Positions 1-40,134 of a stretch of DNA of 40,134 nucleotides are shown one piece after another. Origin of the DNA: a virus. The stretch lies in UHGV virus genome UHGV-0210680; one strand, written 5' to 3'. Numbering within the stretch: position 1 is the stretch's first letter; each line of letters starts with the position of its first letter. The notes below the pieces were generated by a model. That model ran no database searches. It was not told the origin of the DNA and saw only the letters and a program-made list of their open reading frames with translations. A program made the position numbers and the translations under genes.

Positions 1-24
1 ATCCTAATCAAGCAACCACTCTAC

Positions 25-405
25 ATGGTCATAATTATGAACGACAAGCAAATTGAAAAAGAAATCGCAGCCAATGGTAAGGCGGCTTGCGTTACTCCTG
101 AACACATTGCCAGCATAATCGCCAGCGAACATTACTTTACGGCCGCTGATGGTGCTCGCTTTGCTCATGTGCAGAGAAGCGAAACATACAGCGTAAAAAT
201 CCCAGACCAGCCTGACGAGCTGGAGCTGCTGACATTCTGCGTTCTGGTGCTGAAGAATGGCTTTACGGTCACCGGGGAAAGCGCCTGCGCCAGCCCAGAG
301 AACTTCGATGAAGAAATCGGGCGCAAGATTGCTCGCCAGAATGCTGTAAACAAAATCTGGATGCTCGAAGGTTACTTGCTGAAGCAGAAGCTAAGCGAAC
401 AGTAG
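25..405 (+). CDS. hypothetical phage protein upstream of terminase genes
   Basis: 126-aa ORF in the late-operon orientation, directly after the lysis cassette across the circular junction; a second in-frame ATG at 37 is an alternative start. No family recognised. Confidence 0.5.
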   Translation: MVIIMNDKQIEKEIAANGKAACVTPEHIASIIASEHYFTAADGARFAHVQRSETYSVKIPDQPDELELLTFCVLVLKNGFTVTGESACASPENFDEEIGRKIARQNAVNKIWMLEGYLLKQKLSEQ

Positions 406-508
406 TTATTACAAAAGCCATTCCCTACAGAGTGGCTTTGATAATGGCTTATACCCTACACGGGATAACTTAACTGATATCCCTTTTAACGGATAAACGG
501 AGCCAACA

Positions 509-751
509 ATGGCAGAGATTATTCCCATGACTGAAGAACAGAAATTCCAGTTAGAGATTTACAAACTGGTCATGAACCAGAACGCAGCCGCAGAGGAAGC
601 ATTTCAATTTATTGGCACTGACGAACTGAAGCTTGAGCTATTCAAAATTCACTTCCAGTCAGGCGGCGCTAATTCAGATATCACGATCCGCACATTCGAA
701 GCGGTGCGTAAATCGAAGGAAGCGTTAGACCTGTTCACTACCGGAGCATAA
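509..751 (+). CDS. hypothetical small protein
   Basis: 80-aa ORF, same strand and spacing as the late operon, immediately upstream of the small terminase gene. Confidence 0.4.
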   Translation: MAEIIPMTEEQKFQLEIYKLVMNQNAAAEEAFQFIGTDELKLELFKIHFQSGGANSDITIRTFEAVRKSKEALDLFTTGA

Positions 752-830
752 TCATGGCAACTCAAGGTTTCGACAACCCATCCAAATTCCGCGAAGAGTG
801 GGATAAGCAAACAGAAGGGAAATAATCAAT

Positions 831-1319
831 ATGGCAGCACCAAAGGGCAACCGATTTTGGGAGGCCCGCAGTAGTCATGGGCGAAATCCTAAATTCGAAT
901 CGCCTGAGGCGCTGTGGGCTGCTTGTTGTGAATACTTCGAGTGGGCTGATGATAACCCGCTATGGGAGGGTAAGGTATTTTCATATCAGGGAGAAATAAT
1001 TAAGGCTAATGTCCCTAAGATGCGAGCCATGACTATTTCAGGATTGTGTACCTTCCTTGATATCACCAGGCAAACATGGGGAACCTTCCGGTCAATGGAA
1101 GGTTTTTCTGACGTCACATCACGAGCGGAAGACATCATCTACGACCAGAAATTCTCTGGCGCAGCCGCTGACCTTCTCAACGCTAACATCATCGCCCGTG
1201 ATTTGGGCCTCAAAGAGCAGTCGCAAGTTGAAGACGTGACACCTGATAAGGGAGATCGCGATAAGCGACGCTCTCGTATCAAGGAGCTATTCAACCGTGG
1301 AACTGGACGCGATTCTTGA
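831..1319 (+). CDS. terminase small subunit (P22 gp3-like)
   Basis: 162-aa ORF, same length and position as P22 gp3, overlapping the start of the large terminase gene; basic N-terminus. Confidence 0.8.
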
Positions 1320-2796
1320 TAACCTGAGCGACGAAGAGCAAATAGAATTGCTCGAGCTACTCGAAGAAGAAGAGAACTACCGGAACACACACCTGCTATA
1401 TGAATTTACGCCATACAGCAAACAGCGTGAGTTCATCGACGCCGGGCATGACTATCCAGAGCGCTGTTTTATGGCTGGTAACCAGCTTGGTAAGTCATTT
1501 ACTGGTGCTGCTGAAGTCGCGTTTCACCTTACCGGGCGTTATCCGGGAACAAAAGGCTATCCGGCTGATGGTAAATATGGTGGGGAGTGGAAAGGTAAGC
1601 GTTTCTATGAGCCTGTTGTCTTCTGGATTGGCGGCGAGACAAACGAGACTGTAACCAAAACGACTCAACGCATCCTGTGTGGTCGTATCGAAGAGAATGA
1701 TGAGCCAGGCTACGGTTCCATACCTAAAGAAGACATCATTAGCTGGAAGAAGTCTCCTTTCTTTCCGAACCTTGTTGATCATCTTCTGGTTAAGCATCAC
1801 ACGGCTGATGGCGTTGAAGATGGCATTTCAATCTGCTACTTCAAGCCATACTCGCAAGGCCGTGCTCGCTGGCAGGGTGACACAATCCACGGCGTGTGGT
1901 TTGACGAAGAGCCACCATACAGCATTTATGGCGAAGGTCTTACCCGTACCAACAAATACGGGCAATTCTCAATTCTGACGTTTACCCCGCTGATGGGGAT
2001 GTCTGACGTTGTTACCAAGTTCCTGAAGAATCCTAGCAAGTCTCAGAAAGTGGTCAACATGACCATCTATGACGCTGAGCACTACACCGACGAGCAGAAA
2101 GAGCAAATCATCGCATCCTATCCTGAGCATGAGAGAGAGGCGCGTGCTCGCGGTATTCCTACGATGGGTAGCGGGCGAATATTCCAGATACCGGAAGAGA
2201 CGATTAAGTGTCAGCCGTTCGAGTGTCCTGATCACTTCTACGTAATTGGCGGGATGGATTTCGGATGGGATCACCCACAGGCGCAGGTTCAGCTTTGGTG
2301 GGATAAGGACGCAGACACAATCTACGTTTCACGCGTGTGGAAGGCGAAAGAAAAAACAGCCGTTCAGGCATGGGGAGCTGTTAAATCATGGGCGCATAAA
2401 GTGCCAACAGCATGGCCTCATGACGGAAACCAGCACGAGAAGGGCGGCGGTGAGCAGCTCAAAGGGCAGTATGCAGATGCTGGTTTTATGATGTTGCAGG
2501 AGCATGCGACATGGCCTGATGGCGGTAACGCGGTGGAGCCTGGAATCACTGAATTGCGCGACATGATGCTTGATGGTCGCTTCAAAGTATTCAACACCTG
2601 TGAGCCATTCTTTGAGGAGTTCCGCCTCTATCACCGCGATGAAAACGGGAAAATCGTCAAGCTTAACGACGACGTGCTATCCGCCGTTCGCTATGCATAC
2701 ATGATGCGCCGCTTCGCAAAAATGATGCGCGACATCAAAAAACCCAAAGAGAAAAAGATACCAGCCCCAATCAGGCCCATCGCACGGAGAACTTAA
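1297..2796 (+). CDS. terminase large subunit (P22 gp2-like)
   Basis: 499-aa ORF, the size of P22 gp2, placed between small terminase and portal; stop overlaps the portal start (TAAATG). Confidence 0.9.
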
Positions 2797-4962
2797 ATGG
2801 CCGACGAAAACAGACTCAACTCCATTCTGTGTAAGTTTGACGCGGACTGGATGGCGAGCGATGAAGCCAGAACCGAGGCGACAAATGACCTGTATTTTAG
2901 CCGAGTGTCGCAATGGGATGACTGGCTATCAAACTACACCACCCTGCAATATCGCGGACAATTCGATGTTGTTCGCCCGGTGGTCAGGAAGCTGGTCGCA
3001 GAGATGCGCCGGAACCCTATCGACGTTCTATTCAGACCAAAAGACGGAGCTAATCCTGATGCTGCCGATGTGCTGATGGGGATGTATCGTACTGATATGC
3101 GCCATAACACGGCAAAAATTGCCGTTAACGTTGGCGTTCGTGAGCAGATAGAGTCCGGCGTTGGTGCATGGCGTCTGGTCACGCAGTACGAAGACAACGA
3201 CCCAACAAGCAACAATCAGGTAATCCGACGCCTGCCAATCCATGAAGCTTGCTCACACGTTATATGGGACGCCAACAGCAAGCAGATGGATAAGAGCGAC
3301 GCTAAGCATTGCACGGTGATTAACGCCTTGTCGCGTAATGGCTGGAAAGAGTTCGCAGAGGATTACGGTATTGACCCGGATACCTTGCCATCTTTCCAGA
3401 ATCCTAACGATACATGGCTATTCCCGTGGGTGTCGAATGATGTCGTCTACGTCGCTGAGTATTACGAGGTAGAAGAGAAGAAGGAGAAGGTCTTCATCTA
3501 CCGCGACCCGCTGACAGGTGAGCCGGTCAGCTATTACCAGCAGGATATCAAAGACGTCATCGACGACCTGGCTAATCGTGGATTCATTAAGGTAGCAGAG
3601 CGCAAGGTGAAGCGTCGGCGTGTGTATAAGTCGATCATCACCTGCACGCAGATACTGAAAGACCGCGAGAAGATAGCCGGAGAGCATATTCCAATCGTTC
3701 CAGTGTATGGCGAATGGTCATTCGCTGGTGACAAGGAGTGCTACGAAGGAGTGGTAAGGCTGACGAAAGACGGTCAGCGCCTTCGTAACATGATCATGTC
3801 GTTCAACGCCGATATTGTTGCTCGTTCACCGAAGAAGAAACCTACCTTCTTCCCTGAGCAAATCGAAGGCTACGAATACATGTACGGTGGAAATGATGAC
3901 TATCCGTACTATCTGCAGAACAGGACCGATGAAAACGGTAACGACCTGCCGATTGGTCCAATCTCCTACATGGAAAACCCTGAAGTGCCGCAAGCCAACG
4001 CTTACATGCTTGAGGCTGCCACCAACGCAGTGAAAGAGGTGGCTAGTCTTGGCGTGGATGCGCAGGCGGCAAATGGTCAGGTCGCTTTCGATACCGTCAA
4101 TCAACTGAACATGCGGGCAGACCTTGAGACATACGTGTTTCAGGATAACTTGGCTACCGCAATGCGACGTGATGGCGAGATTTATGCCTCAATGGTCAAC
4201 GATATTTATGACGTTCCTCGTCATGTAACGCTGACACTTGAAGATGGAAGCGAGAAAGACATTCAACTCTATGCGCAAGTTGTAGATTACCAGTCTGGCA
4301 ATGTGGTCACACTCAACGACATTCGCGGTCGCTATGAGTGCTATACAGACGTTGGACCATCCTTCCAGAGTATGAAGGAACAGAACCGCGCAGAGATTCA
4401 GGAGTTACTCACCAAGGTTCCGCAAGGTACTCCAGAGTTCCAGATGCTGATGCTGCAATACTTCACGCTGCTTGACGGTAAAGGCGTCGAGATGATGCGA
4501 GAGTACGCGAACAAGCAACTGGTGATGATGGGGCTGAAGAAACCAGAAACACCTGAAGAGATGGAGATGGTGCAGCAGGCACAACAACAGCCGCAGCAGC
4601 CATCAGCAGAGCAAATTCAGGCGCAGGGCATCCTTCTGCAAGGTCAGGCTGAATTGCTCAAGGCAGAGAACCAACAGGCGCAGATTCAGGTTGAAGCTGC
4701 CAAGGTTGAAGCCCAAAACCAACTCAACGCCGCGAAGATTGCAGAAATCTTCAACAATATGGACCTCGACAAGCAGGCAGAACTGCGTGAGTACCTCAAG
4801 CTCGTAGGTCAATTCCAGCAACAGCGCAGCAAAGATGCTCGTGCTAACGCTGAGCTGCTTCTTAAAGATGCAGACCAGACTCATTCACAACGCATGGATT
4901 TCGCGAATCTTATGCGTCAAGTTCAAATCCCCTCCGGCGGAGTAGCCGAGACACCTCAATAA
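2797..4962 (+). CDS. portal protein (P22 gp1-like)
   Basis: 721-aa ORF with a long Q/A/E-rich C-terminal helical tail typical of P22-family portal barrels; conserved position between terminase and scaffold. Confidence 0.92.
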
Positions 4963-4975
4963 GAGAGAGTTAATC

Positions 4976-5887
4976 ATGGACCAAACCACCGACATTCAGG
5001 CTTCTGAAGAATTAACCCTGCCCGGCAATCATGCAGCGGCATCTGCTGATGGCTTAGTTGTCGATAATGCCAACGACAACGCAGGTCAGGAAGAAGGCTT
5101 CGAGATTGTCCTGAAAGACGATGAGAAACCAAAACAAGACCCGGCAACTAATGCTGAATTTGCCCGTCGCCGCATCGAACGCAAACGCCAGCGTGAGCTT
5201 GAGCAGCAGATGGAAGCGGTTAAGCGGGGAGAGTTGCCGGAGCACCTGCGGGTGAACCCTGAGTTACCAAAACAACCAGACCCTAACGATTATCTTTCCG
5301 AAGACGCACTGGCTAAGTACGACTATGACCAGAGCCGCGCACTGGCTGCCTTCCAGCAGGCAAACAGTGAATGGCAGATCAAGGCTATGGACGCACGAAG
5401 CCAGGCTGTCGCCGAGCAGGGTCGCAAAACTCAGGAGTTCACCCAGCAATCAGCGCAATACGTCGAGGCAGCCCGTAAGCACTACGACGCAGCGGAAAAG
5501 CTCAATATCCCTGACTATCAGGAGAAAGAGGATGCATTCATGCAACTGGTGCCGCCAGCAGTCGGTGCCGACATCATGCGCCTCTTCCCGGAGAAATCCG
5601 CCGCTCTCATGTATCACCTTGGTGCTAATCCTGAGAAAACACGCCAGTTGCTGGCGATGGACGGGCAATCCGCGCTGATTGAACTCACTCGACTGTCAGA
5701 ACGTTTAACTCTCAAGCCTCGAGCCAAGCCTGTTTCAGAAGCCCCGTTACCTGATGAACCCATTCAGGGACACGCTGTTGCTGCAAATATCTCTGCGATT
5801 GAAAAGCAGATGGAAGCGGCAGCAAACAAAGGGGATGTAGAGACGTACCGCAAGCTCAAGGCGCAACTGAATAAAGGAATTCGATAA
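4976..5887 (+). CDS. scaffolding protein (P22 gp8-like)
   Basis: 303-aa acidic, helical ORF immediately upstream of the coat gene; same length as P22 gp8. Confidence 0.8.
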
Positions 5888-7182
5888 TGGCATTAAATGA
5901 AGGTCAACTGGTCACGTATGCTCTGGATGAAATCATCGAAACCGTCCAGAACCTGACGCCAATGGCGTCCAAAGTGACAAAATACACCCCTCCGGCAGAA
6001 TCCATGCAGCGTTCAAGCAACACCGTGTGGATGCCTGTTGAGCAGGAAGCGCCAACTCAGACTGGCTGGGATTTAACTGGCAAAGCAACCGGGATTCTGG
6101 AGCTGTCCGTGAAATGCAACATGGGCGATCCGGATAACGATTTCTTCGAGCTTCGTGCAGATGACCTGCGTGATGAGCGTTCTTACCGTCGCCGCATCCA
6201 GGCATCTGCCAAAAAACTGGCGAATAACATTGAGTCAGCGATTGCCAAACAGGCAACTGAAATGGGCTCGCTTGTTGTTCACGATACCCGCGCAATTGGT
6301 CCATCTACTGGCCTGTCTGGCTGGGATTTTGTGTCTGATGCAGAGCGCCTGATGTTCTCCCGTGAGCTAAACCGCGATATGGGCATCAGTTACTTCCTGA
6401 ACCCTGACGATTACCGCAAAGCAGGCCGCAACCTGGTAGATGGTGACATCTTCGGGCGCGTTACTGAAGACGCGTATCACAACGGTACTATTCAGCGTCA
6501 GATTGCTGGCTTTGATGAAATTCTTCGCTCACCGAAACTTCCGGCGGTTACCAAGTCAACCGCTACTGGTGTAACTGTTTCTGGTGCGCAGAAGTTTAAG
6601 CCGCAGGCATACACCCTTGATACCGATGGTAACAAAGAGAACGTCGATAACCGTGTTGCAACGGTGACCGTATCCTCCACCACCGGATTTAAGCGCGGCG
6701 ACAAAATCAGCTTCACTGGTGTGAAATTCCTGTCTCAGATGGCGAAGAACGTGCTGACTGATGATGCGACTTTCTCAATCACCCGTGTGATCGATGGTAC
6801 TCACATCGAAATCACGCCGAAGCCGATTGCGCTGGATGACGCGTCACTGACAAAAGAAGAGAAGGCTTACGCTAACGTAAACACCTCTCTTGCTGATACT
6901 ACTCCGGTAAACGTTCTGAACGTGGCAACAACCACCGCTAACGTGTTCTGGGCTGATGACTCAATCCGCCTGCTGTCTCAGCCTATCCCGGTAACCCATG
7001 AACTGTTTGCTGGCATGAAAACTTCTTCCTTCAGCATTCCGGGTATTGGTGTTAACGGCATCTTCGCAACGCAGGGTGATATCAACACTCTGTCTGGTAA
7101 GTGCCGTATTGCTGTGTGGTATTCAGCATGCGCTGTGCGACCAGAGGCAATTGGTGTTGGTCTGCCTAACCAGACTGCGTGA
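5887..7182 (+). CDS. major capsid (coat) protein (P22 gp5-like)
   Basis: 431-aa ORF whose sequence (MALNEGQ...WMPVEQE...SPKLP...GVKFL.QMAKNVL...TPKP.ALDD...NVFWADD...IGVGLP.QTA) closely matches the P22 coat protein from memory. Confidence 0.95.
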
Positions 7183-7190
7183 TAACCAGA

Positions 7191-7214
7191 GGGAGCTTCG
7201 GCTCCCTTTTTTAT
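7191..7214 (+). terminator. rho-independent terminator after coat gene
   Basis: GGGAGC-TTCG-GCTCCC hairpin followed by TTTTTTAT, 9 nt after the coat stop. Confidence 0.7.
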
Positions 7215-7226
7215 CTGGAGACAAAC

Positions 7227-7458
<232 letters not shown>

Positions 7459-7481
<23 letters not shown>

Positions 7482-7959
7482 TTTAGTCCTTGCAGCATTA
7501 CGTAAGCTCGGTGTGGCATCAAATGCCACGTTAACCGATGTCGAACCGCAGTCTATGGAAGACGGGGTCAACGACCTTGAAATGATGATGGCTGAATGGC
7601 TTGGCGGTGATGCGTCACCTGGGATCGACGTTGGCTACATTTTCGCTGATGCAGATGTCGCTCCAGATCCGGGCGATGAGCACGGTTTATCAAATAACGC
7701 TATCAATGCCGTCATTTTCAACCTTGCCTGCCGCATTGCTCCAGATTATGCGCTGGAAGCCTCTACAAAACTTATAACCACTGCCAGATACGGGAAAGAG
7801 CGACTCGTCAAACTGTCTGCAATGGACAGAGCAAAAGCCGCTAAATGTAAGTCCGGTTATCCAAACCGTATGCCTGTTGGTAGCGGTAATCAGTTGGCGA
7901 AGTGGAACGGTTGGAATTACTTCCAGCGAAAGGAACCTTGCGATAACGGGAGCGAATAA
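7459..7959 (+). CDS. head completion / tail adaptor protein (P22 gp4-like)
   Basis: 166 aa from the internal ATG at 7459 ([33 protein letters not shown]...), matching the P22 gp4 N-terminus and length. The longer ORF from 7366 runs through the repeat region. Confidence 0.85.
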
Positions 7960-9377
7960 TGCCGATTCAGCAACTTCCGCTTATGAAAGGTGTCGGCAAA
8001 GACTTTCGAAACGCCGACTATATCGACTATCTGCCAGTGAATATGCTGGCTACACCCAAAGAAATCCTGAACAGCAGCGGATATCTTCGCTCATTCCCGG
8101 GCATTGCCAAACGTTCCGACGTGAACGGTGTATCTCGCGGCGTCGAGTACAACATGGCGCAGAGTGCCGTTTATCGTGTGTGTGGCGGCAAGCTCTACAA
8201 AGGCGAAAGCGAAGTCGGTGACGTCGCCGGAAGTGGTCGTGTATCAATGGCACATGGTCGGACATCACAGGCGGTAGGCGTTAATGGTCAACTGGTCGAA
8301 TACCGCTATGATGGCACGGTTAAAACCGTCTCAAACTGGCCTACGGACAGCGGATTCACGCAGTATGAGTTAGGTTCGGTCCGTGACATTACGCGTTTAC
8401 GTGGGCGTTATGCGTGGTCAAAAGACGGTACTGATTCATGGTTTATCACTGACCTTGAAGACGAATCGCACCCTGACCGCTACAGCGCACAATATCGTGC
8501 CGAGTCTCAGCCGGACGGCATCATCGGTATCGGGACATGGCGAGACTTCATCGTCTGCTTTGGTTCATCGACTATTGAATATTTCTCCCTTACTGGCGCA
8601 ACCACCGTTGGTGCTGCTTTGTATGTCGCACAGCCATCACTGATGGTGCAAAAAGGCATTGCCGGGACTTACTGCAAAACGCCGTTTGCTGACTCGTATG
8701 CGTTCATCAGCAATCCGGCAACAGGTGCGCCGTCTGTGTATATCATCGGCTCCGGTCAGGTATCACCAATCGCCAGCGCGAGCATTGAGAAAATACTACG
8801 CTCCTACACTGCTAATGAACTGGCTGATGGTGTGATGGAGTCTCTGCGATTTGATGCGCATGAGCTGCTGATTATCCATCTTCCGCGCCATGTTCTCGTG
8901 TACGACGCATCTTCAAGCGCCAATGGTCCGCAATGGTGTGTGCTGAAAACGGGCCTGTATGACGATGTGTACCGCGCTATCGACTTCATTTACGAAGGCA
9001 ATCAGATAACGTGCGGTGATAAGCTGGAGTCCGTGACCGGGAAATTGCAATTCGACATCAGCAGCCAGTACGACAAGCAACAGGAACACCTGCTGTTTAC
9101 TCCACTGTTCAAAGCGGATAACGCCAGAGTGTTCGACCTTGAGGTTGAGTCGTCAACTGGCGTTGCGCAGTATGCTGACCGACTTTTTCTCTCTGCAACC
9201 ACTGACGGCATAAATTACGGTCGTGAGCAGATGATTGAGCAGAATGAACCGTTCGTTTACGACAAACGCGTTTTGTGGAAGCGAGTTGGGCGCATCAGGA
9301 AAAATGTCGGCTTCAAATTGCGCGTTATCACGAAGTCACCAGTCACTCTGTCTGGCTGCCAGATAAGGATTGAGTAA
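7959..9377 (+). CDS. tail hub protein (P22 gp10-like)
   Basis: 472-aa ORF, same length and position as P22 gp10; start overlaps the gp4 stop. Confidence 0.85.
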
Positions 9378-10225
9378 TGGCGGATTCGAATCTCAATGTG
9401 CCGGTAATCATCCAGGCTACGCGGCTCGACACATCAGTCCTTCCACGCAATATCTTCTCGCAGTCATATCTGCTGTACGTTATCGCACAGGGTACTGATG
9501 TTGGTAACGTGGCGAACAAGGCCAACGAGGCCGGACAGGGCGCTTATGACGCACAGGTCAGAAACGATGAGCAGGATGTGATTCTCGCTGACCATGAGCA
9601 GCGAATTTCTGCTGCGGAAGCAACGCTTGTTAATCATGAGGAGCGAATCAGCCAGGCAGAATCAACTCTTCAGGAACATGAAACGCGAATCGCTCAGAAT
9701 GAAAGCGATATTGCGTCGCTTGATACCAGAGTTCAGTCGCTGGAGTCGCAGGTTTCAGACCATGAAACGCGCATCGATGCTCTGGAGTATGCCACTACTC
9801 GCAAGAAGTCAGAGGTTGTTTACTCTGGCGTATCTGTAACCATCCCGACAGCGCCGACCAACCTTGTTAGCCTGCTGAAAACGCTCACTCCGTCATCCGG
9901 CACGTTGGCACCATTCTTCGACACTGTTAACAACAAGATGGTTGTGTTCAACGAGAACAAAACCTTGTTCTTCAAGCTGTCGATCGTCGGGACGTGGCCC
10001 AGCGGAACCGCCAACAGGTCAATGCAGCTAACCTTTTCCGGCTCTGTTCCTGATACGCTGGTCAGCAGTCGTAATGCGGCGACAACAACCGACAACATCC
10101 TGTTAGCTACATTCTTCAGCGTGGATAAAGACGGATTTCTTGCCACAAATGGCAGTACGTTAACCATTCAGTCGAATGGTGCGGCGTTTACTGCCACAAC
10201 CATCAAGATAATCGCGGAGCAGTGA
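9377..10225 (+). CDS. tail needle protein (gp26-like) with C-terminal knob domain
   Basis: N-terminus ([38 protein letters not shown]) matches the P22 gp26 N-terminal domain, followed by heptad-like HE.RI repeats and a beta-rich C-terminal extension of about 120 aa that P22 lacks (Sf6-type needle, 282 aa). Confidence 0.85.
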
Positions 10226-10680
10226 TGATTCAGTTCAAACCAACGCGAAACATCGACCTGATAGAAGCCGTGGGAAATCACCCCGACATTATCGCCGGGA
10301 GCAACAACGGTGATGGATACGACTACAAGCCTGAATGCCGTTACTTCGAGGTGAACGTGCACGGGCAGTTCGGCGGCATTGTTTACTATCAGGAGATTCA
10401 GCCTTTGACCTTTGATTGCCACGCCATGTACCTGCCAGAGGTTCGTGGATTCAGCAAGGAAATCGGGCTGGCGTTCTGGCGATACATTCTTACTAACACC
10501 ACCGTTCAGTGCGTCACATCGTTCGCTGCGCGCAAATTCCGCCACGGTCAGATGTACTGCGCAATGATTGGCCTTAAGCGTGTAGGAACCATCAAGAAAT
10601 ACTTCAAAGGCGTGGATGACGTGACATTTTACAGCGCCACACGCGAAGAACTAATCGACTTCCTGAATCACGGGAGATAG
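10222..10680 (+). CDS. gp14-like virion assembly / ejection-associated protein
   Basis: 152-aa ORF at the position of P22 gene 14, between needle and gp7; assignment by synteny only. Confidence 0.6.
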
Positions 10681-10682
10681 CC

Positions 10683-11375
10683 ATGTTATATGCATTTAAG
10701 CTGGGCAGAAAACTGCGCGGCGAGGAACCTTATTGCCCTGAAAAAGGCGGGAAAGGTGGCAGTTCTGATAAAAGTGCAAAGTATGCCGCAGAAGCTCAGA
10801 AGTATGCCGCAGACCTGCAAAATCAGCAGTGGCAGACGATCATGAAAAACCTTGCTCCGTTCACGCCGCTTGCGGAGCAGTATGTTAACCAGCTTCAGAA
10901 CCTTTCCAGTTTAGAAGGTCAGGGGAAGGCACTTAATCAGTATTACAACTCTCAGCAGTATAAAGACCTTGCAGGTCAGGCTCGCTACCAGAGTCTTGCT
11001 GCTGCGGAGGCGACGGGTGGACTTGGTTCGACAGCCACAAGCAATCAACTGGCTACAATCGCGCCGACTCTCGGTCAGTCTTGGTTATCAAACCAGATGA
11101 GCAATTACAACAATCTGGCAAACGTTGGGCTTGGTGCGCTGCAAGGTCAGGCAAACGCCGGGCAGACGTACGCCAACAACATGAGCAGCATTGCACAGCA
11201 AAGCGCAGCTCTTGCCGCTGCTAATGCCAATAAACCATCAAGTCTTCAGACTGCAATTAGCGGTGGCACGTCTGGTGCGATTGCCGGTGCAGGTCTTGCC
11301 AGCCTTTTGGGAACATCAACACCTTGGGGCGCTGGCATTGGTGCTGGTATCGGATTGCTTGGCTCGTTGTTTTAA
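10683..11375 (+). CDS. ejection (internal) protein gp7-like
   Basis: 230-aa ORF starting MLYAF.LGRKLRGEEP.., with a Q/N/A-rich middle and Gly-rich hydrophobic C-terminus; matches P22 gp7 in length and position. Confidence 0.8.
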   Translation: MLYAFKLGRKLRGEEPYCPEKGGKGGSSDKSAKYAAEAQKYAADLQNQQWQTIMKNLAPFTPLAEQYVNQLQNLSSLEGQGKALNQYYNSQQYKDLAGQARYQSLAAAEATGGLGSTATSNQLATIAPTLGQSWLSNQMSNYNNLANVGLGALQGQANAGQTYANNMSSIAQQSAALAAANANKPSSLQTAISGGTSGAIAGAGLASLLGTSTPWGAGIGAGIGLLGSLF

Positions 11376-11384
11376 GGGGTAATC

Positions 11385-12716
11385 ATGGCTACTTGGCAAG
11401 GAACAAATGGCGGATTGTTGGCTGGTATCGGTGGTGTCAACTCAAACGCTCCGAGCGTAAATGACATCGGCAACACGCTTCAGCTTATCAGGCAGAACAA
11501 TGATATTGAGCGTTCAGGCGCTAACAATGTTGGGCTGACAGCTTTGCAAGGCCTTTCAGGTATTGCAGGGGTGTTTCAGCAGGAAAAGCAGGCTCAGCGG
11601 CAGAAAGAATTTCAGCAGGCATACGCTAATGCTTATGCTTCTGGTGATCGCGGAGCTTTGCGTCAGTTGGCTACTCAATATCCAGACCAGATTGAATCCG
11701 TTCGTAAAGGCATGGGATTCATCGATGAAGAGCAGCGTAATTCTATCGGCACCTTAGCGGCTGGCGCACGCCTTGCGTCATCGTCTCCAGAAGCAATGCA
11801 ATCATGGCTGCAAAACAACGCCGGTGAGTTAGCTCGTGTTGGCGTTAATCCTCATGACGTCGCTCAGATGTACCAACAGAACCCGCGGCAGTTCGGCGAA
11901 TTTGTCGATCACCTGGGGATGAACAGTCTCGGGCCAGAAAAATACTTTGACCTACAGGATAAAATGCAGGGTCGCCAGGTTACCATGCGCGGTCAGGATC
12001 TGGATTCGCAAACCGCCGCTCGGAATCAGGCAATCACAATGCGCGGACAAGATATCCAGGCGAATTTAGGTCAGCAGCGCATTAATCTGGACGCAGAAAC
12101 AAACCGCATTAACAACGAAAATAAGCGCCTTGACCGGATGCTATCAGCAGAAACTAACGACCTGAAGCGCCAGGAAATACAGAGCCGCATAGCAGCCAAC
12201 AACCAGCAGTTGCAGCAGAAGCAGCAAGCGCTAAATGATGGCTACAAAGACGGCATCAACACCCTCACAACCAGCATGTTCACTCTGAACGATATCGTTA
12301 GTTCTCCTTCACTTAAGAGCATTACAGGCTTACGTGGAGTAATCCCCAACGTTCCAGGCTCACAGGCTGCAGACACTCAGGCACGACTTGATACCTTTAA
12401 ATCACAAGCATACCTGACAGCGGTTCAGGCCATGCGAGGCATGGGCGCACTTTCTGATGCCGAGGGCAAAAAGCTCGACCAGGCTGTTGGTTCGCTGCAG
12501 AACTCGCAGAGCGAGGAGTCCTTTCGTCGCAACGCTGGCGTCATCCTGAACACGCTCAACCAGAAGCGTAATGAGGCGGTTGGTAAGTACGTTCAGCAAA
12601 ACGGTATCAAGCGAGTGGAAGCGCCTCAGGCTTCTATAGATTACCTGAAGCAGCACCCCGAGCTGTCAATCGACTTCATTAATCGCTACGGATATCTTCC
12701 ATCTTTGGGGCAGTAA
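11385..12716 (+). CDS. ejection protein gp20-like
   Basis: 443-aa ORF at the position of P22 gene 20 between gp7 and gp16. Confidence 0.75.
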   Translation: MATWQGTNGGLLAGIGGVNSNAPSVNDIGNTLQLIRQNNDIERSGANNVGLTALQGLSGIAGVFQQEKQAQRQKEFQQAYANAYASGDRGALRQLATQYPDQIESVRKGMGFIDEEQRNSIGTLAAGARLASSSPEAMQSWLQNNAGELARVGVNPHDVAQMYQQNPRQFGEFVDHLGMNSLGPEKYFDLQDKMQGRQVTMRGQDLDSQTAARNQAITMRGQDIQANLGQQRINLDAETNRINNENKRLDRMLSAETNDLKRQEIQSRIAANNQQLQQKQQALNDGYKDGINTLTTSMFTLNDIVSSPSLKSITGLRGVIPNVPGSQAADTQARLDTFKSQAYLTAVQAMRGMGALSDAEGKKLDQAVGSLQNSQSEESFRRNAGVILNTLNQKRNEAVGKYVQQNGIKRVEAPQASIDYLKQHPELSIDFINRYGYLPSLGQ

Positions 12717-15110
12717 ATGGCTAATTACCGTGATTTGTTAGAGCAGGCTGGCGCACGTTACGGTGTGCCAGAAGGGTTGATGACTGCACTGGGTGCCAAG
12801 GAGTCTTCTTACAACCCTGCCGCAGTAAGCTCCGCCGGGGCTGTAGGATTGACTCAGGTCATGCCTGGGACATGGCGTGATATGGGTTATACCGATGAGC
12901 AAATGCAAAACCCCGAATATCAGGCTGACGCTGGCGCGCGCTATCTGGCAAAGATGTACCAGCAGTTTGGTAACTGGCGTGACGCTCTTCAGGCTTATCA
13001 CGACGGTCCCGGCAACGTTATGAAGGCAAAGCGTGGTGAATATACGCCAGGACCTGAAGGCCGCGGTTACGTTGATGATCGCTTTGCTCAATGGGCGGGT
13101 GACCCGGTGACAGACTCAACAATCGAACAGCGCGCCACCTCTGCAAAGGTACATCCTCAGCAAGACCCTAACAACCCGTTTGCACAACTGGAAGCACAGT
13201 CATCCGAACAAGTATCGGCATCAGGCGTGCAGTCAGACCCAAATAATCCATTTGCTCAGATTGAGCAGCAGGCAGCCAGTCAGCAGCCACCTCAACCCGT
13301 AAGTTCTGTCGCACCGAAACCTGTTCAGCAGCAAGGCGGAATAATGTCTGACCTTGGTAATGGACTTGCTGAAACCGGGCGCGGCTTACTACAGGCAGGA
13401 ATCAACGTAGCGAACATACCTGCTGAACTCACTGATGCTGTAACAAGCGCGGCGGCTTGGGCTGGCGGTAAACTCGGCATTGGCGATGGTACATATCAAC
13501 CAGCACCACGAGTAACAACGCAGGGATTAGAGCAGGACTTTGGCCTTCAGCAAGGCGCGCTGACTCCACAAACGACAGAGGGGAGGGTATTTGCTGAAGC
13601 ATTTCCTTACCTCACTCCTGCTGGCGTTGAGAGAGCGGCAACACAGGCACCAACACTTGCTGGTCGAATTGCTCAGGGGGCAACTCGCCTTCTCGCAGAA
13701 AACGCAGTTGGATCACTTGCTGCAAACAGTATGAAAGATGATGCGGAAGCACTCGCTACCGATTTAGGCGTTGGTGTGCTGGCTGGCGGTGCTATTAACG
13801 CTGCCGGACGTGGATTAGGTGCTGCTTATCGTGGCGTTCGTGGTGCTATTGCGCCAGAAGCGCAGCAGGCTATCAGATTTGCAGAGCGTGAAGGAGTTCC
13901 TCTGCACACCACAGATCTGTTACAGCCTACTTCCCGCGTCGGGAAAATGGCGCAGACGACAGCGGAAAATATCCCCCTGGCTGGCACAAGCGGAATGAGA
14001 GCAACGCAACAGGAAGCGAGAAGCCAGTTGGTGCAGAGATTTGCTGATAAATTCGGTGAGTATGATCCAACTGTTGTTATTGACAGCCTTAAAGCGAAAA
14101 CATCAGGAATTCGTCGTGCTGCAGGGAACCGTCTTGAGCAGGTTCAGAATGCTATGGCTGGAGTAAACATTCAGCCTGCGCGAGCAATTCAGCAGATTGA
14201 TACTGAGATATCTAACCTGCAGAAGCTTGGTAAGGTTGCTGATAACGAGACTATTTCAAAACTTCAGTCATATCGTGATGAGCTTGTTCGCAATGCTGGC
14301 CCTGATGGTCCGGTTAATCTGGATTTGAAGCAATTAAGCGATCTGCGCAGCCAGTTCAGAATGGACGTGAAGGGGGAGCGACCAGTGTTACCAAACCGTT
14401 CCGATGCTGCCATTCAGCGCGTTTACAAGGCAATGACTGACGATATCAATGGTGCCATTGGTCAGAATCTTGGCAACGATACTCTCCGTAAATATCAGCA
14501 GGCCAATGCCGTCTACGCTGACGAAGCGGCGAAACTAAAGAATACCAGGCTGAAGAATGTTCTCATGAAAGGCGATCTGACGCCGGAAGTTGTCAACAAC
14601 ATGCTATTCAGCAAGAACAAATCGGAAATTAAGACGCTGTATAACTCAGTTGGTCGTGTTGGCAGGGCGCAAATGCGCAATGGCATCATTGGAAAGGCGA
14701 TGGAGAAATCAGGTGGTTCCCCTGACCAGTTCCTTCGACAGCTTAACATCCTGCAAAACCAGACTGGCATCACATTTAAAGGTCAGGAAGCCGCTTATCT
14801 GAAAGGATTGAAAAACTACCTGCAATCCACGCAGCAGGCTGCAAAAGCGGCAGTAACAACACCAACAGGGCAGCAAACCATCCCGTTCATTATCGGATAT
14901 GGGACAGCAATGAACCCTGCGACAACTGGCGCAGCGGTAAGCTACGGACTTCTTACTCGTGCCTATGAGAGCGAGTCATTCAGAAATGCAATGCTCCGAA
15001 TGGCAAACACCCCACGCGGATCAACAGCCTTTGAGAAAGCAATGCAGCAGGCACAAAAGGCAATTAACGCTCTGACGCAGGGGGCTAAGTCTGATGCGTT
15101 GTCAGAATAG
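12717..15110 (+). CDS. ejection protein gp16-like with N-terminal lytic transglycosylase (SLT) domain
   Basis: 797-aa ORF at the gene-16 position; the N-terminal ~110 aa carry SLT-like motifs (E-S-S-Y.P.A.S..GA.GL.QVMPGTW...Y); the rest is A/Q-rich, typical of ejection proteins. Confidence 0.75.
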   Translation: MANYRDLLEQAGARYGVPEGLMTALGAKESSYNPAAVSSAGAVGLTQVMPGTWRDMGYTDEQMQNPEYQADAGARYLAKMYQQFGNWRDALQAYHDGPGNVMKAKRGEYTPGPEGRGYVDDRFAQWAGDPVTDSTIEQRATSAKVHPQQDPNNPFAQLEAQSSEQVSASGVQSDPNNPFAQIEQQAASQQPPQPVSSVAPKPVQQQGGIMSDLGNGLAETGRGLLQAGINVANIPAELTDAVTSAAAWAGGKLGIGDGTYQPAPRVTTQGLEQDFGLQQGALTPQTTEGRVFAEAFPYLTPAGVERAATQAPTLAGRIAQGATRLLAENAVGSLAANSMKDDAEALATDLGVGVLAGGAINAAGRGLGAAYRGVRGAIAPEAQQAIRFAEREGVPLHTTDLLQPTSRVGKMAQTTAENIPLAGTSGMRATQQEARSQLVQRFADKFGEYDPTVVIDSLKAKTSGIRRAAGNRLEQVQNAMAGVNIQPARAIQQIDTEISNLQKLGKVADNETISKLQSYRDELVRNAGPDGPVNLDLKQLSDLRSQFRMDVKGERPVLPNRSDAAIQRVYKAMTDDINGAIGQNLGNDTLRKYQQANAVYADEAAKLKNTRLKNVLMKGDLTPEVVNNMLFSKNKSEIKTLYNSVGRVGRAQMRNGIIGKAMEKSGGSPDQFLRQLNILQNQTGITFKGQEAAYLKGLKNYLQSTQQAAKAAVTTPTGQQTIPFIIGYGTAMNPATTGAAVSYGLLTRAYESESFRNAMLRMANTPRGSTAFEKAMQQAQKAINALTQGAKSDALSE

Positions 15111-15199
15111 CTTTTCAAACACCAGGAACGTGCAAAAACCAAATATGTAGAATGCAATATTCATCATATCTCTGTGCATAAATCCTCCGTAACGGATGG

Positions 15200-15460
15200 T
15201 TATCTGCTGTCTTTTTTATATAGCTCCTTGAGCGTATCAAAGACAATTTTCTTAACCATATCAGATTGTTGTTCTGCCATACGCTCTGCATCGTCAATGT
15301 AAACTGATGCAGAGCTTTGTTTATCCAATGATTCTTCAATCGCTGCAATTATCTCTGAGTTAAGCGACCTGTTATTCATCTTCGCACGCAGCTTAATTTT
15401 CGCGTGAAGTTCATGCGGAAGTCTCAAGTGAAACTGCGCCTCGTCGTATTTGCTGTACAT
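15200..15460 (-). CDS. mnt: Mnt repressor (ribbon-helix-helix)
   Basis: 86 aa from the ATG at 15460 (MYSKYDEAQFHLRLPHELHAKIKLRAKMNNRSLNSE...NDAERMAEQQSDMVKKIVFDTLKELYKK) closely matching P22 Mnt; an alternative ATG lies at 15493. The 252-aa ORF in the track is an antisense extension into the tailspike gene. Confidence 0.85.
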   Translation of the reverse strand: MYSKYDEAQFHLRLPHELHAKIKLRAKMNNRSLNSEIIAAIEESLDKQSSASVYIDDAERMAEQQSDMVKKIVFDTLKELYKKDSR

Positions 15461-15595
15461 CCTTGATGCCTCACCAGTTGGGTGGAATGGCATCGTAAAA
15501 CCTACTGTACAAATCAACAATCGTACCGTTTCGGTATGCAACAAACACCAACCGTAGCCACGCTGCGGCGATTCCTTGTATCTGGAGCAAATTAA

Positions 15596-17734
15596 ATGAC
15601 AGACATTACAGCCAATGTGATCGTATCGATGCCTTCGCAACTTTTCACTATGGCGCGTTCTTTTAAAGCGGTTGCCAATGGCAAAATTTATATCGGTAAA
15701 ATTGACACGGACCCCGTAAATCCAGAAAACCAGATTCAGGTTTATGTGGAGAACGAAGACGGCTCTCACGTTCCTGTTTCGCAACCAATCATCATTAATG
15801 CTGCTGGATATCCGGTATATAACGGACAGATTGCCAAATTCGTAACTGAGCAAGGCCATTCTATGGCTGTTTATGATGCGTATGGTGCACAGCAGTTCAA
15901 ATTCCCAAATGTGCTGAAGTACGACCCTGATCAATTTGAGATTAGGCTTTCTAATCAAGACGGCGCTGGTCTTGTTGGGATTATGCCATATGGCACGGTA
16001 CAGGATGCCATCAAATGGGTTGTCCCCGAGGTATTCCCCGGAAGTAATGCGTCAGAAAAATTACAGGCAGCTGTAAATTATGCGGTTGCAAACAAAACGA
16101 GAGTTGTAGCATCAGGTGTGTACGATGTAACAGCCCCCGTCACCATCCCAGGAGACATCATTATCGATGCTTCTACTGGAGAATTTACCTTCAATGGCAT
16201 TGATTATATTTTCCATCCGCTTGGCGCAAAATCAGTAGAGATTATCGGTGGTAAGTTCACCGCAAATGCATACCACACCCAGCGTCCTCAGGTAATTTTC
16301 AATGATTACCCTGATGGGCTGGCGAATTTACCAACGCGCGTGGTGATAAAAGATATGCAATGCTTTAACTGCGGTGTTGGCTACATCATGGTTAACTGTC
16401 AGGACCCAACCAGCGTACATATTTCAGTTGAAAATAACTATTGTACGACTGATGATAATACAGATTTATATATATCAAATTCAGATATGCATCCAGGAGA
16501 AAGCATATTCCCATATTTAACAATACTTGGTGATACGCTTGATTCTGTAGATTTGGGAACACCAAGAAAATCAATGTTCCATGTAACAGGAAATACATTC
16601 GATGTGTTTATGCAATCAGGTTATAATACAGATATATATAAAATAGGAAGCACAACAGTAGGAGGGGAAACAACAGGAAATAGGTTCATAAATAGGAATG
16701 AAGAATCATCATGTGAAATTGATACGTTCACCGGAGGTCTTGAATGTGTTATTGATAATAACACAATGTGGAATGTTTCTGTAAAAGCCATGACGTTATT
16801 AATAAGTGGCGGTGAACGAGTTGGTCTTGGTGGAAGATCATCTATAAGTAATAACGTTTTTCATTTTGAAAAAAACCCACTTAATGATTTTGGAATATGG
16901 TTAAGAACATCACTGGTAAATGTATGTAACAATGTTATTTATTATGTTGGATCTGATAACCCCTCAGAGCAACGTACATTTAACGGAATTTCAGGGCAAA
17001 AATTAGATAATAATAACAATGGATTTGGTGGTGATTGGTGTGCTGGTAATAACGTATCCAACAACATAATTCAAATTATTACAGGTGAAGTTGACAAATC
17101 TGTTAGAGTGCAATGCATCAATCCTACTGATTTCGCTGGGAGCGTTTTTAATGGAAATTGTCTTTTTGGTGGTAATGGTATGGTGATAGATGCAAGACCT
17201 GAAAGAAATAGAAATGTCTGGAGTGGTAATTATATAAGCTCTGGTCTATTTTCTGCTGAGGATATATGGAGAATGAATTCCGCATTCGTTGGTGGAAGTA
17301 ATTATATTGGAAGTTCTTACGATAACTCTGTTCGTGGCCCATATCTTTTAAGAAAGGAAATACCAGCTCAACAAGATGGGAGTATAATAAGAATTGAATT
17401 GGATTATGCGATAAATAATGGATACGCTTCGGACAGATGTCTTTATCTCTTAATGGTAAAAGTTAATGGTGGGATTAAAAATAACTATCAGACATTTGTT
17501 GTCTCTTCTGGAGCTCACGATGCGCAAGATCTAAAGCCAGCAATAGACGAAAGAATAGACCCAAACACAACTGACAACAATTTAAAACAAATATCATTTA
17601 GAGCTGGTTATACAGGTTCTAGTGGGCTAATTGTTTTGCAGGCAAGGGGTAATTATTATTCATCAGGAAATCCACCGACATCTATAGAATATTCTATTAT
17701 ACCGTTAACAGCAAACTTCCCCATGGCATTTTAA
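15596..17734 (+). CDS. tailspike protein (P22 gp9-like head-binding domain plus divergent receptor-binding domain)
   Basis: The N-terminal ~120 aa (MTDITANV.VS.P...SFKAVANGKIYIG.IDTDPVNP.NQI.VY.ENEDGSHV...NVLKYDPDQ) match the P22 tailspike head-binding domain. The remaining ~590 aa are N/G/S/I-rich and encoded by markedly AT-rich DNA. GGAG RBS upstream. Confidence 0.9.
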   Translation: MTDITANVIVSMPSQLFTMARSFKAVANGKIYIGKIDTDPVNPENQIQVYVENEDGSHVPVSQPIIINAAGYPVYNGQIAKFVTEQGHSMAVYDAYGAQQFKFPNVLKYDPDQFEIRLSNQDGAGLVGIMPYGTVQDAIKWVVPEVFPGSNASEKLQAAVNYAVANKTRVVASGVYDVTAPVTIPGDIIIDASTGEFTFNGIDYIFHPLGAKSVEIIGGKFTANAYHTQRPQVIFNDYPDGLANLPTRVVIKDMQCFNCGVGYIMVNCQDPTSVHISVENNYCTTDDNTDLYISNSDMHPGESIFPYLTILGDTLDSVDLGTPRKSMFHVTGNTFDVFMQSGYNTDIYKIGSTTVGGETTGNRFINRNEESSCEIDTFTGGLECVIDNNTMWNVSVKAMTLLISGGERVGLGGRSSISNNVFHFEKNPLNDFGIWLRTSLVNVCNNVIYYVGSDNPSEQRTFNGISGQKLDNNNNGFGGDWCAGNNVSNNIIQIITGEVDKSVRVQCINPTDFAGSVFNGNCLFGGNGMVIDARPERNRNVWSGNYISSGLFSAEDIWRMNSAFVGGSNYIGSSYDNSVRGPYLLRKEIPAQQDGSIIRIELDYAINNGYASDRCLYLLMVKVNGGIKNNYQTFVVSSGAHDAQDLKPAIDERIDPNTTDNNLKQISFRAGYTGSSGLIVLQARGNYYSSGNPPTSIEYSIIPLTANFPMAF

Positions 17735-17739
17735 TAAAT

Positions 17740-17764
17740 GCCAGCGCATGACAAGTGCGCTGGC
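17740..17764. terminator. bidirectional rho-independent terminator between convergent tailspike and oac genes
   Basis: Perfect 9-bp stem GCCAGCGCA / TGCGCTGGC with a 7-nt loop, flanked by A/T-rich sequence on both sides, between the tailspike stop (17734) and the oac stop (17773). Confidence 0.7.
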
Positions 17765-17772
17765 ATTGCTGG

Positions 17773-18780
17773 TCATATTATCTTATTCAAATACTTTAAT
17801 TTACTAATAATCAAGCTAGCTGCTAAAGAAGATGCAAAAACTACCACTATCATAAAGAGCATGTATACAATAGAGAATGCATTTATTTTTAATAAATGTC
17901 TCAATAAATAAGAGTAAAGCTCAATAAAAATAGGATGTATTAAATACACTCCAAGTGTTAGGCTTGCTAGTTTTTTTGATAATAACGACTCTCCACCATT
18001 GATTGAAGAACATATCGCGAATATTAACACCGATGAAATAAAAACATTTAAGCTTAAATAGTCATAGAAATACACTCGACCAAACTTATAAGCTAAAATA
18101 GCCGTTATTATCAATGAAATTAATGTGAATATAGTACACATGCAAAGTTTTTCTGTTTTCTTTGCCCTAAACACACCACCAATAACGAAGTAGCCTATAT
18201 AATTTAAAAATGTTATCATGAAAAATTGCGGTTTGTTGTTTTCCATGCCAACAACGTTGTTGTATATTAGATTAATCAATGGCAATGCAGAGCATATTAC
18301 AATGAGGATTGTTACTTCATTATCACTTGATTTTGCAATTATTTTTCTTAAAAAAGGCGTTATAATATATAAAAAAGGAATCATATATAAAAACCACATA
18401 TGGTAATATGGTTTACCAGCTAAAAGCTGTTTTATTGATGTTATAACCCCTAGAGTTATATCACCTTTGATGTATGACTTAAATATTGTCCATGCGATAT
18501 ATATCATCGTCCATGCCAATACTGGGATCAATATCCTCGTCATTCTTTTTTTGTAAAAACTAATTGTAGAATCCGTTCCATTTATCAAAAAGTAACCACT
18601 CAACATAACAAAAACAGGAACGCTCCATCTGCTGAATGAATCAAGAATATTTGCAGACCACCAAAGTGTAGATCCATAGAAGCTTGGGTTAGTATCTGCG
18701 AAAGTAACATACCCAGCTGTGACATGTATAACAACAACCATAAAAATGGCAAATACTCTTAAATTATAAGCCCACTGCAT
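17773..18780 (-). CDS. oac: O-antigen O-acetyltransferase (acyltransferase-3 family integral membrane protein)
   Basis: 335-aa, very hydrophobic multi-pass ORF with an N-terminal motif typical of the acyltransferase-3 family (RVFAIFMVVVIHV...W.......FSRWSVP.FVMLSGYFL); very AT-rich; sits between tailspike and int as oac does in Sf6. Confidence 0.8.
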   Translation of the reverse strand: MQWAYNLRVFAIFMVVVIHVTAGYVTFADTNPSFYGSTLWWSANILDSFSRWSVPVFVMLSGYFLINGTDSTISFYKKRMTRILIPVLAWTMIYIAWTIFKSYIKGDITLGVITSIKQLLAGKPYYHMWFLYMIPFLYIITPFLRKIIAKSSDNEVTILIVICSALPLINLIYNNVVGMENNKPQFFMITFLNYIGYFVIGGVFRAKKTEKLCMCTIFTLISLIITAILAYKFGRVYFYDYLSLNVFISSVLIFAICSSINGGESLLSKKLASLTLGVYLIHPIFIELYSYLLRHLLKINAFSIVYMLFMIVVVFASSLAASLIISKLKYLNKII

Positions 18781-18963
18781 TTTTACGCCCTTATATTAAA
18801 ATTATATATGACAATATTAATATTGCTTATTCTAAAATTGGAATAATGAGTGCCATCTCATTTGTTTTTCCGTTTATATTCTAAATCAAACTACAATTAC
18901 AATAAAAATAGTAACACATGTAAATAAAATTTATATCATTTTTCAATGATATATGAGTGATCT

Positions 18964-20112
18964 TTATCTATCAAGCCAGTCCGCCCACCATTGCATCATT
19001 TCTCTGCGTTTATCGAGATACTGAGCATGGTTGTAAATTCCACGCACAGAACCGCCGTTGGCATGTGCCAGTTGCACTTCAATAGCATCAGCAGGCCATT
19101 CGTGCTCGTTCATAATCGTGCTGAATTCATGCCTGAATCCGTGACCGCTTTCCAGACCTTCATAGCCGATTTGTTTGATCACAAGCAGTACCGCGTTCTC
19201 GCAGATTGGCTTCTTCTTATCGTTGCGCCCGGCAAAAACAAACTCTGATACTGGTTTAGTGATGGAGCTTAGCGTAGTGAGAAGTTCAACTACCTGGTCC
19301 GACATCGGAACCACATGAATCTTGCGTCCCTTCATCACACTGGCGTCGATGGTGATAATCCTGTTTTCAAAATCGACGTTCTTCCATTGCATGGAACGAA
19401 GCTCTTTTGTTCTTAGTGCTGTGTAGCGTAAAACTTTGGTCGCAATGAGAGATACGATACTTCCTGAAAATGTTGCAAGTGCTTTGTTGAATGCCGGGAT
19501 CTGGTCGGCAGGTAAAAACGGGAAGTTCTTCTTGCGGTATCCTTTCATGGCGTCTGCAAGGTCAGGTGCCGGGTTATATTTAGCCCTTCCGGTGACAATA
19601 GCGTAACGAAAAACCTCGCCGCATCTTCTGCGGGCTTTGTTGGCTCGCTCCATTGCACCGCGATCTTCAAATCTGCGGATTACTTCCAGCAGTTGCATCG
19701 GCTCAATATCATGAATCTCAAGACCGCCGATGATGGGTAAAATGTCGTCATCAAACATTTTGGCAAGTTCAGTTGCATAGCCTACTGACCAGACTTGCTT
19801 CTTGTGCTCGTACCATTCCTTGTAAATCGCACTAAATGAATTGTTGTTAGACGAAGCCTTTTTCGCCTTTACCGGATCGATGCCAACCGAGATGTCTTTC
19901 CTCGCAGTCCATGCCTTATCCCTTGCTTCCTGCAAAGTCATAAGCGGATATTTTCCGACGGTCAGGATTTTCTCCTTACCGTCAATCTTGTAGCGAAGCT
20001 GCCATACCTTTTTCCCGGATACAGGAACATAAAGGTACAGGCCATTACCATCGAGAAGGCGGTATGGTTTTTCTTTCGGCTTTGCTGCTTCAATCTGCTT
20101 AACGGTGAGCAT
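18964..20112 (-). CDS. int: tyrosine integrase (P4-like family)
   Basis: N-terminus from the ATG at 20112 (MLTVKQIEAAKPKEKPYRLLDGNGLYLYVPVSGKKVWQLRY) matches the P4-type integrase arm-binding domain; the C-terminus has an HGFRH box and a catalytic-Tyr region (GIYNHAQY). The ORF track begins at an upstream GTG (20148). Confidence 0.85.
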   Translation of the reverse strand: MLTVKQIEAAKPKEKPYRLLDGNGLYLYVPVSGKKVWQLRYKIDGKEKILTVGKYPLMTLQEARDKAWTARKDISVGIDPVKAKKASSNNNSFSAIYKEWYEHKKQVWSVGYATELAKMFDDDILPIIGGLEIHDIEPMQLLEVIRRFEDRGAMERANKARRRCGEVFRYAIVTGRAKYNPAPDLADAMKGYRKKNFPFLPADQIPAFNKALATFSGSIVSLIATKVLRYTALRTKELRSMQWKNVDFENRIITIDASVMKGRKIHVVPMSDQVVELLTTLSSITKPVSEFVFAGRNDKKKPICENAVLLVIKQIGYEGLESGHGFRHEFSTIMNEHEWPADAIEVQLAHANGGSVRGIYNHAQYLDKRREMMQWWADWLDR

Positions 20113-20361
20113 GGGTAAAAATCCGGTGGGTAAAATTATTTTATCCACTTTTTACCCGTCATGGAGTGCGGCTGTCAACGATCTGACGCGAACCATGACG
20201 AACCGTGAATATACGGAAGGCTTGATATTCAGGGGATTTTGCGGACTGGTACGGATGGGAGCGAACTGATAAATGGTGTCCCCTGCAGACATCTACTTGA
20301 GGCAGCAGGGGATTGATTAGAATGGTATTTTTTAGATGTGAGAAATATTTTACCCGCTAAT

Positions 20362-20562
20362 TTACCCATTAGCGCGGCTTAAGAGCTTATTTTTGAATTC
20401 ACAATGGTCACGATATAACCATCTTGCTCGCCCGTGGATAACTTTGGCTTTTGGCAGGTCGCCGGACTTAATCCGGTCATAGATGAAGGTTTTACCGAAG
20501 CCAGTATCAGCCATGATGAATTTCAAATCAACCAGGGAATCAGGCTGTAGTTCGTGTTGCAT
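20362..20562 (-). CDS. xis: excisionase / AlpA-family DNA-binding protein
   Basis: 66-aa ORF adjacent to int on the same strand, with an AlpA/Xis-like winged-helix pattern (..ADTGFGKTFIYDRIKSGDLPKAKVIHGRARW...). Confidence 0.7.
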   Translation of the reverse strand: MQHELQPDSLVDLKFIMADTGFGKTFIYDRIKSGDLPKAKVIHGRARWLYRDHCEFKNKLLSRANG

Positions 20563-20685
20563 GAGTGCTATCTCCGAATAGGGAATCGAACCTGCAAATC
20601 AGGTAATAAAAAAACCGCATTGATGCGGCGATGGTAGGTCTGGATATCTTGATAAATGAAAATGCCTCATCGAGTGTGAGGCGGG

Positions 20686-21030
20686 TTAGTCCTTGCGTAG
20701 CTCGCTGATTCTTCTGTAAGTCTCTGGTGCTTTGTTTCCGTGTATCTTCATTTCAGACTTCAACAGAGCAACGAGAGAATCCCATTCGTTGAGGATTCCT
20801 TTGAATGCCGGAGCGCGCTTTGCAACCTTGTCGAATGAATCTCTGATTTCTGGAATCTGCTCGACAAGTGCAACGCATCGCCGGAAGTCTGCTGCGTCAT
20901 GTGGAGCGCCGAAGTAATGACCATAGATATTCTTTTTCAGTCCACATGCGATCGAGGCAAGAGTTGCGCTACTGATGCCGACATCGCCAGTCGATTGCCA
21001 TTTCAAAATCTTCATAGCCAAATCTGACAT
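20686..21030 (-). CDS. hypothetical early-accessory protein
   Basis: 114-aa ORF in the int-proximal accessory region; followed on its strand by hairpin plus U-run structures (about 20605..20680). Confidence 0.45.
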   Translation of the reverse strand: MSDLAMKILKWQSTGDVGISSATLASIACGLKKNIYGHYFGAPHDAADFRRCVALVEQIPEIRDSFDKVAKRAPAFKGILNEWDSLVALLKSEMKIHGNKAPETYRRISELRKD

Positions 21031-21087
21031 TTCTTGTCTCCATAAAACAAAACCCGCCGTAGCGAGTTCAGATAAAAGAAATCCGCA

Positions 21088-21888
21088 TTAAGCGGCGTCG
21101 GTGAATTCAAATAAAAAACCGGCTTGCGCCGGCTCTCTCATCTTTCTGTCTACCCATGCTGATATCGATGGCGGGTGCACCTTTTCAATAGCAGCGCGAA
21201 GTACAGCTGTACGTGCCAGTTTGTCGGTAATCTCAGGAAATCGCTTCTCTGTCTTCGGTACGTTAACAGCAACATTAGTAGAATCCGCACTGGCGAACGG
21301 ATACATACCAAGAACTCTCACGTCGAGCATTCGAAGACCATGAATTTTCACTTTCAAATTACGATTGATATAAAGCTCAGTGAAAACTTCATCCATTCTC
21401 TGTTCCCACCATTTAGAGCGTATGTGCCTGTGTGGGCCGCAGCATCCAATCGCCACCCATTCAAATTTGCCAGAAAGGCGTAAAAGACGTTCAATTGATT
21501 CGTCGGTATGCCAGACAGGAACCGCTTTTGATTTTAGCCAATCAGGAACCAACTCAATCTGCTCGTCGTTTTCTGCCTCTGTCCCTTCGATAACGTCAGG
21601 TATAAGAAACCATTCAATTCTGCTGAACCACTTCCCAACAAAGTCGTAGAATTTTGCTCGTCTCTTACTCCAGTCTACCGGGGTGCCTTTCTTTAATGCT
21701 TTCATCCAGTCGCTAAAAGCACCGTTATCAAGGCGTATATCACAAGGGAACATGGCAATCTTTTTCATCTGCTCTGGTCTGGCAAATGAAACAAAAGCCC
21801 CACCATCACGGTAAAGGGCTTTAATCAGCATATCTGTAGGGGCATGCTCATCCCCCCATATTGGGCTGCCGTGAAAGTGGATGGTCAT
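21088..21888 (-). CDS. hypothetical protein (largest ORF of the early-accessory region)
   Basis: 266-aa ORF with no family recognised by eye; contains a conserved-looking His/Cys segment (AIGCCGPHRH). Confidence 0.5.
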   Translation of the reverse strand: MTIHFHGSPIWGDEHAPTDMLIKALYRDGGAFVSFARPEQMKKIAMFPCDIRLDNGAFSDWMKALKKGTPVDWSKRRAKFYDFVGKWFSRIEWFLIPDVIEGTEAENDEQIELVPDWLKSKAVPVWHTDESIERLLRLSGKFEWVAIGCCGPHRHIRSKWWEQRMDEVFTELYINRNLKVKIHGLRMLDVRVLGMYPFASADSTNVAVNVPKTEKRFPEITDKLARTAVLRAAIEKVHPPSISAWVDRKMREPAQAGFLFEFTDAA

Positions 21889-22016
21889 ATTATCCCCATA
21901 TAAAAGAAATCCCCGCGAGTGCGAGGATTGTTATTGTCTTTTCTTCGTGCATTTGTCGCACTTTCGGCACCATCCAGATAGGCACATCCGTCCGCAATTA
22001 ACACATATAGGCCACA

Positions 22017-22298
22017 TCATTTTTCCTCTTTTGGTTTATGAATCTGAATGGTCATGCCGCTTTGAGTGGTGACTACAATGACAGAACCTGGCTGAAGACT
22101 GTTAAGATTGAATGCTTCGTAAAACGAATCCAATGCCAGTGCTTTTTTATTCTTTCGGTTCCACCAACGCCATCCCTTGCTACAGGCTACACTGACAATC
22201 CACTGTCCACTCCTGTAAGCCATATAAAACCAGATGAGCAAAACCTGAAGGAATGCTATCCAGTCAATGATCGTATATTTCGCGAAGGAGTCCATCAC
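22017..22298 (-). CDS. hypothetical small membrane protein
   Basis: 93-aa ORF with a hydrophobic N-terminal segment (IIDWIAFLQVLLIWFYMAY); start overlaps the upstream gene's stop. Confidence 0.4.
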   Translation of the reverse strand: MMDSFAKYTIIDWIAFLQVLLIWFYMAYRSGQWIVSVACSKGWRWWNRKNKKALALDSFYEAFNLNSLQPGSVIVVTTQSGMTIQIHKPKEEK

Positions 22299-22591
22299 TT
22301 CACCTCCTGCGGAGTAGCCTTTACAAGCACTGGTGTAAATCCATCTTCATTAAGGTTATGAATATAGACTTCTGTTCTCCTGCGCTCTTCAACGTTTAAT
22401 ATGGTTTCTGGATCATAAACCCATACTTTCATTCGACTATTCCATGAAGAAATCGCTTCAGATTTAGTTCGTTTTTCTGGTCCTTGGGCACCACATGTGC
22501 ATGACACATAGCGCATTTTCCCTCTGATACTGAATGAGTATCCGATGTTAAGCACAGTGGAACCACAGAATGGGCAGCGATAGAGATTCAT
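22295..22591 (-). CDS. Lar-family restriction alleviation protein (zinc ribbon)
   Basis: N-terminus MNLYRCPFCG...(22 aa)...CTCGAQGP....TKSEAISSWNSR has the Lar/RalR-family signature of two Cys pairs plus the EAI..WN.R motif; C-terminal ~40 aa extension. Confidence 0.6.
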   Translation of the reverse strand: MNLYRCPFCGSTVLNIGYSFSIRGKMRYVSCTCGAQGPEKRTKSEAISSWNSRMKVWVYDPETILNVEERRRTEVYIHNLNEDGFTPVLVKATPQEVK

Positions 22592-23067
22592 AAATCATCC
22601 ACCTTAGGCGCAGCTGAGACAGCAACATTCCAGAACTCAGAAAACATATTGTATGCACCAGATAGATTGGAAGTGGCATACCCTCCAAGCTCACTTCTAA
22701 TCTGAACGGCTCTCATCATTTCCGGCGTTAACTCCTTCGGCACCATAACCCAACCATCCGGAGTTACCGGCACTGGCTTGGCGGTATAAAGCGGTGTTAT
22801 ATCTGCCCGAAAATTACATGCTTTATGCAGCCGCCCCCACCGTTCGACTTCTGCTTTGTCAGAATACATACCAGTGAACGTGTTATATTCACGGTCAATT
22901 TGCGTGAAAGTTATCTTCCACGCCACCGTCTCTGCTTCCAACGATGCCAGTGCAATCCGTGCCAGTTCTTCCGCTTCTTCTGCTGGCAGTACAACGTTGC
23001 TACCAGGTCCGTATGTTTCGCGCCACTGCTGGATTGTCAGTAGGCGTTCTTTGGTAATAGTGATCAT
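22588..23067 (-). CDS. hypothetical protein
   Basis: 159-aa ORF translationally coupled (4-nt overlaps) to its neighbours in the leftward early operon. Confidence 0.45.
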   Translation of the reverse strand: MITITKERLLTIQQWRETYGPGSNVVLPAEEAEELARIALASLEAETVAWKITFTQIDREYNTFTGMYSDKAEVERWGRLHKACNFRADITPLYTAKPVPVTPDGWVMVPKELTPEMMRAVQIRSELGGYATSNLSGAYNMFSEFWNVAVSAAPKVDDL

Positions 23068-23579
23068 GCTGCGTTTCCTTCTTTCTTATTAACAATTACA
23101 CCGTCATATATTTCATTAAGGTGCCCTCTCAACTCCATGCGCCTTAATGCAGATAACATGTAATCGCATTCAACCTGCTTATTTCCAGTAAATGGCTTAT
23201 CGTCAGGATTACTCCAACAGCAATTACCCTTGGGCCACCCATGTACTTTCCGTACTCTTCCGTTAACAACGTGAAGTAATCCCCAGCCAGGTGGTAAATC
23301 CTCAATTGAAATAATTCCCGGCTCACTAATAAAGAATCGCCAGTCGCCCATTCCAAGAGACGGATTTTTACGAAAACGCTTTTTTCTATCTGCCAACAAG
23401 TCAGCACGAGAACACTTCGCCTCTATCAGGCATGATGCTGAATTTCTGAATCCCATAGCATCTGGCTGTTCTCCGGTACTGGTTACAGCTATAAAGCGGT
23501 CATGAAAACAAACCTTGAACCCGTTGCGCTTAAGGAACTTGTACGCAATCTGACAGAGTTCGCAGTGTGTTAACGCCAT
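23064..23579 (-). CDS. hypothetical protein, possible PD-(D/E)xK-type nuclease
   Basis: 171 aa from the ATG at 23579 (MALTHCELCQ...); contains a D...(17 aa)...E-A-K arrangement (FHD...CLIEAK) reminiscent of a PD-(D/E)xK core. Weak, motif-level only. Confidence 0.4.
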   Translation of the reverse strand: MALTHCELCQIAYKFLKRNGFKVCFHDRFIAVTSTGEQPDAMGFRNSASCLIEAKCSRADLLADRKKRFRKNPSLGMGDWRFFISEPGIISIEDLPPGWGLLHVVNGRVRKVHGWPKGNCCWSNPDDKPFTGNKQVECDYMLSALRRMELRGHLNEIYDGVIVNKKEGNAA

Positions 23580-23580
23580 A

Positions 23581-24015
23581 TCACTCTCCTTTGATGCGAA
23601 TGCCAGTAGCGCGGATTGCATCGATGACTTCAGAAACTTTGTATGCCATTACCGTTTGGTAATCATCGTGAAAATCTGTTCGATGAAGCATGCTGCTACG
23701 TTCCGGGAGCAGTATTTCCCGCACCTCCAGTTCTGCTATGCGCTTTTTTGCTGTTTCCAGCTCGCCCAGCAGCGCTAAGACGGTAGCCGGATTGGCTGCA
23801 GCGATGAATTCAGCATTGGCCTGCTGTTCCATTTGGAAATCTTCATCGAAACCGCTTTCAGGATGCGCTCCTTCAATTCTGCAAATGGGAATATATCCAA
23901 CAACGTCACGATGAATTAGCGCATCATCACAATCAAATCTCTCCTCTCCATATTCGAGCGACCACACCCCCCCACGTTTCTTTTTCTGCCTTTTCACGCA
24001 GTGCCTGATAGTCAA
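23581..24015 (-). CDS. Ead/Ea22-like early protein
   Basis: 144-aa ORF with the NAEFIAAANPATVLALLGELE motif that I associate with the Ead/Ea22-like prophage family; a related motif recurs in ORF 27996..28292. Confidence 0.5.
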   Translation of the reverse strand: MTIRHCVKRQKKKRGGVWSLEYGEERFDCDDALIHRDVVGYIPICRIEGAHPESGFDEDFQMEQQANAEFIAAANPATVLALLGELETAKKRIAELEVREILLPERSSMLHRTDFHDDYQTVMAYKVSEVIDAIRATGIRIKGE

Positions 24016-24026
24016 TCTTGCTCATA

Positions 24027-24347
24027 TCACATCACCCTGAATCCGTTGCATTTACGTAAGAAATCGCAGATGTAGCCCTTCATTTTTTCATGCCAATCTC
24101 GATCATTCCCATTGCACCAACCATCAGGTGGAGTCCAGTTTTCTATCAGAGCAGCCATTTTCTTTGCTTTCGCCGGAGTAGCTGTTGCGGTATCGCAGTA
24201 ATGACGAGTGTCAACCAACGCATCCATACCATCGATATCAAGTACGCAAAACCATGTGTGATTCGGAATTCCTACAGGTGGTATTTGTTGCCCACGTCGA
24301 CGTTTATCAATAAGATATACACTCACTGCTTGCCTCCTTTGCGCCAC
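24027..24347 (-). CDS. hypothetical protein
   Basis: 106-aa ORF in the leftward early operon; the start is uncertain. Confidence 0.4.
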
Positions 24348-24508
24348 ATCGCATTCAGATATTTGTTTTGATTTACTGATGGAAAAGAATTTCTCTTAAG
24401 CAATTCCTCTCTCGATGGCATTGGCTTTACGCGTTGGCGAATAATCATTTCTGCCGGAAGAATGCCTGGATTGTATGCAAGTCCTCTCATGGTAAATTCC
24501 TCAGTCAT
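24323..24508 (-). CDS. hypothetical small protein
   Basis: An internal ATG ([15 protein letters not shown]...) of ORF 24323..24643 gives a 61-aa product with minimal overlap with the upstream gene; the longer N-terminal extension overlaps ORF 24501..24797 heavily. Confidence 0.3.
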
Positions 24509-24797
24509 TACTGATAGCGCCATAGCGTGAGCGGTAATTACGCAGGCGCGGGTCGATATATTCAGGGAAGTGGGTATATGTGGCTTTGCGGAATGGTCGG
24601 ATTGATGTCTGGTAAATTCGCTCGCGCTCTTCTTTCTCTGCAAGCCATATACAATGGCGAAATTCCTTTTCCTCTTTCGTTTCCTGCGGTAGAGACATTA
24701 TTCGATCGTAGTTTTTTCTGAATTTATCCAGCACTTCCGATACGGAATTGCCGGAACAGCGGCGTGGGTCATCCGCACCATACAGAGGCGCTGGCAT
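24501..24797 (-). CDS. hypothetical protein
   Basis: 98-aa ORF immediately downstream of the SSB-like gene in the same operon. Confidence 0.45.
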
Positions 24798-24820
24798 AAT
24801 GGAATCCTTATGTTGCTACT

Positions 24821-25204
24821 TTAGAAGGGAATTGAATCGTCGTATTCAGGATGATTTTGATGATTGCTACTTTGCTGCTGTTGGCTGTTTCCTGAAGTTG
24901 CAAATCCAATCTTTGCATTCAGTAATTCAAGAGTGATTGATTGACCATTTTGCCCCTGATAAACATCAACCCTGATGTTTTCTCCGGTAATTTCTACAAT
25001 GCCACCTTCAACAAGAACACTACGGTAGTAATCCGCTTGCGCTCCCGGCTTGGCAAATACAACGGCGCTGTAGTTTGTCCATTCTTTCTTTTTTGTCTGG
25101 CGATCGTAATACTGAACGCCAGCACGGATGTTGAATCCGATATTTTCCCCGGCCTGAAACTCTCTTGCGGGCTTGTTTAGTCTTACAGTAATCGAATGTG
25201 CCAT
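24821..25204 (-). CDS. single-stranded DNA-binding protein (phage SSB-like)
   Basis: 127 aa from the ATG at 25204 (overlaps the erf stop as TAATG); beta-rich OB-fold-like core, a Q/S-rich linker and a C-terminal acidic tip ...EYDDSIPF resembling the SSB DDDIPF tail. Confidence 0.65.
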   Translation of the reverse strand: MAHSITVRLNKPAREFQAGENIGFNIRAGVQYYDRQTKKKEWTNYSAVVFAKPGAQADYYRSVLVEGGIVEITGENIRVDVYQGQNGQSITLELLNAKIGFATSGNSQQQQSSNHQNHPEYDDSIPF

Positions 25205-25809
25205 TAAGCAGCCGCTCCTTCTAATTCGTCTCGTCTGATGTTGTAAACGTCCTGCGCTTTGTGCTGCTCCGGTGTGCCTTCGAGCATCTTCCACGCTTTG
25301 GCGAACGCCTGTTTAAGCTCTTCCACGGTGTTTTTCTGCATTGCTGCGTCAGTGAATGCTTTTAGAACCTGTTCAGGTGTAGGTGATGGTTTTGATTGCT
25401 TTGCTGCTGCGTTCTGCTGATGTTTATGCTCGTCTGTATCTGCATCTTTCGCATCATCAATGCCGAATAAACCATTGAGGCAATACTTGCGTGCATAAGA
25501 GCTTGTAGCTCCCGTAACTTGTGCAGAATCCATTCCTTTCTTGCTTTCTTCCTCTCGTGCAAGAGCGGTTGCCGTATGACTGTTTTCGCCATCGGTAATA
25601 GTTGCCGTGGCTTTCACGTAATACCGATCACCAATCAACACAACTTCATCGCTGATTGATAAAAACAGGCCATTCAGTAACGGCTTAACGCCTTCAAGAA
25701 TGTCTTCGCAGCTTCTGTATTTATATTTGCCGAATGAGTTGTACTGATTCTTTGGCGCGTTCAGATTCTCCTGAATAGCTGCCAGTCTTGCGTAAAATTC
25801 TTTGCTCAT
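25204..25809 (-). CDS. erf: Erf single-strand annealing recombinase
   Basis: From the ATG at 25809: MSKEFYARLAAIQENLNAPKNQYNSFGKYKYRSCEDILEGVKPLL.GLFLSISDE.VLIGDRYYVKATATITDGENSH... is near-identical to P22 Erf as recalled. Confidence 0.9.
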   Translation of the reverse strand: MSKEFYARLAAIQENLNAPKNQYNSFGKYKYRSCEDILEGVKPLLNGLFLSISDEVVLIGDRYYVKATATITDGENSHTATALAREEESKKGMDSAQVTGATSSYARKYCLNGLFGIDDAKDADTDEHKHQQNAAAKQSKPSPTPEQVLKAFTDAAMQKNTVEELKQAFAKAWKMLEGTPEQHKAQDVYNIRRDELEGAAA

Positions 25810-25910
25810 ATGATTGTTCTCAGAATGGACACGGCCCAAGGAAATAACGCTGATTTAATACTTCGACTCGTGACAAATTAAGGCATACCCGCATTCCTTC
25901 GCGGTCACCA

Positions 25911-26069
25911 TTATGGCGATACCAGAGAGCTTTCTGCGTGTACATGCGTCTCTGTAACTTGCTCTCCTTCACTGTGGTTGCAAGTGACATGAATATCTCC
26001 TTCGTTACCGATTAAATCTTTCATCTGACGAATGAATTCTTCGTCTGACCAGTTATCTGTAAAACTCAT
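25911..26069 (-). CDS. Arf-like small protein (position of P22 arf)
   Basis: 52-aa ORF (MSFTDNWSDEEFIRQMKDLIGNEGDIH...) found by manual translation between erf and kil; its start overlaps the kil stop (ATGA). Below the ORF-track size cutoff. Confidence 0.45.
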   Translation of the reverse strand: MSFTDNWSDEEFIRQMKDLIGNEGDIHVTCNHSEGEQVTETHVHAESSLVSP

Positions 26070-26188
26070 TTCCTGCGATACCACGGAAGGTTGATAGCTG
26101 ATTTCATCGCTTTATTTGCTTCAAGCCACATTTTTGAATCACCAATAAATCTGGCTATTACTGCTTTGTTTTGTGCTGCACGAAGCAT
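26066..26188 (-). CDS. kil: Kil-like host-killing (FtsZ-inhibiting) small protein
   Basis: 40-aa ORF MLRAAQNKAVIARFIGDSKMWLEANKAMKSAINLPWYRRK, found by manual translation; the FIGD.KM..EA segment resembles lambda Kil; sits immediately downstream of cIII as in lambda. Confidence 0.55.
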   Translation of the reverse strand: MLRAAQNKAVIARFIGDSKMWLEANKAMKSAINLPWYRRK

Positions 26189-26202
26189 CTGGTGATTGAT
26201 GG

Positions 26203-26334
26203 CTATTTCATTGCGCATAATAAGACCTCAACTCTTTTCCATCCGTCACGTAATTTACGGGTGATTCGTTCAAGTAAAGATTCATTTAATTGGAAGGCAC
26301 CCATGCGAGCGCCTCCCGCGATTGCGTAAATCAT
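26203..26334 (-). CDS. cIII: CIII protease-inhibitor (lysogeny-promoting) protein
   Basis: 43-aa ORF MIYAIAGGARMGAFQLNESLLERITRKLRDGWKRVEVLLCAMK; the core ESLLERITRKLRDGWKR is identical to lambda CIII as recalled. Confidence 0.85.
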   Translation of the reverse strand: MIYAIAGGARMGAFQLNESLLERITRKLRDGWKRVEVLLCAMK

Positions 26335-26358
26335 GGGTGGTTCCTTATGTTGGTTTTA

Positions 26359-27327
26359 TTAGTAGGTTATTTTTGTTGCGAATACTTCGCCTTTTACGAT
26401 GGCTGTTATGATATTTTTAGCAACATCTTCTGATGCACCAACCTTGATAAGGTCAGCAAGTATTTTGTTATTTACTTCTTTCCGGTGAGCTTTATCCTTT
26501 GCTCTACGCTCTTCTTCTTCCTTGATTCTTTTTTCTTCTGCTATTCTGGCTTGCTCTTTTGCTTCAGCCTCGCGCCGGATTCGTTCAGCCTCCTCCTGTG
26601 CTTTTCGGCGTTCTGCTTCAATTGCCGCCTGCTTTTCTCTTTCAGCTCGTTCTGCTGCCTCTTTTGCTTCGCGCTGTGCTCGTTTCTCGGCTTCAATGCG
26701 TTCACGCTCTGCACGTTCCGCTGCGGCCTTAGCTTCTGCTTCTCGCCTTGCTGCTGCTTCAATTTCGGCTTTTGCCTTTGCTTCTGCTTCTGCTCTGGCT
26801 CTCTCTTCAGCTTCTCTTTTTAAGCGTTCTTCATGCTCTCGCTTTTCCCGCTCCGCTTTGAGTCTTGCCTCTTCTCTTTGGCGGTCAAATTCGCGATCCA
26901 TCAAAATCGCTATTTCATGGTCAGACTCAATTTGCTTTGCGAGAGCTTCAGCTGCTGCCTTAGCTTCTTCTTCGGATTTAATCCGCGCCTGTTCTTCCTC
27001 ATAATCAGTAAGAGGCTGGCGCGCCTTGGCTTTCAGTTCATCAAGGCGATCGCGCACTGTCTTGCGGTTGGCATCAATTAGCTTTGGAATTTCCTTCAGT
27101 TCAGCAACAAGGTCTTTGCCAAGACCATCGAGATATGTTTTCGTCTGCGCAACTTTATACGCCAGAGAAGCGATCTCCTTTCTGCCCTTTGCCGTTGTGA
27201 TATCAGGCACAAAGGACATAACTTCACGTTCAACCTTTTGAAGGATTTCTTCAATCTGGTCGGCAGACTGAAATACAGTCATTGCATTTGCTTTTTCAAT
27301 AACAACTAAATCTGTTACTTCACTCAT
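26359..27327 (-). CDS. hypothetical protein with long E/R/K/A-rich helical (coiled-coil or single alpha-helix) region
   Basis: 322-aa ORF: a globular N-terminal ~110 aa, then ~170 aa made almost only of E, A, R, K (EAERRA/AEAKA-type repeats), then a ~40-aa C-terminal domain. Lies in the pL operon where lambda carries ea10. Confidence 0.6.
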   Translation of the reverse strand: MSEVTDLVVIEKANAMTVFQSADQIEEILQKVEREVMSFVPDITTAKGRKEIASLAYKVAQTKTYLDGLGKDLVAELKEIPKLIDANRKTVRDRLDELKAKARQPLTDYEEEQARIKSEEEAKAAAEALAKQIESDHEIAILMDREFDRQREEARLKAEREKREHEERLKREAEERARAEAEAKAKAEIEAAARREAEAKAAAERAERERIEAEKRAQREAKEAAERAEREKQAAIEAERRKAQEEAERIRREAEAKEQARIAEEKRIKEEEERRAKDKAHRKEVNNKILADLIKVGASEDVAKNIITAIVKGEVFATKITY

Positions 27328-27362
27328 ATATCCTCCTTAATTTGTATGCGTCAAATCCGCGC

Positions 27363-27674
27363 TCAGGCTGCTGAGGTTTCTTCTTTCAGGCTTTCGATAT
27401 ATTTACGTGGGTCGTCGTAACATTGGCATTCGCTGTACCAATCTACCCAGCGATCCGTAAGCTCCATCTCTGATAAATCTTCATCAGTAAGGCTCTCATC
27501 CCACATCTCAAGGCCGTTAGCATTGCAGTAGTCAGGCTTGATGTTGTTGTCATACTGAAAGGCATCATAATCAGCCAGTGCATCCATCAGGCGAACACCC
27601 TCTTCAACACTTGCCACTTCTACAATGAACGGCTTCATAGGTACTTGCGGGATATGCCAGACACGTAATTTCAT
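27363..27674 (-). CDS. hypothetical acidic protein
   Basis: 103-aa ORF in the pL operon with a good coding appearance; no family recognised. Confidence 0.45.
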   Translation of the reverse strand: MKLRVWHIPQVPMKPFIVEVASVEEGVRLMDALADYDAFQYDNNIKPDYCNANGLEMWDESLTDEDLSEMELTDRWVDWYSECQCYDDPRKYIESLKEETSAA

Positions 27675-27807
27675 ATATCCTCCGTCAAAAAAATGCCCTC
27701 ACACTGGAGGGCAAAGAAGATTTCCAATAATCAGAACAAGTCGGCTCCTGTTTAGTTACGAGCGACATTGCTCCGTGTATTCACTCGTTGGAATGAATAC
27801 ACAGTGC

Positions 27808-27996
27808 TTATTCGTCATGCATTTCAGGTAATTCTTCGTATTCGACTCCCCATACGAGTTTACACCAAGTGACTCGCTCATATCTTTTACAAAAATCAGA
27901 CCACATAACTTGTGTTCCATCATGGTTTGTTATTACTTCTGTAATATCACCAACACTAACAAAACTGGTATTAGAAGCAGTTATTTTTACTTTCAT
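27808..27996 (-). CDS. hypothetical small protein
   Basis: 62-aa ORF; its stop abuts the start of ORF 27996..28292. Confidence 0.35.
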   Translation of the reverse strand: MKVKITASNTSFVSVGDITEVITNHDGTQVMWSDFCKRYERVTWCKLVWGVEYEELPEMHDE

Positions 27997-28292
27997 TACT
28001 TATCACCAAGAGCTTTTCTGATTGCTGCGATACCTTTATTAACAGCTCCATACCATTCTGGATATGTTGTCGTTGTTCTATTTTTGGTTTGCTTAAGTAA
28101 TAACTGAAGTGCTTCGAGAAGGTCAGGCGCTGCCGCTATTAGATTGGCATCTTCAATGCATTGAACTTCCTCACAGATTGCAATATACGAACGCCAGCCA
28201 GTGCCATTTTCAAGAGAGTCTGCCTGGATGATTTTAATCTCATCGCCATCCATCATTATTTCCCACTTACCTTCAGTACCTTTAAATTCCAT
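27996..28292 (-). CDS. hypothetical protein with Ead/Ea22-like motif
   Basis: 98-aa ORF; the DANLIAAAPDLLEALQLLL segment resembles the IAAA.P..L..L motif of ORF 23581..24015. Confidence 0.4.
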   Translation of the reverse strand: MEFKGTEGKWEIMMDGDEIKIIQADSLENGTGWRSYIAICEEVQCIEDANLIAAAPDLLEALQLLLKQTKNRTTTTYPEWYGAVNKGIAAIRKALGDK

Positions 28293-28331
28293 GTTAGCCT
28301 CTGTTGTTTATGCCAAAAATAAAGGCCACCA

Positions 28332-28532
28332 TCAGGCAGCCTTGTTATTCTGTTTACCAAGTTCTCTGGCAATCATTGCCGTCGTTCGTATTGCCCATTT
28401 ATCGACATATTTCCCATCCTCCATTACAGGAAACATTTCTTCAGGCTTAACCATGCATTCCGATTGCAGCTTGCATCCATTGCATCGTTTGAATTGTCCA
28501 CACCATTGATTCTTATCAATAGTCGTAGTCAT
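28332..28532 (-). CDS. ral: Ral restriction-alleviation protein
   Basis: 66-aa Cys-containing ORF (MTTTIDKNQWCGQFKRCNGCKLQSEC...) next to N in the pL operon, matching the size and position of lambda ral; sequence identity recalled but not verified. Confidence 0.65.
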   Translation of the reverse strand: MTTTIDKNQWCGQFKRCNGCKLQSECMVKPEEMFPVMEDGKYVDKWAIRTTAMIARELGKQNNKAA

Positions 28533-28610
28533 ATGGATAGTCCTGGTATTGTTCCATCACATCCTGCGGATGCTCTTCGAACTCTTCAAATTCTTCTTCC
28601 ATATCTCACC

Positions 28611-28937
28611 TCAAATAAGTGGTTTGCTGCCTAATTTCATTTTCTGGCGACCAACACAAGTCACACCCATTTCACTGCGTGGCTTGCTGTACCATGTGCG
28701 CTGATTCTTGCGTTCAATACGTTGCAGGTTGCTTTCAATCTGTTCGTGGTATTCAGCCAGCACCGTAAGGTCTATCGGATTCAGTGCGCTTTCTACTCGT
28801 GATTTCGGTTTGCGATTCAGCGAGAGAATAGGGCGGTTAACTGGTTTTGCGCTTACCCCAACCAACAGGGGATTTGCTGCTTTCCATTGAGCCTGTTTCT
28901 CTGCGCGACGTTCGCGGCGGCGTGTTTGTGCATCCAT
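28611..28937 (-). CDS. N: N antitermination protein
   Basis: From the ATG at 28937: MDAQTRRRERRAEKQAQWKAANPLLVGVSAKPVNRPILSLNRKPKSRVESALNPIDLTVLAEYH.QIESNLQRIERKNQRTWYSKP... matches lambda N, including the Arg-rich boxB-binding N-terminus. The track's upstream extension is not used. Confidence 0.92.
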   Translation of the reverse strand: MDAQTRRRERRAEKQAQWKAANPLLVGVSAKPVNRPILSLNRKPKSRVESALNPIDLTVLAEYHEQIESNLQRIERKNQRTWYSKPRSEMGVTCVGRQKMKLGSKPLI

Positions 28938-29047
28938 CTGGATTCTCCTGTCAGTTAGCTTTGAGTAACGCGCCGTGATGCTTATCTCCACGGTTGCTGT
29001 CTTGCAGCTGCATTTCGCGCTACTCAAAGCTTTCTGCTTTGAATGCT

Positions 29048-29080
29048 GCCCTTCTTCAGGGCTTAATTTTTAAGAGCCTC
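29048..29080 (-). promoter_or_regulatory. nutL site (boxB hairpin plus boxA-like element)
   Basis: The plus strand shows GCCCTTCTTCAGGGC at 29048..29062, the reverse complement of boxB GCCCTGAAGAAGGGC, followed by TTAAGAGCC; located between pL and N. Confidence 0.85.
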
Positions 29081-29119
29081 ACCTTCATGGTGGTCAGTGC
29101 GTCCTGCTGATGTGCTTAG

Positions 29120-29180
29120 TATCACCGCCAGTGGTATTTATGTCAACACCGCCAGAGATAATTTATCACCGCAGATGGTT
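29120..29180. promoter_or_regulatory. OL operators (OL1-OL3) overlapping leftward promoter pL
   Basis: Three 17-bp lambda-type operator sequences TATCACCGCCAGTGGTA (29120), CAACACCGCCAGAGATA (29144) and TATCACCGCAGATGGTT (29164); pL -35 and -10 hexamers (TTGACA and GATACT on the minus strand) overlap them. Confidence 0.85.
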
Positions 29181-29345
29181 ATCTGTATGTTTTTTATATA
29201 GATTTATTTTTTGCAGGGTTGTGTGGATTGGGAAGGTGATCGAGAGATCTGAATTGCGATGTTTAGTGAGTTGTATCTATTAATTTCAAAATAAATACAA
29301 TTGGTTATGTGTTCTTGGGTGAGGGGGATCGTGAGGCAAAGAAAA

Positions 29346-29363
29346 CCCGGCTCTGTGGCCGGG
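29346..29363 (-). terminator. rho-independent terminator (tIMM-like) ending the cI-proximal leftward operon
   Basis: CCCGGC-loop-GCCGGG hairpin followed on the minus strand by TTTTCTTTG, 8 nt downstream of the 310-aa ORF stop; positionally equivalent to lambda tIMM. Confidence 0.7.
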
Positions 29364-29370
29364 TGAGATA

Positions 29371-30303
29371 TTAAAGAACCGATTTAACAAGATGGTTTTT
29401 ACGGTACAGACCTATGCGATCATTGTGAATCTCAGTAGTCTCCACTAAAAGAGAAACAATCTGTCCGACCTTGTGTTTTTTTTGTATTAAATCTAGCATT
29501 TCAATCGGATAGGAAGCCTTTAAATGTTCACCACCAACATCAAGCTCCAGCTTCCCATATTTGGATAGAACGACCAGTTCGCCTGTAACCGTTTCAGTAA
29601 TGGGAGGGGATGAAATGGTTGATGTAAGTCTACTCACCAAGTACTTAATTTTATTGGAGTCAATAGTTGCCACCTTGGTGCCATTACTAAATGGACCGGT
29701 CCAACTTGCATCAAATGTTAAGTTGTGTTTATCGCATTCCTCTACGATTCTCTTAAGGCTTACAGTGGAATTGTATCCAATTTCAGCGACGTGATTCATG
29801 AAGTTGTTGTCGTCATCGCTTAACAACAAATCGAATATGCCTTTTACAGCCTTGCTGGGTACTGTTTCTACTAATTCTGCTATTCCTGTAGAGAAGGTGA
29901 CGCCCAATTTTGTAGACCCAGGGGATAAATCAGCCAGCCTGAGGTTTAAGGAGCTTTTCACGTCGTAGGGAACTTTTTTTGAGTCCTTGCCTGAGGCAAT
30001 TTTGTGTGTTGCTCTTTGTATTAGCGCTGCAAGATTTGTTGAAATAGCCCCAAGCAGCTCTAAAGGAATAGAGCCAAAGTCAACCTCAGAGCCTTTCAGC
30101 CGCAGCTCAAAAAAATCGATAAGTGGGTGCCGACTATCTTGCTTTAATTTTTCGGCCTTCAAATCGCTCAGATGAGAATCCATGGAGCGATAAAGAAGCA
30201 TGTCAGCAAAGGACCTGGTTTTGTTTTGCTTCATTGCATCGACTTCTTTTTGAATGAAATCAATGCGTTTATCGCAATTTTTAAACATTGATTTATCATT
30301 CAT
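29371..30303 (-). CDS. hypothetical 310-aa protein, second gene of the rexAB-slot cassette
   Basis: Soluble-looking K/S/L-rich ORF with no recognisable motif; its start overlaps the stop of the upstream nucleotidyltransferase-fold gene by 4 nt (ATGA); AT-rich relative to the lambda-like flanks. Confidence 0.6.
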   Translation of the reverse strand: MNDKSMFKNCDKRIDFIQKEVDAMKQNKTRSFADMLLYRSMDSHLSDLKAEKLKQDSRHPLIDFFELRLKGSEVDFGSIPLELLGAISTNLAALIQRATHKIASGKDSKKVPYDVKSSLNLRLADLSPGSTKLGVTFSTGIAELVETVPSKAVKGIFDLLLSDDDNNFMNHVAEIGYNSTVSLKRIVEECDKHNLTFDASWTGPFSNGTKVATIDSNKIKYLVSRLTSTISSPPITETVTGELVVLSKYGKLELDVGGEHLKASYPIEMLDLIQKKHKVGQIVSLLVETTEIHNDRIGLYRKNHLVKSVL

Positions 30304-30779
30304 AAAAAAATCCTCACTAACCCTTTCGGGTTTTCACTGCGATCAAAACCAAACCAACCGCGCCAGTAGCTACGCCAGTACTCATAATCATAGTTAGGGT
30401 CATCTAAATTCTTCATGAGTAGTAGGACATCAATTTTGTAGTTTTGTTTGATGTAGTTTCGGTCAAGCAAATTATCGACGCGGCCCCGAAGCATGACAGG
30501 TATTGAGTTTATATTGCTATAGTCACATACCAACAAAATATCAATATCATCAGGCTCTGGTTTAGACGTGGTGTATGAACCATCAACCCATATTTCTGTA
30601 AAACAGCCATATTGAGCAGATAATTCTCGAATAGATTCGAGTAGCTGTATAAAATTACAGTATAGCATGCCTCGCCTGGATGATGAAGGAAAGCAATCGA
30701 CACAATACGATTTTAATCCAGCTTCATCCATGTCATGGAACCCTGGCTCAAACAGGGGTGGGTAATTAATTTTATCCAT
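30300..30779 (-). CDS. small nucleotidyltransferase-fold (Pol-beta superfamily / MNT-like) protein, first gene of the rexAB-slot cassette
   Basis: 159 aa from the ATG at 30779 (AAGG RBS upstream); contains the h-G-S...D-x-D signature (IWVDGSYTTSKPEPDDIDILLV) and a later acidic residue (KIDVLLL) typical of minimal nucleotidyltransferases. The ORF track starts further upstream (30827), at a codon that is not ATG by my reading. Confidence 0.55.
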   Translation of the reverse strand: MDKINYPPLFEPGFHDMDEAGLKSYCVDCFPSSSRRGMLYCNFIQLLESIRELSAQYGCFTEIWVDGSYTTSKPEPDDIDILLVCDYSNINSIPVMLRGRVDNLLDRNYIKQNYKIDVLLLMKNLDDPNYDYEYWRSYWRGWFGFDRSENPKGLVRIFL

Positions 30780-30929
30780 AAAAAACCTTGCTATACATTT
30801 GTTTTTTTTTATTAAAAATCTAACCACCGAAATGGTGACGGCAAGATGTTACATGGGGTTACAATCAGCCAATACACCGCATTAAATAATTTTTTCACCA
30901 GCTATGCGCCGACCAGAACACCTTGCCGA

Positions 30930-31646
<717 letters not shown>

Positions 31647-31654
31647 TTAAATCT

Positions 31655-31718
31655 ATCACCGCGAGGGATAAATATCTAACACCGTGCGTGTTGACTATTT
31701 TACCTCTAGCGGTGATAA
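31655..31718. promoter_or_regulatory. OR operators (OR3, OR2, OR1) with divergent promoters pRM and pR
   Basis: TATCACCGCGAGGGATA (31655), TAACACCGTGCGTGTTG (31678) and TACCTCTAGCGGTGATA (31702) are lambda-type 17-bp operators; pR -35 TTGACT (31692) and -10 GATAAT (31714) precede cro, whose RBS is AGGAGG. Confidence 0.9.
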
Positions 31719-31734
31719 TGGTTGCATGTACTAA

Positions 31735-31944
<210 letters not shown>

Positions 31945-31951
31945 ATAACCC

Positions 31952-31983
31952 CGCTCTTACACATTCCAGCCCTGAAAAAGGGC
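31952..31983 (+). promoter_or_regulatory. nutR site (boxA CGCTCTTA plus boxB hairpin)
   Basis: CGCTCTTA at 31952 followed by GCCCTGAAAAAGGGC at 31969..31983, just downstream of cro. Confidence 0.85.
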
Positions 31984-32062
31984 ATCAAATTAAACCACAC
32001 CTATGGTGTATGCATTTATTTGCATACATTCAATCAATTGTTATCTAAGGAAATACTTACAT

Positions 32063-32341
32063 ATGCAACTTACAAGTACTCGCAAGAAAGCGAATGCAAT
32101 TACAAGCAACATCCTGAATCGAATTGCTGTACGTGGCCAGCGAAAGGTTGCCGACGCGTTAGGGATTAATGAATCGCAAATTTCGCGATGGAAAGACAGC
32201 TTCATCCCAAAAATGGGAATGCTTCTGGCTGTTCTTGAATGGGGTGTTGAAGATGAGGAGTTGGCGGAACTGGCTAAGAAAGTAGCCAGAATGCTGACAA
32301 AAGAAAAAGCCCCGAAGAACGGCGAATTCTTCGAGGCCTGA
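32063..32341 (+). CDS. cII: CII-like transcriptional activator (non-lambda allele)
   Basis: 92 aa from the ATG at 32063 (AAGGA RBS); shares the SQISRWK...IPK...MLLAVLEWGV core with lambda CII but differs elsewhere. Confidence 0.8.
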   Translation: MQLTSTRKKANAITSNILNRIAVRGQRKVADALGINESQISRWKDSFIPKMGMLLAVLEWGVEDEELAELAKKVARMLTKEKAPKNGEFFEA

Positions 32342-32375
32342 TGTAGAAAGACTGGATCAATCCACAGGAGTAATT

Positions 32376-32537
32376 ATGACAAAACGTCGTAAGAAATACC
32401 AGGAAAAAGAAGAGATTCGACACCCTGATTCACCTGAGGGATTAGTGGTAGCCGCAGCAAATAACAGGGCGTTCGCAGAGCGCCTTGTTGGTGTTTACAG
32501 ACTAGCCAAAGCAGGAGTGAAACATGGGCGTCGTTAA
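32376..32537 (+). CDS. hypothetical small basic protein
   Basis: 53-aa ORF (MTKRRKKYQEKEEIRHPDSPEGL...) with a GGAG RBS, between cII and the O-like gene; below the ORF-track cutoff and found manually. Confidence 0.3.
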   Translation: MTKRRKKYQEKEEIRHPDSPEGLVVAAANNRAFAERLVGVYRLAKAGVKHGRR

Positions 32538-33414
32538 GTTAGCTGATTACAGGCATAACCCTGTACAACATCAGGAGGCATCCAGTATGGGGTATGTCTC
32601 TATACACCGCCAGTTTATGGACAGCAGGCTCTATAAGGACTCTCAGGCAGTACATCTTTGGCTTCACTTAATCCTCAAGGCTAATCACGAATCTACTGTC
32701 GTCAATACGGATATCGGGCCGATAACTGTTGATCGCGGTCAGATGATAACTGGACGCCCGTCGCTGGTCAGAGAAACATTCATCCCCGACAACAAAGTTC
32801 GGAGCTTATTACGGACTTTTGAGTCGAAAGGGATGCTTAATATTTGCTCGATGGGGAAGAAATTTAGCCTGTTTACAATCGTTAAATATGACGATTTTCA
32901 GGCAAAAAATTGTCCAACGGTTGTCCAACGGTTGTCCAACGCAAACACCAGTAATGGCGCGGCTCTCAGCGGAGATTGTCCAACGCTTGTCCAACGGTTG
33001 TCCATAAACAATAATATAAATAATATCTCTAATACTGACGTATTAGAGAGTGCCACAGCAGACAAAAAGTCTGACAAGAAAAAACCTTCCGTCAGCTGTC
33101 AGGATGTTGTCGATGCTTACCACGAAATCCTTCCTGAAGCGCCAAGAATCCGCGCACTGAATGACAAGCGTAAAAACCAGATCCGAACGTTCTGGCGCAA
33201 AGCCGGAGTGATAACCCGCCAGCTTGACGGGCATGGGTTCACGATGCAGGACTGGAGAAATTATTTGAGCTACGTAGGCGAAAATTGCCGATGGATGTTC
33301 GAAGAACGCCCAAACCATCAACGCGGAACCGTCTGGCACAAAAAGGGATTTGATTTCCTGCTTAACGACAATACCTACCTGAAAGTTCGTGAGGGTGAAC
33401 ACGATGACCGATAA
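32524..33414 (+). CDS. replication initiator (O-like) with internal origin iterons
   Basis: 296-aa ORF at the O position after cII; its central part is encoded by an array of TTGTCCAACG iterons followed by an AT-rich stretch, the organisation of lambdoid ori inside gene O. Confidence 0.8.
   Translation: MGVVKLADYRHNPVQHQEASSMGYVSIHRQFMDSRLYKDSQAVHLWLHLILKANHESTVVNTDIGPITVDRGQMITGRPSLVRETFIPDNKVRSLLRTFESKGMLNICSMGKKFSLFTIVKYDDFQAKNCPTVVQRLSNANTSNGAALSGDCPTLVQRLSINNNINNISNTDVLESATADKKSDKKKPSVSCQDVVDAYHEILPEAPRIRALNDKRKNQIRTFWRKAGVITRQLDGHGFTMQDWRNYLSYVGENCRWMFEERPNHQRGTVWHKKGFDFLLNDNTYLKVREGEHDDR
32910..33008. repeat. origin iterons: direct repeats of TTGTCCAACG(G/C)
   Basis: Three contiguous copies at 32910..32942 and three more at 32976..33008 (the last degenerate, TTGTCCATAAA), followed by an AT-rich segment (33005..33050). 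Confidence 0.85.
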
Positions 33415-34840
33415 TTTTTATGCGCCGCCCCATAGCATCGAGGCAGAGCAGGCGGTGATTGGTGGATTGCTTCTGGATGATGACAGCAGTGAGCGCGTCC
33501 AGAAAGTTCTGGCGATGCTGAAGCCTGACTCATTTTACAGCCGGCCACACAAAATCCTTTTCGAAGAAATAACCAGAATGCACCGGGAGCAAAAGCCAGT
33601 AGATGGCCTGACGCTTTTCGATGAACTGGAGCGTAAATCGTTAACGGCGTCTGTTGGCGGTTTTGCTTATATCGCTGAGATCGCAAAGAACACGCCAAGC
33701 GCAGCAAACATCGTTGCCTATGCAATGCAGGTTCGTGAAACCGCAATGGAACGCTACGCCATCAACCGCATGACTGAAGCGACGGAATTGCTCTATTCCC
33801 GCAACGGAATGACTGCAACGCAGAAGTACGAAGCTATTCAGGCGATTTTCACGCAACTGACAGACCATGCAAAAACCGGATCGCGTCGCGGCCTTCGCTC
33901 ATTTGGTGAGGTCATGGAAGACTGGGTTAGCGACCTTGAGAAGCGATTTGACCCGTCAGGTGAACAACGAGGAATGAGCACAGGGATCCCATCGCTGGAC
34001 AGGATGCTGTCACCGAAAGGTCTGGTGAAAGGCTCTCTGTTTGTCATTGGCGCTCGCCCTAAGATGGGGAAAACGACGCTATACAGCCAGATGGCAATCA
34101 ACTGCGCAGTGCATGAGAAAAAGCCCGCTCTGATGTTCAGCCTTGAAATGCCCGGTGACCAGATACTGGAAAAACTGGTAGGGCAAAAGTCAGGTGTTAA
34201 CCCCAATATTTTTTACCTTCCGGCGACAAATGACGCTGATGACGGCTATCAGGGTGATTACGATGGTGACTTCAACAGGGCGATCGAAACAGCCAATCGC
34301 TTGAGTGAAATCGACATGCTTTACATCGACGACACGCCGGGATTATCTCTGGCTCAAATCGTCAGCGAAAGCCGTCGAATCAAGCGAGAAAAAGGATGTG
34401 TTGGCATGATTCTGGTCGATTACCTGACACTAATGACCGCTGAAAAGGCCGATCGCAACGACCTTGCTTACGGCATGATCACCAAAGGACTGAAGAACCT
34501 TGCCAAAGAGCTTGATTGCGTTGTTGTGCTTCTGACACAGCTTAACCGCGCACTGGAAAGCCGAACCAATAAACGCCCATTACCAAGTGACTCACGAGAT
34601 ACAGGGCAGATTGAACAGGATTGCGATTATTGGGTGGGGATCCATCGTGAAGGTGCTTTTGATGACAGCGTTCCTCCTGGTGAAACCGAACTAATCCTTC
34701 GCCTCAATCGTCATGGCAATACCGGCACGGTGTATTGCATTCAGGCAAATGGCGCTATTTATGACACAGACCAACAGTCTGCTGAAATGCGCCGCCGTGA
34801 ACGCGAGGAACCGCAGTCCAAGAAGAAAGGAGGATTCTGA
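33404..34840 (+). CDS. replicative DNA helicase (DnaB-like, P22 gene 12-type)
   Basis: N-terminus PHSIEAEQAVIGGLLLD is the canonical DnaB N-terminal motif; Walker A GARPKMGKTT; Walker B-like ILVDYLTLM; start overlaps the O-like stop. Confidence 0.85.
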   Translation: MTDNFYAPPHSIEAEQAVIGGLLLDDDSSERVQKVLAMLKPDSFYSRPHKILFEEITRMHREQKPVDGLTLFDELERKSLTASVGGFAYIAEIAKNTPSAANIVAYAMQVRETAMERYAINRMTEATELLYSRNGMTATQKYEAIQAIFTQLTDHAKTGSRRGLRSFGEVMEDWVSDLEKRFDPSGEQRGMSTGIPSLDRMLSPKGLVKGSLFVIGARPKMGKTTLYSQMAINCAVHEKKPALMFSLEMPGDQILEKLVGQKSGVNPNIFYLPATNDADDGYQGDYDGDFNRAIETANRLSEIDMLYIDDTPGLSLAQIVSESRRIKREKGCVGMILVDYLTLMTAEKADRNDLAYGMITKGLKNLAKELDCVVVLLTQLNRALESRTNKRPLPSDSRDTGQIEQDCDYWVGIHREGAFDDSVPPGETELILRLNRHGNTGTVYCIQANGAIYDTDQQSAEMRRREREEPQSKKKGGF

Positions 34841-34916
34841 TGACCATCTACATCACTGAGCTTGTAACAGGCCTGCTGGTAATCGCAGGCTTTTTTATTT
34901 GGGGGAGAGGGAAGTC

Positions 34917-35357
34917 ATGAAAAAACTAACCTTTGAAATTCGATCTCCAGCACATCAGCAAAACGCTATTCACGCAGTACAGCAAATCCTTCCAGACCCA
35001 ACCAAACCAATCGTAGTAACCATTCAGGAACGCAACCGCAGCTTAGACCAGAATCGAAAGCTTTGGGCTTGCCTTGGTGACGTCTCTCGTCAGGTTGAAT
35101 GGCATGGTCGCTGGCTGGATGCAGAAAGCTGGAAGTGTGTGTTTACCGCAGCCTTAAAGCAGCAGGACGTTGTTCCTAACCTTGCCGGGAATGGCTTTGT
35201 GGTAATAGGCCAGTCAACCAGCAGGATGCGTGTAAGCGAATTTGCGGAGCTATTAGAGCTTATACAGGCATTCGGTACAGAGCATGGCGTTAAGTGGTCA
35301 GACGAAGCGCGACTGGCTCTCGAATGGAAATCGCGATGGGGAGACAGGGCGGCATGA
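34917..35357 (+). CDS. ninB: NinB (Orf-family recombination mediator)
   Basis: 146 aa from the ATG at 34917: [73 protein letters not shown]... matches lambda NinB as recalled. Confidence 0.9.
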
Positions 35358-35536
35358 GACGACAGCGACGAAATATCACCGACATCATCTGCGAAAACTG
35401 CAAATACCTTCCAACGAAACGCTCAAGAAATAAACGCAAGCCAATCCCAAAAGAATCTGACGTAAAAACCTTCAATTACACGGCTCACCTGTGGGATATC
35501 CGGTGGCTTAGAGAACGTGCGAGGAAAACAAGGTGA
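35354..35536 (+). CDS. ninD: NinD-like small zinc-finger protein
   Basis: 60 aa from the ATG at 35354 ([30 protein letters not shown]...); start overlaps the ninB stop; lambda nin-region position. Confidence 0.7.
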
Positions 35537-35702
35537 TTGACCAAAATCGAAGTTACGAACAAGGAAGTGTCGAGCGAGCTTTAACGTGCGCTAATTGCGG
35601 TCAGAAGCTGCATGTGCTGGAAGTTCACGTGTGTGAGCACTGCTGCGCAGAACTGATGAGCGATCCGAATAGCTCAATGTACGAGGAAGAAGACGATGAA
35701 TG
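35532..35702 (+). CDS. ninE: NinE-like small protein
   Basis: 56-aa ORF from a GTG at 35532, Cys-rich ([20 protein letters not shown]) with an acidic tail; coupled to its neighbours by overlaps; assigned by position in the nin region. Confidence 0.5.
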
Positions 35703-36418
35703 AGTTAATAAATGGCAATGCCATCAAAATGACAAGCATTGAAATCGCTGAGTTGGTGGGTAAGCGTCATGACAATGTGAAACGTACCATCGAAACGCTG
35801 GCTAAAAATGGTGTTATCCGGCTTCCTCAAATTGAGGATTGTGGAAGAATCAATGGGTTAGGCTTAAATCAAAGTTTTTGTGTGTATGTATTCGAAGGCG
35901 AACAAGGAAAGCGAGACAGTATTGTCGTTGTAGCCCAGTTGTCGCCGGAATTCACCGCTCGCCTTGTTGACCGTTGGCGAGAGCTTGAAGAATCTGCGGT
36001 TAATATCCCAAAAACACTACCGGAAGCGTTGCGCCTTGCTGCTGATCTTGCTGAGCAGAAAATTCAACTGGAAAACCAGCTCGCAATTGCCGCACCTAAA
36101 GTTGAGTTTGCCGATCGCGTTGGCGAGGCCAGCGGAATTTTGATTGGAAACTTTGCAAAGGTTGTCGGTATTGGTCCGAACAAACTGTTTGCGTGGATGC
36201 GTGATCACAAAATCCTTATTGCTTCAGGTTCCCGGCGAAATGTGCCAATGCAGGAATATATGGATCGCGGCTATTTCACCGTAAAAGAAACAGCGGTCAA
36301 CACAAATCACGGAATACAGATATCGTTTACCACAAAAATCACCGGGCGTGGTCAACAGTGGCTGACCAGAAAGCTTCTCGATAACGGAGTGCTGAAAGTA
36401 ACAGGGGAGGCTGCTTAA
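35696..36418 (+). CDS. Rha-family regulatory protein / KilA-C (antirepressor-like) domain protein
   Basis: 240-aa ORF; N-terminus ([33 protein letters not shown]) resembles the Rha phage regulatory domain; C-terminal half resembles ANT/KilA-C antirepressor domains. Confidence 0.6.
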   Translation: MNELINGNAIKMTSIEIAELVGKRHDNVKRTIETLAKNGVIRLPQIEDCGRINGLGLNQSFCVYVFEGEQGKRDSIVVVAQLSPEFTARLVDRWRELEESAVNIPKTLPEALRLAADLAEQKIQLENQLAIAAPKVEFADRVGEASGILIGNFAKVVGIGPNKLFAWMRDHKILIASGSRRNVPMQEYMDRGYFTVKETAVNTNHGIQISFTTKITGRGQQWLTRKLLDNGVLKVTGEAA

Positions 36419-36708
36419 TGGCTAACCTACGCAAAGAAGCACGCGGCAGAGAATGCCAGGTACGTATTTACGGCGTATGCAATGGCAACCCTGAAACTAC
36501 AGTTCTGGCACATTACCGGATGGCTGGAATTTGCGGAACGGGAATGAAACCTGACGACCTGATCGGCGCATGGGCTTGTAGCGCGTGTCACGATGAAATC
36601 GACCGACGCACCCATAACCTCGACAACAAAGACGCCAGACTTTACCACCTGGAAGGCGTGATCAGGACGCAGGCGATACTGCTGAAGGAGGGGAAGATTA
36701 AGCCATGA
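36418..36708 (+). CDS. YbcO-like (DUF1364-type) Cys/His-rich putative nuclease
   Basis: 96-aa ORF MANLRKEARGRECQVRIYGVCNGNPETTVLAH......WACSACHDEIDRR with a Cys/His metal-binding pattern; precedes rusA as ybcO does in DLP12-type nin regions. Confidence 0.6.
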   Translation: MANLRKEARGRECQVRIYGVCNGNPETTVLAHYRMAGICGTGMKPDDLIGAWACSACHDEIDRRTHNLDNKDARLYHLEGVIRTQAILLKEGKIKP

Positions 36709-37067
36709 ACGAATATCAGTTTGTGCTTCCATACCCGCCGTCGGTGAACACCTACTGGCGAAGACGGGGAAGCCAATACTACATCAGCGATAAAGGCCAG
36801 AAATACCGAAAAGACGTTCAGCAAATCATCCGCCAACTCAAGTTAGACATTTTCACCAAATCACGACTCCGCATCAAAGTCATCGCAGACGTTCCAGACT
36901 CCCGCCGCCGCGACCTCGATAACATCCTGAAAGGTTTACTCGATTCCCTTATCCACGCCGGATTTGCGGAAGACGACGAGCAATTCGATGACATTCGCGT
37001 AATTCGTGGTGTGAAAGTACCAGGCGGACGGCTTGGAATAAAAATCACCGAACTGGAGAACGCATGA
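36705..37067 (+). CDS. rusA: RusA Holliday-junction resolvase
   Basis: 120-aa ORF with the RusA-family pattern (...LPYPPSVN.YWRRRG.....S..GQ.YR.........PDSRRRDLDNILKGLLDSL..AGF..DD.Q......V.....GGRL.I.ITE). Confidence 0.85.
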   Translation: MNEYQFVLPYPPSVNTYWRRRGSQYYISDKGQKYRKDVQQIIRQLKLDIFTKSRLRIKVIADVPDSRRRDLDNILKGLLDSLIHAGFAEDDEQFDDIRVIRGVKVPGGRLGIKITELENA

Positions 37068-37252
37068 ACGCCACAATTCAAACGATACCAGAGCTTCTTA
37101 TCCAGACACGAGGAAATCAGACCGAAGTGGCGAGGATGCTTTCCTGCGCAAGAGGAACAGTGCTCAAGTACAACCGAGACAGCAAAGGTGAGCGTCATGT
37201 AATAGTTAACGGCGTCCTGATGGTCAAACAGGGCAAGAGGGGAAGACGATGA
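37064..37252 (+). CDS. ninH: NinH-like small DNA-binding protein
   Basis: 62-aa ORF with an HTH-like core GNQTEVARMLSCARGTVLKY resembling lambda NinH; immediately upstream of Q. Confidence 0.6.
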   Translation: MNATIQTIPELLIQTRGNQTEVARMLSCARGTVLKYNRDSKGERHVIVNGVLMVKQGKRGRR

Positions 37253-37872
37253 GACTAGAAAGTGTAGCTAAATTTCATTCGCCAAAAAGCCCGATGATGA
37301 GCGACTCACCACGGGCTACGGCTTCTGACTCTCTTTCCGGTACTGATGTGATGGCTGCTATGGGGATGGCGCAATCACAAGCCGGATTTGGAATGGCTGC
37401 ATTCTGCGGTAAGCATGAACTCAGCCAGAACGACAAACAAAAGGCTATCAACTATCTGATGCAATTTGCACACAAGGTATCGGGGAAATACCGTGGCGTG
37501 GCAAAGCTTGAAGGAAATACTAAGGCAAAGGTACTGCAAGTGCTCGCAACATTCGCTTATGCGGATTATTGCCGTAGTGCCGCGACGCCTGGCGCAAGAT
37601 GCAGAGATTGCCACGGTACAGGCCGTGCGGTTGATATATCAAAAACAGAGCTGTGGGGGAGAGTTGTTGAGAAAGAATGCGGAAGATGCAAAGGTGTCGG
37701 CTATTCAAGAATGCCAGCAAGCGCCGCATATCGCGCTGTAACGATGCTAATCCCAAACCTTACCCAACCCACCTGGTCACGAACTGTTAAGCCGCTGTAT
37801 GACGCTCTGGTGGTGCAATGCCACAAGGAAGAGTCAATCGCAGACAACATTTTGAACGCGGTCACACGTTAG
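37249..37872 (+). CDS. Q: late-gene antiterminator Q (lambda-type)
   Basis: 207-aa ORF MRLESVAKFHSPKSPMMSDSPRATASDSLSGTDVMAAMGMAQSQAGFGMAAFCGKHELSQ...CRDCHGTGRAVD...CGRCKGVGYSRMPAS, essentially identical to lambda Q as recalled. Confidence 0.95.
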   Translation: MRLESVAKFHSPKSPMMSDSPRATASDSLSGTDVMAAMGMAQSQAGFGMAAFCGKHELSQNDKQKAINYLMQFAHKVSGKYRGVAKLEGNTKAKVLQVLATFAYADYCRSAATPGARCRDCHGTGRAVDISKTELWGRVVEKECGRCKGVGYSRMPASAAYRAVTMLIPNLTQPTWSRTVKPLYDALVVQCHKEESIADNILNAVTR

Positions 37873-37914
37873 CAGCATGATTGCCACGGATGGCAACATA
37901 TTAACGGCATGATA

Positions 37915-37943
37915 TTGACTTTTTGAATAAAGTTGGGTAAATT
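37915..37943 (+). promoter_or_regulatory. late promoter pR' (with overlapping qut region)
   Basis: -35 TTGACT (37915..37920) and -10 TAAATT (37938..37943) with 17-bp spacing, immediately downstream of Q; the flanking sequence matches the lambda pR'/6S region as recalled. Confidence 0.8.
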
Positions 37944-38083
37944 TGACCCAACGATGGGTTAATTCGCTCGTTGTGGTAGTGAGATAAAAAGAGGCGGCGC
38001 TTACTACCGATTCCGCCTAGTTGGTCACTTCGACGTATCGTCTGGAACTCCAACCATCGCAGGCTGAGAGGTCTGTAAAATGC

Positions 38084-38146
38084 AATCCCGAAACAGTTCG
38101 CAGGTAATAGTTAGAGCCTGCATAACGGTTTCGGGATTTTTTATTT
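38084..38146 (+). terminator. tR' terminator (3' end of the 6S-like short late transcript)
   Basis: Long interrupted hairpin AATCCCGAAAC...GTTTCGGGATT followed by TTTTTTATTT; lambda-like sequence. Confidence 0.8.
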
Positions 38147-38221
38147 GGGTCAGTCGTATAAAGGTCATTACGGAAGGCTGTTAACCTTCTTATCGTGGTT
38201 CGAGTCCACGCTGTCCCGCCA
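38147..38221 (+). tRNA. tRNA-Asn (anticodon GTT), phage-encoded
   Basis: 75 nt folded by hand: 7-bp acceptor stem with one U-U mismatch, anticodon stem GAAGG/CCTTC with loop CTGTTAA (U33, GTT, A37), T-arm CGTGG-TTCGAGT-CCACG, discriminator G and encoded CCA. The anticodon loop and T-loop match E. coli tRNA-Asn; the D-stem is only 3 bp. Confidence 0.6.
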
Positions 38222-38226
38222 AATAT

Positions 38227-38302
38227 GCTGGTTTAGCTCCAATGGTAGAGCAGTCGCCTTGTAAGCGAATGGGTAGCGGTTCAAGTCCGTTAACCAGCAC
38301 CA
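38227..38302 (+). tRNA. tRNA-Thr (anticodon TGT), phage-encoded
   Basis: 76 nt folded by hand: perfect 7-bp acceptor stem GCTGGTT/AACCAGC, D-arm GCTC-CAATGGTA-GAGC, anticodon loop CTTGTAA (TGT), T-arm AGCGG-TTCAAGT-CCGTT, discriminator A and encoded CCA. Confidence 0.75.
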
Positions 38303-38544
38303 TAACTGAGCCGTAGCCACTGGCTATCCTGAACTCATCAGTGATAGTTACGCTGCGGCCTTCTACACATGATCTTCGTGAAAGCGGGTGGCAGGAGGCT
38401 GCGCTAACAACCTCCTGCCGTTTTGCCCGTGCATATCGGTCACGAACAAATCTGATTACTAAACACAGTAGCCTGGATTTGTTCTATCAGTAATCGACCT
38501 TATTCCTAATTAAATAGAGCAAATCCCCTTATTGGGGGTAAGAC

Positions 38545-38868
38545 ATGAAGATGCCAGAAAAACATGACCTGTTAGCCGCCATTCTCGCGGCAAAGGAACA
38601 AGGCATCGGGGCAATCCTTGCGTTTGCAATGGCGTACCTTCGCGGCAGATATAATGGCGGTGCGTTTACAAAAACAGTAATCGACGCAACGATGTGCGCC
38701 ATTATCGCCTGGTTCATTCGTGACCTTCTCGACTTCGCCGGACTAAGTAGCAATCTCGCTTATATAACGAGCGTGTTCATCGGCTACATCGGTACTGACT
38801 CGATTGGTTCGCTTATCAAACGCTTCGCTGCTAAAAAAGCCGGAGTAGAAGATGGTGGAAATCAATAA
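38545..38868 (+). CDS. S: holin / antiholin S (dual-start motif MKM)
   Basis: 107-aa [65 protein letters not shown]..., matching lambda S107/S105 as recalled. Confidence 0.95.
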
Positions 38869-39328
38869 TCAACGTAAGGCGTTCCTCGATATGCTGGCGT
38901 GGTCAGAGGGAACTGATAACGGACGTCAAAAAACCAGAAATCATGGTTATGACGTCATTGTTGGCGGAGAGCTATTCACTGATTACTCCGATCACCCTCG
39001 CAAACTTGTCACGCTAAACCCCAAACTCAAATCAACAGCCGCAGGACGTTACCAGCTTCTTTCCCGTTGGTGGGATGCCTACCGCAAGCAGCTTGGCCTG
39101 AAAGACTTCTCTCCGAAAAGTCAGGACGCTGTGGCATTGCAGCAGATTAAGGAGCGTGGCGCTTTGCCGATGATTGATCGCGGTGATATCCGTCAGGCAA
39201 TCGACCGTTGCAGCAATATCTGGGCTTCACTGCCGGGTGCTGGTTATGGCCAGTTCGAGCATAAGGCTGACAGCCTGATTGCAAAATTCAAAGAAGCAGG
39301 CGGAACGGTCAGAGAGGTTGAGGTATGA
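38852..39328 (+). CDS. R: endolysin R (lambda-type lytic transglycosylase)
   Basis: 158-aa [56 protein letters not shown]..., matching lambda R as recalled; overlaps the 3' end of S. Confidence 0.95.
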
Positions 39329-39792
39329 GCAGAGTCACCGCGATTATTTCCGCTCTGGTTATCTGCATCATCGTCTGCCTGTCATGGGCTGTTAATCATT
39401 ACCGTGATAACGCCATGGCCTACAAAGAACAGCGAGATAAAAAAGTCAGTGAGCTGAAGCAGGCGACCGCCACCATTACTGACATGCAGCAGCGCCAGCG
39501 TTCTGCTGATGCACTCGATGCTAAATACACGAAGGAGTTAGCTGATGCGAAAGCTGAAAATGATGCTCTTCGGCGCAAGCTTGATAATGGTGGTCGGGTG
39601 TTCGTCAAAGGAAAATGCCCTGTGCCATCCTCAGCCGAAACCTCCAGCGCCTCCGGCATGGGCAATGATGCCACCGTCGAACTCTCTCCAGTTGCTGGAC
39701 GAAACGTTCTCGGTATCCGGGACGGAATTATCCGCGACCAAACAGCACTGAGAACGCTTCAGGAATACATCAGGACGCAATGCCTTCGATGA
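39325..39792 (+). CDS. Rz: spanin inner-membrane subunit Rz
   Basis: 155-aa ORF with an N-terminal TM segment ([23 protein letters not shown]) and a coiled-coil periplasmic domain; lambda Rz-like. Confidence 0.9.
39545..39751 (+). CDS. Rz1: spanin outer-membrane lipoprotein Rz1 (embedded in Rz, +1 frame)
   Basis: 68-aa ORF wholly inside Rz in another frame: signal peptide plus lipobox (LIMVVGC) followed by a Pro-rich segment ([11 protein letters not shown]), as in lambda Rz1. Confidence 0.8.
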
Positions 39793-40134
39793 TAGCGATA
39801 ATTTTACTCATCATCCTTCACATCTGGCTCTGTAGACAGGGTGGTGATCACTTCTGGAGTGAATCCAGATTAAACATCTCATTGCTGATGCTTGATATTG
39901 AGCATCTGGCGCGCGGTAAGGGGCTGCGTTGAGATAAGAGCCGGTTCATTACAAAGCCTATCTACGGGTGGGCTTGATAATGAAACCGGAATTTATTCTG
40001 GGCAACCAGTTACGGGAGTACCGCGAAACAACCCAAGCCAGTAAGTGGGGAAATAACACTGGCAGCCACTGAAAGATGAACCTCCTGCCTTATGGCAAAA
40101 AAGATTCTTTGTGGTGGCGGACTGATGGAAAGAC

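Follow-up and report, generated by a model that had tools for sequence, protein, structure and literature searches.

The analysed window is the whole 40,134-nucleotide stretch of UHGV virus genome UHGV-0210680, the complete genome of a P22-like E. coli phage. The gene considered here occupies positions 12717..15110 on the plus strand and encodes 797 aa, in exact agreement with the preliminary description, and its ATG start codon at 12717 abuts the stop codon of gp20. Directly upstream lie gp14, gp7 (10683-11375, plus strand; Pfam match PF25688 P22_gp7, E = 2.8e-134) and gp20 (11385-12716, plus strand; PF16928 Inj_translocase, E = 1.1e-67), while the tailspike gene (15596-17734) lies downstream. 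The gp7 and gp20 matches fix the operon slot of the gene as the third in the gp7-gp20-gp16 cluster of the virion operon, which is the position of a P22 gp16-type protein and the one previously proposed. Four divergent homologs share with the window the gene order gp4-gp10-gp26-gp14-gp7-gp20-X. Based on the ORF listing, the Pfam SLT match and a match to phrog_770, the product is a gp16-position ejection protein composed of an SLT domain, a linker and a Phage_P22_gp16 body. It is, as previously noted, longer than P22 gp16 (609 aa); the corresponding proteins of Sf6 (gp13), BTP1, HK620 and CUS-3 (sequence CP000711) measure 665, 655, 722 and 719 aa.

An SLT-type motif set had been reported in the first ~110 residues, and the profile search bears this out: aa 7-110 score 88.6 bits with PF01464 (SLT), whose gathering cut-off is 21.3 (E = 2.7e-25), far beyond what chance would produce. 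We delineate the domain, a family-1 lytic transglycosylase of the GH23 type, as aa 1 to ~127 (12717..13097, plus strand) using PF01464, an alignment with Slt70, an AF2 model, Foldseek and dN/dS. Its sequence matches include Slt70 (1qsa, E = 2.2e-11) and T7 gp16 (7eyb_I, E = 3e-4). Motif I (12801..12806, plus strand) holds the predicted catalytic Glu29 followed by Ser30 ('AKES', aligned with 'RQES' of Slt70); the glutamate, on whose presence the preliminary description had made its reading depend, falls on Slt70 Glu478, and both residues are invariant across 115 diverse SLT proteins. Motif II, GLTQVMPGT (aa 44-52; 12846..12872, plus strand), continues to GLTQVMPGTW over aa 44-53 and aligns with GLMQIMPGT of Slt70; in the same 115 proteins its G44 and Q47 columns are invariant, and L45, M49, P50 and T52 are at least 90% conserved. 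Motif III, AYHDGPG (aa 93-99; 12993..13013, plus strand), is a variant of the AYNAGPG with which it aligns in Slt70, and contains the invariant Y94 and G97. All seven invariant columns are retained, and the sole departures at nearly invariant positions, N95 to H and A96 to D, both fall in motif III.

The AF2 model of aa 1-110 has pLDDT values of 89-97, and its Foldseek matches in the PDB with E ≤ 0.001 are all lytic transglycosylases (5o1j, 5ohu, 1qte and MltE/C/F/D) with a probability of 1.00, the next match being T7 gp16 (7eyb_I, E = 1.3e-3). A Pfam score above threshold, the E-S pair of motif I, motifs II and III and a lysozyme-like alpha-helical fold, the features by which an SLT domain is recognized, are all present, and the motifs and predicted fold support the earlier assignment of the N-terminal domain as a lytic transglycosylase. 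In comparison with a Cronobacter homolog, dN/dS was 0.021 in the SLT domain compared to 0.129 in the linker and 0.080 in the body, and it was about 0.04 or less relative to K. aerogenes, with full dN/dS values coming from the Cronobacter pair only and dS being saturated in most K. aerogenes and Logan comparisons. By this measure the SLT domain is the most constrained segment of the gene and is under strong purifying selection. The Glu-Ser pair and all invariant SLT positions are kept in homologs down to 72% overall identity, and also in the metagenomic phage P0378, where the body is ~33% identical. A hydropathy scan found no strongly hydrophobic N-terminal stretch, and a signal or SAR sequence is absent from the N-terminus. 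Judged from its sequence, the domain is probably catalytically competent and would cleave MurNAc-GlcNAc bonds with 1,6-anhydroMurNAc as the product.

The domain is followed by a Q/P/A/S-rich linker (aa 128-207; 13098..13337, plus strand), predicted to be flexible from its composition (Q 19.5%, P 13.4%), its dN/dS and its pLDDT (52-77 when the N-module is modeled by itself, <50 when the whole protein is). The linker carries two copies of a repeat, DPNNPFAQLE (aa 150-159; 13164..13193, plus strand) and DPNNPFAQIE (aa 174-183; 13236..13265, plus strand), both retained in homologs 72-86% identical overall. Because the copies share 9 of 10 residues but 21 of 30 nucleotides, DPNNPFAQxE is conserved at the protein level only, and a DNA repeat finder did not detect it. 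The linker ends at a mosaic joint, QQQGG-I/F-MSDLG (13326..13365, plus strand), where nucleotide homology to Sf6/BTP1-type gp16 genes restarts; the blastn breakpoints place the end of Sf101 homology at 13334 and the start of homology to Sf6 and BTP1 at 13329 and 13326.

Over the body (aa 208-797), identity amounts to 96.8% with aa 76-665 of Sf6 gp13 and 77.8% with BTP1 gp16, both encoded at the corresponding operon position, and to 35% with P22 gp16 (E = 6e-75), the homology to the last extending over aa 314-786. The gp16 family comprises 1117 representatives at 50% clustering, and phrog_770 ('DNA transfer protein') matches aa 108-797 with E = 1.2e-237. Both PF01464 and PF26808 (Phage_P22_gp16) are precomputed on database proteins 98-99% identical to the present one, the PF26808 assignment being taken from the precomputed annotation of 99%-identical proteins. 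In terms of pLDDT and hydropathy, the N-terminal third of the body (aa 208-374; 13338..13838, plus strand) is a low-confidence, Gly/Ala-rich region; pLDDT is <50 at aa 184-235 and 282-367, and the most hydrophobic stretch of the protein is located at aa ~342-371, with a Kyte-Doolittle maximum of 1.36 at aa 345-363 that is marginal as a membrane helix. The remainder (aa 375-797; 13839..15107, plus strand) is the conserved all-alpha core of the gp16 family, modeled entirely as helices with pLDDT 90-98. Sequence searches of the PDB found no relative of the body at E ≤ 0.01 and none of gp20, and a fold search with the full-length model returned helical-bundle noise only (all E > 0.3). P22 gp16 is packaged in the virion, ejected ahead of the DNA and needed for DNA transfer over the inner membrane (PMC8402733; PMC10883804). 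Homology suggests that the 797-aa protein is likewise packaged and ejected, and a 'channel-forming' or inner-membrane role of its body would be carried over from P22 gp16 by analogy.

The comparison with Sf6, HK620 and CUS-3 proposed in the preliminary description shows the SLT domain to be missing from the gp16-type proteins of these three phages, as it is from those of P22 and BTP1. P22 gp16, the third gene product of the 7-20-16 ejection cluster, begins with a different N-module without SLT, and Sf6 gp13, the phage L protein and BTP1 gp16 begin with short N-modules of the type MAKAWKDV... (~75 aa) or MKVTANGKTF... (~60 aa), in which searches with Pfam, NCBIfam and a local SLT HMM detected no SLT domain in the Sf6 gp13 or BTP1-type proteins. 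The protein is therefore enlarged, as had been stated, but not by plain growth: a 207-aa module of SLT domain and linker stands in place of the short (~55-75 aa) N-terminal module of other phages.

This replacement does not stop at the gene boundary. Homology to Sf6 breaks off at 11921, inside gp20, and restarts at 13329, which defines a mosaic block at 11921-13334; Sf101 is 97.4% identical over 10225-13334. Based on blastn breakpoints and linkage, the C-terminal ~265 residues of gp20 (11921..12716, plus strand) are co-inherited with the SLT module. Among complete E. coli genomes, 69 contain the gp20 C-terminal block and 70 the SLT cassette, with adjacent coordinates, and the linkage is complete in ~67 E. 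coli prophages. In 11 phages the type of gp20 C-terminus tracks the type of gp16 N-module, even where the N-terminal part of gp20 and the body of gp16 differ in type; the gp20 C-terminal parts of Sf6 and BTP1-type phages are of other types as well (35% and 22% identity). An insert of ~95 aa in P0100/P0105 had no Pfam match. In T7, the C-terminal part of gp15 contacts the gp16 N-terminal 'molecular tape'. We tentatively raise the possibility, which we consider less probable than its negation, that the SLT domain is half of a two-gene interface module exchanged together with the gp20 C-terminus and not a free-standing add-on. If the gp20 C-terminus touches the DPNNPFAQxE linker in the conduit, P22-like phages would carry interchangeable cassettes for a joint of the periplasmic tunnel, one version of which would bring its own wall-cutting enzyme. 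Natural pairs of SLT-bearing and SLT-less phages with 97% identical bodies could then be compared directly to examine the passage of P22-like phages through peptidoglycan and the status of gp4 as their lysin.

Of 5426 complete E. coli genomes, 70 (~1.3%) contain the cassette, and ~20% of prophages with the Sf6-type body carry it. Many Cronobacter and Klebsiella prophages also carry an SLT-type protein annotated as lytic transglycosylase. The single fused ORF is found in more than 1000 database sequences and in several P22-like genera, RefSeq prophage proteins bear the name 'lytic transglycosylase domain-containing protein', and Pfam lists the SLT + Phage_P22_gp16 architecture. The interest earlier attached to the arrangement must be tempered accordingly: it is widespread and already annotated in hundreds of prophages, so that the architecture is not new and the finding is a modest one. 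The closest counterparts include IME10, whose ortholog is 98.7% identical across all 797 aa, and phiKp_30, also listed among the orthologs. The first 618 nt of the gene are 99.0-99.4% identical in Sf101, Dewey, Huey and APC_JM3.2, and in Sf101 an N-module of the identical type precedes another body of 911 aa, with 21% identity in the final 450 aa. In other P22-like genera, N-terminal SLT domains follow gp7 and gp20 homologs in ST231/Murrayvirus (1008 aa), Skarpretter (977 aa) and P0378 (802 aa); the SLT domains of ST231 and Skarpretter are 42-61% identical to that of the 797-aa protein by tblastn, and the bodies in this group are longer, or only ~33% identical.

Annotation of these proteins is uneven: the IME10 records leave the SLT-type gene unannotated, and the 'lytic transglycosylase domain-containing' label has spread to Sf6-type proteins without an SLT domain. 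Within the full texts searched, no paper was found discussing an SLT fusion in P22-like phages, and no enzymatic, proteomic or genetic results turned up there on the 797-aa protein or close homologs. The Sf101 genome paper mentions only the low identity of the injection proteins to those of CUS-3, and a 2022 review describes P22-like phages as being without a lytic transglycosylase domain, a statement that is too broad.

The nearest parallel among characterized phages is gp16 of T7 (also T3 and phiYeO3-12), an internal core/ejection protein that, like the 797-aa protein, begins with a lytic transglycosylase. In both proteins the SLT domain forms the extreme N-terminus, an extended segment comes next and a large helical part after it; the gene is in each case the final and largest one in a run of three ejection genes, and the two SLT domains are detectably homologous. 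The T7 gp16 transglycosylase is conditionally needed at DNA entry (PMC8954989). The resemblance ends with the SLT domain: T7 gp16 has 1318 aa, forms the core stack and shows no detectable similarity to the rest of the 797-aa protein, and no homology of the body to T7 gp16 was found although 7eyb, 7k5c, 9jyy and 6yt5 were in the PDB library searched. The N-terminal transglycosylase of a T7 gp16-type protein is therefore present and homology of the remainder is not, and by analogy the 797-aa protein may work like T7 gp16 while standing outside the T7 gp16 family. Since bacterial Slt70 (E = 2e-11) is the nearer relative of the SLT domain and T7 gp16 the more distant one, the two proteins seem to have reached their common architecture by convergence or by separate acquisition. 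A recent origin from T7 gp16 is rejected on the same ground and because the bodies are unrelated.

The phage has a complete lysis cassette elsewhere, consisting of a holin (38545-38868), a lambda-R-type endolysin (38852-39328; match to 1am7, E = 3.6e-105) and Rz (39325-39792). The SLT gene lies ~13 kb beyond these genes in late-operon order and 26 kb apart in window coordinates. An endolysin acts at lysis and has its gene beside those of holin and spanin, which does not describe the SLT gene, and in view of the separate cassette at 38545-39792 the SLT protein was rejected as the endolysin of this phage.

We consider it likely that the gene encodes the third E-protein of a P22-like phage, in which the N-module has been swapped for a competent transglycosylase and a flexible linker acting at entry. 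Because the phage has its own lambda-R-type endolysin, entry, as in T7, is the most likely stage for the SLT domain to act. If the protein behaves like its homologs P22 gp16 and Sf6 gp13, it would be packaged in the head in about a dozen copies and expelled via the portal-tail channel before the DNA. In the periplasm, by analogy with T7 gp16, the N-terminal domain would refold and cut MurNAc-GlcNAc bonds beside the nascent gp7/gp20 conduit, with Glu29 as the acid catalyst and cleavage widening the peptidoglycan mesh. The low-confidence tether of ~240 residues may let the enzyme reach the wall, and the alpha-helical core (aa 375-797) would carry out the ordinary gp16 function at the inner membrane. 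Since near-identical phages such as Sf6 lack the domain, its activity is most likely accessory and not an absolute requirement; it would help under some conditions, for example with highly cross-linked walls, as reported for T7.

Some observations run counter to parts of this proposal. Motif III is off consensus, with AYHDG in place of AYNAG, and five well-studied P22-like phages infect without an SLT domain, which is thus dispensable for the basic mechanism. The muralytic activity of the P22 virion is assigned to gp4, located in the neck (PMC5380687), and the source phage retains a gp4 gene (7366-7959).

The non-canonical motif III, with H95 and D96 for a nearly invariant N and A, could also mean that the domain does no cutting and instead anchors the conduit in the wall, docking or orienting it by binding to peptidoglycan, and relatives lacking the domain do function without any such enzyme. 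We regard this explanation as unlikely. Binding-only SLT derivatives usually lose the Glu, whereas here the Glu-Ser pair and every invariant position persist across the divergence described above, P0378 included, and a dN/dS of 0.02 is what would be expected of an enzyme. An alternative of comparably low probability is that the gp20-C/gp16-N block results mainly from diversifying pressure by SieA-type superinfection exclusion, with the SLT domain as a passenger. The mutations by which P22 escapes SieA lie in genes 20 and 16, and the E-proteins of HK620 render P22 SieA-resistant (PMC10883804); the block boundaries inside gp20 and gp16 and the existence of at least three unrelated block types fit the same scenario. 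Such pressure explains the turnover of modules but not why the SLT domain is the most conserved segment, and it leaves unexplained the recurrence of SLT fusions in distant P22-like genera with divergent bodies. The SieA scenario and an entry enzyme are nonetheless compatible.

The remaining alternatives appear much less plausible. The ORF could comprise two products or genes, the first giving an SLT protein and the second a gp16 body that starts from an internal Met210, which is located exactly at the mosaic joint and is preceded by the weakly Shine-Dalgarno-like AAGGCGGA. However, there is no stop codon between the two parts here or in the more than 1000 homologs, and in phages without SLT another N-module always precedes the body, with no start at the joint, which makes this arrangement very improbable. 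Met210 itself is not conserved, being Ile in BTP1, and was rejected as an internal start. Least probable of all, in our estimate, is that the domain acts late, in lysis or particle release: some endolysins, lambda R among them, are lytic transglycosylases, but the phage possesses its complete holin/endolysin/Rz cassette, and the SLT domain is fused to an E-protein within the virion-assembly operon.

On the practical side, the lessons of this locus concern annotation, as illustrated by the gene missed in IME10 and the transglycosylase name given to Sf6-type proteins that lack the domain. As for the passage of the DNA conduit of short-tailed P22-like phages through the peptidoglycan, gp4 is the sole virion lysin described for P22 (PMC5380687). 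A minority of P22-like phages, belonging to several genera, have a gp16-position protein with a well-conserved lytic transglycosylase under strong constraint. Since near-isogenic alleles that differ in the presence of the SLT domain occur naturally, the contribution of the domain to infection could be determined cleanly.

The gene in gp16 position was found exactly where the preliminary description had placed it, at 12717..15110 on the plus strand, with an ATG start and a product of 797 aa in the ORF listing. The window comprises the complete genome of a P22-like (Lederbergvirus-type) phage, with genes for the small and large terminase, portal, scaffold, coat, gp4, gp10, an Sf6-type needle and gp14, as well as a tailspike with the P22 head-binding domain, an acyltransferase and an integrase. 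The gp7 gene (10683-11375) precedes gp20 (11385-12716), which lies directly 5' of the 797-aa gene and whose stop codon is abutted by its ATG; this order assigns the gene to the gp16 position. The product is longer than P22 gp16 (609 aa), as had been claimed, and longer than its homologs in BTP1 (655 aa), Sf6 (665 aa), CUS-3 (719 aa) and HK620 (722 aa).

Some neighboring features of the genome are also worth recording. The gp4 (P22_Tail-4) ORF at 7366-7959 (+) is listed as 197 aa, and because its Pfam match begins only at residue 33 the true start is probably internal, giving a P22-like protein of ~166 aa. The interval separating the gp16-position gene from the tailspike holds a Mnt/Arc-type ribbon-helix-helix repressor at 15200-15460 (-), which is what is left of the P22 immI region, ant being absent; Pfam Mnt and Arc both match the C-terminal portion of ORF 15200-15958. 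The tailspike in the segment 15596-18780 combines a P22-type head-binding N-domain with a differing receptor-binding part (phrog_29018), and an O-antigen-type acyltransferase (Acyl_transf_3) lies 3' of it on the minus strand. This segment has a GC content of 30-38% where the virion genes have ~50%, a sign that it may be a host-range and serotype-conversion module acquired recently.

By sequence and predicted fold, the N-terminal domain of the 797-aa protein (aa 1-~127) is a genuine lytic transglycosylase (SLT) domain, as first proposed. Residues 7-110 score 88.6 bits with the Pfam SLT model (PF01464, E=2.7e-25), for which the gathering score is 21.3. Of the proteins with solved structures, E. 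coli Slt70 matches best by sequence (E=2.2e-11), with 'AKES' aligned to 'RQES' (catalytic Glu478), 'GLTQVMPGT' to 'GLMQIMPGT' and 'AYHDGPG' to 'AYNAGPG'; the SLT domain also matches T7 gp16 (E=3e-4). When aligned with 114 diverse SLT proteins (28-44% identity; 115 sequences in all), the window protein keeps all seven invariant columns (E29, S30, A42, G44, Q47, Y94, G97) and departs from nearly invariant positions only at N95->H and A96->D. Since E29 is invariant and aligned with Glu478, loss of the catalytic Glu is excluded. An AlphaFold2 model from the same alignment has pLDDT 89-97 over residues 1-110, and its Foldseek matches in the PDB at E<=0.001 are solely lytic transglycosylases (LtgA, Slt, Slt70, MltE, MltC, MltF, MltD), followed by T7 gp16 (7eyb_I, E=1.3e-3).

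The SLT domain is the most constrained segment of the protein. We compared homologous DNA from Cronobacter, Klebsiella aerogenes and one metagenomic contig, all three with the same gp4-gp10-gp26-gp14-gp7-gp20-X gene order. Against the Cronobacter gene, dN/dS (Nei-Gojobori) was 0.021 in the SLT, 0.129 in the linker and 0.080 in the body; the SLT value against K. aerogenes was ~0.04, with dS saturated. A ratio this low speaks against a remnant that is decaying or only structural. Within this single gene, dS against Cronobacter differs sharply between the SLT (0.32) and the body (2.09), confirming that the two parts have separate histories.

The linker (aa 128-207) is rich in Q, P, A and S and modelled with low confidence. 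Within it, DPNNPFAQ(L/I)E occurs twice, at aa 150-159 (13164-13193) and aa 174-183 (13236-13265); the copies have 9 of 10 residues but only 21 of 30 nucleotides in common and were not detected by a DNA repeat finder. Homologs with as little as 72% overall identity retain the repeats, which read as a motif maintained at the protein level. Some homologs (P0100, 886 aa; P0105, 880 aa) carry a further insert of ~95 aa directly behind the second repeat ('GNIDIHNRPVVKNPDGSISTV...DGREVLIPTV...', no match in Pfam), which suggests that the linker tolerates extra modules. The remainder, from ~aa 208 on, is a gp16 body of the Sf6/L type. It shares 96.8% identity with Sf6 gp13 aa 76-665, 77.8% with BTP1 gp16 and 35% with P22 gp16 (E=6e-75), and it matches phrog_770 'DNA transfer protein' (E=1e-237). 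The full-length model has a long low-confidence stretch at aa ~130-370 and an all-alpha core at aa 375-797 (pLDDT 90-98). The most hydrophobic, Gly/Ala-rich patch (aa 342-371) falls within the low-confidence stretch and is only marginal for a membrane helix, and neither sequence nor fold searches found a solved relative of the body.

The gp16 proteins of P22, Sf6, HK620, CUS-3 and BTP1 contain no SLT by Pfam or by an HMM built from the 115-sequence alignment, nor do those of Sf6 and BTP1 by NCBIfam; the proposed comparison with Sf6, HK620 and CUS-3 thus showed the domain absent in all three. These phages have one of two short N-termini, MAKAWKDV... (Sf6, HK620, CUS-3) or MKVTANGKTF... (P22, BTP1), and the 207-aa SLT and linker module takes their position. 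The types become homologous again in nucleotide sequence at 13326-13334 (QQQGG(I/F)MSDLG). All three N-modules occur on more than one type of body, the SLT module on the Sf6-type body (window, IME10) and on an unrelated 911-aa body in Sf101. On sequence grounds, the SLT and linker are a module swap and not an insertion. The preliminary interpretation is supported, with two refinements: the N-module of this "enlarged" gp16 was swapped and the protein not simply lengthened, and the module is linked to the gp20 C-terminus.

That linkage is apparent from the mosaic structure of the region. The window and Sf6 are 94-95% identical on either side of a single replaced block at ~11921-13329, comprising ~265 C-terminal residues of gp20 together with gp16 aa 1-204; Sf101 is 97.4% identical to the window across 10225-13334 and then diverges. 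The contiguous block 11921-13334 thus crosses the gp20/gp16 gene boundary. Of the 5,426 complete genomes of E. coli, 70 have the SLT cassette and 69 the gp20-C block (11921..12716, +) (67 each at >=80% coverage), the two lying side by side in every genome present in both lists, and the linkage is complete in ~67 E. coli prophages. The N-module type is tracked by the gp20 C-terminus type in 11 of 11 phages compared: the SLT module pairs with '...DFINRYGYLPSLGQ', MAKAW with '...FSSLWGD' (the remaining gp20-C being just 26% identical between Sf6 and HK620) and MKVTANG with '...SKSGI(K/Q)FTVE' (P22, BTP1). P22 and BTP1 have this ending in common, with 26% identity in the N-terminal part of gp20 and 35% in the gp16 body. 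The co-inheritance may mark an interaction interface, but it may equally reflect linkage by contiguity, where adjacent, highly diverged segments are inseparable by homologous recombination.

The IME10 gene (NC_019501.1, 3501-5894; unannotated there and in JF974339 and JN600960) is 97.5% identical to the window's in nucleotides and 98.7% in amino acids. Matches at 99.0-99.4% over the first 618 nt come from Sf101, Dewey, Huey and APC_JM3.2; that of phiKp_30, at 94.3%, extends over most of the gene. In a search of 5.8 billion proteins, many E. coli assemblies had the full PF01464 + PF26808 (Phage_P22_gp16) architecture at 98-99% identity, with 1295 members in one 90% cluster, and it occurred at 72-86% in Cronobacter, K. 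aerogenes, Kosakonia and Enterobacter. The exact SLT/Sf6-body junction is present in 53 E. coli genomes among 260-335 with an Sf6-type body. We examined the best 150 among 1117 representatives of the gp16 family (50% clustering); 115 were full-length (at least 550 aa) and 5 of these carry an N-terminal SLT, including P0378 from a distant P22-like metagenomic phage. The gp16-position proteins of ST231 (Murrayvirus) and Skarpretter (Skarprettervirus) also have the SLT. Recurring in several P22-like groups, the architecture is therefore a recurrent minority form. Another gp16-family protein, P0366 (1043 aa), has a C-terminal inorganic pyrophosphatase-like domain (PF18823, E=5e-56), a predicted further enzymatic add-on.

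The 72-86% homologs are mostly named 'lytic transglycosylase domain-containing protein', and the Sf101 version is annotated 'transglycosylase' or 'lytic tail fiber protein'. In GenBank and RefSeq the former name is also given to the 665-aa Sf6 gp13 (3222-5219) and to 665-aa Sf6-type proteins without SLT in VSe13 (3222-5219) and clusters P0116 and P0118; it appears to have spread from fused relatives, as Sf6 gp13 has no SLT match in Pfam, NCBIfam or our HMM. Proteins P0111, P0117 and P0120 come from chimeric ORFs in which the gp16 body or Sf6-type gp13 is fused directly to gp7, to NinG or to the N-terminus of the needle; they probably derive from deleted, defective prophages. We found no experimental or descriptive account of the SLT/gp16 fusion in the searchable literature; Casjens & Thuman-Commike 2011, outside that scope, may well mention it.

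Within the ejection-protein operon, a gp16-family protein thus begins with an SLT that looks catalytically competent and is strongly constrained. Ejected proteins that begin with a lytic transglycosylase have a 25-year-old precedent in T7, and the window protein would be of the same kind. The architecture is already catalogued by Pfam, PHROGs and RefSeq, and its novelty is low because near-identical entries are already correctly annotated and the T7 precedent is known. By analogy with P22 genetics (PMC8402733, PMC10883804) and T7, the 797-aa protein would be packaged in the virion and leave ahead of the DNA, its tethered enzyme opening the peptidoglycan locally around the forming gp7/gp20/gp16 conduit. 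As phages with 97%-identical bodies lack the SLT, its function is expected to be dispensable but beneficial under some conditions, as in T7.

We consider it likely that this is an ejected gp16-type protein with a wall-cutting enzyme acting at entry and conferring a conditional benefit. It is improbable that the SLT, with its conserved E29, serves as a binding-only anchor. There is a similarly small chance that the main force behind the block is escape from SieA-type exclusion, the SLT being a passenger, a scenario compatible with our preferred one of an entry enzyme. Two products from an internal start are very improbable, and a late or lysis role is the least credible: the window has a separate cassette of holin, lambda-R-type endolysin (1am7, E=3.6e-105) and Rz, and we therefore rejected the SLT as the lysis enzyme.

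One paper lists gp4 as the sole virion-associated lysin of P22 (PMC5380687). The SLT-bearing P22-like gp16 proteins correct a published generalisation, the statement of a 2022 review that this domain is missing from P22-like phages. The co-inheritance of gp20-C and gp16-N is of interest as a possible interaction interface, and the natural near-isogenic alleles with and without SLT could be used to test how P22-like phages pass the cell wall.

Follow-up and report, generated by a model that had tools for sequence, protein, structure and literature searches.

A lone Mnt-family repressor gene and its candidate operator beside the tailspike gene of a P22-like phage genome

The gene 16-tailspike interval

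The stretch of DNA analyzed here, referred to as the window, is the virus genome UHGV-0210680 at its full length of 40,134 nucleotides, and it constitutes a complete P22-like (Lederbergvirus) genome that extends from the terminase through the lysis genes. It carries, in order, the terminase, portal, coat, ejection protein, mnt, tailspike, acyltransferase, and integrase genes, followed by the early-left genes, c2/cro/cII, the replication genes, the nin region, Q, two tRNA genes, and the lysis genes. The nearest known late region is that of phage IME10, with 96.5% identity across 67% of the first 25 kb. The two tRNA genes (38147-38299, + strand) lie just 3′ of Q, where the late operon begins, as they do in phages L and Sf6. 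Elsewhere in the genome, two genes on the − strand (29371-30827), which encode a 175-aa DUF6932 protein and a 310-aa protein, match the PADLOC candidate defense pair PDC-M63A/B (E 2.4e-41 and 7.5e-45) and are located directly 3′ of the c2 repressor gene, a prophage-expressed position; Mnt itself has no match in PADLOC.

The mnt gene lies between a gene-16-type ejection gene and the tailspike gene. The former (12717..15110, + strand) encodes an SLT domain (Pfam SLT, E 2.7e-25), has annotated homologues in Sf101, VSe13, and E. coli M9, and forms the left border of a variable slot. This variable region has been named the "ant moron," which in ST64T, ST104, and Para1 comprises mnt and one unknown gene only (Villafane 2008, PMC2629481). 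While P22, ST64T, VSe13, and JEP4 all have additional genes between gene 16 and mnt, the window has an 89-bp gap (15111..15199), in which no sieA, orf59a, antirepressor remnant, or convincing terminator was found. The mnt gene follows on the − strand (15200..15460, with its ATG at 15460 and its stop at 15200-15202) and encodes 86 aa. On its other side, a 135-bp spacer (15461-15595) leads to the divergent tailspike gene (15596..17734, + strand, ATG at 15596), whose 712-aa product carries the P22 head-binding domain (Pfam Head_binding, E 2e-64). This divergent adjacency of mnt and the tailspike gene over 135 bp had been described exactly, coordinates included, by the original prediction from which this work started. 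A terminator scan of both strands from gene 16 to the tailspike start returned none; the sole match, at 15672-15684, is within the tailspike gene and scores no better than expected by chance.

An intact Mnt-family repressor

The gene at 15200-15460 had been identified from its letters as a clear Mnt homologue, and domain and structure searches agree. The encoded protein consists of an Arc-type ribbon-helix-helix N-terminal domain (Pfam PF03869, E 2.9e-14) and a C-terminal tetramerization coiled coil (Repressor_Mnt, PF11423, E 3.3e-14), and it is 48.8% identical to P22 Mnt. Its PDB matches are to 1mnt (E 1.6e-19, residues 6-79 aligned), 1qey (E 1.5e-8), and 1arq, which is P22 Arc (E 0.002). Arc shares with it the ribbon-helix-helix fold and PF03869, but is a 53-aa dimer devoid of the tetramerization coil, is encoded downstream of Pant, and has another operator. 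The slot and orientation of the gene, in the gene 16-tailspike interval and antisense to the late operon, are those expected of the Mnt family. The recognition strand reads QFHLRL, and its recognition residues are thus Q-H-R as opposed to the H-N-R of P22 Mnt.

Homologous mnt ORFs are intact without exception (85/85). The overall dN/dS of 55 distinct coding sequences is 0.135, with dS at ~0.11-0.13; in codons 1-45, which make up the DNA-binding domain, dN is 0.0043 and dS 0.129, a ratio of 0.03. By these sequence measures, mnt is an intact Mnt-family ribbon-helix-helix repressor gene under strong purifying selection, and since that selection is so pronounced in the DNA-binding half, the gene is not a relic.

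Two further observations concern the family as a whole. Mnt is a mosaic protein: its N-terminal DNA-binding half is common to the Mnt of JEP4, VSe13, and Serratia, and its C-terminal half, P22-like in the window, is another sequence in those three, from which recombination within mnt near codon 45-50 follows. The other observation concerns annotation. RefSeq phage records (NC_027398, NC_004348, NC_002371, and others) name the gene "partition protein ATPase," a propagated misannotation that Sf101 also bears, and in IME10 it is unannotated.

Absence of arc, ant, and sieA

The window has no arc divergent from mnt, no ant, no sar in the mnt-tailspike region, and no strong Pant overlapping operators, all of which are features of immI. 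Searches of the 40-kb window by tblastn with P22 Arc, Ant, SieA, and orf59a found none of them, the best match being Ant at E 0.1, and the proteins that neighbor mnt in JEP4, VSe13, epsilon34, and Gally matched only mnt itself and c2. A ribbon-helix-helix profile made from seven Arc and Mnt sequences, run against 760 six-frame ORFs, recovered mnt alone (E 1.4e-23), with the next match at E 1.7. The earlier statement that no Arc, Ant, or SieA homologue is visible in the window therefore stands on both kinds of search, and no overlooked arc/ant pair emerged from either. At the RNA level, Rfam yielded nothing at E<=1 in 14900-15800 and, at gathering score, only the two tRNAs in the whole window, a result to be read with the caveat that Rfam may have no sar model.

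The weak Ant match originates from an ORF of the nin region (35696-36418, + strand) that we considered as an overlooked P22-type Ant and rejected. It encodes a 240-aa protein with Rha and KilAC domains (the latter "ANT," PF03374, E 8e-33) and has no arc partner. P22 Ant consists instead of P22_AR_N and P22_AR_C, and the two proteins have only a 37-residue patch in common. The Rha-KilAC protein presumably resembles Roi of HK022.

Predicted promoters of the spacer

The left ~90 bp of the spacer are colinear with the mnt-arc control region of P22 in an alignment with ST64T, Gally, and P22, and nearly identical in IME10, Sf101, VSe13, and JEP4. The Mnt N-terminal domain and the ~80 bp upstream of it move together, also in loci that differ in the C-terminal domain or on the tailspike side. 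Across 43 distinct spacers, the promoter hexamers, the operator arms, and a hairpin discussed below are nearly invariant.

Promoters were scored with an approximate sigma-70 matrix, which ranked P22 Pant (17.4 bits) and P22 Pmnt (13.8 bits) as top hits. The highest-scoring promoter of the spacer, at 8.8 bits, is a putative Pmnt on the − strand (TTGTTG-17-TACGAT, 15492..15520; −35 at 15520..15515 and −10 at 15497..15492), homologous to P22 Pmnt (TTGAGA-17-TATCAT); its counterparts in ST64T (9.7 bits) and Gally (10.7 bits) likewise come out on top. The true mnt start site is uncertain, because in the commonest spacer variant (121 bp, IME10 type) a 2-bp deletion leaves the Pmnt homologue with a 15-bp spacing, and further extended −10 candidates that read leftward appear in that variant. 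A LexA box in TACTGTACAAATCAACAAT was considered and, judging by eye, rejected: the motif reads CTG-N10-CAA with the CAG half missing, and its conserved CAA corresponds, on the other strand, to the TTG of the −35 of Pmnt.

On the + strand, the position of P22 Pant (TTGACA-17-TATATT) is occupied by what looks like its vestige (15487..15515), namely, ATGGCA (15487-15492) and CAAATC (15510-15515) at a 17-bp spacing. The latter hexamer lacks both key −10 bases, and no tailspike-adjacent type of spacer has both the −11 A and the −7 T, whichever register is chosen. These hexamers are outside the top five promoter-scan hits for the window; the best + strand score in the spacer is 6.4 bits, versus 17.4 for P22 Pant, and a consensus promoter scan of the spacer found none. 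The suggestion that the tailspike gene has become the regulatory divergent partner of mnt is thus not supported: the Pant hexamers are decayed, and the spacer has no rightward sigma-70 promoter above background.

A candidate Mnt operator that follows the recognition strand

A candidate operator dyad, GTACCGTTTCGGTAT (15523-15537), with the core TACC-N5-GGTA, directly adjoins the Pmnt −35 in the place that Omnt takes in P22. Its counterpart in P22, AGGTCCACGGTGGACCT, is the experimentally defined Omnt; a dyad operator of ~17-21 bp beside the promoter of the repressor gene is typical of the Mnt family. The spacer had been proposed as the place that would hold any Mnt operator, and a search of 15461..15595 for a related dyad led to this candidate, whose sequence moreover appears to follow the recognition strand of the cognate repressor. 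The core occurs as a single copy in the 40-kb window and once per locus in six related QFHLRL loci, always upstream of mnt, a Serratia prophage included; in a Citrobacter QFHLRL locus, the dyad arms are slightly variant.

Three Mnt types can be compared in this respect. Where the recognition strand is HFNFRM (P22 and epsilon34), the dyad is GTCCAC-G-GTGGAC, that is, Omnt itself as defined by experiment. Where it is QFNLRL (ST64T, Gally, and ST160), the dyad is GACCAC-N-GTGGTC, with fixed arms and all four bases found at the center. The QFHLRL type of the window has TACC(A/G)TTT(C/T/A)GGTA, in which variation is limited to center-proximal positions. The dyad sequence thereby co-varies with the recognition strand, in a series of only three independent Mnt types. 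Its location at the P22 Omnt position, this covariation, and its single copy upstream of mnt together make a good comparative case for 15523-15537 as the Mnt operator, and from them we infer binding.

Other roles for the dyad were considered and rejected. As an RNA hairpin, the homologous ST64T-type dyad would have a 1-nt loop, the most frequent variant does not keep the closing pair (A/C), and the P22 counterpart is an experimentally defined operator. A trans target is at odds with the single TACC-N5-GGTA in the window and the one in each related locus scanned. With neither ant nor arc present and no second dyad, maintenance of lysogeny through repression of an antirepressor in cis cannot apply.

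Beyond these loci, a pattern scan of IMG/VR for GTACCRTTTYGGTATG returned at least 120 stretches, 80 of which were analyzed: 48 are window-type mnt modules and 32 are unrelated contexts. The latter include a duplicated promoter-leader cassette (L179 and L184) and a site upstream of a capsid gene (L245); L184 and L245, the two inspected in detail, have no ribbon-helix-helix or antirepressor gene nearby. As a side observation, six IMG/VR stretches of an unrelated phage group, L179 and L184 among them, contain the exact 16-mer GTACCGTTTCGGTATG twice, 515 bp apart. Its copies sit in the duplicated promoter-leader cassette upstream of small genes, and there is no ribbon-helix-helix gene among the ORFs listed around it in L184; the repeat is probably a 5′ leader stem-loop and its likeness to the dyad a coincidence.

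Hairpins and the tailspike leader

Closer to mnt lies a conserved nested inverted repeat, GATGCC-TCACC-AGTTG-GGTGG-AAT-GGCATC (15465..15494, + strand), which has no second exact copy in the window. It shares nucleotides with both the mnt ribosome-binding site (CCTC, 15469-15472) and the −10 of Pmnt, and its outer arms take the place of the P22 Pant −35. Its predicted fold is more stable on the + strand (−14.9 kcal/mol) than on the − strand (−12.7). The QFHLRL and QFNLRL types have the same arms and a freely varying loop; in the inner stem, a C.G pair is replaced by a compensatory U.A pair between Mnt types, and one to three conserved U.G pairs would become A.C mismatches on the mnt-sense strand. 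Because of the better + strand fold, the compensatory change, and the strand-specific U.G pairs, the repeat most likely acts as an RNA hairpin on the tailspike-sense transcript of the late operon. We also weighed it as a second Mnt operator, a role rejected on account of arms that stay the same despite differing primary dyads and of a pattern of variation characteristic of an RNA hairpin.

The remaining 45 bp of the spacer (15551..15595, + strand) are a generic tailspike leader, or "boundary sequence." Homology to mnt-less phages begins at 15551; from there, the leader is common to the mnt-less HK620, CUS-3, and N7, as well as to epsilon34. CUS-3 is annotated "bsq1; boundary sequence" at this point, and the same sequence precedes P22 gene 9. 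It comprises a leader hairpin (CCGTAGC-CAC-GCTGCGG, 15552-15568, + strand) and the tailspike Shine-Dalgarno sequence (GGAG, 15584-15587, + strand). That the tailspike-proximal third of the spacer is shared with phages devoid of mnt is a second consideration against the tailspike gene as a regulatory partner of the repressor. Both + strand hairpins, at 15465-15494 and 15552-15568, are conserved, have no U-tract, and contain G.U pairs that are mismatches on the opposite strand.

Distribution and known relatives

Leftward mnt next to a rightward tailspike gene, with arc-ant absent, is found in IME10, Sf101, VSe13, JEP4, Gally, ST64T, and ST160, and the spacer is 135 bp long in ST64T and ST160 too. 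Complete E. coli genomes carry window-type mnt with its upstream region in 331 of 5,426 cases; of these 331 carriers, 287 (287/5,426, ~5%) have mnt and the tailspike 5′ end in one contiguous stretch. Both genes are visible in 91 loci from all sources, among which the IMG/VR share was drawn from the best 80 of 221 contigs that encode a relative, and they are divergent neighbors in every one; the spacer is 121 bp in 65 of these and 135 bp in seven. Gaps of 654-728 bp stem from insertions of homing-endonuclease genes shortly after the tailspike start. Four loci have a 728-bp gap, six a 654-bp gap, and one a 660-bp gap; the inserts are HNH/AP2-type genes of 164-179 aa on the opposite strand, after the first ~5 tailspike codons. 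The tailspike start region is duplicated in these loci, and at least three different endonuclease sequences share the insertion point.

A census of 172 mnt loci sorts the divergent neighbor by Mnt type. It is arc in the two HFNFRM loci (P22 and epsilon34), and it is always the tailspike gene in the 92 QFHLRL loci, where a neighbor is visible, and in the 78 QFNLRL loci (ST64T, Gally, and ST160); arc is found next to mnt in 0/170 loci of the latter two types. The mnt-only arrangement has been described for phage L (Zaworski 2020, bioRxiv 10.1101/2020.10.05.325894). The original prediction regarded the locus as an unusual rewiring of a maintenance repressor, a judgment that this comparison does not support: adjacency to the tailspike gene is the standard arrangement for the QFHLRL and ST64T/L types, holds in 287/331 E. 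coli carriers, and has been published, and the P22-like phages ST64T, ST160, Gally, IME10, Sf101, and VSe13, which lack ant, have the same layout. On the evidence of gene content, the locus is a minimal mnt-only version of the gene 16-tailspike variable region, ordinary in layout and already known from the literature.

The degree of kinship differs among the relatives. IME10, Sf101, and E. coli prophages such as that of M9 carry the Mnt allele of the window (96-99% aa identity) in the same module, and M9 is 97.9% identical to the window over mnt, the spacer, and the tailspike 5′ end. Most E. coli and Shigella copies, however, have the 121-bp spacer with its 2-bp Pmnt deletion and another tailspike leader, in contrast to the 135 bp of the window. 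Phages L, ST64T, and ST104, and also ST160 and SE1, resemble the window in that mnt is antisense to the late operon and divergent from the tailspike gene, with no arc, ant, or sieA. ST64T and ST160 share its spacer architecture as well, from the hairpin, Pmnt homologue, and dyad to the boundary sequence, yet the ST64T-type Mnt is only ~56% identical to that of the window and differs in recognition strand and dyad as set out above (QFNLRL with GACCAC-N-GTGGTC vs QFHLRL with TACC-N5-GGTA); between gene 16 and mnt, ST64T has a small extra ORF and a terminator in place of 89 bp only. The P22 immI region is like the window in its two-domain Mnt, slot, orientation, colinear control region, and dyad at the Omnt position, and unlike it in the presence of arc, sar, ant, and sieA, in intact Pant hexamers, and in operator sequence.

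Some relatives carry more. Between gene 16 and mnt, JEP4, E. coli A28, and Serratia have a second, complete module of the immI kind. It encodes a repressor together with a small Arc-like protein, an antirepressor of Bro-N + P22_AR_C make-up, and, farther downstream, one more protein, which has an ORF6N domain in Serratia. VSe13 keeps a 96-aa fragment of the last protein of this module and represents a deletion intermediate.

A proposed autonomous module at the late operon

We favor, with a probability of roughly 70%, a reading of the mnt-only locus as an autonomous module in which Mnt would act on a single dyad and the tailspike gene would be served by late-operon read-through, as opposed to a rewired circuit. 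In the lysogen, Mnt would be made leftward from the Pmnt homologue, and the Mnt tetramer would bind the one dyad at 15523-15537. Because Pant is decayed, arc and ant are missing, and the dyad is unique, this dyad would be the only cis target in the genome, and Mnt would chiefly regulate its own control region. Transcription of the tailspike gene would come from antiterminated late-operon read-through across antisense mnt rather than from an Mnt-controlled promoter. More speculatively, Mnt on its operator may also keep stray rightward transcripts from entering the tailspike and lysogenic-conversion region. The hairpin at 15465-15494 would stand apart from this circuit, as a distinct feature of the tailspike-sense transcript. 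One consideration weighs against the autonomous module: if Pant is dead, the conservation of the operator would have no obvious reason. In P22, Mnt reportedly stimulates Pmnt only indirectly, through shutting Pant, as Vershon and colleagues are said to have found in 1987.

A more far-reaching version of this reading, which we put forward tentatively and think unlikely, would make Mnt, its type-specific operator, and the tailspike-sense hairpin a self-contained, widespread module that, in the lysogen, gates or insulates the tailspike and lysogenic-conversion region against incoming transcription. Such a module would not be a leftover of P22 immunity; instead, the arc-ant of P22 would be the later insertion.

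Alternatively, the Pant-equivalent promoter could have survived the loss of arc-ant and now drive the tailspike gene, with Mnt repressing it in the lysogen. The geometry is that of P22, with the Pant-equivalent −10 just 5′ of the operator and the tailspike ATG 59 bp downstream of it; the operator has been kept though ant is gone; the IME10-type variant has an extended −10-like motif (TGgATAAAT) at this place; and the ant moron of P22 may influence tailspike levels (PMC2629481). We nonetheless find a Mnt-controlled tailspike gene doubtful in view of the Pant-equivalent hexamers (ATGGCA-17-CAAATC), which are degenerate here and defective at the −11 A or −7 T in all tailspike-adjacent types, and of the low + strand promoter scores described above. 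The tailspike gene is, moreover, a late structural gene and, to our knowledge, is transcribed with the late operon in every P22-like phage.

The target might also lie outside the genome. By established genetics, P22 Mnt represses the antirepressor promoter of superinfecting P22, and by the same token, the Mnt of the window might repress an antirepressor promoter, or some other promoter, of incoming or co-resident phages with the same operator and so prevent heterologous induction. A repressor that is under strong purifying selection, yet whose sole cis target is its own promoter, should confer some benefit, and immunity in trans, paralleled in P22, would supply one. The surveys make this improbable, however. 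With arc beside mnt in none of the 170 QFHLRL and QFNLRL loci, no matching ant-carrying phage is known; the antirepressor modules beside mnt in JEP4, E. coli A28, and Serratia each come with a separate ribbon-helix-helix or C2-like repressor and lack the TACC-N5-GGTA dyad; and the IMG/VR scan for the dyad (at least 120 stretches, 80 analyzed) produced mnt loci and unrelated contexts. Classical genetics also counts against it, in that P22 Ant induces L prophages and the Mnt of L therefore does not silence P22 Pant.

Finally, decay of a once complete immI into a remnant of no present function, a possibility raised in the phage L paper (bioRxiv 10.1101/2020.10.05.325894) and in keeping with the degenerate Pant and with the VSe13 antirepressor-module fragment beside mnt, which shows that deletions occur in the slot, appears scarcely tenable and already largely refuted by the intact ORFs (85/85), the dN/dS values of 0.135 and, in the DNA-binding domain, 0.03, the near-invariance of operator arms and promoter hexamers in 43 distinct spacers, and the occurrence of the gene in 331/5,426 E. 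coli genomes.

Implications

The broader significance of the locus is limited: its layout is common and published, and the gene occurs in sequenced phages (IME10 and Sf101) and in hundreds of E. coli genomes. The locus nevertheless raises a small question, namely, what role a maintenance repressor plays in phages without an antirepressor. The phage L study left open whether lone mnt is a remnant or has a new function, and the selection data gathered here answer in favor of function. To the published arrangement, the present analysis adds a concrete prediction of operator and promoter, a three-member series of Mnt specificities, and a flag on the systematic misannotation of mnt as "partition protein ATPase." Should the self-contained module be real, the three Mnt types (H-N-R, Q-N-R, and Q-H-R) and their matched dyads would constitute a ready-made recognition-code series.

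Follow-up and report, generated by a model that had tools for sequence, protein, structure and literature searches.

Anatomy of a putative host-range and lysogenic-conversion cassette with a mosaic tailspike in a P22-like phage genome

The window analyzed here, i.e. the whole 40,134-nucleotide stretch of virus genome UHGV-0210680, carries a tailspike gene that is followed by a convergently oriented acyltransferase gene and by an integrase gene (Table 1). The genes upstream of the tailspike are of the gp7/gp20/gp16 type and include an SLT-domain gp16 analogue. The tailspike gene hence closes the virion-structure operon, following the ejection-protein genes, as is characteristic of P22-like phages, and phage IME10 is 97% identical to the structural half of this genome. 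The hairpin between the convergent genes comprises a perfect stem of 13 bp (-23.5 kcal/mol, z = -5.0; none of 200 shuffled sequences was as stable) and probably represents a bidirectional terminator. The acyltransferase gene has its best promoter-like site (TTGATA-17-TATCAT) on the minus strand at 18974..18946. To the right of the cassette, likeness to the loci M9 and L006 resumes at 18970-18980; the int gene of L006 matches from 18980 and the M9 locus retains a 3' remnant of int. The integrase (GC 0.468) probably starts at Met13, corresponding to position 20112, and from this residue onward it is 99% identical to Sf6 Int. In E. coli O178:H19, an identical prophage block adjoins tRNA-Arg.

Table 1. 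Positions of the genes, tailspike segments and intergenic elements in the window.
Feature	Coordinates	Strand	Basis or remark
Tailspike ORF	15596..17734	+	712 aa; coordinates as in the sequence-only reading
Tailspike head-binding (particle-attachment) domain, aa 1-114	15596..15937	+	PF09008, nucleotide matches
Linker and first module junction, aa ~115-121	15938..15958	+	Boundary of adaptor and receptor-binding body
Segment A: conserved cap at the N-terminus plus initial beta-helix rungs, aa 122-279	15959..16432	+	Nucleotide/amino acid identity, dS
Segment B: central rungs of the beta-helix, AT-rich, aa 280-428	16433..16877	+	Identity drop, GC 0.330
Segments C and D: final rungs of the beta-helix plus C-terminal beta-sandwich, aa 429-712	16878..17734	+	Identity to L005, GC 0.354
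GC-rich hairpin between convergent tailspike and acyltransferase genes	17737..17767	.	Stem stability
AT3-family membrane acyltransferase, 335 aa	17773..18780	-	PF01757 E 3.8e-42; phrog_3333 'O-acetyltransferase' E 3e-60
Very AT-rich intergenic spacer, right edge of variable cassette	18781..18963	-	GC 0.213
Tyrosine integrase (IntS/Sf6 type, argW), conserved right flank	18964..20148	-	PF00589, PF22022, PF13356

The Pfam domain Head_binding (PF09008) spans residues 1-113 of the tailspike (E 2e-64; 215 bits versus a cutoff of 24), and sequence matches in the PDB, namely Sf6 gp14 and the P22 tailspike, are confined to residues 1-119/142. Identity over residues 1-113 amounts to 92.0% for Sf6 and 74.3% for P22. 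At the nucleotide level, CUS-3, HK620 and Sf6 match the tailspike gene with 88-94% identity, and these matches stop at gene nt 335-342. An earlier reading of this DNA, made without database searches (subsequently designated the sequence-only reading), had stated that the first ~120 codons match P22 almost residue for residue, which applies to domains of the Sf6/CUS-3/HK620 type, but not to P22 itself. Its view of a chimeric tailspike, in which a conserved head-binding adaptor is joined to a different receptor-binding body, agrees with these data. The N-terminal 114 residues would dock the tailspike to the virion.

The receptor-binding body matches phrog_29018 with 1433 bits over residues 116-712. 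This family, which is labeled 'unknown function' in PHROGs and is unannotated in Pfam and PDB, comprises 38 clusters at 37-99% identity and is enterobacterial (E. coli, Citrobacter, Hafnia). Hafnia and Citrobacter prophages as well as the virulent siphovirus swi2 also carry it. Structure prediction yielded a right-handed parallel beta-helix with a C-terminal domain (monomer model), the fold typical of P22-like tailspikes and the one anticipated for the receptor-binding region; in the model, the helix ends near residue 550 and a beta-sandwich occupies residues ~570-712. The functional tailspike would be a homotrimer. A close solved relative of the body was not found, PDB sequence matches stopping at residues 119/142, and the C-terminal part is not near-identical to any characterized tailspike. 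The solved beta-helix O-antigen endoglycosidases of HK620 and Det7 share ~10-14% sequence identity with it and have different O-antigen substrates. The window protein is homologous to the family over its full length, and 80 columns are invariant in the family alignment that includes it (A1; residue numbers correspond to A1 numbering plus 115). Most family-invariant acidic or polar residues reside in segment B, i.e. the TFTGG motif and residues D286, D336, D346, E374 and D376, the latter five being candidate catalytic residues.

Comparison of alleles revealed that the tailspike is a mosaic of at least four recombined pieces. The first junction is bounded by the end of the head-binding matches at gene nt 342 and the beginning of the swi2 fibre match at gene nt 364; in the alignment, the shared family body begins at GAGLVGIMPYG. 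The following segment A (GC 0.455) is highly conserved, with nucleotide identities of 94% to the swi2 fibre and of 97% to the tailspikes of the M9, M6 and E62 prophages, and with 87-99% amino acid identity across most family members. At exactly position 16433, nucleotide identity drops from 96-100% to 66-76% in comparison with locus L005, an independent mosaic, and to ~56-70% in comparison with M9. Segment B represents a sequence type unique to the window lineage, its closest counterpart in another family member being 73% identical at the amino acid level, and segments C-D share 44-72% of their residues with M9. Sliding identity and GC profiles concur on 16433 and 16877, and intragenic recombination junctions are thus present at 16433 and ~16877. 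The former lies 165 codons downstream of the junction between head-binding and receptor-binding parts (aa ~114-121). Relative to M9, dS is 0.018 in segment A (aa 116-279) and saturated in segments B-D. Therefore, the distal allele diverged long ago, and only the recombination point at which segment A was joined to it can be called recent. We take the gene to have arisen from divergent alleles of one tailspike family by homologous recombination, with junctions at the adaptor (aa ~114-121), at 16433 and ~16877 within the gene, and on the right-hand side at the 3' end of int (~18965-18980).

The GC profile across the gene is not flat. GC contents are 0.435 for residues 1-115, 0.444 for residues 116-290 and 0.348 for residues 291-712, and GC3 in the last part is 0.218 as compared to 0.353 in the M9/swi2 alleles. 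The block 16433-18963 has a GC content of 0.323 (z = -4.9 against same-size windows elsewhere in the window, which have a mean of 0.481, a standard deviation of 0.032 and a minimum of 0.415). The sequence-only reading had placed the onset of AT-richness at about 16350; the drop is real, but it starts sharply at 16433, and the AT-rich run quoted there occupies 16433-16476, exactly at the breakpoint. As also proposed, the adjacent acyltransferase gene (GC 0.306) is at least as AT-rich as the tailspike 3' part. The same reading had described repeats rich in N, G, S and I. Residues 291-712 are indeed enriched in N (11.1%), G (10.9%) and S (9.7%) as compared to residues 1-290, but Tandem Repeats Finder returned no rows for this part, and what had been read as repeats corresponds to beta-helix rungs, which only the predicted structure reveals.

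The strong AT bias could have several origins. It might be a by-product of amino acid composition, i.e. of rung codons for N, I, S, K and Y, and the enrichment of N, G and S in residues 291-712 fits this idea. However, the M9 and swi2 alleles are similar in composition (N 10-10.5%, G 10-10.3%, S 8.6-9.8%, and equal in N/G/S/I overall) at a GC content of 0.41. N/G/S richness is therefore a family-wide feature that does not explain the bias, which is mainly synonymous as it sits at third codon positions. Moreover, the GC step falls on exactly the same base as the identity breakpoint, and we consider a purely compositional origin extremely improbable. Alternatively, as the sequence-only reading had suggested, a single receptor-binding module could have been captured recently together with oac from a low-GC donor, conferring a new and unrelated specificity. 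The contiguous trough with its low GC3, the lack of close acyltransferase relatives beyond this E. coli prophage lineage, and the likewise low GC content of the host O-antigen cluster (0.28) speak in favor of this scenario. It is nonetheless unlikely, since the AT-rich tailspike part is homologous throughout to its own enterobacterial family (~55-73% amino acid identity) with all family-invariant residues kept, and since the trough consists of two pieces with different histories. The AT-rich tailspike part is a long-diverged allele of the swi2/M9-type beta-helix family rather than a foreign, unrelated module. No low-GC donor was found either: the tailspike family is enterobacterial, and outside its own cluster the acyltransferase, a near-orphan, has a next relative at 53%, followed by others at 41% or less.

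The composite nature of the trough became evident from locus L005, which shares 98-100% nucleotide identity with the window from 16878 through the acyltransferase gene, unbroken to at least 18653, but not in segment B. The tailspike 3' part (16878-17734) and the acyltransferase gene were hence co-inherited as one block, whereas 16433-16877 has a separate history. The proposal that the tailspike C-terminus and oac arrived together holds for the former stretch only, and the low-GC region consists of segment B plus the block 16878-18963 moving as a unit. In every P22-like prophage carrying this receptor-binding body, a convergent acyltransferase gene, or a remnant thereof, directly follows the tailspike. 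The cassette thus exemplifies a tailspike 3' end that travels with a lysogenic-conversion gene.

The acyltransferases of the window, of the O178:H19 prophage (L001) and of L005 are 99% identical, and the nearest named relatives belong to Enterovibrio and a Vibrio phage (36-39%). Like Oac-type enzymes, the protein is an AT3 (PF01757) membrane protein whose gene lies between those for tailspike and integrase in opposite orientation to the tailspike gene, and we regard it as a putative lysogenic-conversion enzyme that would O-acetylate the O-antigen. The designation 'oac' was nevertheless too specific. Orthology to Sf6 Oac was rejected, as the proteins are only 25% identical (pairwise E 0.003) and Sf6 was not found among the tblastn matches of the acyltransferase at 1e-5; the enzyme is better classified as a putative functional analogue within the AT3 superfamily. 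The Sf6 locus is otherwise the closest parallel in organization. Order and orientation of tailspike, terminator, convergent acyltransferase and integrase are the same, a terminator is annotated in Sf6 at the same position, both acyltransferases are AT3 membrane proteins of ~335 residues, and the similarity of head-binding domain and Int is as given above. In contrast, beyond residue ~119 no sequence similarity is detectable between the receptor-binding bodies, the Sf6 cassette has an ordinary GC content (0.40-0.48), and the host of Sf6 is S. flexneri Y/X rather than E. coli of the O153/O178 type.

Two further systems share the receptor-binding family. The tail fibre of the siphovirus vB_EcoS_swi2 (QNR52424; Swiduovirus) is related over the full length of the body (69% amino acid identity), but it has another N-terminal adaptor, belongs to a virulent phage without an adjacent acyltransferase gene, and is only 45-78% identical in segments B-D, where its GC content is 0.41. 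A literature search by phage name found no published host serotype of swi2 in titles or abstracts. The tailspikes of the M9, M6 and E62 prophages (WP_073528019 type, 718 aa) possess the same head-binding domain, are likewise followed by a convergent acyltransferase gene and occur in hosts with identical O-antigen locus proteins. However, the distal 60% of these tailspikes is only ~55% identical to the window, the integration site differs, and the partner is a 651-aa AT3+SGNH (OafA-like) acyltransferase that is unrelated to that of the window by BLASTP.

The host genomes point to a probable receptor. O153/O178-family wzx/wzy genes are present in 16 of 5,426 complete E. coli genomes, and all six complete genomes that carry the tailspike family are among these (P = 2e-16, or 5e-11 if counted as four lineages). 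The association rests on these six genomes, of which M6 and M9 probably belong to the same lineage. Host wzx/wzy identities are 99.4-100%, and one of the six hosts is a serotyped O178:H19 strain. The anticipated specificity different from P22, Sf6 and HK620 is in agreement with these data and with the lack of a close solved or characterized tailspike. A literature search retrieved no experimental report of this tailspike family binding or cleaving an O153/O178-family O-antigen. According to a published rationale (PMC10408124), the tailspike of a Lederbergvirus prophage tracks the host O-serogroup and is followed by modification genes.

We also considered that the co-occurrence is due to a common descent or ecology of the lysogens, the true receptor being another surface structure. 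The small number of genomes, the near-identity of the mouse isolates M6 and M9, and the finding that some receptor-binding protein subtypes occur across several serogroups (PMC10408124) are compatible with this explanation. Yet the hosts derive from human, mouse and rat, their prophages reside at different integration sites (argW versus the tor region), and the wzx/wzy identities point to several lineages. Furthermore, the O178:H19 strain and M9 share identical O-locus proteins in spite of different proteins in the chromosomal flanks, which speaks against simple clonality, and the presence of the family in swi2 and in Hafnia and Citrobacter prophages is what a mobile receptor module would be expected to show. 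We therefore judge shared ancestry or ecology very unlikely as the cause, and favor recognition of the O-antigen. An O153 versus an O178 backbone behind the two tailspike alleles was rejected as well, because Gnu and the O-cluster proteins, which have the same WP accessions, are identical in the host of the window-type allele (O178:H19) and in that of the M9-type allele. Distal divergence of the tailspike alone does not, therefore, indicate a different serogroup.

TSP3 of the Agtrevirus AV101 recognizes O153 experimentally (PMC10791037) and was the only tailspike with such evidence that the literature search retrieved; a serogroup named O153 is associated with both proteins. Kinship was nevertheless rejected (BLASTP E 0.07). 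As a control, relatives of TSP3 were located in 12 E. coli genomes, which do not overlap with those carrying the tailspike family and of which none is among the 16 with O153/O178-family wzx/wzy. A tblastn search with TSP3 against plasmids gave no matches and yielded no information. Absence of these genes from the TSP3 set fits the dispute about the O153 gene cluster in the literature (PMC4732683).

Taken together, we are confident, short of certainty, that the region serves a P22-like (Lederbergvirus-type) temperate phage as its cassette for host range and lysogenic conversion, with a mosaic tailspike targeting an O153/O178-type O-antigen. Residues 122-712 would bind and most likely hydrolyze the O-antigen specified by the O153/O178-family gene cluster (O178-type, with gnu), whereas the acyltransferase, when expressed from the prophage, most likely O-acetylates the same O-antigen, so that the lysogen would no longer be a good receptor and superinfection would be excluded. 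The cassette is of a well-understood type of host-range module in a previously uncharacterized version, and the current understanding of P22-like tailspikes and conversion genes is unchanged. What is added is a probable receptor, the O178-type O-antigen, for a tailspike family of 'unknown function', and a clean case, resolved to the base, of intragenic recombination within a beta-helix. This matters for host-range prediction from sequence, as such a mosaic would go unnoticed if whole genes were compared by identity or clustered at '30% or more over receptor-binding domain'. Since O178 includes Shiga-toxin-producing strains, the tailspike is also a candidate typing or depolymerase reagent.

Distal tailspike alleles are linked to different O-acyltransferases, i.e. 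an AT3-only enzyme in the window and, elsewhere, two AT3+SGNH types that are 65% identical to each other. Conceivably, though we rather doubt it, phages competing for one O-antigen (O178-type) carry interchangeable recognize-then-modify cassettes in a within-serogroup arms race. If so, the AT-rich distal allele would be an adaptation for using O-antigen acetylated by rivals, or for insensitivity to their pattern, while the phage's own acyltransferase would exclude the phages of rival prophages. As a separate observation, some members of the tailspike family add a G7C gp63.1-like SGNH esterase to the tailspike itself.

The window represents a complete P22-like genome (40,134 bp, GC 0.470), the structural half of which is 97% identical to coliphage IME10. 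The sole Pfam match in its tailspike is the head-binding domain PF09008 (aa 1–113, E 2e-64), and a PDB search with the protein sequence gave no matches other than the N-terminal domains of the tailspikes of Sf6 and P22. Over aa 1–113, identity amounts to 92.0% with Sf6 gp14 and 74.3% with P22. Behind this P22-type domain the GC content drops within the gene, as the sequence-only reading had proposed: it is 0.435 for aa 1–115, 0.444 for aa 116–290 and 0.348 for aa 291–712 (GC3 0.218). The acyltransferase, for which AT-richness had likewise been claimed, and the spacer 18781–18963 have GC contents of 0.306 and 0.213, respectively, before the integrase returns to 0.468. Block 16433–18963 as a whole has a GC content of 0.323, corresponding to z = -4.9 relative to same-size windows elsewhere (mean 0.481, sd 0.032, minimum 0.415). 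The AT-rich run quoted in the earlier reading maps to 16433–16476, and therefore the composition step lies at 16433, ~80 bp to the right of its original placing. Richness in N, G, S and I is equal in the homologous tailspike alleles of the E. coli M9 prophage and siphovirus vB_EcoS_swi2, both at GC 0.41, and thus the window allele owes its AT bias mainly to synonymous sites (GC3 0.218 vs 0.353). Sequence-level repeats, which had been suspected in this N-, G-, S- and I-rich part, were looked for in the tailspike and none were found.

Features of the tailspike region in window coordinates
Feature	Position	Strand	Details
gp16-position ejection protein	12717-15110	+	797 aa; N-terminal lytic transglycosylase (SLT) domain PF01464, E 2.7e-25
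Tailspike ORF	15596..17734	+	712 aa
GC-rich hairpin between convergent tailspike and acyltransferase	17737-17767		13-bp, -23.5 kcal/mol, z = -5.0
Acyltransferase	17773..18780	-	335-aa AT3, PF01757; phrog_3333 'O-acetyltransferase'
Best promoter-like site for acyltransferase	18974..18946		predicted
Integrase	18964-20148	-	ORF as listed begins at GTG, 12 codons before the Met aligned with Sf6 Int residue 1

A protein search with aa 116–712 detected a small family of 38 clusters (37–99% identity), represented in PHROGs by phrog_29018, 'function unknown'. The family body occurs behind differing N-terminal adaptors: in P22-like prophages (E. coli, Citrobacter, Hafnia) the adaptor is PF09008, in siphoviruses resembling swi2 it is PF18668 or another domain. 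In a three-way alignment the window protein, the swi2 fibre and the M9 tailspike proved homologous end to end, with 95–100% identity at aa ~122–279 and only 45–75% thereafter; the AT-rich part is therefore no unrelated module. Window and M9 nucleotides are 97–100% identical up to gene nt ~837, and nearly all differ from nt 871. Accordingly, dS between the two is 0.018 at aa 116–279, saturated and not computable at aa 280–570, and 1.9 at aa 571–712, with a dN of 0.28–0.48 over aa 280–712. These values show that alleles which are long diverged and selectively maintained were joined at a recent recombination junction, 16433. "Recently acquired" thus applies to the recombination event, but not to the distal allele itself.

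A second junction emerged from L005, a metagenome-derived locus whose tailspike (P0001) is 91% identical to that of the window in the receptor-binding body, aa 116–712. L005 matches the window at 96–100% up to 16432 and at only 66–76% over 16433–16877; from 16878, identity returns to 94–100% (98–100% in most 90-nt bins) and continues through tailspike stop, hairpin and acyltransferase to 18653, where the L005 contig ends. The acyltransferases of the window, L005 and the prophage of an O178:H19 strain are 99% identical. Therefore, the 3' end of the tailspike gene (aa 429–712) and the acyltransferase travel as one block. The proposal that tailspike C-terminus and acyltransferase (then called oac) form one unit holds for this portion, but segment B (16433–16877, aa 280–428) stands apart from it and is of a sequence type found only in the window lineage (best other family member, 73%). 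Similarity to other prophages restarts at 18970–18980, the 3' end of int: M9 retains a 71-nt int remnant at this point, and the int of prophage locus L006 is 96.5% identical from 18980. The cassette is thus flanked by conserved sequence, tailspike segment A and int, which is the arrangement needed for swapping by homologous recombination.

The full tailspike-acyltransferase block is present at 98–99% identity in only 3 of 5,426 complete E. coli genomes. Among these is the serotyped O178:H19 strain, which carries the prophage at argW. Genomes M9, M6 and E62 have only gene nt 1–870 in common with the window tailspike. In the O178:H19 strain, the wzx/wzy of the O-antigen cluster are annotated as 'O153/O178 family'; these genes occur in 16 of the 5,426 genomes, among which are all six hosts of the tailspike family (hypergeometric P = 2e-16; 5e-11 with the six genomes taken as four lineages). 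The hosts are not one clone, since they stem from human, mouse and rat sources, carry the prophages at differing integration sites and differ in flanking chromosomal proteins, despite identical O-locus proteins. The tailspike of a Lederbergvirus prophage is expected to match the serogroup of its host; a caveat is the possible presence of a modification gene behind it (PMC10408124). As control for the association we used AV101 TSP3, an unrelated, experimentally O153-specific tailspike (PMC10791037). Relatives were detected in 12 E. coli genomes (including CP154406, CP154401 and CP030768), none of which carries 'O153/O178 family' wzx/wzy; their TSP3-like receptor-binding domains reside in P22-like prophages. 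This distribution agrees with a published disagreement on whether O153 and O178 truly share one gene cluster (PMC4732683) and suggests that the name O153 is applied to two different O-antigen loci. The O-antigen cluster of the O178:H19 host (locus L004, 545–7792) has a GC content of 0.281, near those of the acyltransferase (0.306) and the AT-rich tailspike part (0.33–0.35), which is a compositional parallel only.

The acyltransferase shares slot and orientation with Sf6 oac and lies next to an integrase with 99% identity to Sf6 Int, but is itself just 25% identical to Sf6 Oac. It is nearly an orphan: apart from a single 99% cluster in E. coli there is one relative at 53%, and the others reach 41% at most, among them Enterovibrio (36–37%), a phage of Vibrio (39%) and a variety of metagenome-assembled bacteria. 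No donor could be named, the nearest relative besides the E. coli cluster being the one at 53%. A convergent acyltransferase gene follows the tailspike in every examined P22-like prophage with this tailspike family (SGNH-only in Citrobacter); the product is AT3-only in the window lineage and AT3+SGNH, ~650 aa, in M9, L006/L007 and Hafnia. The hairpin probably terminates both convergent genes.

In an AlphaFold2 model of aa 116–712, built from a 24-sequence alignment (pLDDT 85.2, pTM 0.85), a short helical cap is combined with many short beta-strands in a long series and, at aa ~570–712, with a C-terminal beta-sandwich; the predicted beta-helix fold class of the body is clear. The PDB search, in matching only N-terminal domains, provided no close solved or characterised relative of the body, and hence no characterised tailspike near-identical in the C-terminal domain. 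Family-invariant residues (numbered as in tailspike-body alignment A1 plus 115) concentrate in segment B, i.e. D336, D346, E374, D376 and a TFTGG motif, and by their conservation may form the active site. Neither the O153 nor the O178 O-antigen is known to contain uronic acid, which favors a hydrolase over a lyase. Ribf is present in both, and O178 has one residue each of GlcNAc and GalNAc (PMC7685785, E. coli O-antigen review).

We propose the following scheme. By homology, the tailspike, presumably a trimer, docks to the virion through aa 1–114; the beta-helix, judged by fold and host association, would bind and presumably cleave O178-type O-antigen; and the prophage-encoded acyltransferase, by analogy to Sf6 and other conversion systems, would modify that O-antigen and thereby block superinfection. 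The cassette diversifies via homologous recombination at its conserved flanks and inside the beta-helix, as the mapped junctions show. It is a host-range and conversion cassette of the Sf6 type, but its receptor-binding family is a different, uncharacterised one and its AT3 acyltransferase is not orthologous. Modularity of tailspikes, mosaicism within genes and the placing of conversion genes after the tailspike are already established; what is new is the assignment of this family to a serogroup, together with the exact map of its segments. The idea that the two alleles of the tailspike reflect O153 vs O178 backbones, with differences in gnu or elsewhere in the cluster, was rejected, as the proteins encoded by the loci are identical. 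An arms race within one serogroup, with matched sets of distal tailspike alleles, acyltransferases of different kinds and esterases borne on the tailspike, is a speculative reading that we consider rather unlikely. Some family members (P0003, L006:2625–5465; P0013) carry an extra C-terminal SGNH/GDSL-type esterase of ~230 aa (PF13472, PF00657), matching PDB 4qnl, 'tail fiber protein' (E 1.7e-5), which is the O-antigen deacetylase G7C gp63.1. This suggests that some tailspike relatives de-acetylate the receptor that neighboring acyltransferases acetylate.

In the Citrobacter freundii prophage L012 (AP025035), which adjoins torS as in E. coli M9, the post-tailspike gene (7210–8160) encodes a 316-aa product with an SGNH domain but no AT3 domain, possibly what is left of an AT3+SGNH acyltransferase after truncation. 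The 797-aa gp16-position protein resembles the M9 prophage version and differs from its positional counterpart in the O178:H19 prophage, a 'DNA transfer protein' of 665 aa; this gene is therefore mosaic, too. Similarity of comparison locus L001 to it begins only at 13329. A small repressor gene of the Arc/Mnt type (15200–15460), encoded on the strand opposite to the tailspike and directly upstream of it, lies within ORF 15200..15958. This long ORF overlaps the start of the tailspike gene and is probably an artefact that the earliest-start rule produced; an 'Arc family DNA-binding protein' is annotated at the equivalent M9 position, and Arc/Mnt Pfam matches occur in L005 and L006. Finally, the 99% identity to Sf6 Int extends from integrase Met13, and by this alignment the true start is probably at 20112.

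Follow-up and report, generated by a model that had tools for sequence, protein, structure and literature searches.

The window, by which we mean the whole stretch of 40,134 nucleotides of viral DNA that was analysed, has a reading frame for a putative acyltransferase situated between the tailspike gene, with which it converges, and int, which precedes it on the same strand. The elements of the locus are the following:

15596..17734, plus strand: tailspike gene, 712 aa, with a P22-type head-binding domain (Head_binding, E=2e-64) followed by a predicted beta-helix receptor-binding part
16466..18962, no strand assigned: low-G+C mosaic cassette comprising the variable C-terminal tailspike part, the terminator, the acyltransferase gene and the spacer
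17737..17767, no strand assigned: candidate bidirectional terminator, a GC-rich hairpin flanked by the stop codons of the two convergent genes
17773..18780, minus strand: acyltransferase gene, ATG start, 335 aa, AT3-only, a putative O-antigen O-acyltransferase
18781..18963, minus strand: AT-rich spacer from the int stop to the acyltransferase start, the presumed promoter/regulatory region
18964..20148, minus strand: IntS-type tyrosine integrase gene (Phage_integrase, Phage_int_M and Arm-DNA-bind_3 domains)
20274..20288, no strand assigned: attP core

The product had been described in an earlier note on this DNA as a polytopic acyltransferase of 335 residues, encoded on the opposite strand between tailspike and int, and this description held. 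The protein matches the Pfam family PF01757 (Acyl_transf_3) with E=3.8e-42 and 144.9 bits (gathering cut-off 31), and the match is full length, with residues 6-319 aligned to profile positions 6-322 of 326. A further match is to phrog_3333, 'O-acetyltransferase' (E=3e-60), and the same 1008-bp coding sequence is labelled 'acyltransferase' by RefSeq in three E. coli genomes. Regarding the membrane topology, which the note had singled out for prediction, the protein has at least nine hydrophobic segments in a hydropathy profile that agrees with about ten helices, and the AlphaFold model (pLDDT 92.8, pTM 0.91) is all-helical with about ten predicted helices of membrane length. Both AT3 motifs, defined as R-X10-H in TMH1 and RXXR at the cytoplasmic face of TMH3 (PMC9833829), are present as R8-X10-H19 and R79-M-T-R82. 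Across 48 homologues H19 and R79 are invariant, R8 is nearly invariant and R82 is the majority residue; in a panel of seven AT3 proteins that takes in Sf6 Oac, phiV10 Oac, WecH, OpgC and one AT3-SGNH protein, R8, H19 and R82 are conserved in 7/7 and WecH has H at the R79 position. The whole-domain Pfam match, the motifs and the predicted fold of about ten helices agree in placing the protein in the AT3 family.

A Pfam search for an SGNH domain gave no match and the protein ends at residue 335, indicating that it is not of the fused AT3-SGNH type (OafA/OafB/OatA), in which an 11th TMH leads into a C-terminal SGNH domain in the periplasm. The model had no Foldseek match in the PDB at E≤0.001 and phmmer against the PDB returned none; among viral models Foldseek found a single borderline match (E=1.6e-3), probably to an AT3-SGNH protein. 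In NCBIfam the sole match, a weak one, was to the AT3 portion of VanT, and PADLOC gave no defence-system match. Tandem repeats that would point to a neuO-like phase variation were not found, and homopolymers do not exceed 7 nt and are invariant among copies. With 30.6% G+C the gene departs from the 47.0% of the window, and it is intact in all four copies, which differ by 9 synonymous and 4 non-synonymous changes; the resulting dN/dS of 0.12 (P=2.7e-4) shows that the protein is under purifying selection. The reading frame is intact even in one decayed prophage remnant.

The integrase gene is about 96% identical in nucleotide sequence to int of Sf6 and HK620; its RefSeq copies begin about 36 nt further in (1149 bp). 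The attP core, TGGTGTCCCCTGCAG, is identical to the 3′ end of the tRNA-Arg gene argW, and comparison of the window with the prophage-host junction of an O178:H19 strain showed identity up to the attP 15-mer and divergence directly after it. The core is located beyond int, that is upstream of it, as in Sf6 and HK620 and at the place where the Sf6 attP is annotated, and not near the AT-rich spacer, where it had been tentatively put before. The order tailspike, acyltransferase, int, attP in the window corresponds to tailspike, acyltransferase, intS, argW in three prophages. The phage appears to be an Sf6/HK620-like (Lederbergvirus) temperate phage of E. coli that integrates at argW.

Matches of the tailspike to PDB sequences are confined to residues 1-142. 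A model of residues 120-712 (pLDDT 78) gave a Foldseek probability of 1.00 to the beta-helices of the HK620, Sf6, Det7 and Acinetobacter tailspikes, with TM values of 0.26-0.36 and about 10% identity in the same matches, and by this modelled fold the tailspike would fall into the beta-helix depolymerase class. When the receptor-binding part was searched by tblastn in 50,697 phage records, it matched solely vB_EcoS_swi2 (69%). A tie to TSP3 of Agtrevirus AV101, an experimentally typed O153-specific tailspike (PMC10791037), was considered and dropped; tblastn gave no AV101 match in the same 50,697 records.

The low G+C content extends over the tailspike part (35%), the acyltransferase gene (31%) and the spacer (21%), against 47% for the window. 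On the left the cassette is bounded by a drop in identity to the type-B tailspikes described below, and on the right by the int stop codon. Positions 16466..18962 had no nucleotide match in the 50,697 phage records, and the whole cassette was found as one block in 3/5,426 complete E. coli genomes. On our reading, the acyltransferase gene and the receptor-binding part of the tailspike pass on jointly as a single low-G+C cassette.

All three genomes that bear this module carry O153/O178 wzx/wzy, which occur in just 16 of the 5,426 complete genomes (hypergeometric P=2e-8, relatedness ignored). Any relative of the receptor-binding module was present in six genomes, and these amount to 6/16 of the O153/O178 genomes as compared to 0/5,410 of the others. 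The O153/O178 O-antigen is the probable receptor of the tailspike. The genomes behind the genotype association are few, and flanking alleles are common to two of the three type-A hosts, which may be relatives. The O153/O178 O-antigen cluster holds no acetyltransferase of its own. Published descriptions give the O-unit as Hex2HexNAc2Pent1 with Ribf, GlcNAc and GalNAc, and in these descriptions, primary structure papers aside, neither an O-acetyl group nor rhamnose is mentioned. The serological and genetic relationship between O153 and O178 is itself disputed.

The acyltransferase has a single closer homologue, P0002, with 53% identity, which is convergent with a tailspike 52% identical to the one described here over its whole length; that the acyltransferase has diverged in step with its tailspike supports a functional tie to the O-antigen on which the tailspike acts. 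Homologues with 36-41% identity are found as isolated chromosomal genes, in a cassette array and at the end of a P2-like prophage, contexts too heterogeneous to inform on the acceptor. In sister cassettes a related tailspike is retained, but the acyltransferases are of the AT3-SGNH type; in E62, M9, M6 and L039 their genes fill the same slot in sister prophages of the same O153/O178 hosts. These type-B and type-C proteins have two domains, a length of 650-651 aa and a PF19040 match, and show no detectable pairwise similarity to the acyltransferase of the window. At least four cassette variants can be told apart. In the first, tailspike A is paired with an AT3-only enzyme, and the second is a pair diverged from the first by about 52%. 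The third joins tailspike B to an AT3-SGNH enzyme. In the fourth, tailspike C has the same receptor-binding module with a GDSL esterase added, and its AT3-SGNH partner has a swapped SGNH domain. A deacetylating tailspike has a precedent in gp63.1 of G7C (PMC10743462).

The reading that we prefer, with a probability of roughly 0.6, is that the gene encodes an AT3 acyltransferase acting on the O153/O178 O-antigen, which would alter the receptor of the lysogen and exclude the phage's own kind. A functional link of the enzyme to the O-antigen targeted by the tailspike is supported by the comparative data, namely the restriction of hosts to one O-genotype, the divergence in step with the tailspike seen in a relative, and the purifying selection; the O-antigen as the acceptor, acetyl as the group transferred, expression in the lysogen and exclusion are what analogy with characterised systems would suggest. 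By analogy with other AT3 proteins, the acyl group passing through the ten-helix pore would most likely be acetyl and come from acetyl-CoA of the cytoplasm, and R8...H19 together with R79xxR82 would bind the donor and catalyse acyl transfer, on the periplasmic side, to a hydroxyl of an O-antigen sugar. In lysogens the O-antigen altered in this way would present a changed epitope, and the phage's own beta-helix tailspike would be expected to bind or cleave it less well, so that superinfection would be excluded at the level of the receptor. The gene would form a separate leftward transcription unit, with its own ribosome-binding site and a hairpin terminator common to it and the convergent tailspike gene.

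The 183-bp spacer has the lowest G+C content of the window (21.3% compared to 47.0%). Windows of 183 bp with 25% G+C or less form a single stretch, 18724-18985, and of all 183-bp windows no more than 0.05% reach a value as low as that of the spacer, so that the extreme composition reported earlier is real, although 'almost pure A/T' overstated a content of 79% A+T. Equivalent spacers in Sf6, the E62-type prophages, phiV10 and the 53% homologue have 31-47% G+C. The spacer belongs to the imported cassette, since it is only from about 18962 on that Sf6 and HK620 are homologous again. Among the four copies its proximal 100 bp are invariant and all six variable sites are located in the distal half. 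No open reading frame of at least 26 aa lies wholly inside the spacer and the small ones are not credible; Rfam, run on 17600-20500, gave two sub-threshold chance matches and none in the spacer itself. The following signals were read from the sequence:

18788..18792, minus strand: Shine-Dalgarno-like AAGGG, 7 nt before the ATG
18801..18806, minus strand: promoter candidate c, a perfect TATAAT that starts 26 nt before the ATG; its -35, TAAGCA, is weak
18829..18856, minus strand: promoter candidate b, ATGGCA-16-TAGAAT, 9/12, whose -10 starts 54 nt upstream of the ATG
18946..18974, minus strand: promoter candidate a, TTGATA-17-TATCAT, 10/12, the best consensus match in the region

Candidate a overlaps the int stop codon, with a predicted leader of about 160 nt. 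Candidate b sits in the invariant part of the spacer; a second copy of its -10 block, TTTAGAATA, stands at 18877-18885, and the block aligns with TTTAGTATA upstream of the 53% homologue. In the upstream region of that homologue a terminator precedes an extended -10 promoter-like site, and the footprinting alignment of this region with the spacer revealed short shared blocks alone. Promoter-like matches are no commoner in the spacer region than in shuffled sequence (10 vs 10.1), and the 18 near-consensus -10 hexamers of the spacer can be explained by its AT-richness, as -10-like hexamers are enriched about 12-fold through composition. That the spacer holds the promoter, for which the earlier note had 'must', is plausible. 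We consider the AT-rich upstream region to be presumably the promoter site of the acyltransferase gene and probably just xenogeneic promoter DNA; it is also a likely H-NS target. A region of 21% G+C could be silenced by H-NS. At the other end of the gene, the hairpin at 17737..17767 is predicted to fold with -23.5 kcal/mol (z=-5.0) on the tailspike strand and -20.5 kcal/mol (z=-3.9) on the acyltransferase strand; it is invariant in the four copies, and 0/200 shuffles fold as well. The acyltransferase unit may be a moron, an autonomous accessory unit of a prophage that has its own promoter and terminator and a composition unlike its flanks: the predicted terminator hairpin is strong and the composition clearly foreign, and among the several promoter candidates none stands out.

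These features bear on the possibility, unlikely in our view, that the gene, though functional, is carried mostly unexpressed, kept down by H-NS on the AT-rich region, leaving the O-antigen of lysogens unchanged under ordinary conditions and hitch-hiking with the tailspike. The G+C content of spacer and gene (21 and 31%), typical of xenogeneic DNA, the chance level of promoter-like matches with their compositional -10-like hexamers, and the silence of the O153/O178 descriptions, primary structure papers aside, on O-acetylation would all fit such silent cargo. The dN/dS of 0.12 and the reading frame intact in a decayed remnant argue against it, as do the invariant proximal 100 bp, the good Shine-Dalgarno sequence and the dedicated predicted terminator; moreover, an oac gene of comparably low G+C, that of phiV10 (31%), is annotated as active in immunity.

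An acceptor other than the O-antigen, such as enterobacterial common antigen (ECA), colanic acid or another capsule, the LPS core or periplasmic glucans, is in our judgement less probable still. Alignment to LPS and non-LPS acyltransferases, by which the earlier note would have decided the matter, gave a mixed answer: phiV10 Oac, an O-antigen acetylase, is the best full-length characterised match (80.9 bits), but WecH, the ECA enzyme, comes second (68.6 bits) and far above Sf6 Oac (24.6 bits). With identities to characterised AT3 proteins of at most 31%, and WecH about level with phiV10 Oac over the N-terminal half, the acceptor is not fixed by sequence. AT3 acceptors are very diverse (PMC9558356), distant homologues lie outside O-antigen loci, and prophage CUS-3 carries a capsule-specific acetyltransferase in the same slot. 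Set against these points is the confinement of the module and of all relatives of the partner tailspike to one type of O-antigen cluster (6/16 vs 0/5,410), which ECA, colanic acid and glucans, being common to nearly all E. coli, would not explain; in addition, the host already has wecH.

The last alternative, that the O-antigen receives a non-acetyl group (e.g. succinyl or propionyl) or that the gene mainly helps its bacterial host to evade immunity or competitors and not to exclude the phage's own kind, is improbable: the AT3 family does count transferases of succinyl and other acyl groups, OpgC among them (PMC9558356), and the type-C phage, with both an acyltransferase and a tailspike esterase, fits simple self-exclusion poorly and argues against it as the sole role, but OpgC is a very weak match to our protein (22 bits), the phage-borne O-antigen AT3s described in the sources consulted (PMC9558356, phiV10 record) all transfer acetyl, and protection against the cognate phage is seen with each of Sf6, BTP1 and phiV10.

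The main value of the locus is the diversifying tailspike/acyltransferase cassette of the O153/O178 prophages. If O153/O178 is acetylated, prophage carriage would create O-antigen subtypes invisible to wzx/wzy genotyping, which, if true, would be relevant to STEC serotyping (e.g. O178:H19), to O-antigen vaccines and to the choice of therapeutic phages or tailspikes. The set of cassettes, with one receptor-binding fold, three different acyltransferases and the presence or absence of an esterase, offers a compact natural system for the co-evolution of tailspike specificity and receptor modification. More tentatively, and with some doubt, it is possible that the tailspike-int slot of argW-integrating Sf6/HK620-like prophages of O153/O178 hosts is a fast-evolving two-gene cassette engaged in an O-acetylation arms race over a single O-antigen. 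In that case O153/O178 strains would comprise several unrecognised O-acetylation chemotypes set by the prophage, and tailspikes bearing the esterase would serve to counter the modification by removing acetyl groups; such chemotypes, if real, could bear on the disputed relationship between O153 and O178.

Among the known systems that come closest is Sf6, whose similar arrangement the earlier note had recognised: its record has the order tailspike, oac, int, with oac in the same slot and orientation and a terminator annotated between the convergent genes. Sf6 also shares the backbone type, with flanks about 95% identical and attP in the same place, and its Oac is likewise a stand-alone AT3 protein (333 aa compared to 335 aa here) of phrog_3333. 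The two enzymes, however, are only 25% identical (pairwise E=0.003), so that ours is not an orthologue of Sf6 Oac and stands outside its group (oac, oac1b), which is defined by 2-O-acetylation of backbone rhamnose in the S. flexneri O-antigen; Sf6 is absent from the tblastn matches of our protein at E≤1e-5. The Sf6 gene and spacer have 42% and 47% G+C against 31% and 21%, the receptor-binding sequences of the two tailspikes are unrelated, and Sf6 Oac acts on rhamnose of the S. flexneri O-antigen (PMC9558356), a sugar that does not figure in the O153/O178 descriptions.

WecH (YiaH), the ECA O-acetyltransferase of E. coli, is also AT3-only (331 aa) and has the motif residues in common with our protein, but its similarity covers half of the protein (31% over the N-terminal 178 residues) and it is a chromosomal housekeeping gene with no phage or tailspike context. 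The AT3-SGNH enzymes of the OafA, OafB and GtrC(BTP1) type have the same class of role and differ in their two-domain structure with a periplasmic SGNH domain. In CUS-3, a P22-like prophage at argW, the gene situated between that of the endosialidase tailspike and int is neuO, which acts on the K1 capsule. It contains a heptanucleotide repeat for phase variation, whereas our locus is free of repeats. The neuO product is a soluble hexapeptide-repeat enzyme and not an AT3 protein. In Kapi1, another P22-like argW prophage whose lysogen modifies the O-antigen (PMC8787464), the slot between tailspike and int holds an unrelated reading frame.

The nearest characterised relative is Oac of phiV10, a Uetakevirus of E. 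coli O157:H7; at 29% (E=9e-22), the full-length identity is too low for its acceptor specificity to be transferred. This protein is AT3-only as well (338 aa), and its gene has about 31% G+C and is convergent with a tail fibre/tailspike gene; the phage is of another genus and meets the O157 O-antigen, and its oac is parted from int by the lysis genes. According to the annotation of the phiV10 record, Oac acetylates the host O-antigen and gives superinfection immunity, and acetylation by Sf6 Oac and BTP1 OafB blocks the tailspike (PMC9558356). Beside these systems, the acyltransferase of the window is an uncharacterised example of the well-known lysogenic conversion by phages, and its mechanism is not new.

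The window holds the entire genome of a P22-like temperate phage (Lederbergvirus), with structural and integration genes ~95-96% identical to those of Sf6, HK620, N7 and similar phages. An acyltransferase-3 (AT3) gene on the strand opposite to the tailspike gene, between it and int, had been proposed in the earlier note; we confirmed this ORF, and in the annotated Sf6 record the tailspike gene is likewise followed by a terminator, oac, a promoter and int, which bears out the proposed oac-like arrangement. The features of this region are:

15596-17734, + strand: tailspike gene with a P22-type head-binding domain (E=2e-64), tail-to-tail with the acyltransferase gene
17737-17767, both strands: GC-rich hairpin between the convergent stops (-23.5 / -20.5 kcal/mol, z=-5.0 / -3.9)
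17773-18780, - strand: acyltransferase ORF, ATG start, 335 aa
18806-18801, - strand: perfect TATAAT, candidate promoter element
18856-18829, - strand: candidate promoter ATGGCA-16-TAGAAT, 9/12 match, within the half of the spacer that does not vary
18974-18946, - strand: candidate promoter TTGATA-17-TATCAT, 10/12 match, the best in the region
18964-20148, - strand: IntS-type integrase gene, with the acyltransferase gene downstream on the same strand

Just upstream of the tailspike gene lies an 86-aa Arc/Mnt-family repressor gene (~15214-15474, - strand), annotated in the prophage copies; a 252-aa TTG ORF overlapping the tailspike start in a mechanical ORF list was discarded as a spurious extension of it.

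The acyltransferase matches essentially the whole Pfam domain PF01757 (Acyl_transf_3, E=3.8e-42) and PHROG 3333 'O-acetyltransferase' (E=3e-60). Both motifs that define AT3 proteins, R-X10-H in TMH1 and RXXR on TMH3 (PMC9833829), occur in the protein, as R8...H19 and R79-M-T-R82. Across 48 aligned homologues H19 and R79 never vary and R8 hardly does; R8, H19 and R82 are kept by the entire comparison panel (Sf6 Oac, phiV10 Oac, WecH, OpgC and an AT3-SGNH protein) and the R79 position is H in WecH alone. The AlphaFold model built from the homologue alignment (pLDDT 92.8, pTM 0.91) is all-helical, with ~10 membrane-length helices matching the family description, in agreement with the polytopic topology suggested earlier. 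Foldseek and phmmer found no match to the acyltransferase in the PDB. No SGNH domain was found in the protein, which is thus a stand-alone AT3. It behaved as a family member on every AT3 criterion tested, and looks catalytically competent. Four copies of the gene, one in the window and three in E. coli prophages, differ at 13 ORF positions, giving 9 synonymous changes and 4 conservative replacements; the resulting dN/dS of ~0.12 (binomial P=2.7e-4) indicates that the protein is under purifying selection.

The kinship with Sf6 Oac held for position but not for sequence: the pairwise identity is 25% (E=0.003, 24.6 bits), which places the protein outside the Sf6 Oac orthologue group, and Sf6 was absent from the tblastn matches at E<=1e-5. 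The best score among the characterised enzymes was obtained with phiV10 Oac (29% identity along the whole protein, 80.9 bits), an O157 O-antigen acetylase providing superinfection immunity according to its own record, followed by E. coli WecH, the acetylase of enterobacterial common antigen (31% across the N-terminal 178 residues, 68.6 bits); scores were marginal for OpgC, for Sf6 Oac itself and for the sister AT3-SGNH enzyme's AT3 domain. A better alignment to non-LPS acyltransferases, named beforehand as evidence against an O-antigen enzyme, therefore gave a mixed outcome, WecH outscoring Sf6 Oac but an O-antigen acetylase ranking first. The weak Sf6 match and the panel scores show that the gene corresponds to oac in position but belongs to another AT3 lineage. 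In a collection of 5.8 billion proteins we found one near-identical E. coli cluster, one 53% homologue and otherwise identities of <=41%; with homologues so distant and such panel scores, the acceptor is not assignable by sequence alone. A 40% homologue occurs twice in a JGI metagenome contig (L013, 1-10400), in a series of numerous short ORFs on one strand where GNAT acetyltransferases are likewise repeated and which looks like an integron-type gene-cassette array.

The genomic context points to the O153/O178 O-antigen. A cassette from ~16466 to 18962 comprises the tailspike's variable C-terminal part (420 residues, 35% G+C), the terminator, the acyltransferase (31%) and the spacer up to int (21%), and has no nucleotide match among 50,697 phage records. 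As one block it is found in 3 of 5,426 complete E. coli genomes, each time in the order tailspike, acyltransferase, intS, tRNA-Arg argW. One of these hosts is typed O178:H19, with O153/O178-family wzx/wzy annotated in its O-antigen cluster and no acetyltransferase gene within that cluster. The O153/O178 wzx/wzy genes occur in 16 of the 5,426 genomes, and these include all three that bear the module (hypergeometric probability 2e-8, relatedness ignored); with the variable part of the tailspike as query, sensitive blastn retrieved six genomes in total, again all within these 16. The host association thus comprises six complete genomes, some possibly related, the O178:H19 and SY038 hosts having common flanking alleles. 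The genetics of O153 versus O178 is disputed in the literature. The O153/O178 cluster (L009, NZ_CP024289.1 750000-771000) has 28.7% G+C and gnu upstream of galF, and its wzx/wzy sequences are shared at 100% identity by 14 of the 16 genomes.

The 53% homologue, on a metagenome contig, is convergent with a tailspike 52% identical to the window's along its entire length; the two genes have diverged jointly. The same slot holds oac in Sf6 and phiV10 and, in CUS-3, neuO beside an endosialidase tailspike; in these phages it is occupied by an acetyltransferase for the polysaccharide that the tailspike attacks. The receptor-binding part of the window tailspike is predicted to be a right-handed beta-helix (pLDDT 78), resembling those of HK620, Sf6 and Det7 only in its fold. 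Taken together, these indirect lines of evidence, cassette unity, host restriction, tailspike family and fold, joint divergence and slot precedents, make modification of the O153/O178 O-antigen the best explanation of the acyltransferase, which we hold with moderate confidence (probability of roughly 0.6). Our literature search, which did not reach the primary O-antigen structure papers, returned no description of this acyltransferase or of O153/O178 O-acetylation.

Among the six O153/O178 genomes with a tailspike of this family, the remaining three (E62, M9, M6) carry a second cassette, type B, and a third, type C, was found elsewhere:

L011 (E62) 6297-10457 and L010 (M9) 6297-10457: type B, 718-aa tailspike followed by a 651-aa AT3-SGNH acyltransferase
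L039/L040 2625-7484, at argW: type C, tailspike with esterase (P0123), receptor-binding module ~77% identical

The type-B tailspike is near-identical to the window's in the first ~290 residues and ~60% identical beyond (75% overall), and its AT3-SGNH enzyme, occupying the slot after the tailspike, has no detectable similarity to the window acyltransferase. The type-C enzyme is near-identical to that of type B for about the first 310 residues, its AT3 domain, with a diverged linker and a swapped SGNH domain (65% overall), and the type-C tailspike has an extra C-terminal GDSL/SGNH esterase domain (residues ~736-934). The receptor-binding module with esterase is also found on an Ackermannviridae-type tailspike N-terminus (P0133 in L041). 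Since O-antigen-deacetylating tailspikes are known, for example G7C gp63.1 (PMC10743462), the fused esterase hints that O-acetylation of the O153/O178-type receptor matters to these phages. The cassette variants could possibly reflect an arms race around O-acetylation; a simple self-exclusion model is hard to reconcile with a type-C phage that has both acyltransferase and esterase. The M9 and M6 prophages adjoin torT and retain int as a pseudogene fragment only. In E62, ~60-80 bp of the acyltransferase-int spacer just downstream of int (L011 10533-10610) have 83-95% identical counterparts in 448 E. coli genomes, K-12 among them; this segment is absent from the window spacer.

The 183-bp spacer (18781-18963) is, as noticed earlier, extremely AT-rich: its G+C content of 21.3% (window: 47.0%) is the lowest for any stretch of this length in the 40 kb, and more extreme than that of its counterparts in Sf6 (47%), E62 (42%), phiV10 (33%) and the 53% homologue (31%). 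Because Sf6/HK620 homology resumes exactly at the int stop, the spacer is part of the imported cassette. H-NS binding is expected for DNA this AT-rich. For the promoter it was said to hold there are the three candidates listed above, but none can be called: promoter consensus matches in the region equal those of shuffled sequence (10 vs 10.1), and the 183 bp contain 18 near-consensus -10 hexamers (window average 1.5). The candidate at 18856-18829 has a -10 block that is duplicated and that the 53% homologue conserves in part; a perfect direct repeat of 9 nt, TATTCTAAA, at 18828-18836 and 18877-18885 reads TTTAGAATA on the coding strand and is -10-like. An AT-only 9-bp inverted repeat (18932-18953) just past the int stop overlaps the best promoter-like match. 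A well-matching Shine-Dalgarno sequence, AAGGG, lies 7 nt 5' of the ATG. Upstream of the gene of the 53% homologue lie a strong terminator and, after it, an extended -10 promoter-like site, which supports a putatively autonomous transcription of the acyltransferase. The hairpin at 17737-17767 is invariant among the four copies and is plausibly a bidirectional terminator of the kind annotated in Sf6. Searches for RNA families, small ORFs and contingency repeats gave nothing credible; a sub-threshold Rfam isrK match inside int (19550-19640, 20.5 bits vs a gathering score of 50, E=0.18), coinciding with terminator-like hairpins, is probably due to chance.

The attP site, thought to be possibly near the spacer, lies instead beyond int. 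The window is identical to the O178:H19 prophage junction through TGGTGTCCCCTGCAG (20274-20288), which is the argW 3' end, and diverges immediately beyond, and the Sf6 attP core is annotated at the equivalent place; this puts attP on the upstream side of int, 1.3 kb away from the spacer. After integration tailspike, acyltransferase and int are contiguous at the prophage end adjoining argW. In BKQWHE (L003, NZ_CP170298.1, 4500-9813) the prophage has decayed to ~5 kb with arc, tailspike, acyltransferase and intS at argW, all four ORFs intact; the remnant directly abuts emrY and ejection-protein gene fragments. The window's ejection protein (12717-15110, 797 aa) has a start of lytic-transglycosylase type, like that of the M9 prophage, and is replaced by a 665-aa gp16-type protein in the O178:H19 and SY038 prophages, which share its tailspike/acyltransferase module, indicating that the module sits on different phage backbones.

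The acyltransferase is an uncharacterised protein of a known AT3 type with a probable role in lysogenic conversion, and the main value of the locus is a diversifying tailspike/acyltransferase cassette restricted to O153/O178 hosts. In the proposed mechanism the prophage enzyme would O-acetylate the O-antigen of the lysogen, a lysogenic conversion, and the modified O-antigen would hinder the cognate tailspike. By analogy this looks like the action of Sf6 Oac, phiV10 Oac and BTP1 OafB; conversion by O-acetylation with hindrance of the cognate tailspike has been described for Sf6 Oac and BTP1 OafB (PMC9558356). Kapi1, a close backbone relative, is likewise argW-integrated and modifies its host O-antigen (PMC8787464), but its slot between tailspike and int holds an unrelated ORF.

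Follow-up and report, generated by a model that had tools for sequence, protein, structure and literature searches.

A singleton dpdA and predicted counter-defence genes in the early accessory block of a P22-like temperate coliphage

Results

Gene content and layout of the block

The window analyzed here is a stretch of 40,134 nucleotides (UHGV virus genome UHGV-0210680), and the block under study spans positions 20686-24797 of its minus strand, between the recombination module and xis. The series N, ral, gp17, cIII, kil, erf and abc2 lies upstream, xis and int lie downstream, and all of these genes are directed leftward. The left edge is formed by xis (20362..20562, minus strand), a TorI/AlpA-type excisionase gene matched by phrog_66, identical copies of which are annotated TorI in Sf6 and in E. 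coli genomes. Each of the nine leftward ORFs that reach 90 aa was recovered at the coordinates of the first-pass annotation, and strong homologues for every one of them show that these are true genes instead of chance reading frames. The tally for the block is nevertheless 10-11 instead of nine: a tenth gene had been overlooked, which encodes a 55-aa DUF2737 protein (24323..24490, minus strand; PF10930, 109 bits) and starts 10 nt past the abc2 stop, and a 39-aa ORF at 21885..22004 is a further candidate. Translational coupling, which had been described for most of the block, was seen from abc2 through the DUF4752 gene, with spacers of -4 to +10 nt at seven consecutive junctions. It does not extend to dpdA, the gene of a 114-aa protein and xis, where terminator-like hairpins and gaps of 128, 57 and 123 nt intervene; dpdA and the 114-aa gene are stand-alone cassettes with hairpins on their flanks. 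A consensus scan placed one hairpin, of presumed terminator function, just upstream of dpdA (21908..21929, minus strand) and another, with an 11-bp stem followed by T6, in the dpdA 3' tail (21113..21138, minus strand), which encodes a disordered segment (pLDDT <50 at residues 256-266 of the predicted model).

The gene at the upstream end of the block (24501..24797, minus strand, 98 aa), previously left unrecognized, is abc2, encoding the anti-RecBCD protein of P22 (PF11043, 206.8 bits, residues 1-98 of 98; phrog_656), and is functionally a member of the recombination module. The DUF2737 stop codon is joined by a GTGA overlap to the start of a 99-aa DUF7739 protein read from GTG 24326 (24027..24326, minus strand; PF24881, 68.7 bits); the phrog_1239 alignment begins at residue 8 when the ORF is read in its longer form. 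The 92-aa DUF4752 protein (22017..22295, minus strand; PF15944, 124 bits) has one hydrophobic N-terminal segment (19-aa Kyte-Doolittle maximum of 1.78 at residues 8-26). The 114-aa protein (20686..21030, minus strand; phrog_1229, E 8e-51) had no match in Pfam or the PDB and occurs in 274 phage records, among them HK022 and P22-like, N15-like, Mu-like and Vibrio phages, with W11, G15, G18, S20-S21, P43, D45, D48, R51-C52 and W83 conserved. Together with the Ea22-like and EaA-like products described below, the DUF4752, DUF7739, DUF2737 and 114-aa proteins are conserved phage proteins.

The frame at 23581..24025 (minus strand) is a short form of an Ead/Ea22-like gene. The earlier assignment to this family was borne out by PF13935 (42.3 bits, cut-off 27), but an additional G disrupts the reading frame and the true start is ATG 24025: relative to HK620 hkaG and the copy in an E. 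coli ET729 prophage there is a +1 frameshift in a run of seven G (23967..23973), and the N-terminus MSKIDYQALREKAEKETWG fits HK620 HkaG only when one G is removed. The extra G could be a sequencing error or mark a true pseudogene. The 159-aa EaA-like mosaic protein (22588..23067, minus strand; phrog_60) shares 88% identity over 74% of its length with P0350, a true DUF551 protein, and 96% identity with P0261 over residues 37-159; DUF551 itself gave no match in the window protein.

The 171-aa product of 23064..23579 (minus strand), noted before as a possible PD-(D/E)xK nuclease, can now be described as a predicted nuclease of the MmcB-like branch. The start at 23579 agrees with the family alignment, the catalytic motif E...PD...(D/E)xK is conserved and the restriction-endonuclease-like alpha-beta-beta-beta-alpha-beta core is present. 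An alignment of 36 sequences reaching down to 34% identity has P39-D40 throughout, while E37, E53 and K55 are kept in at least 90%. The window nuclease itself stays below every Pfam threshold; six of the 36 distant homologues match PF06319 and six match Hjc (PF01870), with a best E of about 1e-4, and the family profile matches 3dnx with E 5.7e-4. The comparators are the MmcB-like PD-(D/E)xK endonucleases (PF06319), namely SPO1766 (PDB 3DNX) and Caulobacter MmcB. As an SOS-regulated gene of chromosomal repair (PMC9578287), MmcB differs from the window nuclease, which is encoded by an early phage gene and is of a type sometimes fused to an Ead/Ea22 N-terminus.

The gene at 22295..22591 (minus strand) encodes a zinc-ribbon protein of the Lar family, 98 aa long, that carries 45 extra residues at its C-terminus. 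The first-pass call is confirmed by TIGR03655 (58.3 bits, cut-off 39.6) and PF14354 (36.4 bits, cut-off 28.6), which cover residues 2-54, and by the four cysteines of the ribbon (C6, C9, C31 and C33), which align with CPFCG...C..C of Rac RalR. Identity is 96.9% to Sf6 gp20 and 29% to Rac RalR, and both share the N-terminal CxxC...CxC zinc ribbon and the WN-R motif with the window protein; RalR, at 64 aa, lacks the C-terminal extension. As in Sf6, lar co-occurs with ral, which lies outside the block (28332..28532, minus strand; PF11058, 162.5 bits, residues 1-66 of 66) and, as had been stated, adjoins N (28611..28937; PF11438), located 79 nt upstream.

A DpdA-type protein in the block

The 266-aa protein encoded at 21088..21888 (minus strand), which the first-pass annotation could not place, is judged by its sequence a member of the known DpdA family, enzymes that exchange guanine in DNA for a 7-deazaguanine base, and a predicted singleton DpdA-type DNA guanine transglycosylase. 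It is matched by phrog_887 (E 1.4e-102) and is 98.9% identical to HK106 gp29 (YP_007151699), one of the proteins of DpdA-only phages catalogued by Hutinet et al. in 2019 (PMC6884629), from which nothing substantive sets it apart. Its closest tested relative is phage 7-11, whose DpdA is 58% identical. Using the experimentally validated CAjan DpdA as reference, hhalign of a 36-sequence family profile gave 95.1% against the single CAjan sequence and 95.7% (E 8.9e-9, about 150 aligned columns) against a four-sequence CAjan profile. The alignment pairs LDNGAFS with LDSGAFS and SADSTNV with SCDSSSW, motifs that correspond to the catalytic elements D95/F99 and D256 essential in bacterial DpdA (PMC10164549). 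D54, D98, H127, H183 and D202 are invariant among the 36 homologues, as are the whole stretch D54-N-G-A-F58, with a predicted base-stacking Phe four residues past the general acid/base Asp, and D202-S203 at the predicted nucleophile; their counterparts in the CAjan protein are LDSGAFS and CDSS.

The protein is matched by none of the Pfam and NCBIfam models, the TGT model PF01702 included; hhalign against E. coli Tgt was null (probability 0.4%), and neither a TGT nor a DpdA was found when the family profile was compared with PDB sequences. The validated CAjan DpdA likewise retrieved no TGT from the PDB sequences, so that a canonical TGT match is not a defining feature of phage DpdAs. The structural Zn2+ site of a C-terminal insertion (Cys cluster plus His) is absent: the cysteines are Cys49, Cys149 and Cys150, none of them past D202, and the C-terminus ends about 60 residues beyond the nucleophile. 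CAjan DpdA also has no Zn-binding Cys cluster. The DpdA1 proteins of CAjan and 9g (Queuovirinae), validated preQ0/G+ insertases, share with the window protein the D-x-G-A-F-S and D-S-S/T motifs, a probable TIM barrel core and the missing cluster at about 20% identity; these phages encode all of FolE, QueD, QueE and QueC and have 25-32% of their G replaced, whereas the window has no synthesis genes. In the Dpd restriction-modification system, bacterial DpdA (PDB 7UI4) has 413 aa and a large Ins8/Zn subdomain and requires the DpdB ATPase; the phage protein is a bare predicted barrel of 266 aa that has no partner gene.

FolE, QueD, QueE, QueC and YhhQ were all absent from the window (tblastn, best E 0.3), which places it in the DpdA-only class. 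The singleton DpdAs of HK106 (gp29), SfI, BTP1, SPN3UB, PEAT2 and Salmonella 7-11 (PMC6884629) belong to the same protein family, come from genomes that likewise lack preQ0 pathway genes, and are encoded in the early-left accessory region near xis; among these close phages, chemical analysis exists for 7-11 only. PEAT2 and many of the 57-88% identical relatives differ from the window allele in carrying an upstream YhhQ/VUT transporter gene, and in 22 viral loci with such homologues a PF02592 VUT/YhhQ-type gene overlaps the dpdA start. DpdA is fused to Dam in four viral loci and lies beside D12 or C5 DNA methylase genes in others.

Mosaicism of the block

No phage record and no E. coli genome covered at least 80% of the block, parts of which occur in 3576 of 5426 genomes, and no other block gene co-tracked with dpdA across 79 loci. 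Each block gene has a near-identical published counterpart and the combination alone is new; no new kind of system is revealed. In its position between the recombination genes and xis, its PL transcription, its Ea22-type gene, its DUF551/EaA-type mosaic proteins and its extreme mosaicism, the block is the equivalent of lambda exo-xis and the P22 ea region (PMC10834534). The lambda cassette of orf60a, orf61, orf63 and orf73 is absent, with dpdA, lar and the nuclease gene there instead.

Discussion

These gene identities, motifs, folds, contexts and mosaic relationships describe an ordinary early accessory region, heavily reshuffled, in a temperate coliphage of the P22-like type. With a probability of roughly three in four, the block is non-essential, transcribed from PL under N antitermination and composed of independently exchangeable cassettes, and four of its products most likely act on host nucleic-acid defences; the earlier reading of the block as a carrier of anti-restriction and nuclease-like genes is retained in part. 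We infer all biochemical activities, as well as the nature of the inserted base and any protection that it gives. Abc2 would bind and reprogramme RecBCD, a process for which structure and mechanism have been described (PMC9836394), and the small MmcB-like PD-(D/E)xK endonuclease would be another of the four. A probable role of the Lar zinc ribbon is alleviation of type I restriction, the function that Ral serves further upstream. DpdA would take guanine out of double-stranded phage DNA during lytic growth, through a covalent intermediate at Asp-202 with Asp-54 as general acid/base, and insert in its place preQ0 or a closely derived 7-deazaguanine base. The host queuosine pathway would be the source of this base, because the phage has neither synthesis nor uptake genes. 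The product may mark or shield a subset of G-containing sites.

Alleviation of EcoKI restriction or enhanced modification was reportedly described by King and Murray in 1995 for Rac Lar only. A place in the Lar family is no proof of such an activity, since Rac Lar is RalR, a non-specific DNase toxin in a type I toxin-antitoxin pair (PMC4041452). The K-12 annotation reads 'endodeoxyribonuclease toxin RalR', and the window protein might likewise serve primarily as a toxin of this kind, in a toxin-antitoxin pair or in host shutoff. We regard this as unlikely, given the 29% identity, the additional C-terminal segment, the position of the gene in a lytic operon whose start and stop codons overlap, and a search of the block in which neither a RalA-like sRNA nor any other Rfam family was found. 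A somewhat smaller chance is given to a DpdA that has diverged or is effectively silent, with nil or trace insertion and no protection, in a block that serves lysis-lysogeny tuning and host takeover and not counter-defence. In 7-11 virion DNA the modification is dADG and not preQ0, at 50 per 10^6 nt or about 0.02% of G, and Orion, another DpdA-only phage, has no modification at all (PMC6884629); Hutinet et al. raised a possible functional divergence of singleton DpdAs (PMC6884629), Ea22 is pro-lysogenic and exo-xis genes influence development (PMC10834534), and five block genes carry no defence-related signal. Against such a silent enzyme stand the invariance of all catalytic residues, the conservation of the allele at 98% or more in more than 25 viral contigs together with its occurrence in 82 E. 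coli genomes, the gene of a preQ0-type transporter that is tightly coupled to dpdA in close relatives, which argues for an active 7-deazaguanine enzyme, and the presence of Abc2, Lar and Ral, bona fide counter-defence families.

Two further alternatives concern the substrate and the partner of DpdA. The PHROG and RefSeq names of the family, 'queuine tRNA-ribosyltransferase', and a tRNA-Asn(GUU) encoded in the window itself (38147..38221), whose natural queuosine site at position 34 makes it a candidate substrate, would fit a tRNA-guanine transglycosylase acting on tRNA and not on DNA; we consider this reading very improbable. Still harder to credit is a phage modification-restriction pair in which DpdA marks phage DNA and the PD-(D/E)xK nuclease degrades unmarked host or competitor DNA. 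Although the two genes lie about 1.2 kb apart in one early operon and DNA is the target of both families, the nuclease gene occurs in two of the 79 dpdA loci and in no distant one, its family (2603 representative clusters) is far more widespread than the window dpdA, and some of its homologues are instead fused to Ead/Ea22 N-termini.

In favor of DpdA as a DNA-modifying enzyme, 9g dpdA alone is sufficient for plasmid DNA in E. coli to gain dPreQ0 (PMC6884629); against the preferred reading, modification of about 0.02% of G, as in 7-11, is too low for general restriction protection. The level reached by bacterial DpdA is below 0.1% of G (PMC10516641), which the 7-11 density matches. The Dpd system occurs in some Salmonella and E. 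coli hosts. We tentatively suggest, as a doubtful proposal, that HK106-type DpdAs could be sparse site-specific markers instead of bulk anti-restriction modifiers, which would place a few dPreQ0 or dADG per genome from host preQ0 and so counterfeit the 'self' mark of Dpd or of another modification-reading defence. Such a marker, if real, could let a temperate phage move between Dpd+ and Dpd- hosts.

The main value of the finding lies in annotation. The dpdA allele is labeled 'hypothetical protein' by RefSeq/PGAP in 82 complete E. coli genomes, and because of such labels and the lack of a Pfam or NCBIfam model that catches dpdA, the capacity of E. coli prophages for 7-deazaguanine DNA modification is under-reported. 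The base that DpdA-only phages insert, its sites and its benefit have been in question since 2019, and a coliphage of P22-like or lambdoid type that carries dpdA by itself offers a tractable system for them. PHROG lists its families 9263 and 631 under 'unknown function'; both can now be taken as MmcB-like PD-(D/E)xK nucleases.

Layout and coding content of the block

A P22-like temperate phage is essentially complete within the 40-kb window, with a virion gene set that is closed by a tailspike with a P22 head-binding domain. The attachment end carries an acyltransferase moron followed by int and xis, the leftward early operon consists of N, ral, gp17, cIII, kil, erf and abc2, and the rest holds cI/cII, a DnaB-type replication module, nin genes, Q, two tRNAs and the lysis genes. 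The block (20686..24797) is bordered on one side by the recombination genes and on the other by xis, as are the P22 'ea' genes and the lambda exo-xis region, and regions of the lambda type are mosaic, non-essential and driven by PL (PMC10834534). We read it as an ordinary mosaic accessory region with Abc2, a Lar-family protein, a singleton DpdA and an MmcB-like nuclease, each named here for its predicted activity.

The nine leftward ORFs of the first-pass annotation stand: all those of at least 90 aa were recovered at the same coordinates, each with strong homologues, and the rightmost is Abc2 (PF11043, 207 bits). One gene, DUF2737 (24323..24490), had been overlooked. The description 'mostly translationally coupled' holds from abc2 to DUF4752 (seven junctions, spacers of -4 to +10 nt) but not for dpdA, the 114-aa gene and xis, which are set apart by gaps of 128, 57 and 123 nt, respectively. 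Terminator-like hairpins on the minus strand (21113..21138, 21908..21929, 21050..21069, 20664..20682 and 20614..20629) bracket the dpdA and 114-aa cassettes. A strong hairpin (11-bp stem, T6) falls within the low-confidence C-terminal tail of dpdA, and the last ~15 codons may thus simply be read-through of the cassette boundary or terminator. A possible 39-aa GTG-initiated ORF (21885..22004, minus strand) has a stop overlapping the dpdA start (ATGA); a different 29-aa ORF is annotated in the matching gap of phage HK106.

The 266-aa protein is a singleton DpdA

The 266-aa protein (21088..21888), which had been left unplaced, found no match in Pfam or NCBIfam, and hit phrog_887 'queuine tRNA-ribosyltransferase' in PHROGs with an E-value of 1.4e-102. 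It is 98.9% identical to HK106 gp29, whose accession (YP_007151699) is listed among phages with DpdA but without genes for making preQ0 or G+ (PMC6884629 supplementary file 4). The DpdA encoded by Salmonella phage 7-11 is 58% identical; the DNA of this phage contains dADG at ~0.02% of G, and it is the sole member of the group with DNA analysed and modification detected (PMC6884629). An alignment of 36 family sequences revealed D54, D98, H127, H183 and D202 to be invariant. With hhalign the family profile matched the genetically validated DpdA of phage CAjan at 95.1-95.7% probability (E 3e-8 to 9e-9), pairing LDNGAFS of the window family with LDSGAFS of CAjan and SADSTNV with SCDSSSW. These two elements correspond to the D95/F99 and D256 elements of bacterial DpdA, in which they supply the general acid/base Asp with a stacking Phe and the nucleophilic Asp, respectively (PMC10164549).

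The family profile gave no hhalign signal against E. coli Tgt, and the 266-aa protein lacks the Zn-binding cluster found in TGT and bacterial DpdA, as does CAjan DpdA. Single-sequence and profile searches of the PDB with the 266-aa protein returned no meaningful match, and a Foldseek search of its model against the PDB did not tell generic TIM barrels apart from DpdA. Of 5426 complete E. coli genomes, 82 carry the window allele, in every case annotated as 'hypothetical protein'.

Genomic context of dpdA and supply of the base

Relatives of dpdA were found at 79 viral loci; at ≥98% identity the loci are lambdoid, and dpdA has xis or the 114-aa gene as its neighbour. The remaining block genes do not track with dpdA across the 79 loci, and a constant partner within the block is ruled out: the 114-aa gene accompanies it in about one third of the near-identical loci and in no distant locus, and the nuclease gene in 2 of the 79. 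Among homologues of 57-88% identity, the stop of a VUT/YhhQ-family transporter gene (PF02592) overlaps the dpdA start in 22 loci (within the range L032-L056, and L075), and four loci (L040, L042, L043 and L044) encode fusions of DpdA to a Dam-type N6-adenine methylase. More distant dpdA loci adjoin multi-domain D12/C5 DNA methylases (L072, L074 and L077) or a P2-type replication gene. The transporter-dpdA cassettes, Dam fusions and methylase neighbours suggest 'DNA-marking' modules that would combine methylation with 7-deazaguanine insertion.

Homologues of FolE, QueD, QueE, QueC and YhhQ were absent from the window. YhhQ is a preQ0 transporter according to Hutinet et al. (PMC6884629), who also found that the dpdA of phage 9g, expressed alone in E. 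coli, led to dPreQ0 in plasmid DNA. A degraded VUT transporter 5' of the window dpdA was considered and rejected, as neither blastn nor tblastn detected a remnant; the window DpdA would therefore depend on the base pool of the host. The only chemical datum on singleton DpdAs is the sparse dADG of phage 7-11, at a density that resembles the bacterial Dpd system, in which <0.1% of G is modified (PMC10516641), more closely than bulk protection.

Two plus-strand tRNA genes, tRNA-Asn(GUU) (38147..38221) and tRNA-Thr(UGU) (38227..38302), are placed after Q and ahead of the lysis genes. Because tRNA-Asn(GUU) naturally receives queuosine through Tgt, it is an intriguing companion to a TGT-like gene, but a connection of this tRNA with dpdA was rejected: Sf6 is annotated with the same tRNA pair and lacks dpdA.

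Lar-like protein and Ral

The Lar-type zinc-ribbon assignment of the 98-aa protein was borne out, with both curated Lar models passed and cysteines at positions 6, 9, 31 and 33. It occurs in six phage records only and is 97% identical to Sf6 gp20, compared with 29% identity to RalR of Rac. RalR, formerly named Lar, doubles as a DNase toxin (PMC4041452). Within the block, an Rfam scan recovered neither a RalA-like antitoxin nor any further RNA, the only hits being the two tRNAs. Ral hyperactivates the type I methyltransferase, and the phenotype reported for Lar is the same. A Lar-family gene and ral are both present, as the first-pass annotation proposed, but given the shared phenotype they probably duplicate rather than complement each other. 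Their pairing is already present in Sf6.

A predicted MmcB-like nuclease and the remaining small proteins

For the ORF at 23064..23579, tentatively called a PD-(D/E)xK nuclease before, the family alignment confirmed the call with conserved E37, P39-D40 and E53-x-K55, and a broader nuclease-family profile matched 3dnx (E 5.7e-4). The family comprises 2603 representative clusters; among 36 distant relatives, six match Pfam MmcB-like and six Hjc. MmcB belongs to the PD-(D/E)xK endonucleases and has been linked to the repair of cross-links (PMC9578287). In four proteins from Salmonella/E. coli prophages (P0209, P0210, P0220 and P0129) the MmcB-like domain follows an Ead/Ea22 N-terminal coiled-coil segment, and in one case (P0382) a TniB-like ATPase region. 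The fusions to Ead/Ea22 N-termini indicate that the nuclease is one of several interchangeable C-terminal modules of Ea22-type proteins.

The Ead/Ea22-like gene of the block is indeed present, but with its start at 24025 and a shifted reading frame. A minus-strand G7 run (23967..23973) carries one extra G relative to HK620 hkaG and the E. coli ET729 prophage copy, which breaks the frame after codon 20; its exact context had no match in viral contigs. A sequencing error in the homopolymer would account for the extra G; otherwise it marks a true pseudogene or a tract that varies in phase.

The 159-aa protein is an EaA/DUF551-family mosaic. Residues 37-159 are 96% identical to a homologue (P0261), and a true DUF551 protein aligns at 88% identity across 74% of the query; DUF551 itself is missing, and PDB sequence searches returned nothing meaningful. 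The 114-aa family spans 274 phage records, among them HK022, PY54, SuMu and Vibrio phages, with conserved W11, G15, G18, S20-S21, P43, D45, D48, R51-C52 and W83. It had no Pfam or PDB relative in a single-sequence PDB search and an 8-sequence profile search of Pfam and PDB. The DUF4752 protein has a single, N-terminal hydrophobic segment. Neither the DUF7739 nor the DUF2737 protein of the block yielded a pointer to its function.

Mosaicism of the block and accessory genes elsewhere in the window

The gene combination is new, since none of the phage records or complete E. coli genomes has 80% or more of the block at a single site; parts of it are present in 3576 of 5426 complete E. coli genomes. 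Each of the cassettes, however, matches a published counterpart of the same annotation at 96-100% identity. The block proteins gave zero matches in PADLOC.

Adjoining int, a 30-35% GC island encodes a 335-aa Acyl_transf_3 membrane acyltransferase (17773..18780, minus strand) in a position typical for an O-antigen acetylase (serotype-conversion) moron. Within the PL operon, the homologue of P22 gene 17 (27363..27674, minus strand; PF17420, 185 bits) is a further host-interaction or superinfection-exclusion-related function. A two-gene low-GC insert (29371..30303 and 30300..30779, minus strand) occupies the gap between N and cI, the position of rexAB in lambda. The pair matches PDC-M63, a candidate defence system in PADLOC (B subunit, E 7.5e-45; A subunit, E 1.8e-41, also Pfam DUF6932) and is probably a prophage-encoded defence moron.

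Follow-up and report, generated by a model that had tools for sequence, protein, structure and literature searches.

The window analysed here, the whole of the 40,134-nucleotide viral genome UHGV-0210680, is a lambdoid phage genome of the P22/HK type, with the mini-ORF studied below in its early-left accessory region. Along the minus strand, genes for proteins of 185 and 159 aa are followed by a Lar-like gene, a gene for a DUF4752 protein with a hydrophobic N-terminal segment, and the mini-ORF; beyond it come a terminator-like hairpin (T1), a 266-aa gene, a 114-aa gene, a TorI/AlpA-like excisionase gene and a 394-aa ORF (Table 1). A sequence-only reading of the window had proposed the mini-ORF, placing it between the 266-aa ORF and a small membrane protein gene, and its position, strand, 29 codons and translation were exactly as given there, with the DUF4752 gene before it and the 266-aa ORF after it.

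Table 1. Features at the mini-ORF locus, in minus-strand order (positions are those of the window)
Feature	Coordinates	Strand	Remarks
Lar-like gene, 98 aa	22591..22295	(-)	Two genes upstream of the mini-gene
Upstream gene, 93-aa DUF4752 protein	22017..22298	(-)	Pfam PF15944, E=2.5e-36; phrog_667; partner in the lambdoid subgroup only
Shine–Dalgarno core GAGG	22025..22028	(-)	Within the final codons of the DUF4752 gene; read directly
First ATG	22018..22020	(-)	Start chosen by the sequence-only reading and the HK106 annotation (29 aa); specific to the lambdoid subgroup
TGA stop of DUF4752	22017..22019	(-)	Overlaps both ATGs (ATGATG); translational-coupling arrangement
Second ATG, conserved start	22017..22015	(-)	All 31 distinct homologs begin at MWPIC
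ORF from first ATG	21931..22020	(-)	29 codons + TAA; translation MMWPICVNCGRMCLSGWCRKCDKCTKKRQ
Microprotein CDS from second ATG	21931..22017	(-)	MWPICVNCGRMCLSGWCRKCDKCTKKRQ; 28 codons + TAA (21933..21931)
Terminator-like hairpin T1 with T-rich tail	21898..21929 (hairpin 21929..21908)	(-)	AATCCTCGCACTCGCGGGGATT
Downstream 266-aa gene	21088..21888	(-)	phrog_887, named queuine tRNA-ribosyltransferase
Second terminator T2	21069..21050	(-)	Beyond the 266-aa gene
394-aa ORF	20148..18964	(-)	Position where related records annotate an integrase

Two adjacent ATGs could start the mini-ORF, and the first of them overlaps the stop codon of the upstream gene, as had been claimed. The Shine–Dalgarno core lies 4 nt from the first ATG and 7 nt from the second. 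The first ATG reads ATT in one lambdoid copy (L054) and is missing from every non-lambdoid homolog; the diverged homologs all begin at the codon that corresponds to the second, from which we take the conserved product to be the 28-mer MWPIC...KKRQ. The first ATG is not likely to be the main start, a role that probably falls to the second.

The window ORF contains six cysteines, at positions 6, 9, 13, 18, 21 and 24 (29-aa numbering), rather than the eight counted earlier, and the sixth (C24) is not conserved. Such richness in Cys is not exceptional and lies within chance: of 636 six-frame ORFs in the window that were 20 aa or longer, 5 had at least six cysteines within a 29-aa span, against a mean of 2.05 such ORFs in 100 Markov shuffles. 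For this reason the sequence alone is insufficient to establish the feature; the comparative data do establish it. That short Cys-rich ORFs arise by chance in this window, five being observed and about two expected, would suit a chance ORF in conserved non-coding DNA, which might belong to the DUF4752 3′ UTR, to a terminator or to some regulatory element. That explanation also draws on the lack of a PGAP call in the records inspected, and on the 95–100% DNA identity of the lambdoid copies, which makes conservation of the ORF among these copies alone uninformative.

Homologs were sought by tblastn against 50,697 phage records and then by scans of IMG/VR, species-representative genomes and metagenomes. 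Together with near-identical lambdoid copies, tblastn recovered unannotated homologs with 64–76% identity in unrelated phages, namely Deseoctovirus C1, Skatevirus KFS-SE2, KFSST1, ST1UNAM, ZCEC08 and Swiduovirus CF-SP1. Phage Tr1 of Citrobacter (Stephanstirmvirinae), a 154-kb myovirus, has an unannotated homolog in this identity range too, and Vi II-E1 carries a decayed remnant of the mini-gene. Overall, the diverged homologs, including those from a Kluyvera prophage and from viral and metagenome contigs, show 62–83% identity. In total there are 31 distinct homologous peptides of 24–29 aa; two more, 35 and 38 aa long, are read-through variants. The frame and Cys pattern, whose conservation in related prophages had been put forward as a check, recur far beyond them, in lambdoid prophages, virulent siphoviruses, the 154-kb myovirus and the Kluyvera prophage. 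Every host belongs to the Enterobacteriaceae (Escherichia, Salmonella, Citrobacter or Kluyvera), and plasmids are essentially without the mini-gene.

In the scan of GTDB species representatives, the Kluyvera prophage was the only match besides a Hyphomicrobiales stretch, which diverges after eight residues and was judged spurious. An exhaustive HMMER search of 1.84 billion cluster representatives, with a 30-aa query made of the ORF and one in-frame upstream codon, returned no true relative; its sole match (P0007), a 157-aa tandem-repeat protein (SGFCQECDRCT x4), was rejected as a homolog because its score stems from repetition. A cluster shared with TolC-like proteins of 473–480 aa was likewise set aside as a clustering artefact, since these proteins have no similarity to the 29-aa peptide. 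The microprotein was also absent from the 24–28-aa entries of a 15-billion-protein collection.

All 31 peptides share the motif M-W-P-I-C-x2-C-G-R-x-C-x3-W-C-x-[KR]-C-D-[KR], in which M, W, P, I, C, C, G, R, C, W, C, C and D are invariant; five cysteines are thus invariant, the sixth being confined to the E. coli lambdoid subgroup. Because the homologs were gathered with protein-level patterns, positions within those patterns look more conserved than they are; C9, G10, R11 and C13 lie outside the first search pattern and are invariant despite synonymous codon changes. The synonymous codons found at invariant sites are TGC/TGT, GGA/GGG/GGT/GGC and CGG/CGT/CGC/CGA/AGA. When a DNA pattern for the Cys core without MWPI was used, the peptides started exactly at MWPI in 43 of 44 metagenome matches and in all viral matches, and no N-terminal extension or domain fusion was present among the matches to this pattern. 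Pooled pN/pS was 0.21 in the ORF frame, as compared with 1.44 and 1.37 in the other two frames, which in diverged homologs contain stops. Between subgroups, pS was 0.8–1.2, placing synonymous sites near saturation, and pN was 0.11–0.25.

Signals for translation initiation accompany the conserved frame. An SD-like core lies 3–12 nt upstream of the MWPIC ATG in 68 of 72 distinct contexts, and an out-of-frame upstream stop, mostly in the form TGATG, lies within −12 to +5 nt of the ATG in 71 of them. In virulent siphoviruses, the ∼90 nt that separate a gene from a terminator would be empty but for the ORF, which fills them. The locus combines two properties of a coding gene, purifying selection in the ORF frame only and initiation signals. 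A chance ORF would not be expected to keep its frame across subgroups with near-saturated synonymous sites while the other frames hold stops and have a pN/pS of ∼1.4, nor to show SD and stop–start coupling almost everywhere when the flanking DNA is unrelated between contexts; we regard that explanation as extremely improbable and effectively refuted. Because the frame, the N-terminus and five cysteines are invariant, with synonymous change near saturation and a pN/pS of 0.21, the mini-ORF appears to be a genuine mini-gene of the kind that length cut-offs tend to skip, as the sequence-only reading held. On these comparisons it is very probably a real gene under purifying selection.

Among near-identical lambdoid copies, the few changes seen are singletons, and five of the six single-nucleotide variants in the core are non-synonymous, C21Y, C21R and G10R among them. 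Selection on the copies that reside in prophages may thus be weak; a comparison of low power gave no sign of ongoing constraint among them. The literature that could be searched held no Ribo-seq or proteomics record of the peptide, no paper with its sequence and none mentioning DUF4752, and what it offers on small zinc proteins from the exo-xis region does not touch on the mini-gene.

We considered whether translation itself, rather than its product, is what matters, in which case the mini-ORF would be a Cys/Trp-rich leader controlling the downstream terminator, or a coupling or spacer device for the upstream gene. The peptides have 5–6 Cys and 2–3 Trp codons among 24–29, the hairpin T1 begins 2 nt past the mini-ORF stop codon in the window, and a terminator stands close behind the gene in several subgroups. 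In leader peptides such as those of the trp, his and leu attenuators, constraint falls on the regulatory codons only; here, however, the non-regulatory residues P, I, G, R, D and K are as invariant as Cys, with synonymous variation. No alternative antiterminator structure was apparent, the MFE fold being without a helix that competes with the terminator (z=-1.2), and neither Rfam at gathering thresholds nor RNA folding revealed an RNA element. Nor is the terminator present in all members: in the subgroup in which the mini-gene is flanked by TraR-like and NinX-like genes, there is none, and the NinX-like gene starts 1–4 nt past the mini-gene stop. Control by translation alone is consequently a very improbable account of this locus.

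The genes that precede the mini-gene differ between phage groups. Its upstream neighbour is the DUF4752 gene in lambdoid E. coli phages; in virulent siphoviruses it encodes a phrog_7798 protein of 180–216 aa as annotated or called; in temperate phages of ∼45–50 kb and the Kluyvera prophage, a TraR/DksA-type zinc finger (PF01258, phrog_54); and in Citrobacter phage Tr1, a phrog_2510 protein. The homolog L087 has a phrog_12750 protein upstream and a MazG-like gene downstream, and L116 follows a gene for a 215-aa protein, in which motifs shared with the 159-aa ORF of the window were seen by eye, not by alignment. The homologs of virulent siphoviruses, like L116, L133 and L137, have strong terminators behind them. 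Wherever it occurs, the mini-gene lies tight behind another gene in an early or accessory region, and in many cases no further gene separates it from a terminator.

Neither neighbour in the window appears to be a necessary partner. What comes after DUF4752 is often not the mini-gene but a gene with an ASCH domain (ST104, SCU-109, BL21, O157), and the 31-nt terminator sequence T1 also follows this alternative ASCH cassette in ∼560 further E. coli genomes. We rejected an obligatory link to DUF4752, since the ASCH gene often replaces the mini-gene and since the mini-gene follows five other genes elsewhere. On the other side, T1 and T2 are directly adjacent, in tandem, after the mini-gene in most lambdoid relatives; the 266-aa gene separates them here, in HK106 and in three complete E. 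coli genomes. It is an insertion between two terminators, a neighbour and not a functional part. We also discarded a functional tie in which the peptide is a detached zinc module of this TGT/DpdA-like protein; because the inserted gene stands beside the mini-gene only in HK106 and those three E. coli genomes, the link is incidental. The claim that the two genes share an operon needs qualifying, since a terminator-like hairpin (21929..21908) starting 2 nt after the mini-ORF stop intervenes. The finding of at least six unrelated upstream genes indicates that the mini-gene is independent, tied neither to DUF4752 nor to the 266-aa gene, and the compared contexts show it to be a self-contained accessory cassette that evidently recombines between Enterobacteriaceae phages.

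The status of the mini-gene in existing records is mixed. It had been described as unannotated, and this holds for the PGAP rows of E. coli chromosomes inspected: the whole ORF is present in 182 of 5,426 complete E. coli genomes, and in the E. coli records inspected PGAP had not annotated it, ‘DUF4752 family protein’ alone lying under the match. It does not hold for phage HK106, which carries the same ORF as a CDS (HK106_030/F863_gp30; AFH20718.1, YP_007151700.1), a ‘hypothetical protein’, and apparently not for mEp213, in which the ORF seems to be annotated as a CDS too. HK106_030 occupies the same position (DUF4752, mini-ORF, 266-aa gene) and has 29 aa with one residue different (K26Q); it differs from the present account in being a bare hypothetical call from the first ATG, without family, conservation analysis or function. 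Three TPA MAG records (DAF65670.1 and others) hold the identical 29-mer under the name DUF1244, which we reject, as 16 members gave no DUF1244 match at E values up to 10. In phage Dewey, an overlapping 34-codon TTG ORF in a different frame is annotated in place of the mini-gene.

The knuckles of the product make metal binding plausible. The peptides are basic (pI 8.8–9.7, net charge about +2.5 to +6.5), and two CxxC knuckles, C6-x2-C9 and C18-x2-C21 in window numbering, are invariant in all 31. The sequence-only reading had called the peptide a zinc ribbon: two CxxC knuckles 8 residues apart are indeed present, but no family, structure or fold match was significant. The window peptide matched no Pfam family at E<=1 and no NCBIfam family; its best PHROGs matches were non-significant (E=0.32 and 0.53), and with 16 members the best Pfam matches were C1-like_CT (E=0.037, 7 members) and Fer4_4 (E=3.7), far below cut-offs. 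Family models, PDB sequences and a fold search gave no significant similarity to zinc-finger families or structures. The best PDB profile match, itself non-significant (E=0.47), was to the Cys4 zinc site of the RNA polymerase III subunit RPC2, VCDKCGLMGYSGWCTTC, and most of the top Foldseek matches, all non-significant, were zinc-binding modules, 7ast_M (E=3) being the first. An AlphaFold model of the peptide had a pLDDT of 80.7 and was given no weight, because a rejected overlapping frame scored 81.8. Zinc binding through the CxxC knuckles is plausible on sequence grounds, and we lean, by a little, towards the peptide having a metal-binding fold.

Five invariant cysteines are one more than a Zn site needs, which leaves room for an Fe–S cluster, a disulfide or an intermolecular site. 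The peptide might accordingly bind Fe–S, be redox active or be knotted by disulfides instead of holding a structural Zn site, acting as a small iron–sulfur or thiol-redox effector or as a disulfide-rich peptide that becomes active after release by lysis. Weak similarities to Fer4_4, a 4Fe–4S motif model (E=3.7-5.7), and to the cyclotide kalata B7 (WPICK...CGETC, E=6.9) point the same way but are far from significant; there is no signal peptide, maturation or radical-SAM genes are not found nearby in the contexts examined, and the CxxCG...CxxC spacing is typical of Zn knuckles. We judge this alternative improbable.

Several small Cys-based proteins resemble the microprotein in kind. The retroviral-type CCHC zinc knuckle (PF00098), an 18-residue metal knuckle with aromatic and basic residues, has the spacing C-x2-C-x4-H-x4-C; the microprotein, with C-x2-C-x3-C-x4-C, differs in having Cys where that knuckle has its His, in a loop shorter by one residue, and it has no HMM match to that family. 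The lambdoid early-left (exo-xis/ea) region encodes the small zinc-finger protein Ea8.5. Other proteins of this non-essential early region, the TraR-like lambda Orf73 (PMC9239242) and Lar (PF14354), are likewise small and of Cys4 type, and such genes occur close by: in one subgroup the mini-gene directly follows a TraR-like gene, and in this window a Lar-like gene lies two genes upstream. They are, however, 2–4 times longer, with other Cys spacing and no sequence similarity, and their targets (the RNA polymerase secondary channel, restriction alleviation) are not transferable to the microprotein.

A further comparison is with the C(P)XCG zinc-finger micro-proteins of Haloferax volcanii (PMC11241148, PMC6562870, PMC10716476), which are likewise tiny, stand-alone and CxxC-based. 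The first knuckle of the microprotein (C-V/K-N/H-C-G), a CxxCG, fits C(P)XCG, whereas the second is invariably C-x-[KR]-C-D (C-x-K-C-D, not CxCG), and there is no sequence homology; C(P)XCG proteins are archaeal, chromosomal and up to ∼70 aa long, in contrast to a phage-borne peptide of 24–29 aa with five invariant cysteines. Nor is a CxxC motif a guarantee of zinc binding; several C(P)XCG micro-proteins are reported not to bind zinc (PMC11241148). The RPC2 Cys4 site (PDB 5fj8_B, residues 1094-1110) has an identical C-x2-C-G-x7-C-x2-C spacing and shares an ‘SGWC’ stretch, its C-x2-C-x8-C-x2-C equalling C6/C9/C18/C21 of the microprotein; it is, however, a loop in a 1,149-residue protein, and with E=0.47 and E=3 neither match is significant. 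We take it as a structural analogy for how four cysteines might hold zinc, not as homology. In a 2024 review of phage small proteins, zinc and cysteine are nowhere mentioned. With no curated-family match, the mini-gene defines, as judged from its sequence, an undescribed microprotein family that resembles small Cys-knuckle phage accessory proteins in kind.

Taken as a whole, the data are best explained, in our view and with reasonable though not strong confidence, by a genuine translated gene for a basic, metal-folded microprotein, a gene that is itself a mobile accessory cassette. The anatomy of initiation can be read from the sequence; ribosomes ending the upstream gene, or binding the SD in its last codons, would start at the MWPIC ATG, a mechanism that we infer. 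The peptide would then fold about a single metal ion, with Zn(II) the likeliest, and four of the five invariant cysteines would be its ligands, provided either by the knuckles C-x2-C-G and C-x2-C-D, 8 residues apart, or by one C-x2-C-x3-C-x4-C knuckle. The invariant MWPI N-terminus, the Trp and the basic residues may form a binding surface towards a target. Because the gene works behind six unrelated partners in temperate and virulent phages, that target is more likely to be a nucleic acid, or a host component that is conserved across Enterobacteriaceae, than a specific phage protein.

If the target is nucleic acid, the peptide would be a regulator, as the sequence-only reading had proposed for it; its basic, Trp-containing Cys knuckle would bind DNA or ssRNA in the manner of retroviral CCHC knuckles and tune phage or host expression. 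Its charge and pI, the invariant Trp, Arg and Lys/Arg positions, the resemblance of C-x2-C-x3-C-x4-C to the CCHC knuckle, the early regulatory or accessory location and the adjoining TraR-like transcription factor gene in one subgroup are all consistent with such a role. On the other hand, there is no Pfam match to zf-CCHC or to any DNA- or RNA-binding family at E values up to 10 and no conserved target site is evident; the gene occurs in phages with unrelated regulatory circuits, temperate and virulent alike, and 24 residues are very few for sequence-specific recognition. We hold a nucleic-acid-binding regulator to be unlikely, if credible. A more speculative proposal, and a doubtful one, is that the microprotein is a minimal (24-residue) metal-dependent phage effector that docks, through its N-terminus and five-Cys core, on a machine conserved in Enterobacteriaceae; RNA polymerase, the ribosome or a widely distributed protein of defence or stress would be candidates.

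In conclusion, a tiny gene with strong protein-level constraint is exchanged among very different phage types, which makes it an unusually clean case. Gene callers and protein databases apply length thresholds that microproteins of <30 aa do not reach; even without a host target, the result corrects annotations in many phage and prophage records, and it joins a recurring annotation gap to a clean, easily testable microprotein family. Both MWPICKHCGRMCWSEWCIKCDKRG and the window 28-mer can be synthesised chemically, making them a cheap experimental target for direct measurement of metal binding and for partner pull-down. Should the microprotein prove to be a docking effector, this would explain why a 21-residue core is nearly unchanged in lambdoid phages, virulent siphoviruses and a 154-kb myovirus, and would place it among the smallest conserved folded phage effectors; if a host target exists, the family would be an addition to the short list of minimal phage effectors.

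The deposited annotation of Escherichia phage Dewey (PQ850600) replaces the Cys-rich ORF with a TTG-initiated ORF of 34 codons (1524-1625 of L094), which lies in a different frame, overlaps the Cys-rich ORF and corresponds to 21890-21997 (-) of the window. The frame annotated in Dewey contains stops in diverged homologs of the mini-gene, and its pN/pS is ∼1.4; the 34-codon ORF is therefore probably a mis-call. Single-sequence AlphaFold2 gave a mean pLDDT of ∼81 both for the conserved Cys-rich 30-mer and for a 35-mer of an unconserved frame; for peptides this short, pLDDT is therefore no evidence of foldedness or of coding.

In a protein cluster at nominal 90% identity (that of P0001/P0002), the 29-aa peptide is grouped with TolC-like outer-membrane proteins of 473-480 aa. 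Kinship with these cluster mates was rejected, as nothing is shared in sequence; the grouping is a clustering artefact, and one that also conceals the peptide from the representative library.

The slot running from DUF4752 to this same terminator can be filled by an alternative cassette, an ASCH-domain gene. In ∼560 complete genomes of E. coli, BL21 and O157:H7 strains among them, the query match was restricted to the 31-nt terminator part (window 21905-21935). Two genes upstream of the mini-gene, the Lar homolog has a CxxC…CxC zinc-ribbon-like N-terminus of its own. A further Cys-rich ORF, of 56 aa, is probably a real small gene. These features and others are collected in the table.

Features of the mini-gene locus, its homologs and the remainder of the window
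Feature	Position	Strand	Basis or remark
ASCH-domain gene, 94 aa	1495-1779 of L092 (E. coli SCU-109) and L093 (phage ST104)		
266-aa gene	21088-21888	-	phrog_887 'queuine tRNA-ribosyltransferase', E=1.4e-102
Terminator-like hairpins flanking the 266-aa gene	21929..21908 and 21069..21050	-	
Lar-family restriction-alleviation homolog, 98 aa	22295-22591	-	PF14354, E=6.3e-9; phrog_599
Small Cys-rich ORF, 56 aa	35533-35703	+	Cys-density scan; nin-like region
Two adjacent tRNA genes	38147-38299	+	Rfam RF00005, 55 and 61 bits; late region

The 266-aa gene is an insertion of ∼830 nt that separates two terminator-like hairpins; in the majority of related phages these sit right next to each other. The product of the 266-aa gene, which matched no Pfam family at E<=1, is possibly a DpdA-like enzyme of 7-deazaguanine DNA modification; no accompanying preQ0 genes were seen nearby.

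Salmonella phage Vi II-E1 carries a decayed remnant of the mini-gene (∼1480-1590 of L009; …FRHCFRMRLTSWCKKCDKSPK), from which the start and first Cys have gone; this phage lacks the upstream operon present in related siphoviruses and has kept the terminator. Among lambdoid prophage contigs from IMG/VR (L070, L071, L072, L078 and L073), singleton variants occur at invariant residues: C21Y, C21R, G10R and P4L, together with a C-terminus that diverges after residue 18. Because they break invariant residues, these singletons suggest either occasional decay of the mini-gene in resident prophages or sequencing errors.

Follow-up and report, generated by a model that had tools for sequence, protein, structure and literature searches.

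A phage protein with a predicted ER/K single alpha-helix belongs to a widespread family encoded beside recombination genes

What might a protein composed in its centre almost exclusively of Glu, Ala, Arg and Lys contribute to the pL operon of a phage? The question is raised by a locus in the virus genome UHGV-0210680, all 40,134 nt of which, referred to here as the window, were analysed. The gene concerned is an ATG-started ORF on the minus strand (26359..27327) that encodes 322 aa. A preliminary description had drawn attention to the charged central segment and, from a position equivalent to that of ea10 in phage lambda, had suggested a host-interaction or exclusion function.

The gene is complete, and copies that are approximately 98–99% identical to it in nucleotide sequence over the full length were found in 35 phage records, which include Sf6 (gene 33), HK544, mEp043, mEp213, mEp234, IME10, CUS-3 and several Stx1a phages. 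Sf6 gene 33 is approximately 98% identical to the window gene, and at least 37 sequenced phages carry the gene. The deletions seen in experimental evolution of Sf6 lie in the nin region and are irrelevant to gene 33. Among complete Escherichia coli genomes, the gene is present in approximately 10% (530/5,426). The full-length protein matched PHROG 1376 (E = 6e-109), and it also matched two PHROGs that represent the gene in split form; none of the three has an annotated function. Orthologues further afield include phi80 agt/mog and D3 orf53. The window gene is an ordinary intact copy from an already catalogued family. Database labels for it vary, and include hypothetical, 'TolA', 'cell envelope biogenesis protein', 'coiled-coil domain-containing protein' and 'antitoxin protein', while scans of the whole 322 aa protein against Pfam, NCBIfam and PADLOC returned no match above noise. 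The automatic 'TolA' label arises from the long Ala/Lys/Glu-rich helical segment, and labels of this kind on Sf6 gene 33 orthologues are compositional mis-annotations.

The unusual composition is also visible in the DNA. Over nt 421–840 of the gene (approximately 420 nt) the coding strand is 65–83% purine, and the plus-strand AT skew falls to -0.78. Several ORFs lie on the opposite strand, including 26485–26823 (112 aa) and 26522–27004 (160 aa), and these are artefacts of the composition, as their translations are low-complexity strings of S, A, R, F, L and C. The purine-rich coding strand and the shadow ORFs had both been described from the sequence, and both were confirmed by the purine counts and the plus-strand translations. 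A coding gene on the opposite strand was ruled out because the minus-strand frame has been kept from Enterobacteria to Pseudomonas, Vibrio and the alpha- and beta-proteobacteria, and the original placement of the gene on the minus strand stands.

An exhaustive profile search with the N-terminal domain returned 5,689 clusters at 50% identity, 1,842 of them at E <= 1e-30, and the matching proteins are typically 330–370 aa long. Relatives found with the first 150 residues came from Klebsiella, Citrobacter, Enterobacter, Aeromonas, Pseudomonas, Acinetobacter and Bradyrhizobium. The family has a fixed plan, in which an N-terminal domain of approximately 115–130 aa is followed by a neutral ER/K single alpha-helix (SAH) and a C-terminal domain of approximately 40 aa. 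In the window protein, the conserved helical N-terminal domain is formed by aa 1–115 (26983..27327, minus strand), matches the pattern VPDxTTxKGRxxIASxAxKV...GK...PKxID..R...PLT.WE (approximately 115–130 aa), and has invariant residues that include R49, K63, G70, K71, R88, L95 and P105. The corresponding domain of D3 Orf53 is 55% identical (E = 1e-37) and that of phi80 Agt is 42% identical. At the other end, a conserved mini-domain (aa 282–322; 26362..26484, minus strand) could be aligned with those of phi80, D3 and 32 further members. The motif with which it ends, H-[RK]-x-x-[IV]-N ... G ... A-K ... I-x-x-G-x-[IV]-P-x-x-x-I-x-Y, is common to phi80 Agt and D3 Orf53 and was found in 113 of the 179 family sequences examined. 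Between these domains, composition has been kept across the family but sequence and length have not. When segments of at least 80% E/K/R/A/D/Q were scored in the 179 members, the longest had a median length of 162 aa and ended approximately 39 residues before the C-terminus. The two conserved blocks agree with the division into N-terminal (approximately 110 aa) and C-terminal (approximately 40 aa) parts that had been proposed for the window protein.

Searches for known folds in the two end domains gave little. Pfam scans of 18 N-domain relatives yielded sub-threshold matches to helical families alone. PDB sequence and profile searches of the window protein returned compositional or weak matches, none of them significant, and a Foldseek search against viral predicted structures found nothing beyond family members. 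The C-domain profile matched UBA domains (E = 0.014) and RuvA domain III (E = 0.33–1.1) weakly; this apparent likeness is a lead, not a finding. A further lead is Pfam DUF1351, a putative remote homologue of the family.

The central segment itself had been described as approximately 170 residues long, and this is a fair estimate. Residues 145–288 (144 aa; 26464..26895, minus strand) are 85% E/A/R/K (42 E, 35 A, 29 R and 17 K), and the segment extends to 180 aa (aa 109–288) when the threshold is set at 80% or more E/K/R/A. Hydrophobic residues make up only approximately 5% of aa 145–288, and a similar share of each 20 aa block over aa 161–260. A single alpha-helix or a coiled coil had been offered as alternative structures for this segment, and only the first was retained. 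Opposite charges are paired at the i,i+4 spacing 56 times in aa 145–288, compared with 27.4 +/- 4.0 times in shuffles that kept its composition (z = 7.2), and spacings 1–3 and 5–7 gave no excess of such pairs. The net charge of aa 145–288 is +2. In the best heptad register, hydrophobic residues occupy 0.12–0.25 of the a and d positions over aa 148–260, or 0.25–0.75 if Ala is counted as core, and the protein thus lacks the hydrophobic a/d positions of a canonical coiled coil. By contrast, it has the sequence features of an ER/K SAH, namely a high content of E, K and R, few hydrophobic residues, a net charge near zero and the i,i+4 excess. Because the i,i+4 excess is strong, a/d occupancy is as low as approximately 0.12 and net charge is only +2, sequence statistics favour a predicted ER/K single alpha-helix for aa 145–288 over a coiled coil, and the latter was dropped. 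The same i,i+4 signature (z > 3) was found in 88% of 160 family members, for which the median net charge per residue is approximately -0.04. Ala makes up 24% of the charged segment, and its i,i+4 periodicity means that some packing along an Ala face may occur.

Structure prediction is consistent with this assignment. AlphaFold2, run with a shallow alignment, modelled aa 81–295 as a single continuous helix with pLDDT > 90 over aa 131–230. A separate model of the N-terminal 135 residues, based on a 113-sequence alignment (pLDDT 91.5), places a helix at aa 46–134, and in it two short helices pack on the long helix that starts at residue 46. The predicted continuous helix would thus be approximately 215–250 residues, or 32–37 nm, in length, of which aa 145–288 would account for approximately 21 nm if fully helical. 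The modelled helix and the conserved blocks at either end of the protein bear out the proposal that a helical spacer separates N- and C-terminal domains.

In the window, the order of genes in the pL operon is N, ral, orf98, orf62, gp17, the 322 aa gene, cIII, kil, two small ORFs, erf, an SSB-like gene and abc2, followed by DUF7739, Ead/Ea22 and further genes. The gene was correctly placed between cIII and ral in the preliminary description. Of its upstream neighbours, orf98 and orf62 are small ORFs with no assigned function, and gp17 is a P22 gp17-type superinfection-exclusion gene. The nearest gene of the recombination module is erf (25204..25839, minus strand; Pfam ERF, E = 2.4e-44), which encodes a strand-annealing protein and lies approximately 0.5 kb downstream in the same operon and on the same strand. 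The same module includes the anti-RecBCD gene abc2 (24501..24797, minus strand; Pfam Anti-RecBCD_p2, E = 4.3e-62). The SSB-like ORF ends in DDSIPF. Neither GamL nor lambda Gam was found in the window, where the sole match to them was marginal (E = 0.009) and lay inside an unrelated 159 aa ORF. An intrinsic-terminator-like hairpin followed by a run of seven T (27694..27713, minus strand) is located upstream of both gp17 and the 322 aa gene, and in the Sf6 record the terminator tL2A is annotated just 5' of gene 33. The hairpin and T run imply that expression of the gene depends on N antitermination.

The neighbourhood was then surveyed across the family. A set of 193 loci was assembled from phage records, IMG/VR and bacterial contigs (one genome per species), and was thinned to representatives sharing < 80% N-domain identity, and neighbouring genes were recognised with profiles built iteratively from the loci themselves. 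Synteny was counted in 48 non-redundant representatives with at least 3 kb of flanking sequence on each side. A gene for a strand-annealing protein is present on the same strand within 1.5 kb in 33 of the 48 loci, in 19 of these within 100 bp (p ~3e-26 for the 33 loci against a rough chance expectation of ~7.5%), and these proteins differ from locus to locus (Erf in 20, RecT in 8, Sak4 in 3 and a Rad52-like protein in 2). With any gene of a recombination module counted, 43/48 loci have one within 1.5 kb, and approximately 10% of the surveyed loci have no recognisable recombination gene nearby. Genes for SSB are also frequent neighbours, and GamL homologues account for 17 ORFs across the 193 loci. 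Among annotated gene orders are orf53-erf-exonuclease in D3, gp65-erf-exonuclease in JBD44, agt-gamL-recT-exo in phi80, and erf, an intervening gene and then the family gene in a Vibrio phage; one surveyed locus (L071) has the family gene, GamL and RecT in the same order as phi80. The linkage holds in prophages of Pseudomonas, Vibrio, Aeromonas and the alpha- and beta-proteobacteria, and it is to recombination genes, not to exclusion genes. As it has survived swaps of both the recombinase family and the host class, it argues for a functional tie between this family and the recombination module across distant phages. Together with the RecBCD and DNA-end notes attached to homologues (see below), this points away from the host-interaction or exclusion function that the ea10-like position had suggested. 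A recent survey of lambdoid recombination modules, including its section on other possible early-left proteins, makes no mention of the protein.

Two homologues provide information on function. The first is Agt of phage phi80, which, like the window protein, is 322 aa long, and the two are 50% identical from end to end (E = 3e-63). The Agt/Mog annotation reportedly goes back to a 2012 paper on phi80 by Rotman et al. The GenBank entry for phi80 (JX871397) lists gene PHI80_40 as 'agt, anti-toxin for Gam; Mog (modifier of Gam)', and the gene that directly follows it, gamL, as 'host RecBCD/SbcCD inhibitor, toxic without Mog'. The second is Orf53 of the Pseudomonas phage D3, which the Sf6 record already remarks on ('similar to phage D3 gene Orf53') and which, judged by its domains and motif, is a bona fide family member. 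JBD44 gp65 is a near twin of D3 Orf53. Hong et al. (bioRxiv 2025; PMC12407980) found that D3 escapes from the Gabija defence system only via deletion of a block that includes three redundant 'licensing factors', namely Exo-Erf, orf53 and orf66. Escape is RecBCD-dependent, and orf53 alone was sufficient to license Gabija in trans, including against an unrelated phage and a cos plasmid (PMC12407980). In the model of Hong et al., these factors keep RecBCD off linear DNA ends and the DNA thereby becomes a Gabija substrate (PMC12407980).

Starting from the family membership, domain plan, SAH signature and recombination-gene linkage observed here, we propose, with a probability that we put at roughly 45%, that the protein acts as an accessory to phage recombination, and that its end domains, tethered by a stiff helix, have a net effect on the access of RecBCD or on a RecBCD inhibitor. 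It would be expressed from pL after N antitermination, together with the phage homologous-recombination module. Each of the two end domains would have its own partner, and these partners could be DNA ends or recombination intermediates, or else recombination and anti-RecBCD proteins; the stiff ER/K helix would serve as the spacer or tether between the domains. As an outcome, linear phage DNA would be shielded from RecBCD-type end processing by the host, or the RecBCD inhibitor that the phage itself encodes would be modulated. The connection of the window protein to RecBCD and Gabija is drawn by analogy from the annotation of phi80 Agt and the experiments on D3 gp53. That partners are tethered and RecBCD excluded, and that this applies in the window phage, we infer.

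The same linkage could be read differently, with the protein as a mediator or scaffold of the strand-annealing recombinase that loads or organises Erf, RecT or Sak4 with SSB on ssDNA, independently of RecBCD. A strand-annealing protein from one of four families is the closest and commonest neighbour, SSB genes are frequent, and the C-domain profile has its weak likeness to UBA and RuvA domain III, which are protein-interaction modules. However, those matches are sub-threshold (E >= 0.014), a single type of C-domain would need to work with recombinases of four unrelated folds, and in D3 Exo-Erf and gp53 are independent, redundant licensing factors and not one unit (PMC12407980). We consider this reading unlikely.

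A narrower reading takes the phi80 annotation literally: the sole role of the protein would be to bind and temper a Gam-like RecBCD inhibitor, as its dedicated antitoxin or modifier, and in the window this inhibitor would be Abc2, not GamL. In its favour are the position of agt directly upstream of a gamL that is 'toxic without Mog', the full-length identity of the window protein to Agt, the recurrence of the family gene-GamL-RecT order in a second locus, and the presence of abc2 in the same operon in the window. A Gam-specific role cannot apply in the window phage because it has no GamL. Nor would such a role be general, since GamL is rare among the loci, where most family members adjoin Erf, RecT or an exonuclease without it, and D3 gp53 acts alone in trans, with no D3 Gam involved (PMC12407980). 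We therefore judge an antitoxin role of this kind to be distinctly improbable.

Copies of the gene are disrupted unusually often, and this bears on whether it has a function at all. Among close full-length relatives, 33/42 are intact at exactly 322 aa, and 9/42 have been frameshifted in at least five independent events. In the same loci, only 1/149 copies of the neighbouring cIII, kil, erf, abc2, ssb, ral, gp17 and orf98 genes is disrupted (Fisher's exact p = 5e-6; p = 0.002 on independent events alone). Split copies are found in viable isolated phages, namely CUS-3, Huey, Louie, CurroJimenez and phiv205-1. Programmed frameshifting was ruled out as the source of the split copies, because CUS-3 has gained a single T at a site that is not in a slippery run and the other copies were disrupted by different indels. 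Some of the single-base indels could be assembly errors, and one is in an A-run. There are also in-frame variants, one of 245 aa that is missing 77 residues of the repeat region and a 221 aa Klebsiella form with almost no ER/K helix. From the disrupted copies and the viability of phages that carry them, the gene is dispensable, at least under some conditions. Such frequent disruption would be expected if selection on the gene were relaxed, or if its loss were repeatedly selected, as might happen where the gene triggers a defence. These observations could be taken to mean that the gene is a decaying or functionless low-complexity ORF. This is very hard to reconcile with the intact majority of copies, that in the window among them, or with the conservation of N- and C-domains over thousands of clusters from several proteobacterial classes, and selection against a defence-triggering gene explains the frequent loss equally well.

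The proposal of an accessory that acts on RecBCD access can be extended to the family. Its members would form an unrecognised DNA-end/RecBCD-interference class in which the ER/K helix is a molecular ruler between a head that binds ends or partners and a small protein-interaction tail. The phages whose prophages carry the gene in approximately 10% of E. coli genomes would be visible to Gabija-type defences, and the unusually frequent frameshifts would represent escape from these. This extension is speculative, and we regard it as doubtful.

Database labels and the positional argument of the preliminary description could also be followed to a protein with no part in DNA transactions, be it an envelope protein like TolA or a moron for exclusion or host killing. 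This is highly implausible. Many records do read 'TolA' or 'cell envelope biogenesis protein', and the gene adjoins a P22 gp17-type superinfection-exclusion gene and is near kil. However, the TolA model TIGR02794 scored only 8.8 bits (cut-off 59.45; E = 0.84), on which TolA identity was rejected, and Pfam gave no TolA domain. The first 20 residues (MSEVTDLVVIEKANAMTVFQ) include four charged residues and no long hydrophobic run or membrane anchor, the likeness to TolA is confined to the charged helix, and the conserved linkage is to recombination genes, not exclusion genes.

Taken alone, the window provides an ordinary intact copy of a known gene, and it is the mechanism of the family that has become a testable question. 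The gene is common, occurring in approximately one in ten complete E. coli genomes and in thousands of clusters from Proteobacteria, and is routinely mislabelled 'TolA'. If the proposed role is correct, models of lambdoid recombination modules would gain a component that they now lack, one way in which Gabija and related defences could recognise such phages would be suggested, and the protein would illustrate how an ER/K helix can serve naturally as a spacer in this type of phage protein.

Among the known systems closest to the window protein is phi80 Agt, with which it shares the N-domain, an ER/K helix with runs such as AEIEAAARREAE and the C-terminal motif, although the N-domains are only 42% identical. 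Each gene belongs to the pL operon of its phage, a short way upstream of the recombination module. They differ in what follows, which is gamL, recT and exo in phi80 but cIII, kil, erf, the SSB-like gene and abc2, without GamL, in the window. D3 Orf53 has the same plan, with a charged helix of 185 aa and a C-terminal motif that reads ...HKKAINN...AKQAITLIAQRKVPHITINY, and its gene is directly upstream of erf. Unlike in the window protein, its N-domain and ER/K helix are separated by approximately 60 additional residues of lower charge, its recombination partners are Erf and a YqaJ exonuclease with no Abc2, and the host is different. The window protein resembles domain II of TolA in its long Ala/Lys/Glu-rich helical segment, but lacks both the N-terminal membrane anchor and the C-terminal domain of TolA.

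For the helix, the relevant systems are the ER/K SAH domains known from the lever extensions of myosin VI and myosin X and from caldesmon. Set beside the general description of these domains, the window segment is similar in being rich in E, R and K, poor in hydrophobic residues and net neutral, with an i,i+4 excess and an uninterrupted predicted helix. It is distinguished from them by an Ala content that is unusually high (24%) and periodic, and by its place in the context of phage DNA metabolism.

Among 42 full-length close relatives of the 322 aa gene at 26359-27327 (minus strand), nine are frameshifted, and at least five independent indels lie behind these nine (loci L002, L005, L010, L037-L041 and L055, each of which carries a member of the family). 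Of 149 copies of the pL genes that neighbour it at the same loci, one was disrupted, against 9/42 for the gene itself (Fisher p = 5e-6). The split form is present in several phages that have been isolated and are viable.

The ER/K helix of the encoded protein also varies in length, naturally and in-frame, among relatives with near-identical N-domains, which include P0015, P0026 (245 aa), P0059 (221 aa) and P0121 (333 aa). One variant has lost 77 aa between repeated AAAE(R/A) stretches, and in another, from Klebsiella, the charged helix is nearly absent. Thus, the length of the helix is under no strict constraint. A fusion was seen in the E. coli relative P0060, a chimeric ORF of 111 aa in which residues 1-80 of the protein are joined to the C-terminus of Abc2. 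This implies that a natural deletion between the gene and abc2 removed cIII, kil, erf and ssb. Because of the low-complexity helix, many phage and genome records of the family bear spurious names, including tail-fibre protein, fibrinogen-binding protein, ribosome recycling factor, IgA protease autotransporter, colicin import protein and integrase.

When the profile of the C-terminal mini-domain (26362-26520, minus strand; the last 52 aa) was compared with known domains, weak matches to UBA domains (LATS2, E = 0.014) and to domain III of RuvA (E = 0.33-1.1), the RuvB-binding module, were returned. These matches are recurrent though below threshold.

Across the 193 loci collected for the family, GamL homologues are limited to 17 ORFs. 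In both representative loci that have GamL, L071 and L085 (phi80), it lies directly between the family gene and recT. In the window, a 127 aa ORF (24821-25204, minus strand) that is flanked by erf and abc2 had no Pfam match at E <= 0.01. Its last residues are DDSIPF, an acidic tail of the kind seen on bacterial SSB. The product is probably a divergent SSB of the phage, with a tail borrowed from that of the host SSB. Other minus-strand pL genes encode a DUF7739 protein (24027-24347), an Ead/Ea22-like protein (23581-24015) and a Lar-type restriction-alleviation protein (22295-22591), which the operon has besides Ral. Several neighbours (21088-21888, 22588-23067 and 23064-23621) had no match in Pfam.

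With an E-value of 2e-55 against Pfam GP17, the gene at 27363-27674 (minus strand) is a superinfection-exclusion gene of the P22 gp17 type. Immediately upstream of it is a strong intrinsic-terminator-like hairpin (27694-27713, minus strand), with a 7 bp stem that includes five GC pairs and is followed by seven T residues. The position of this hairpin matches that of tL2 in lambda and Sf6.
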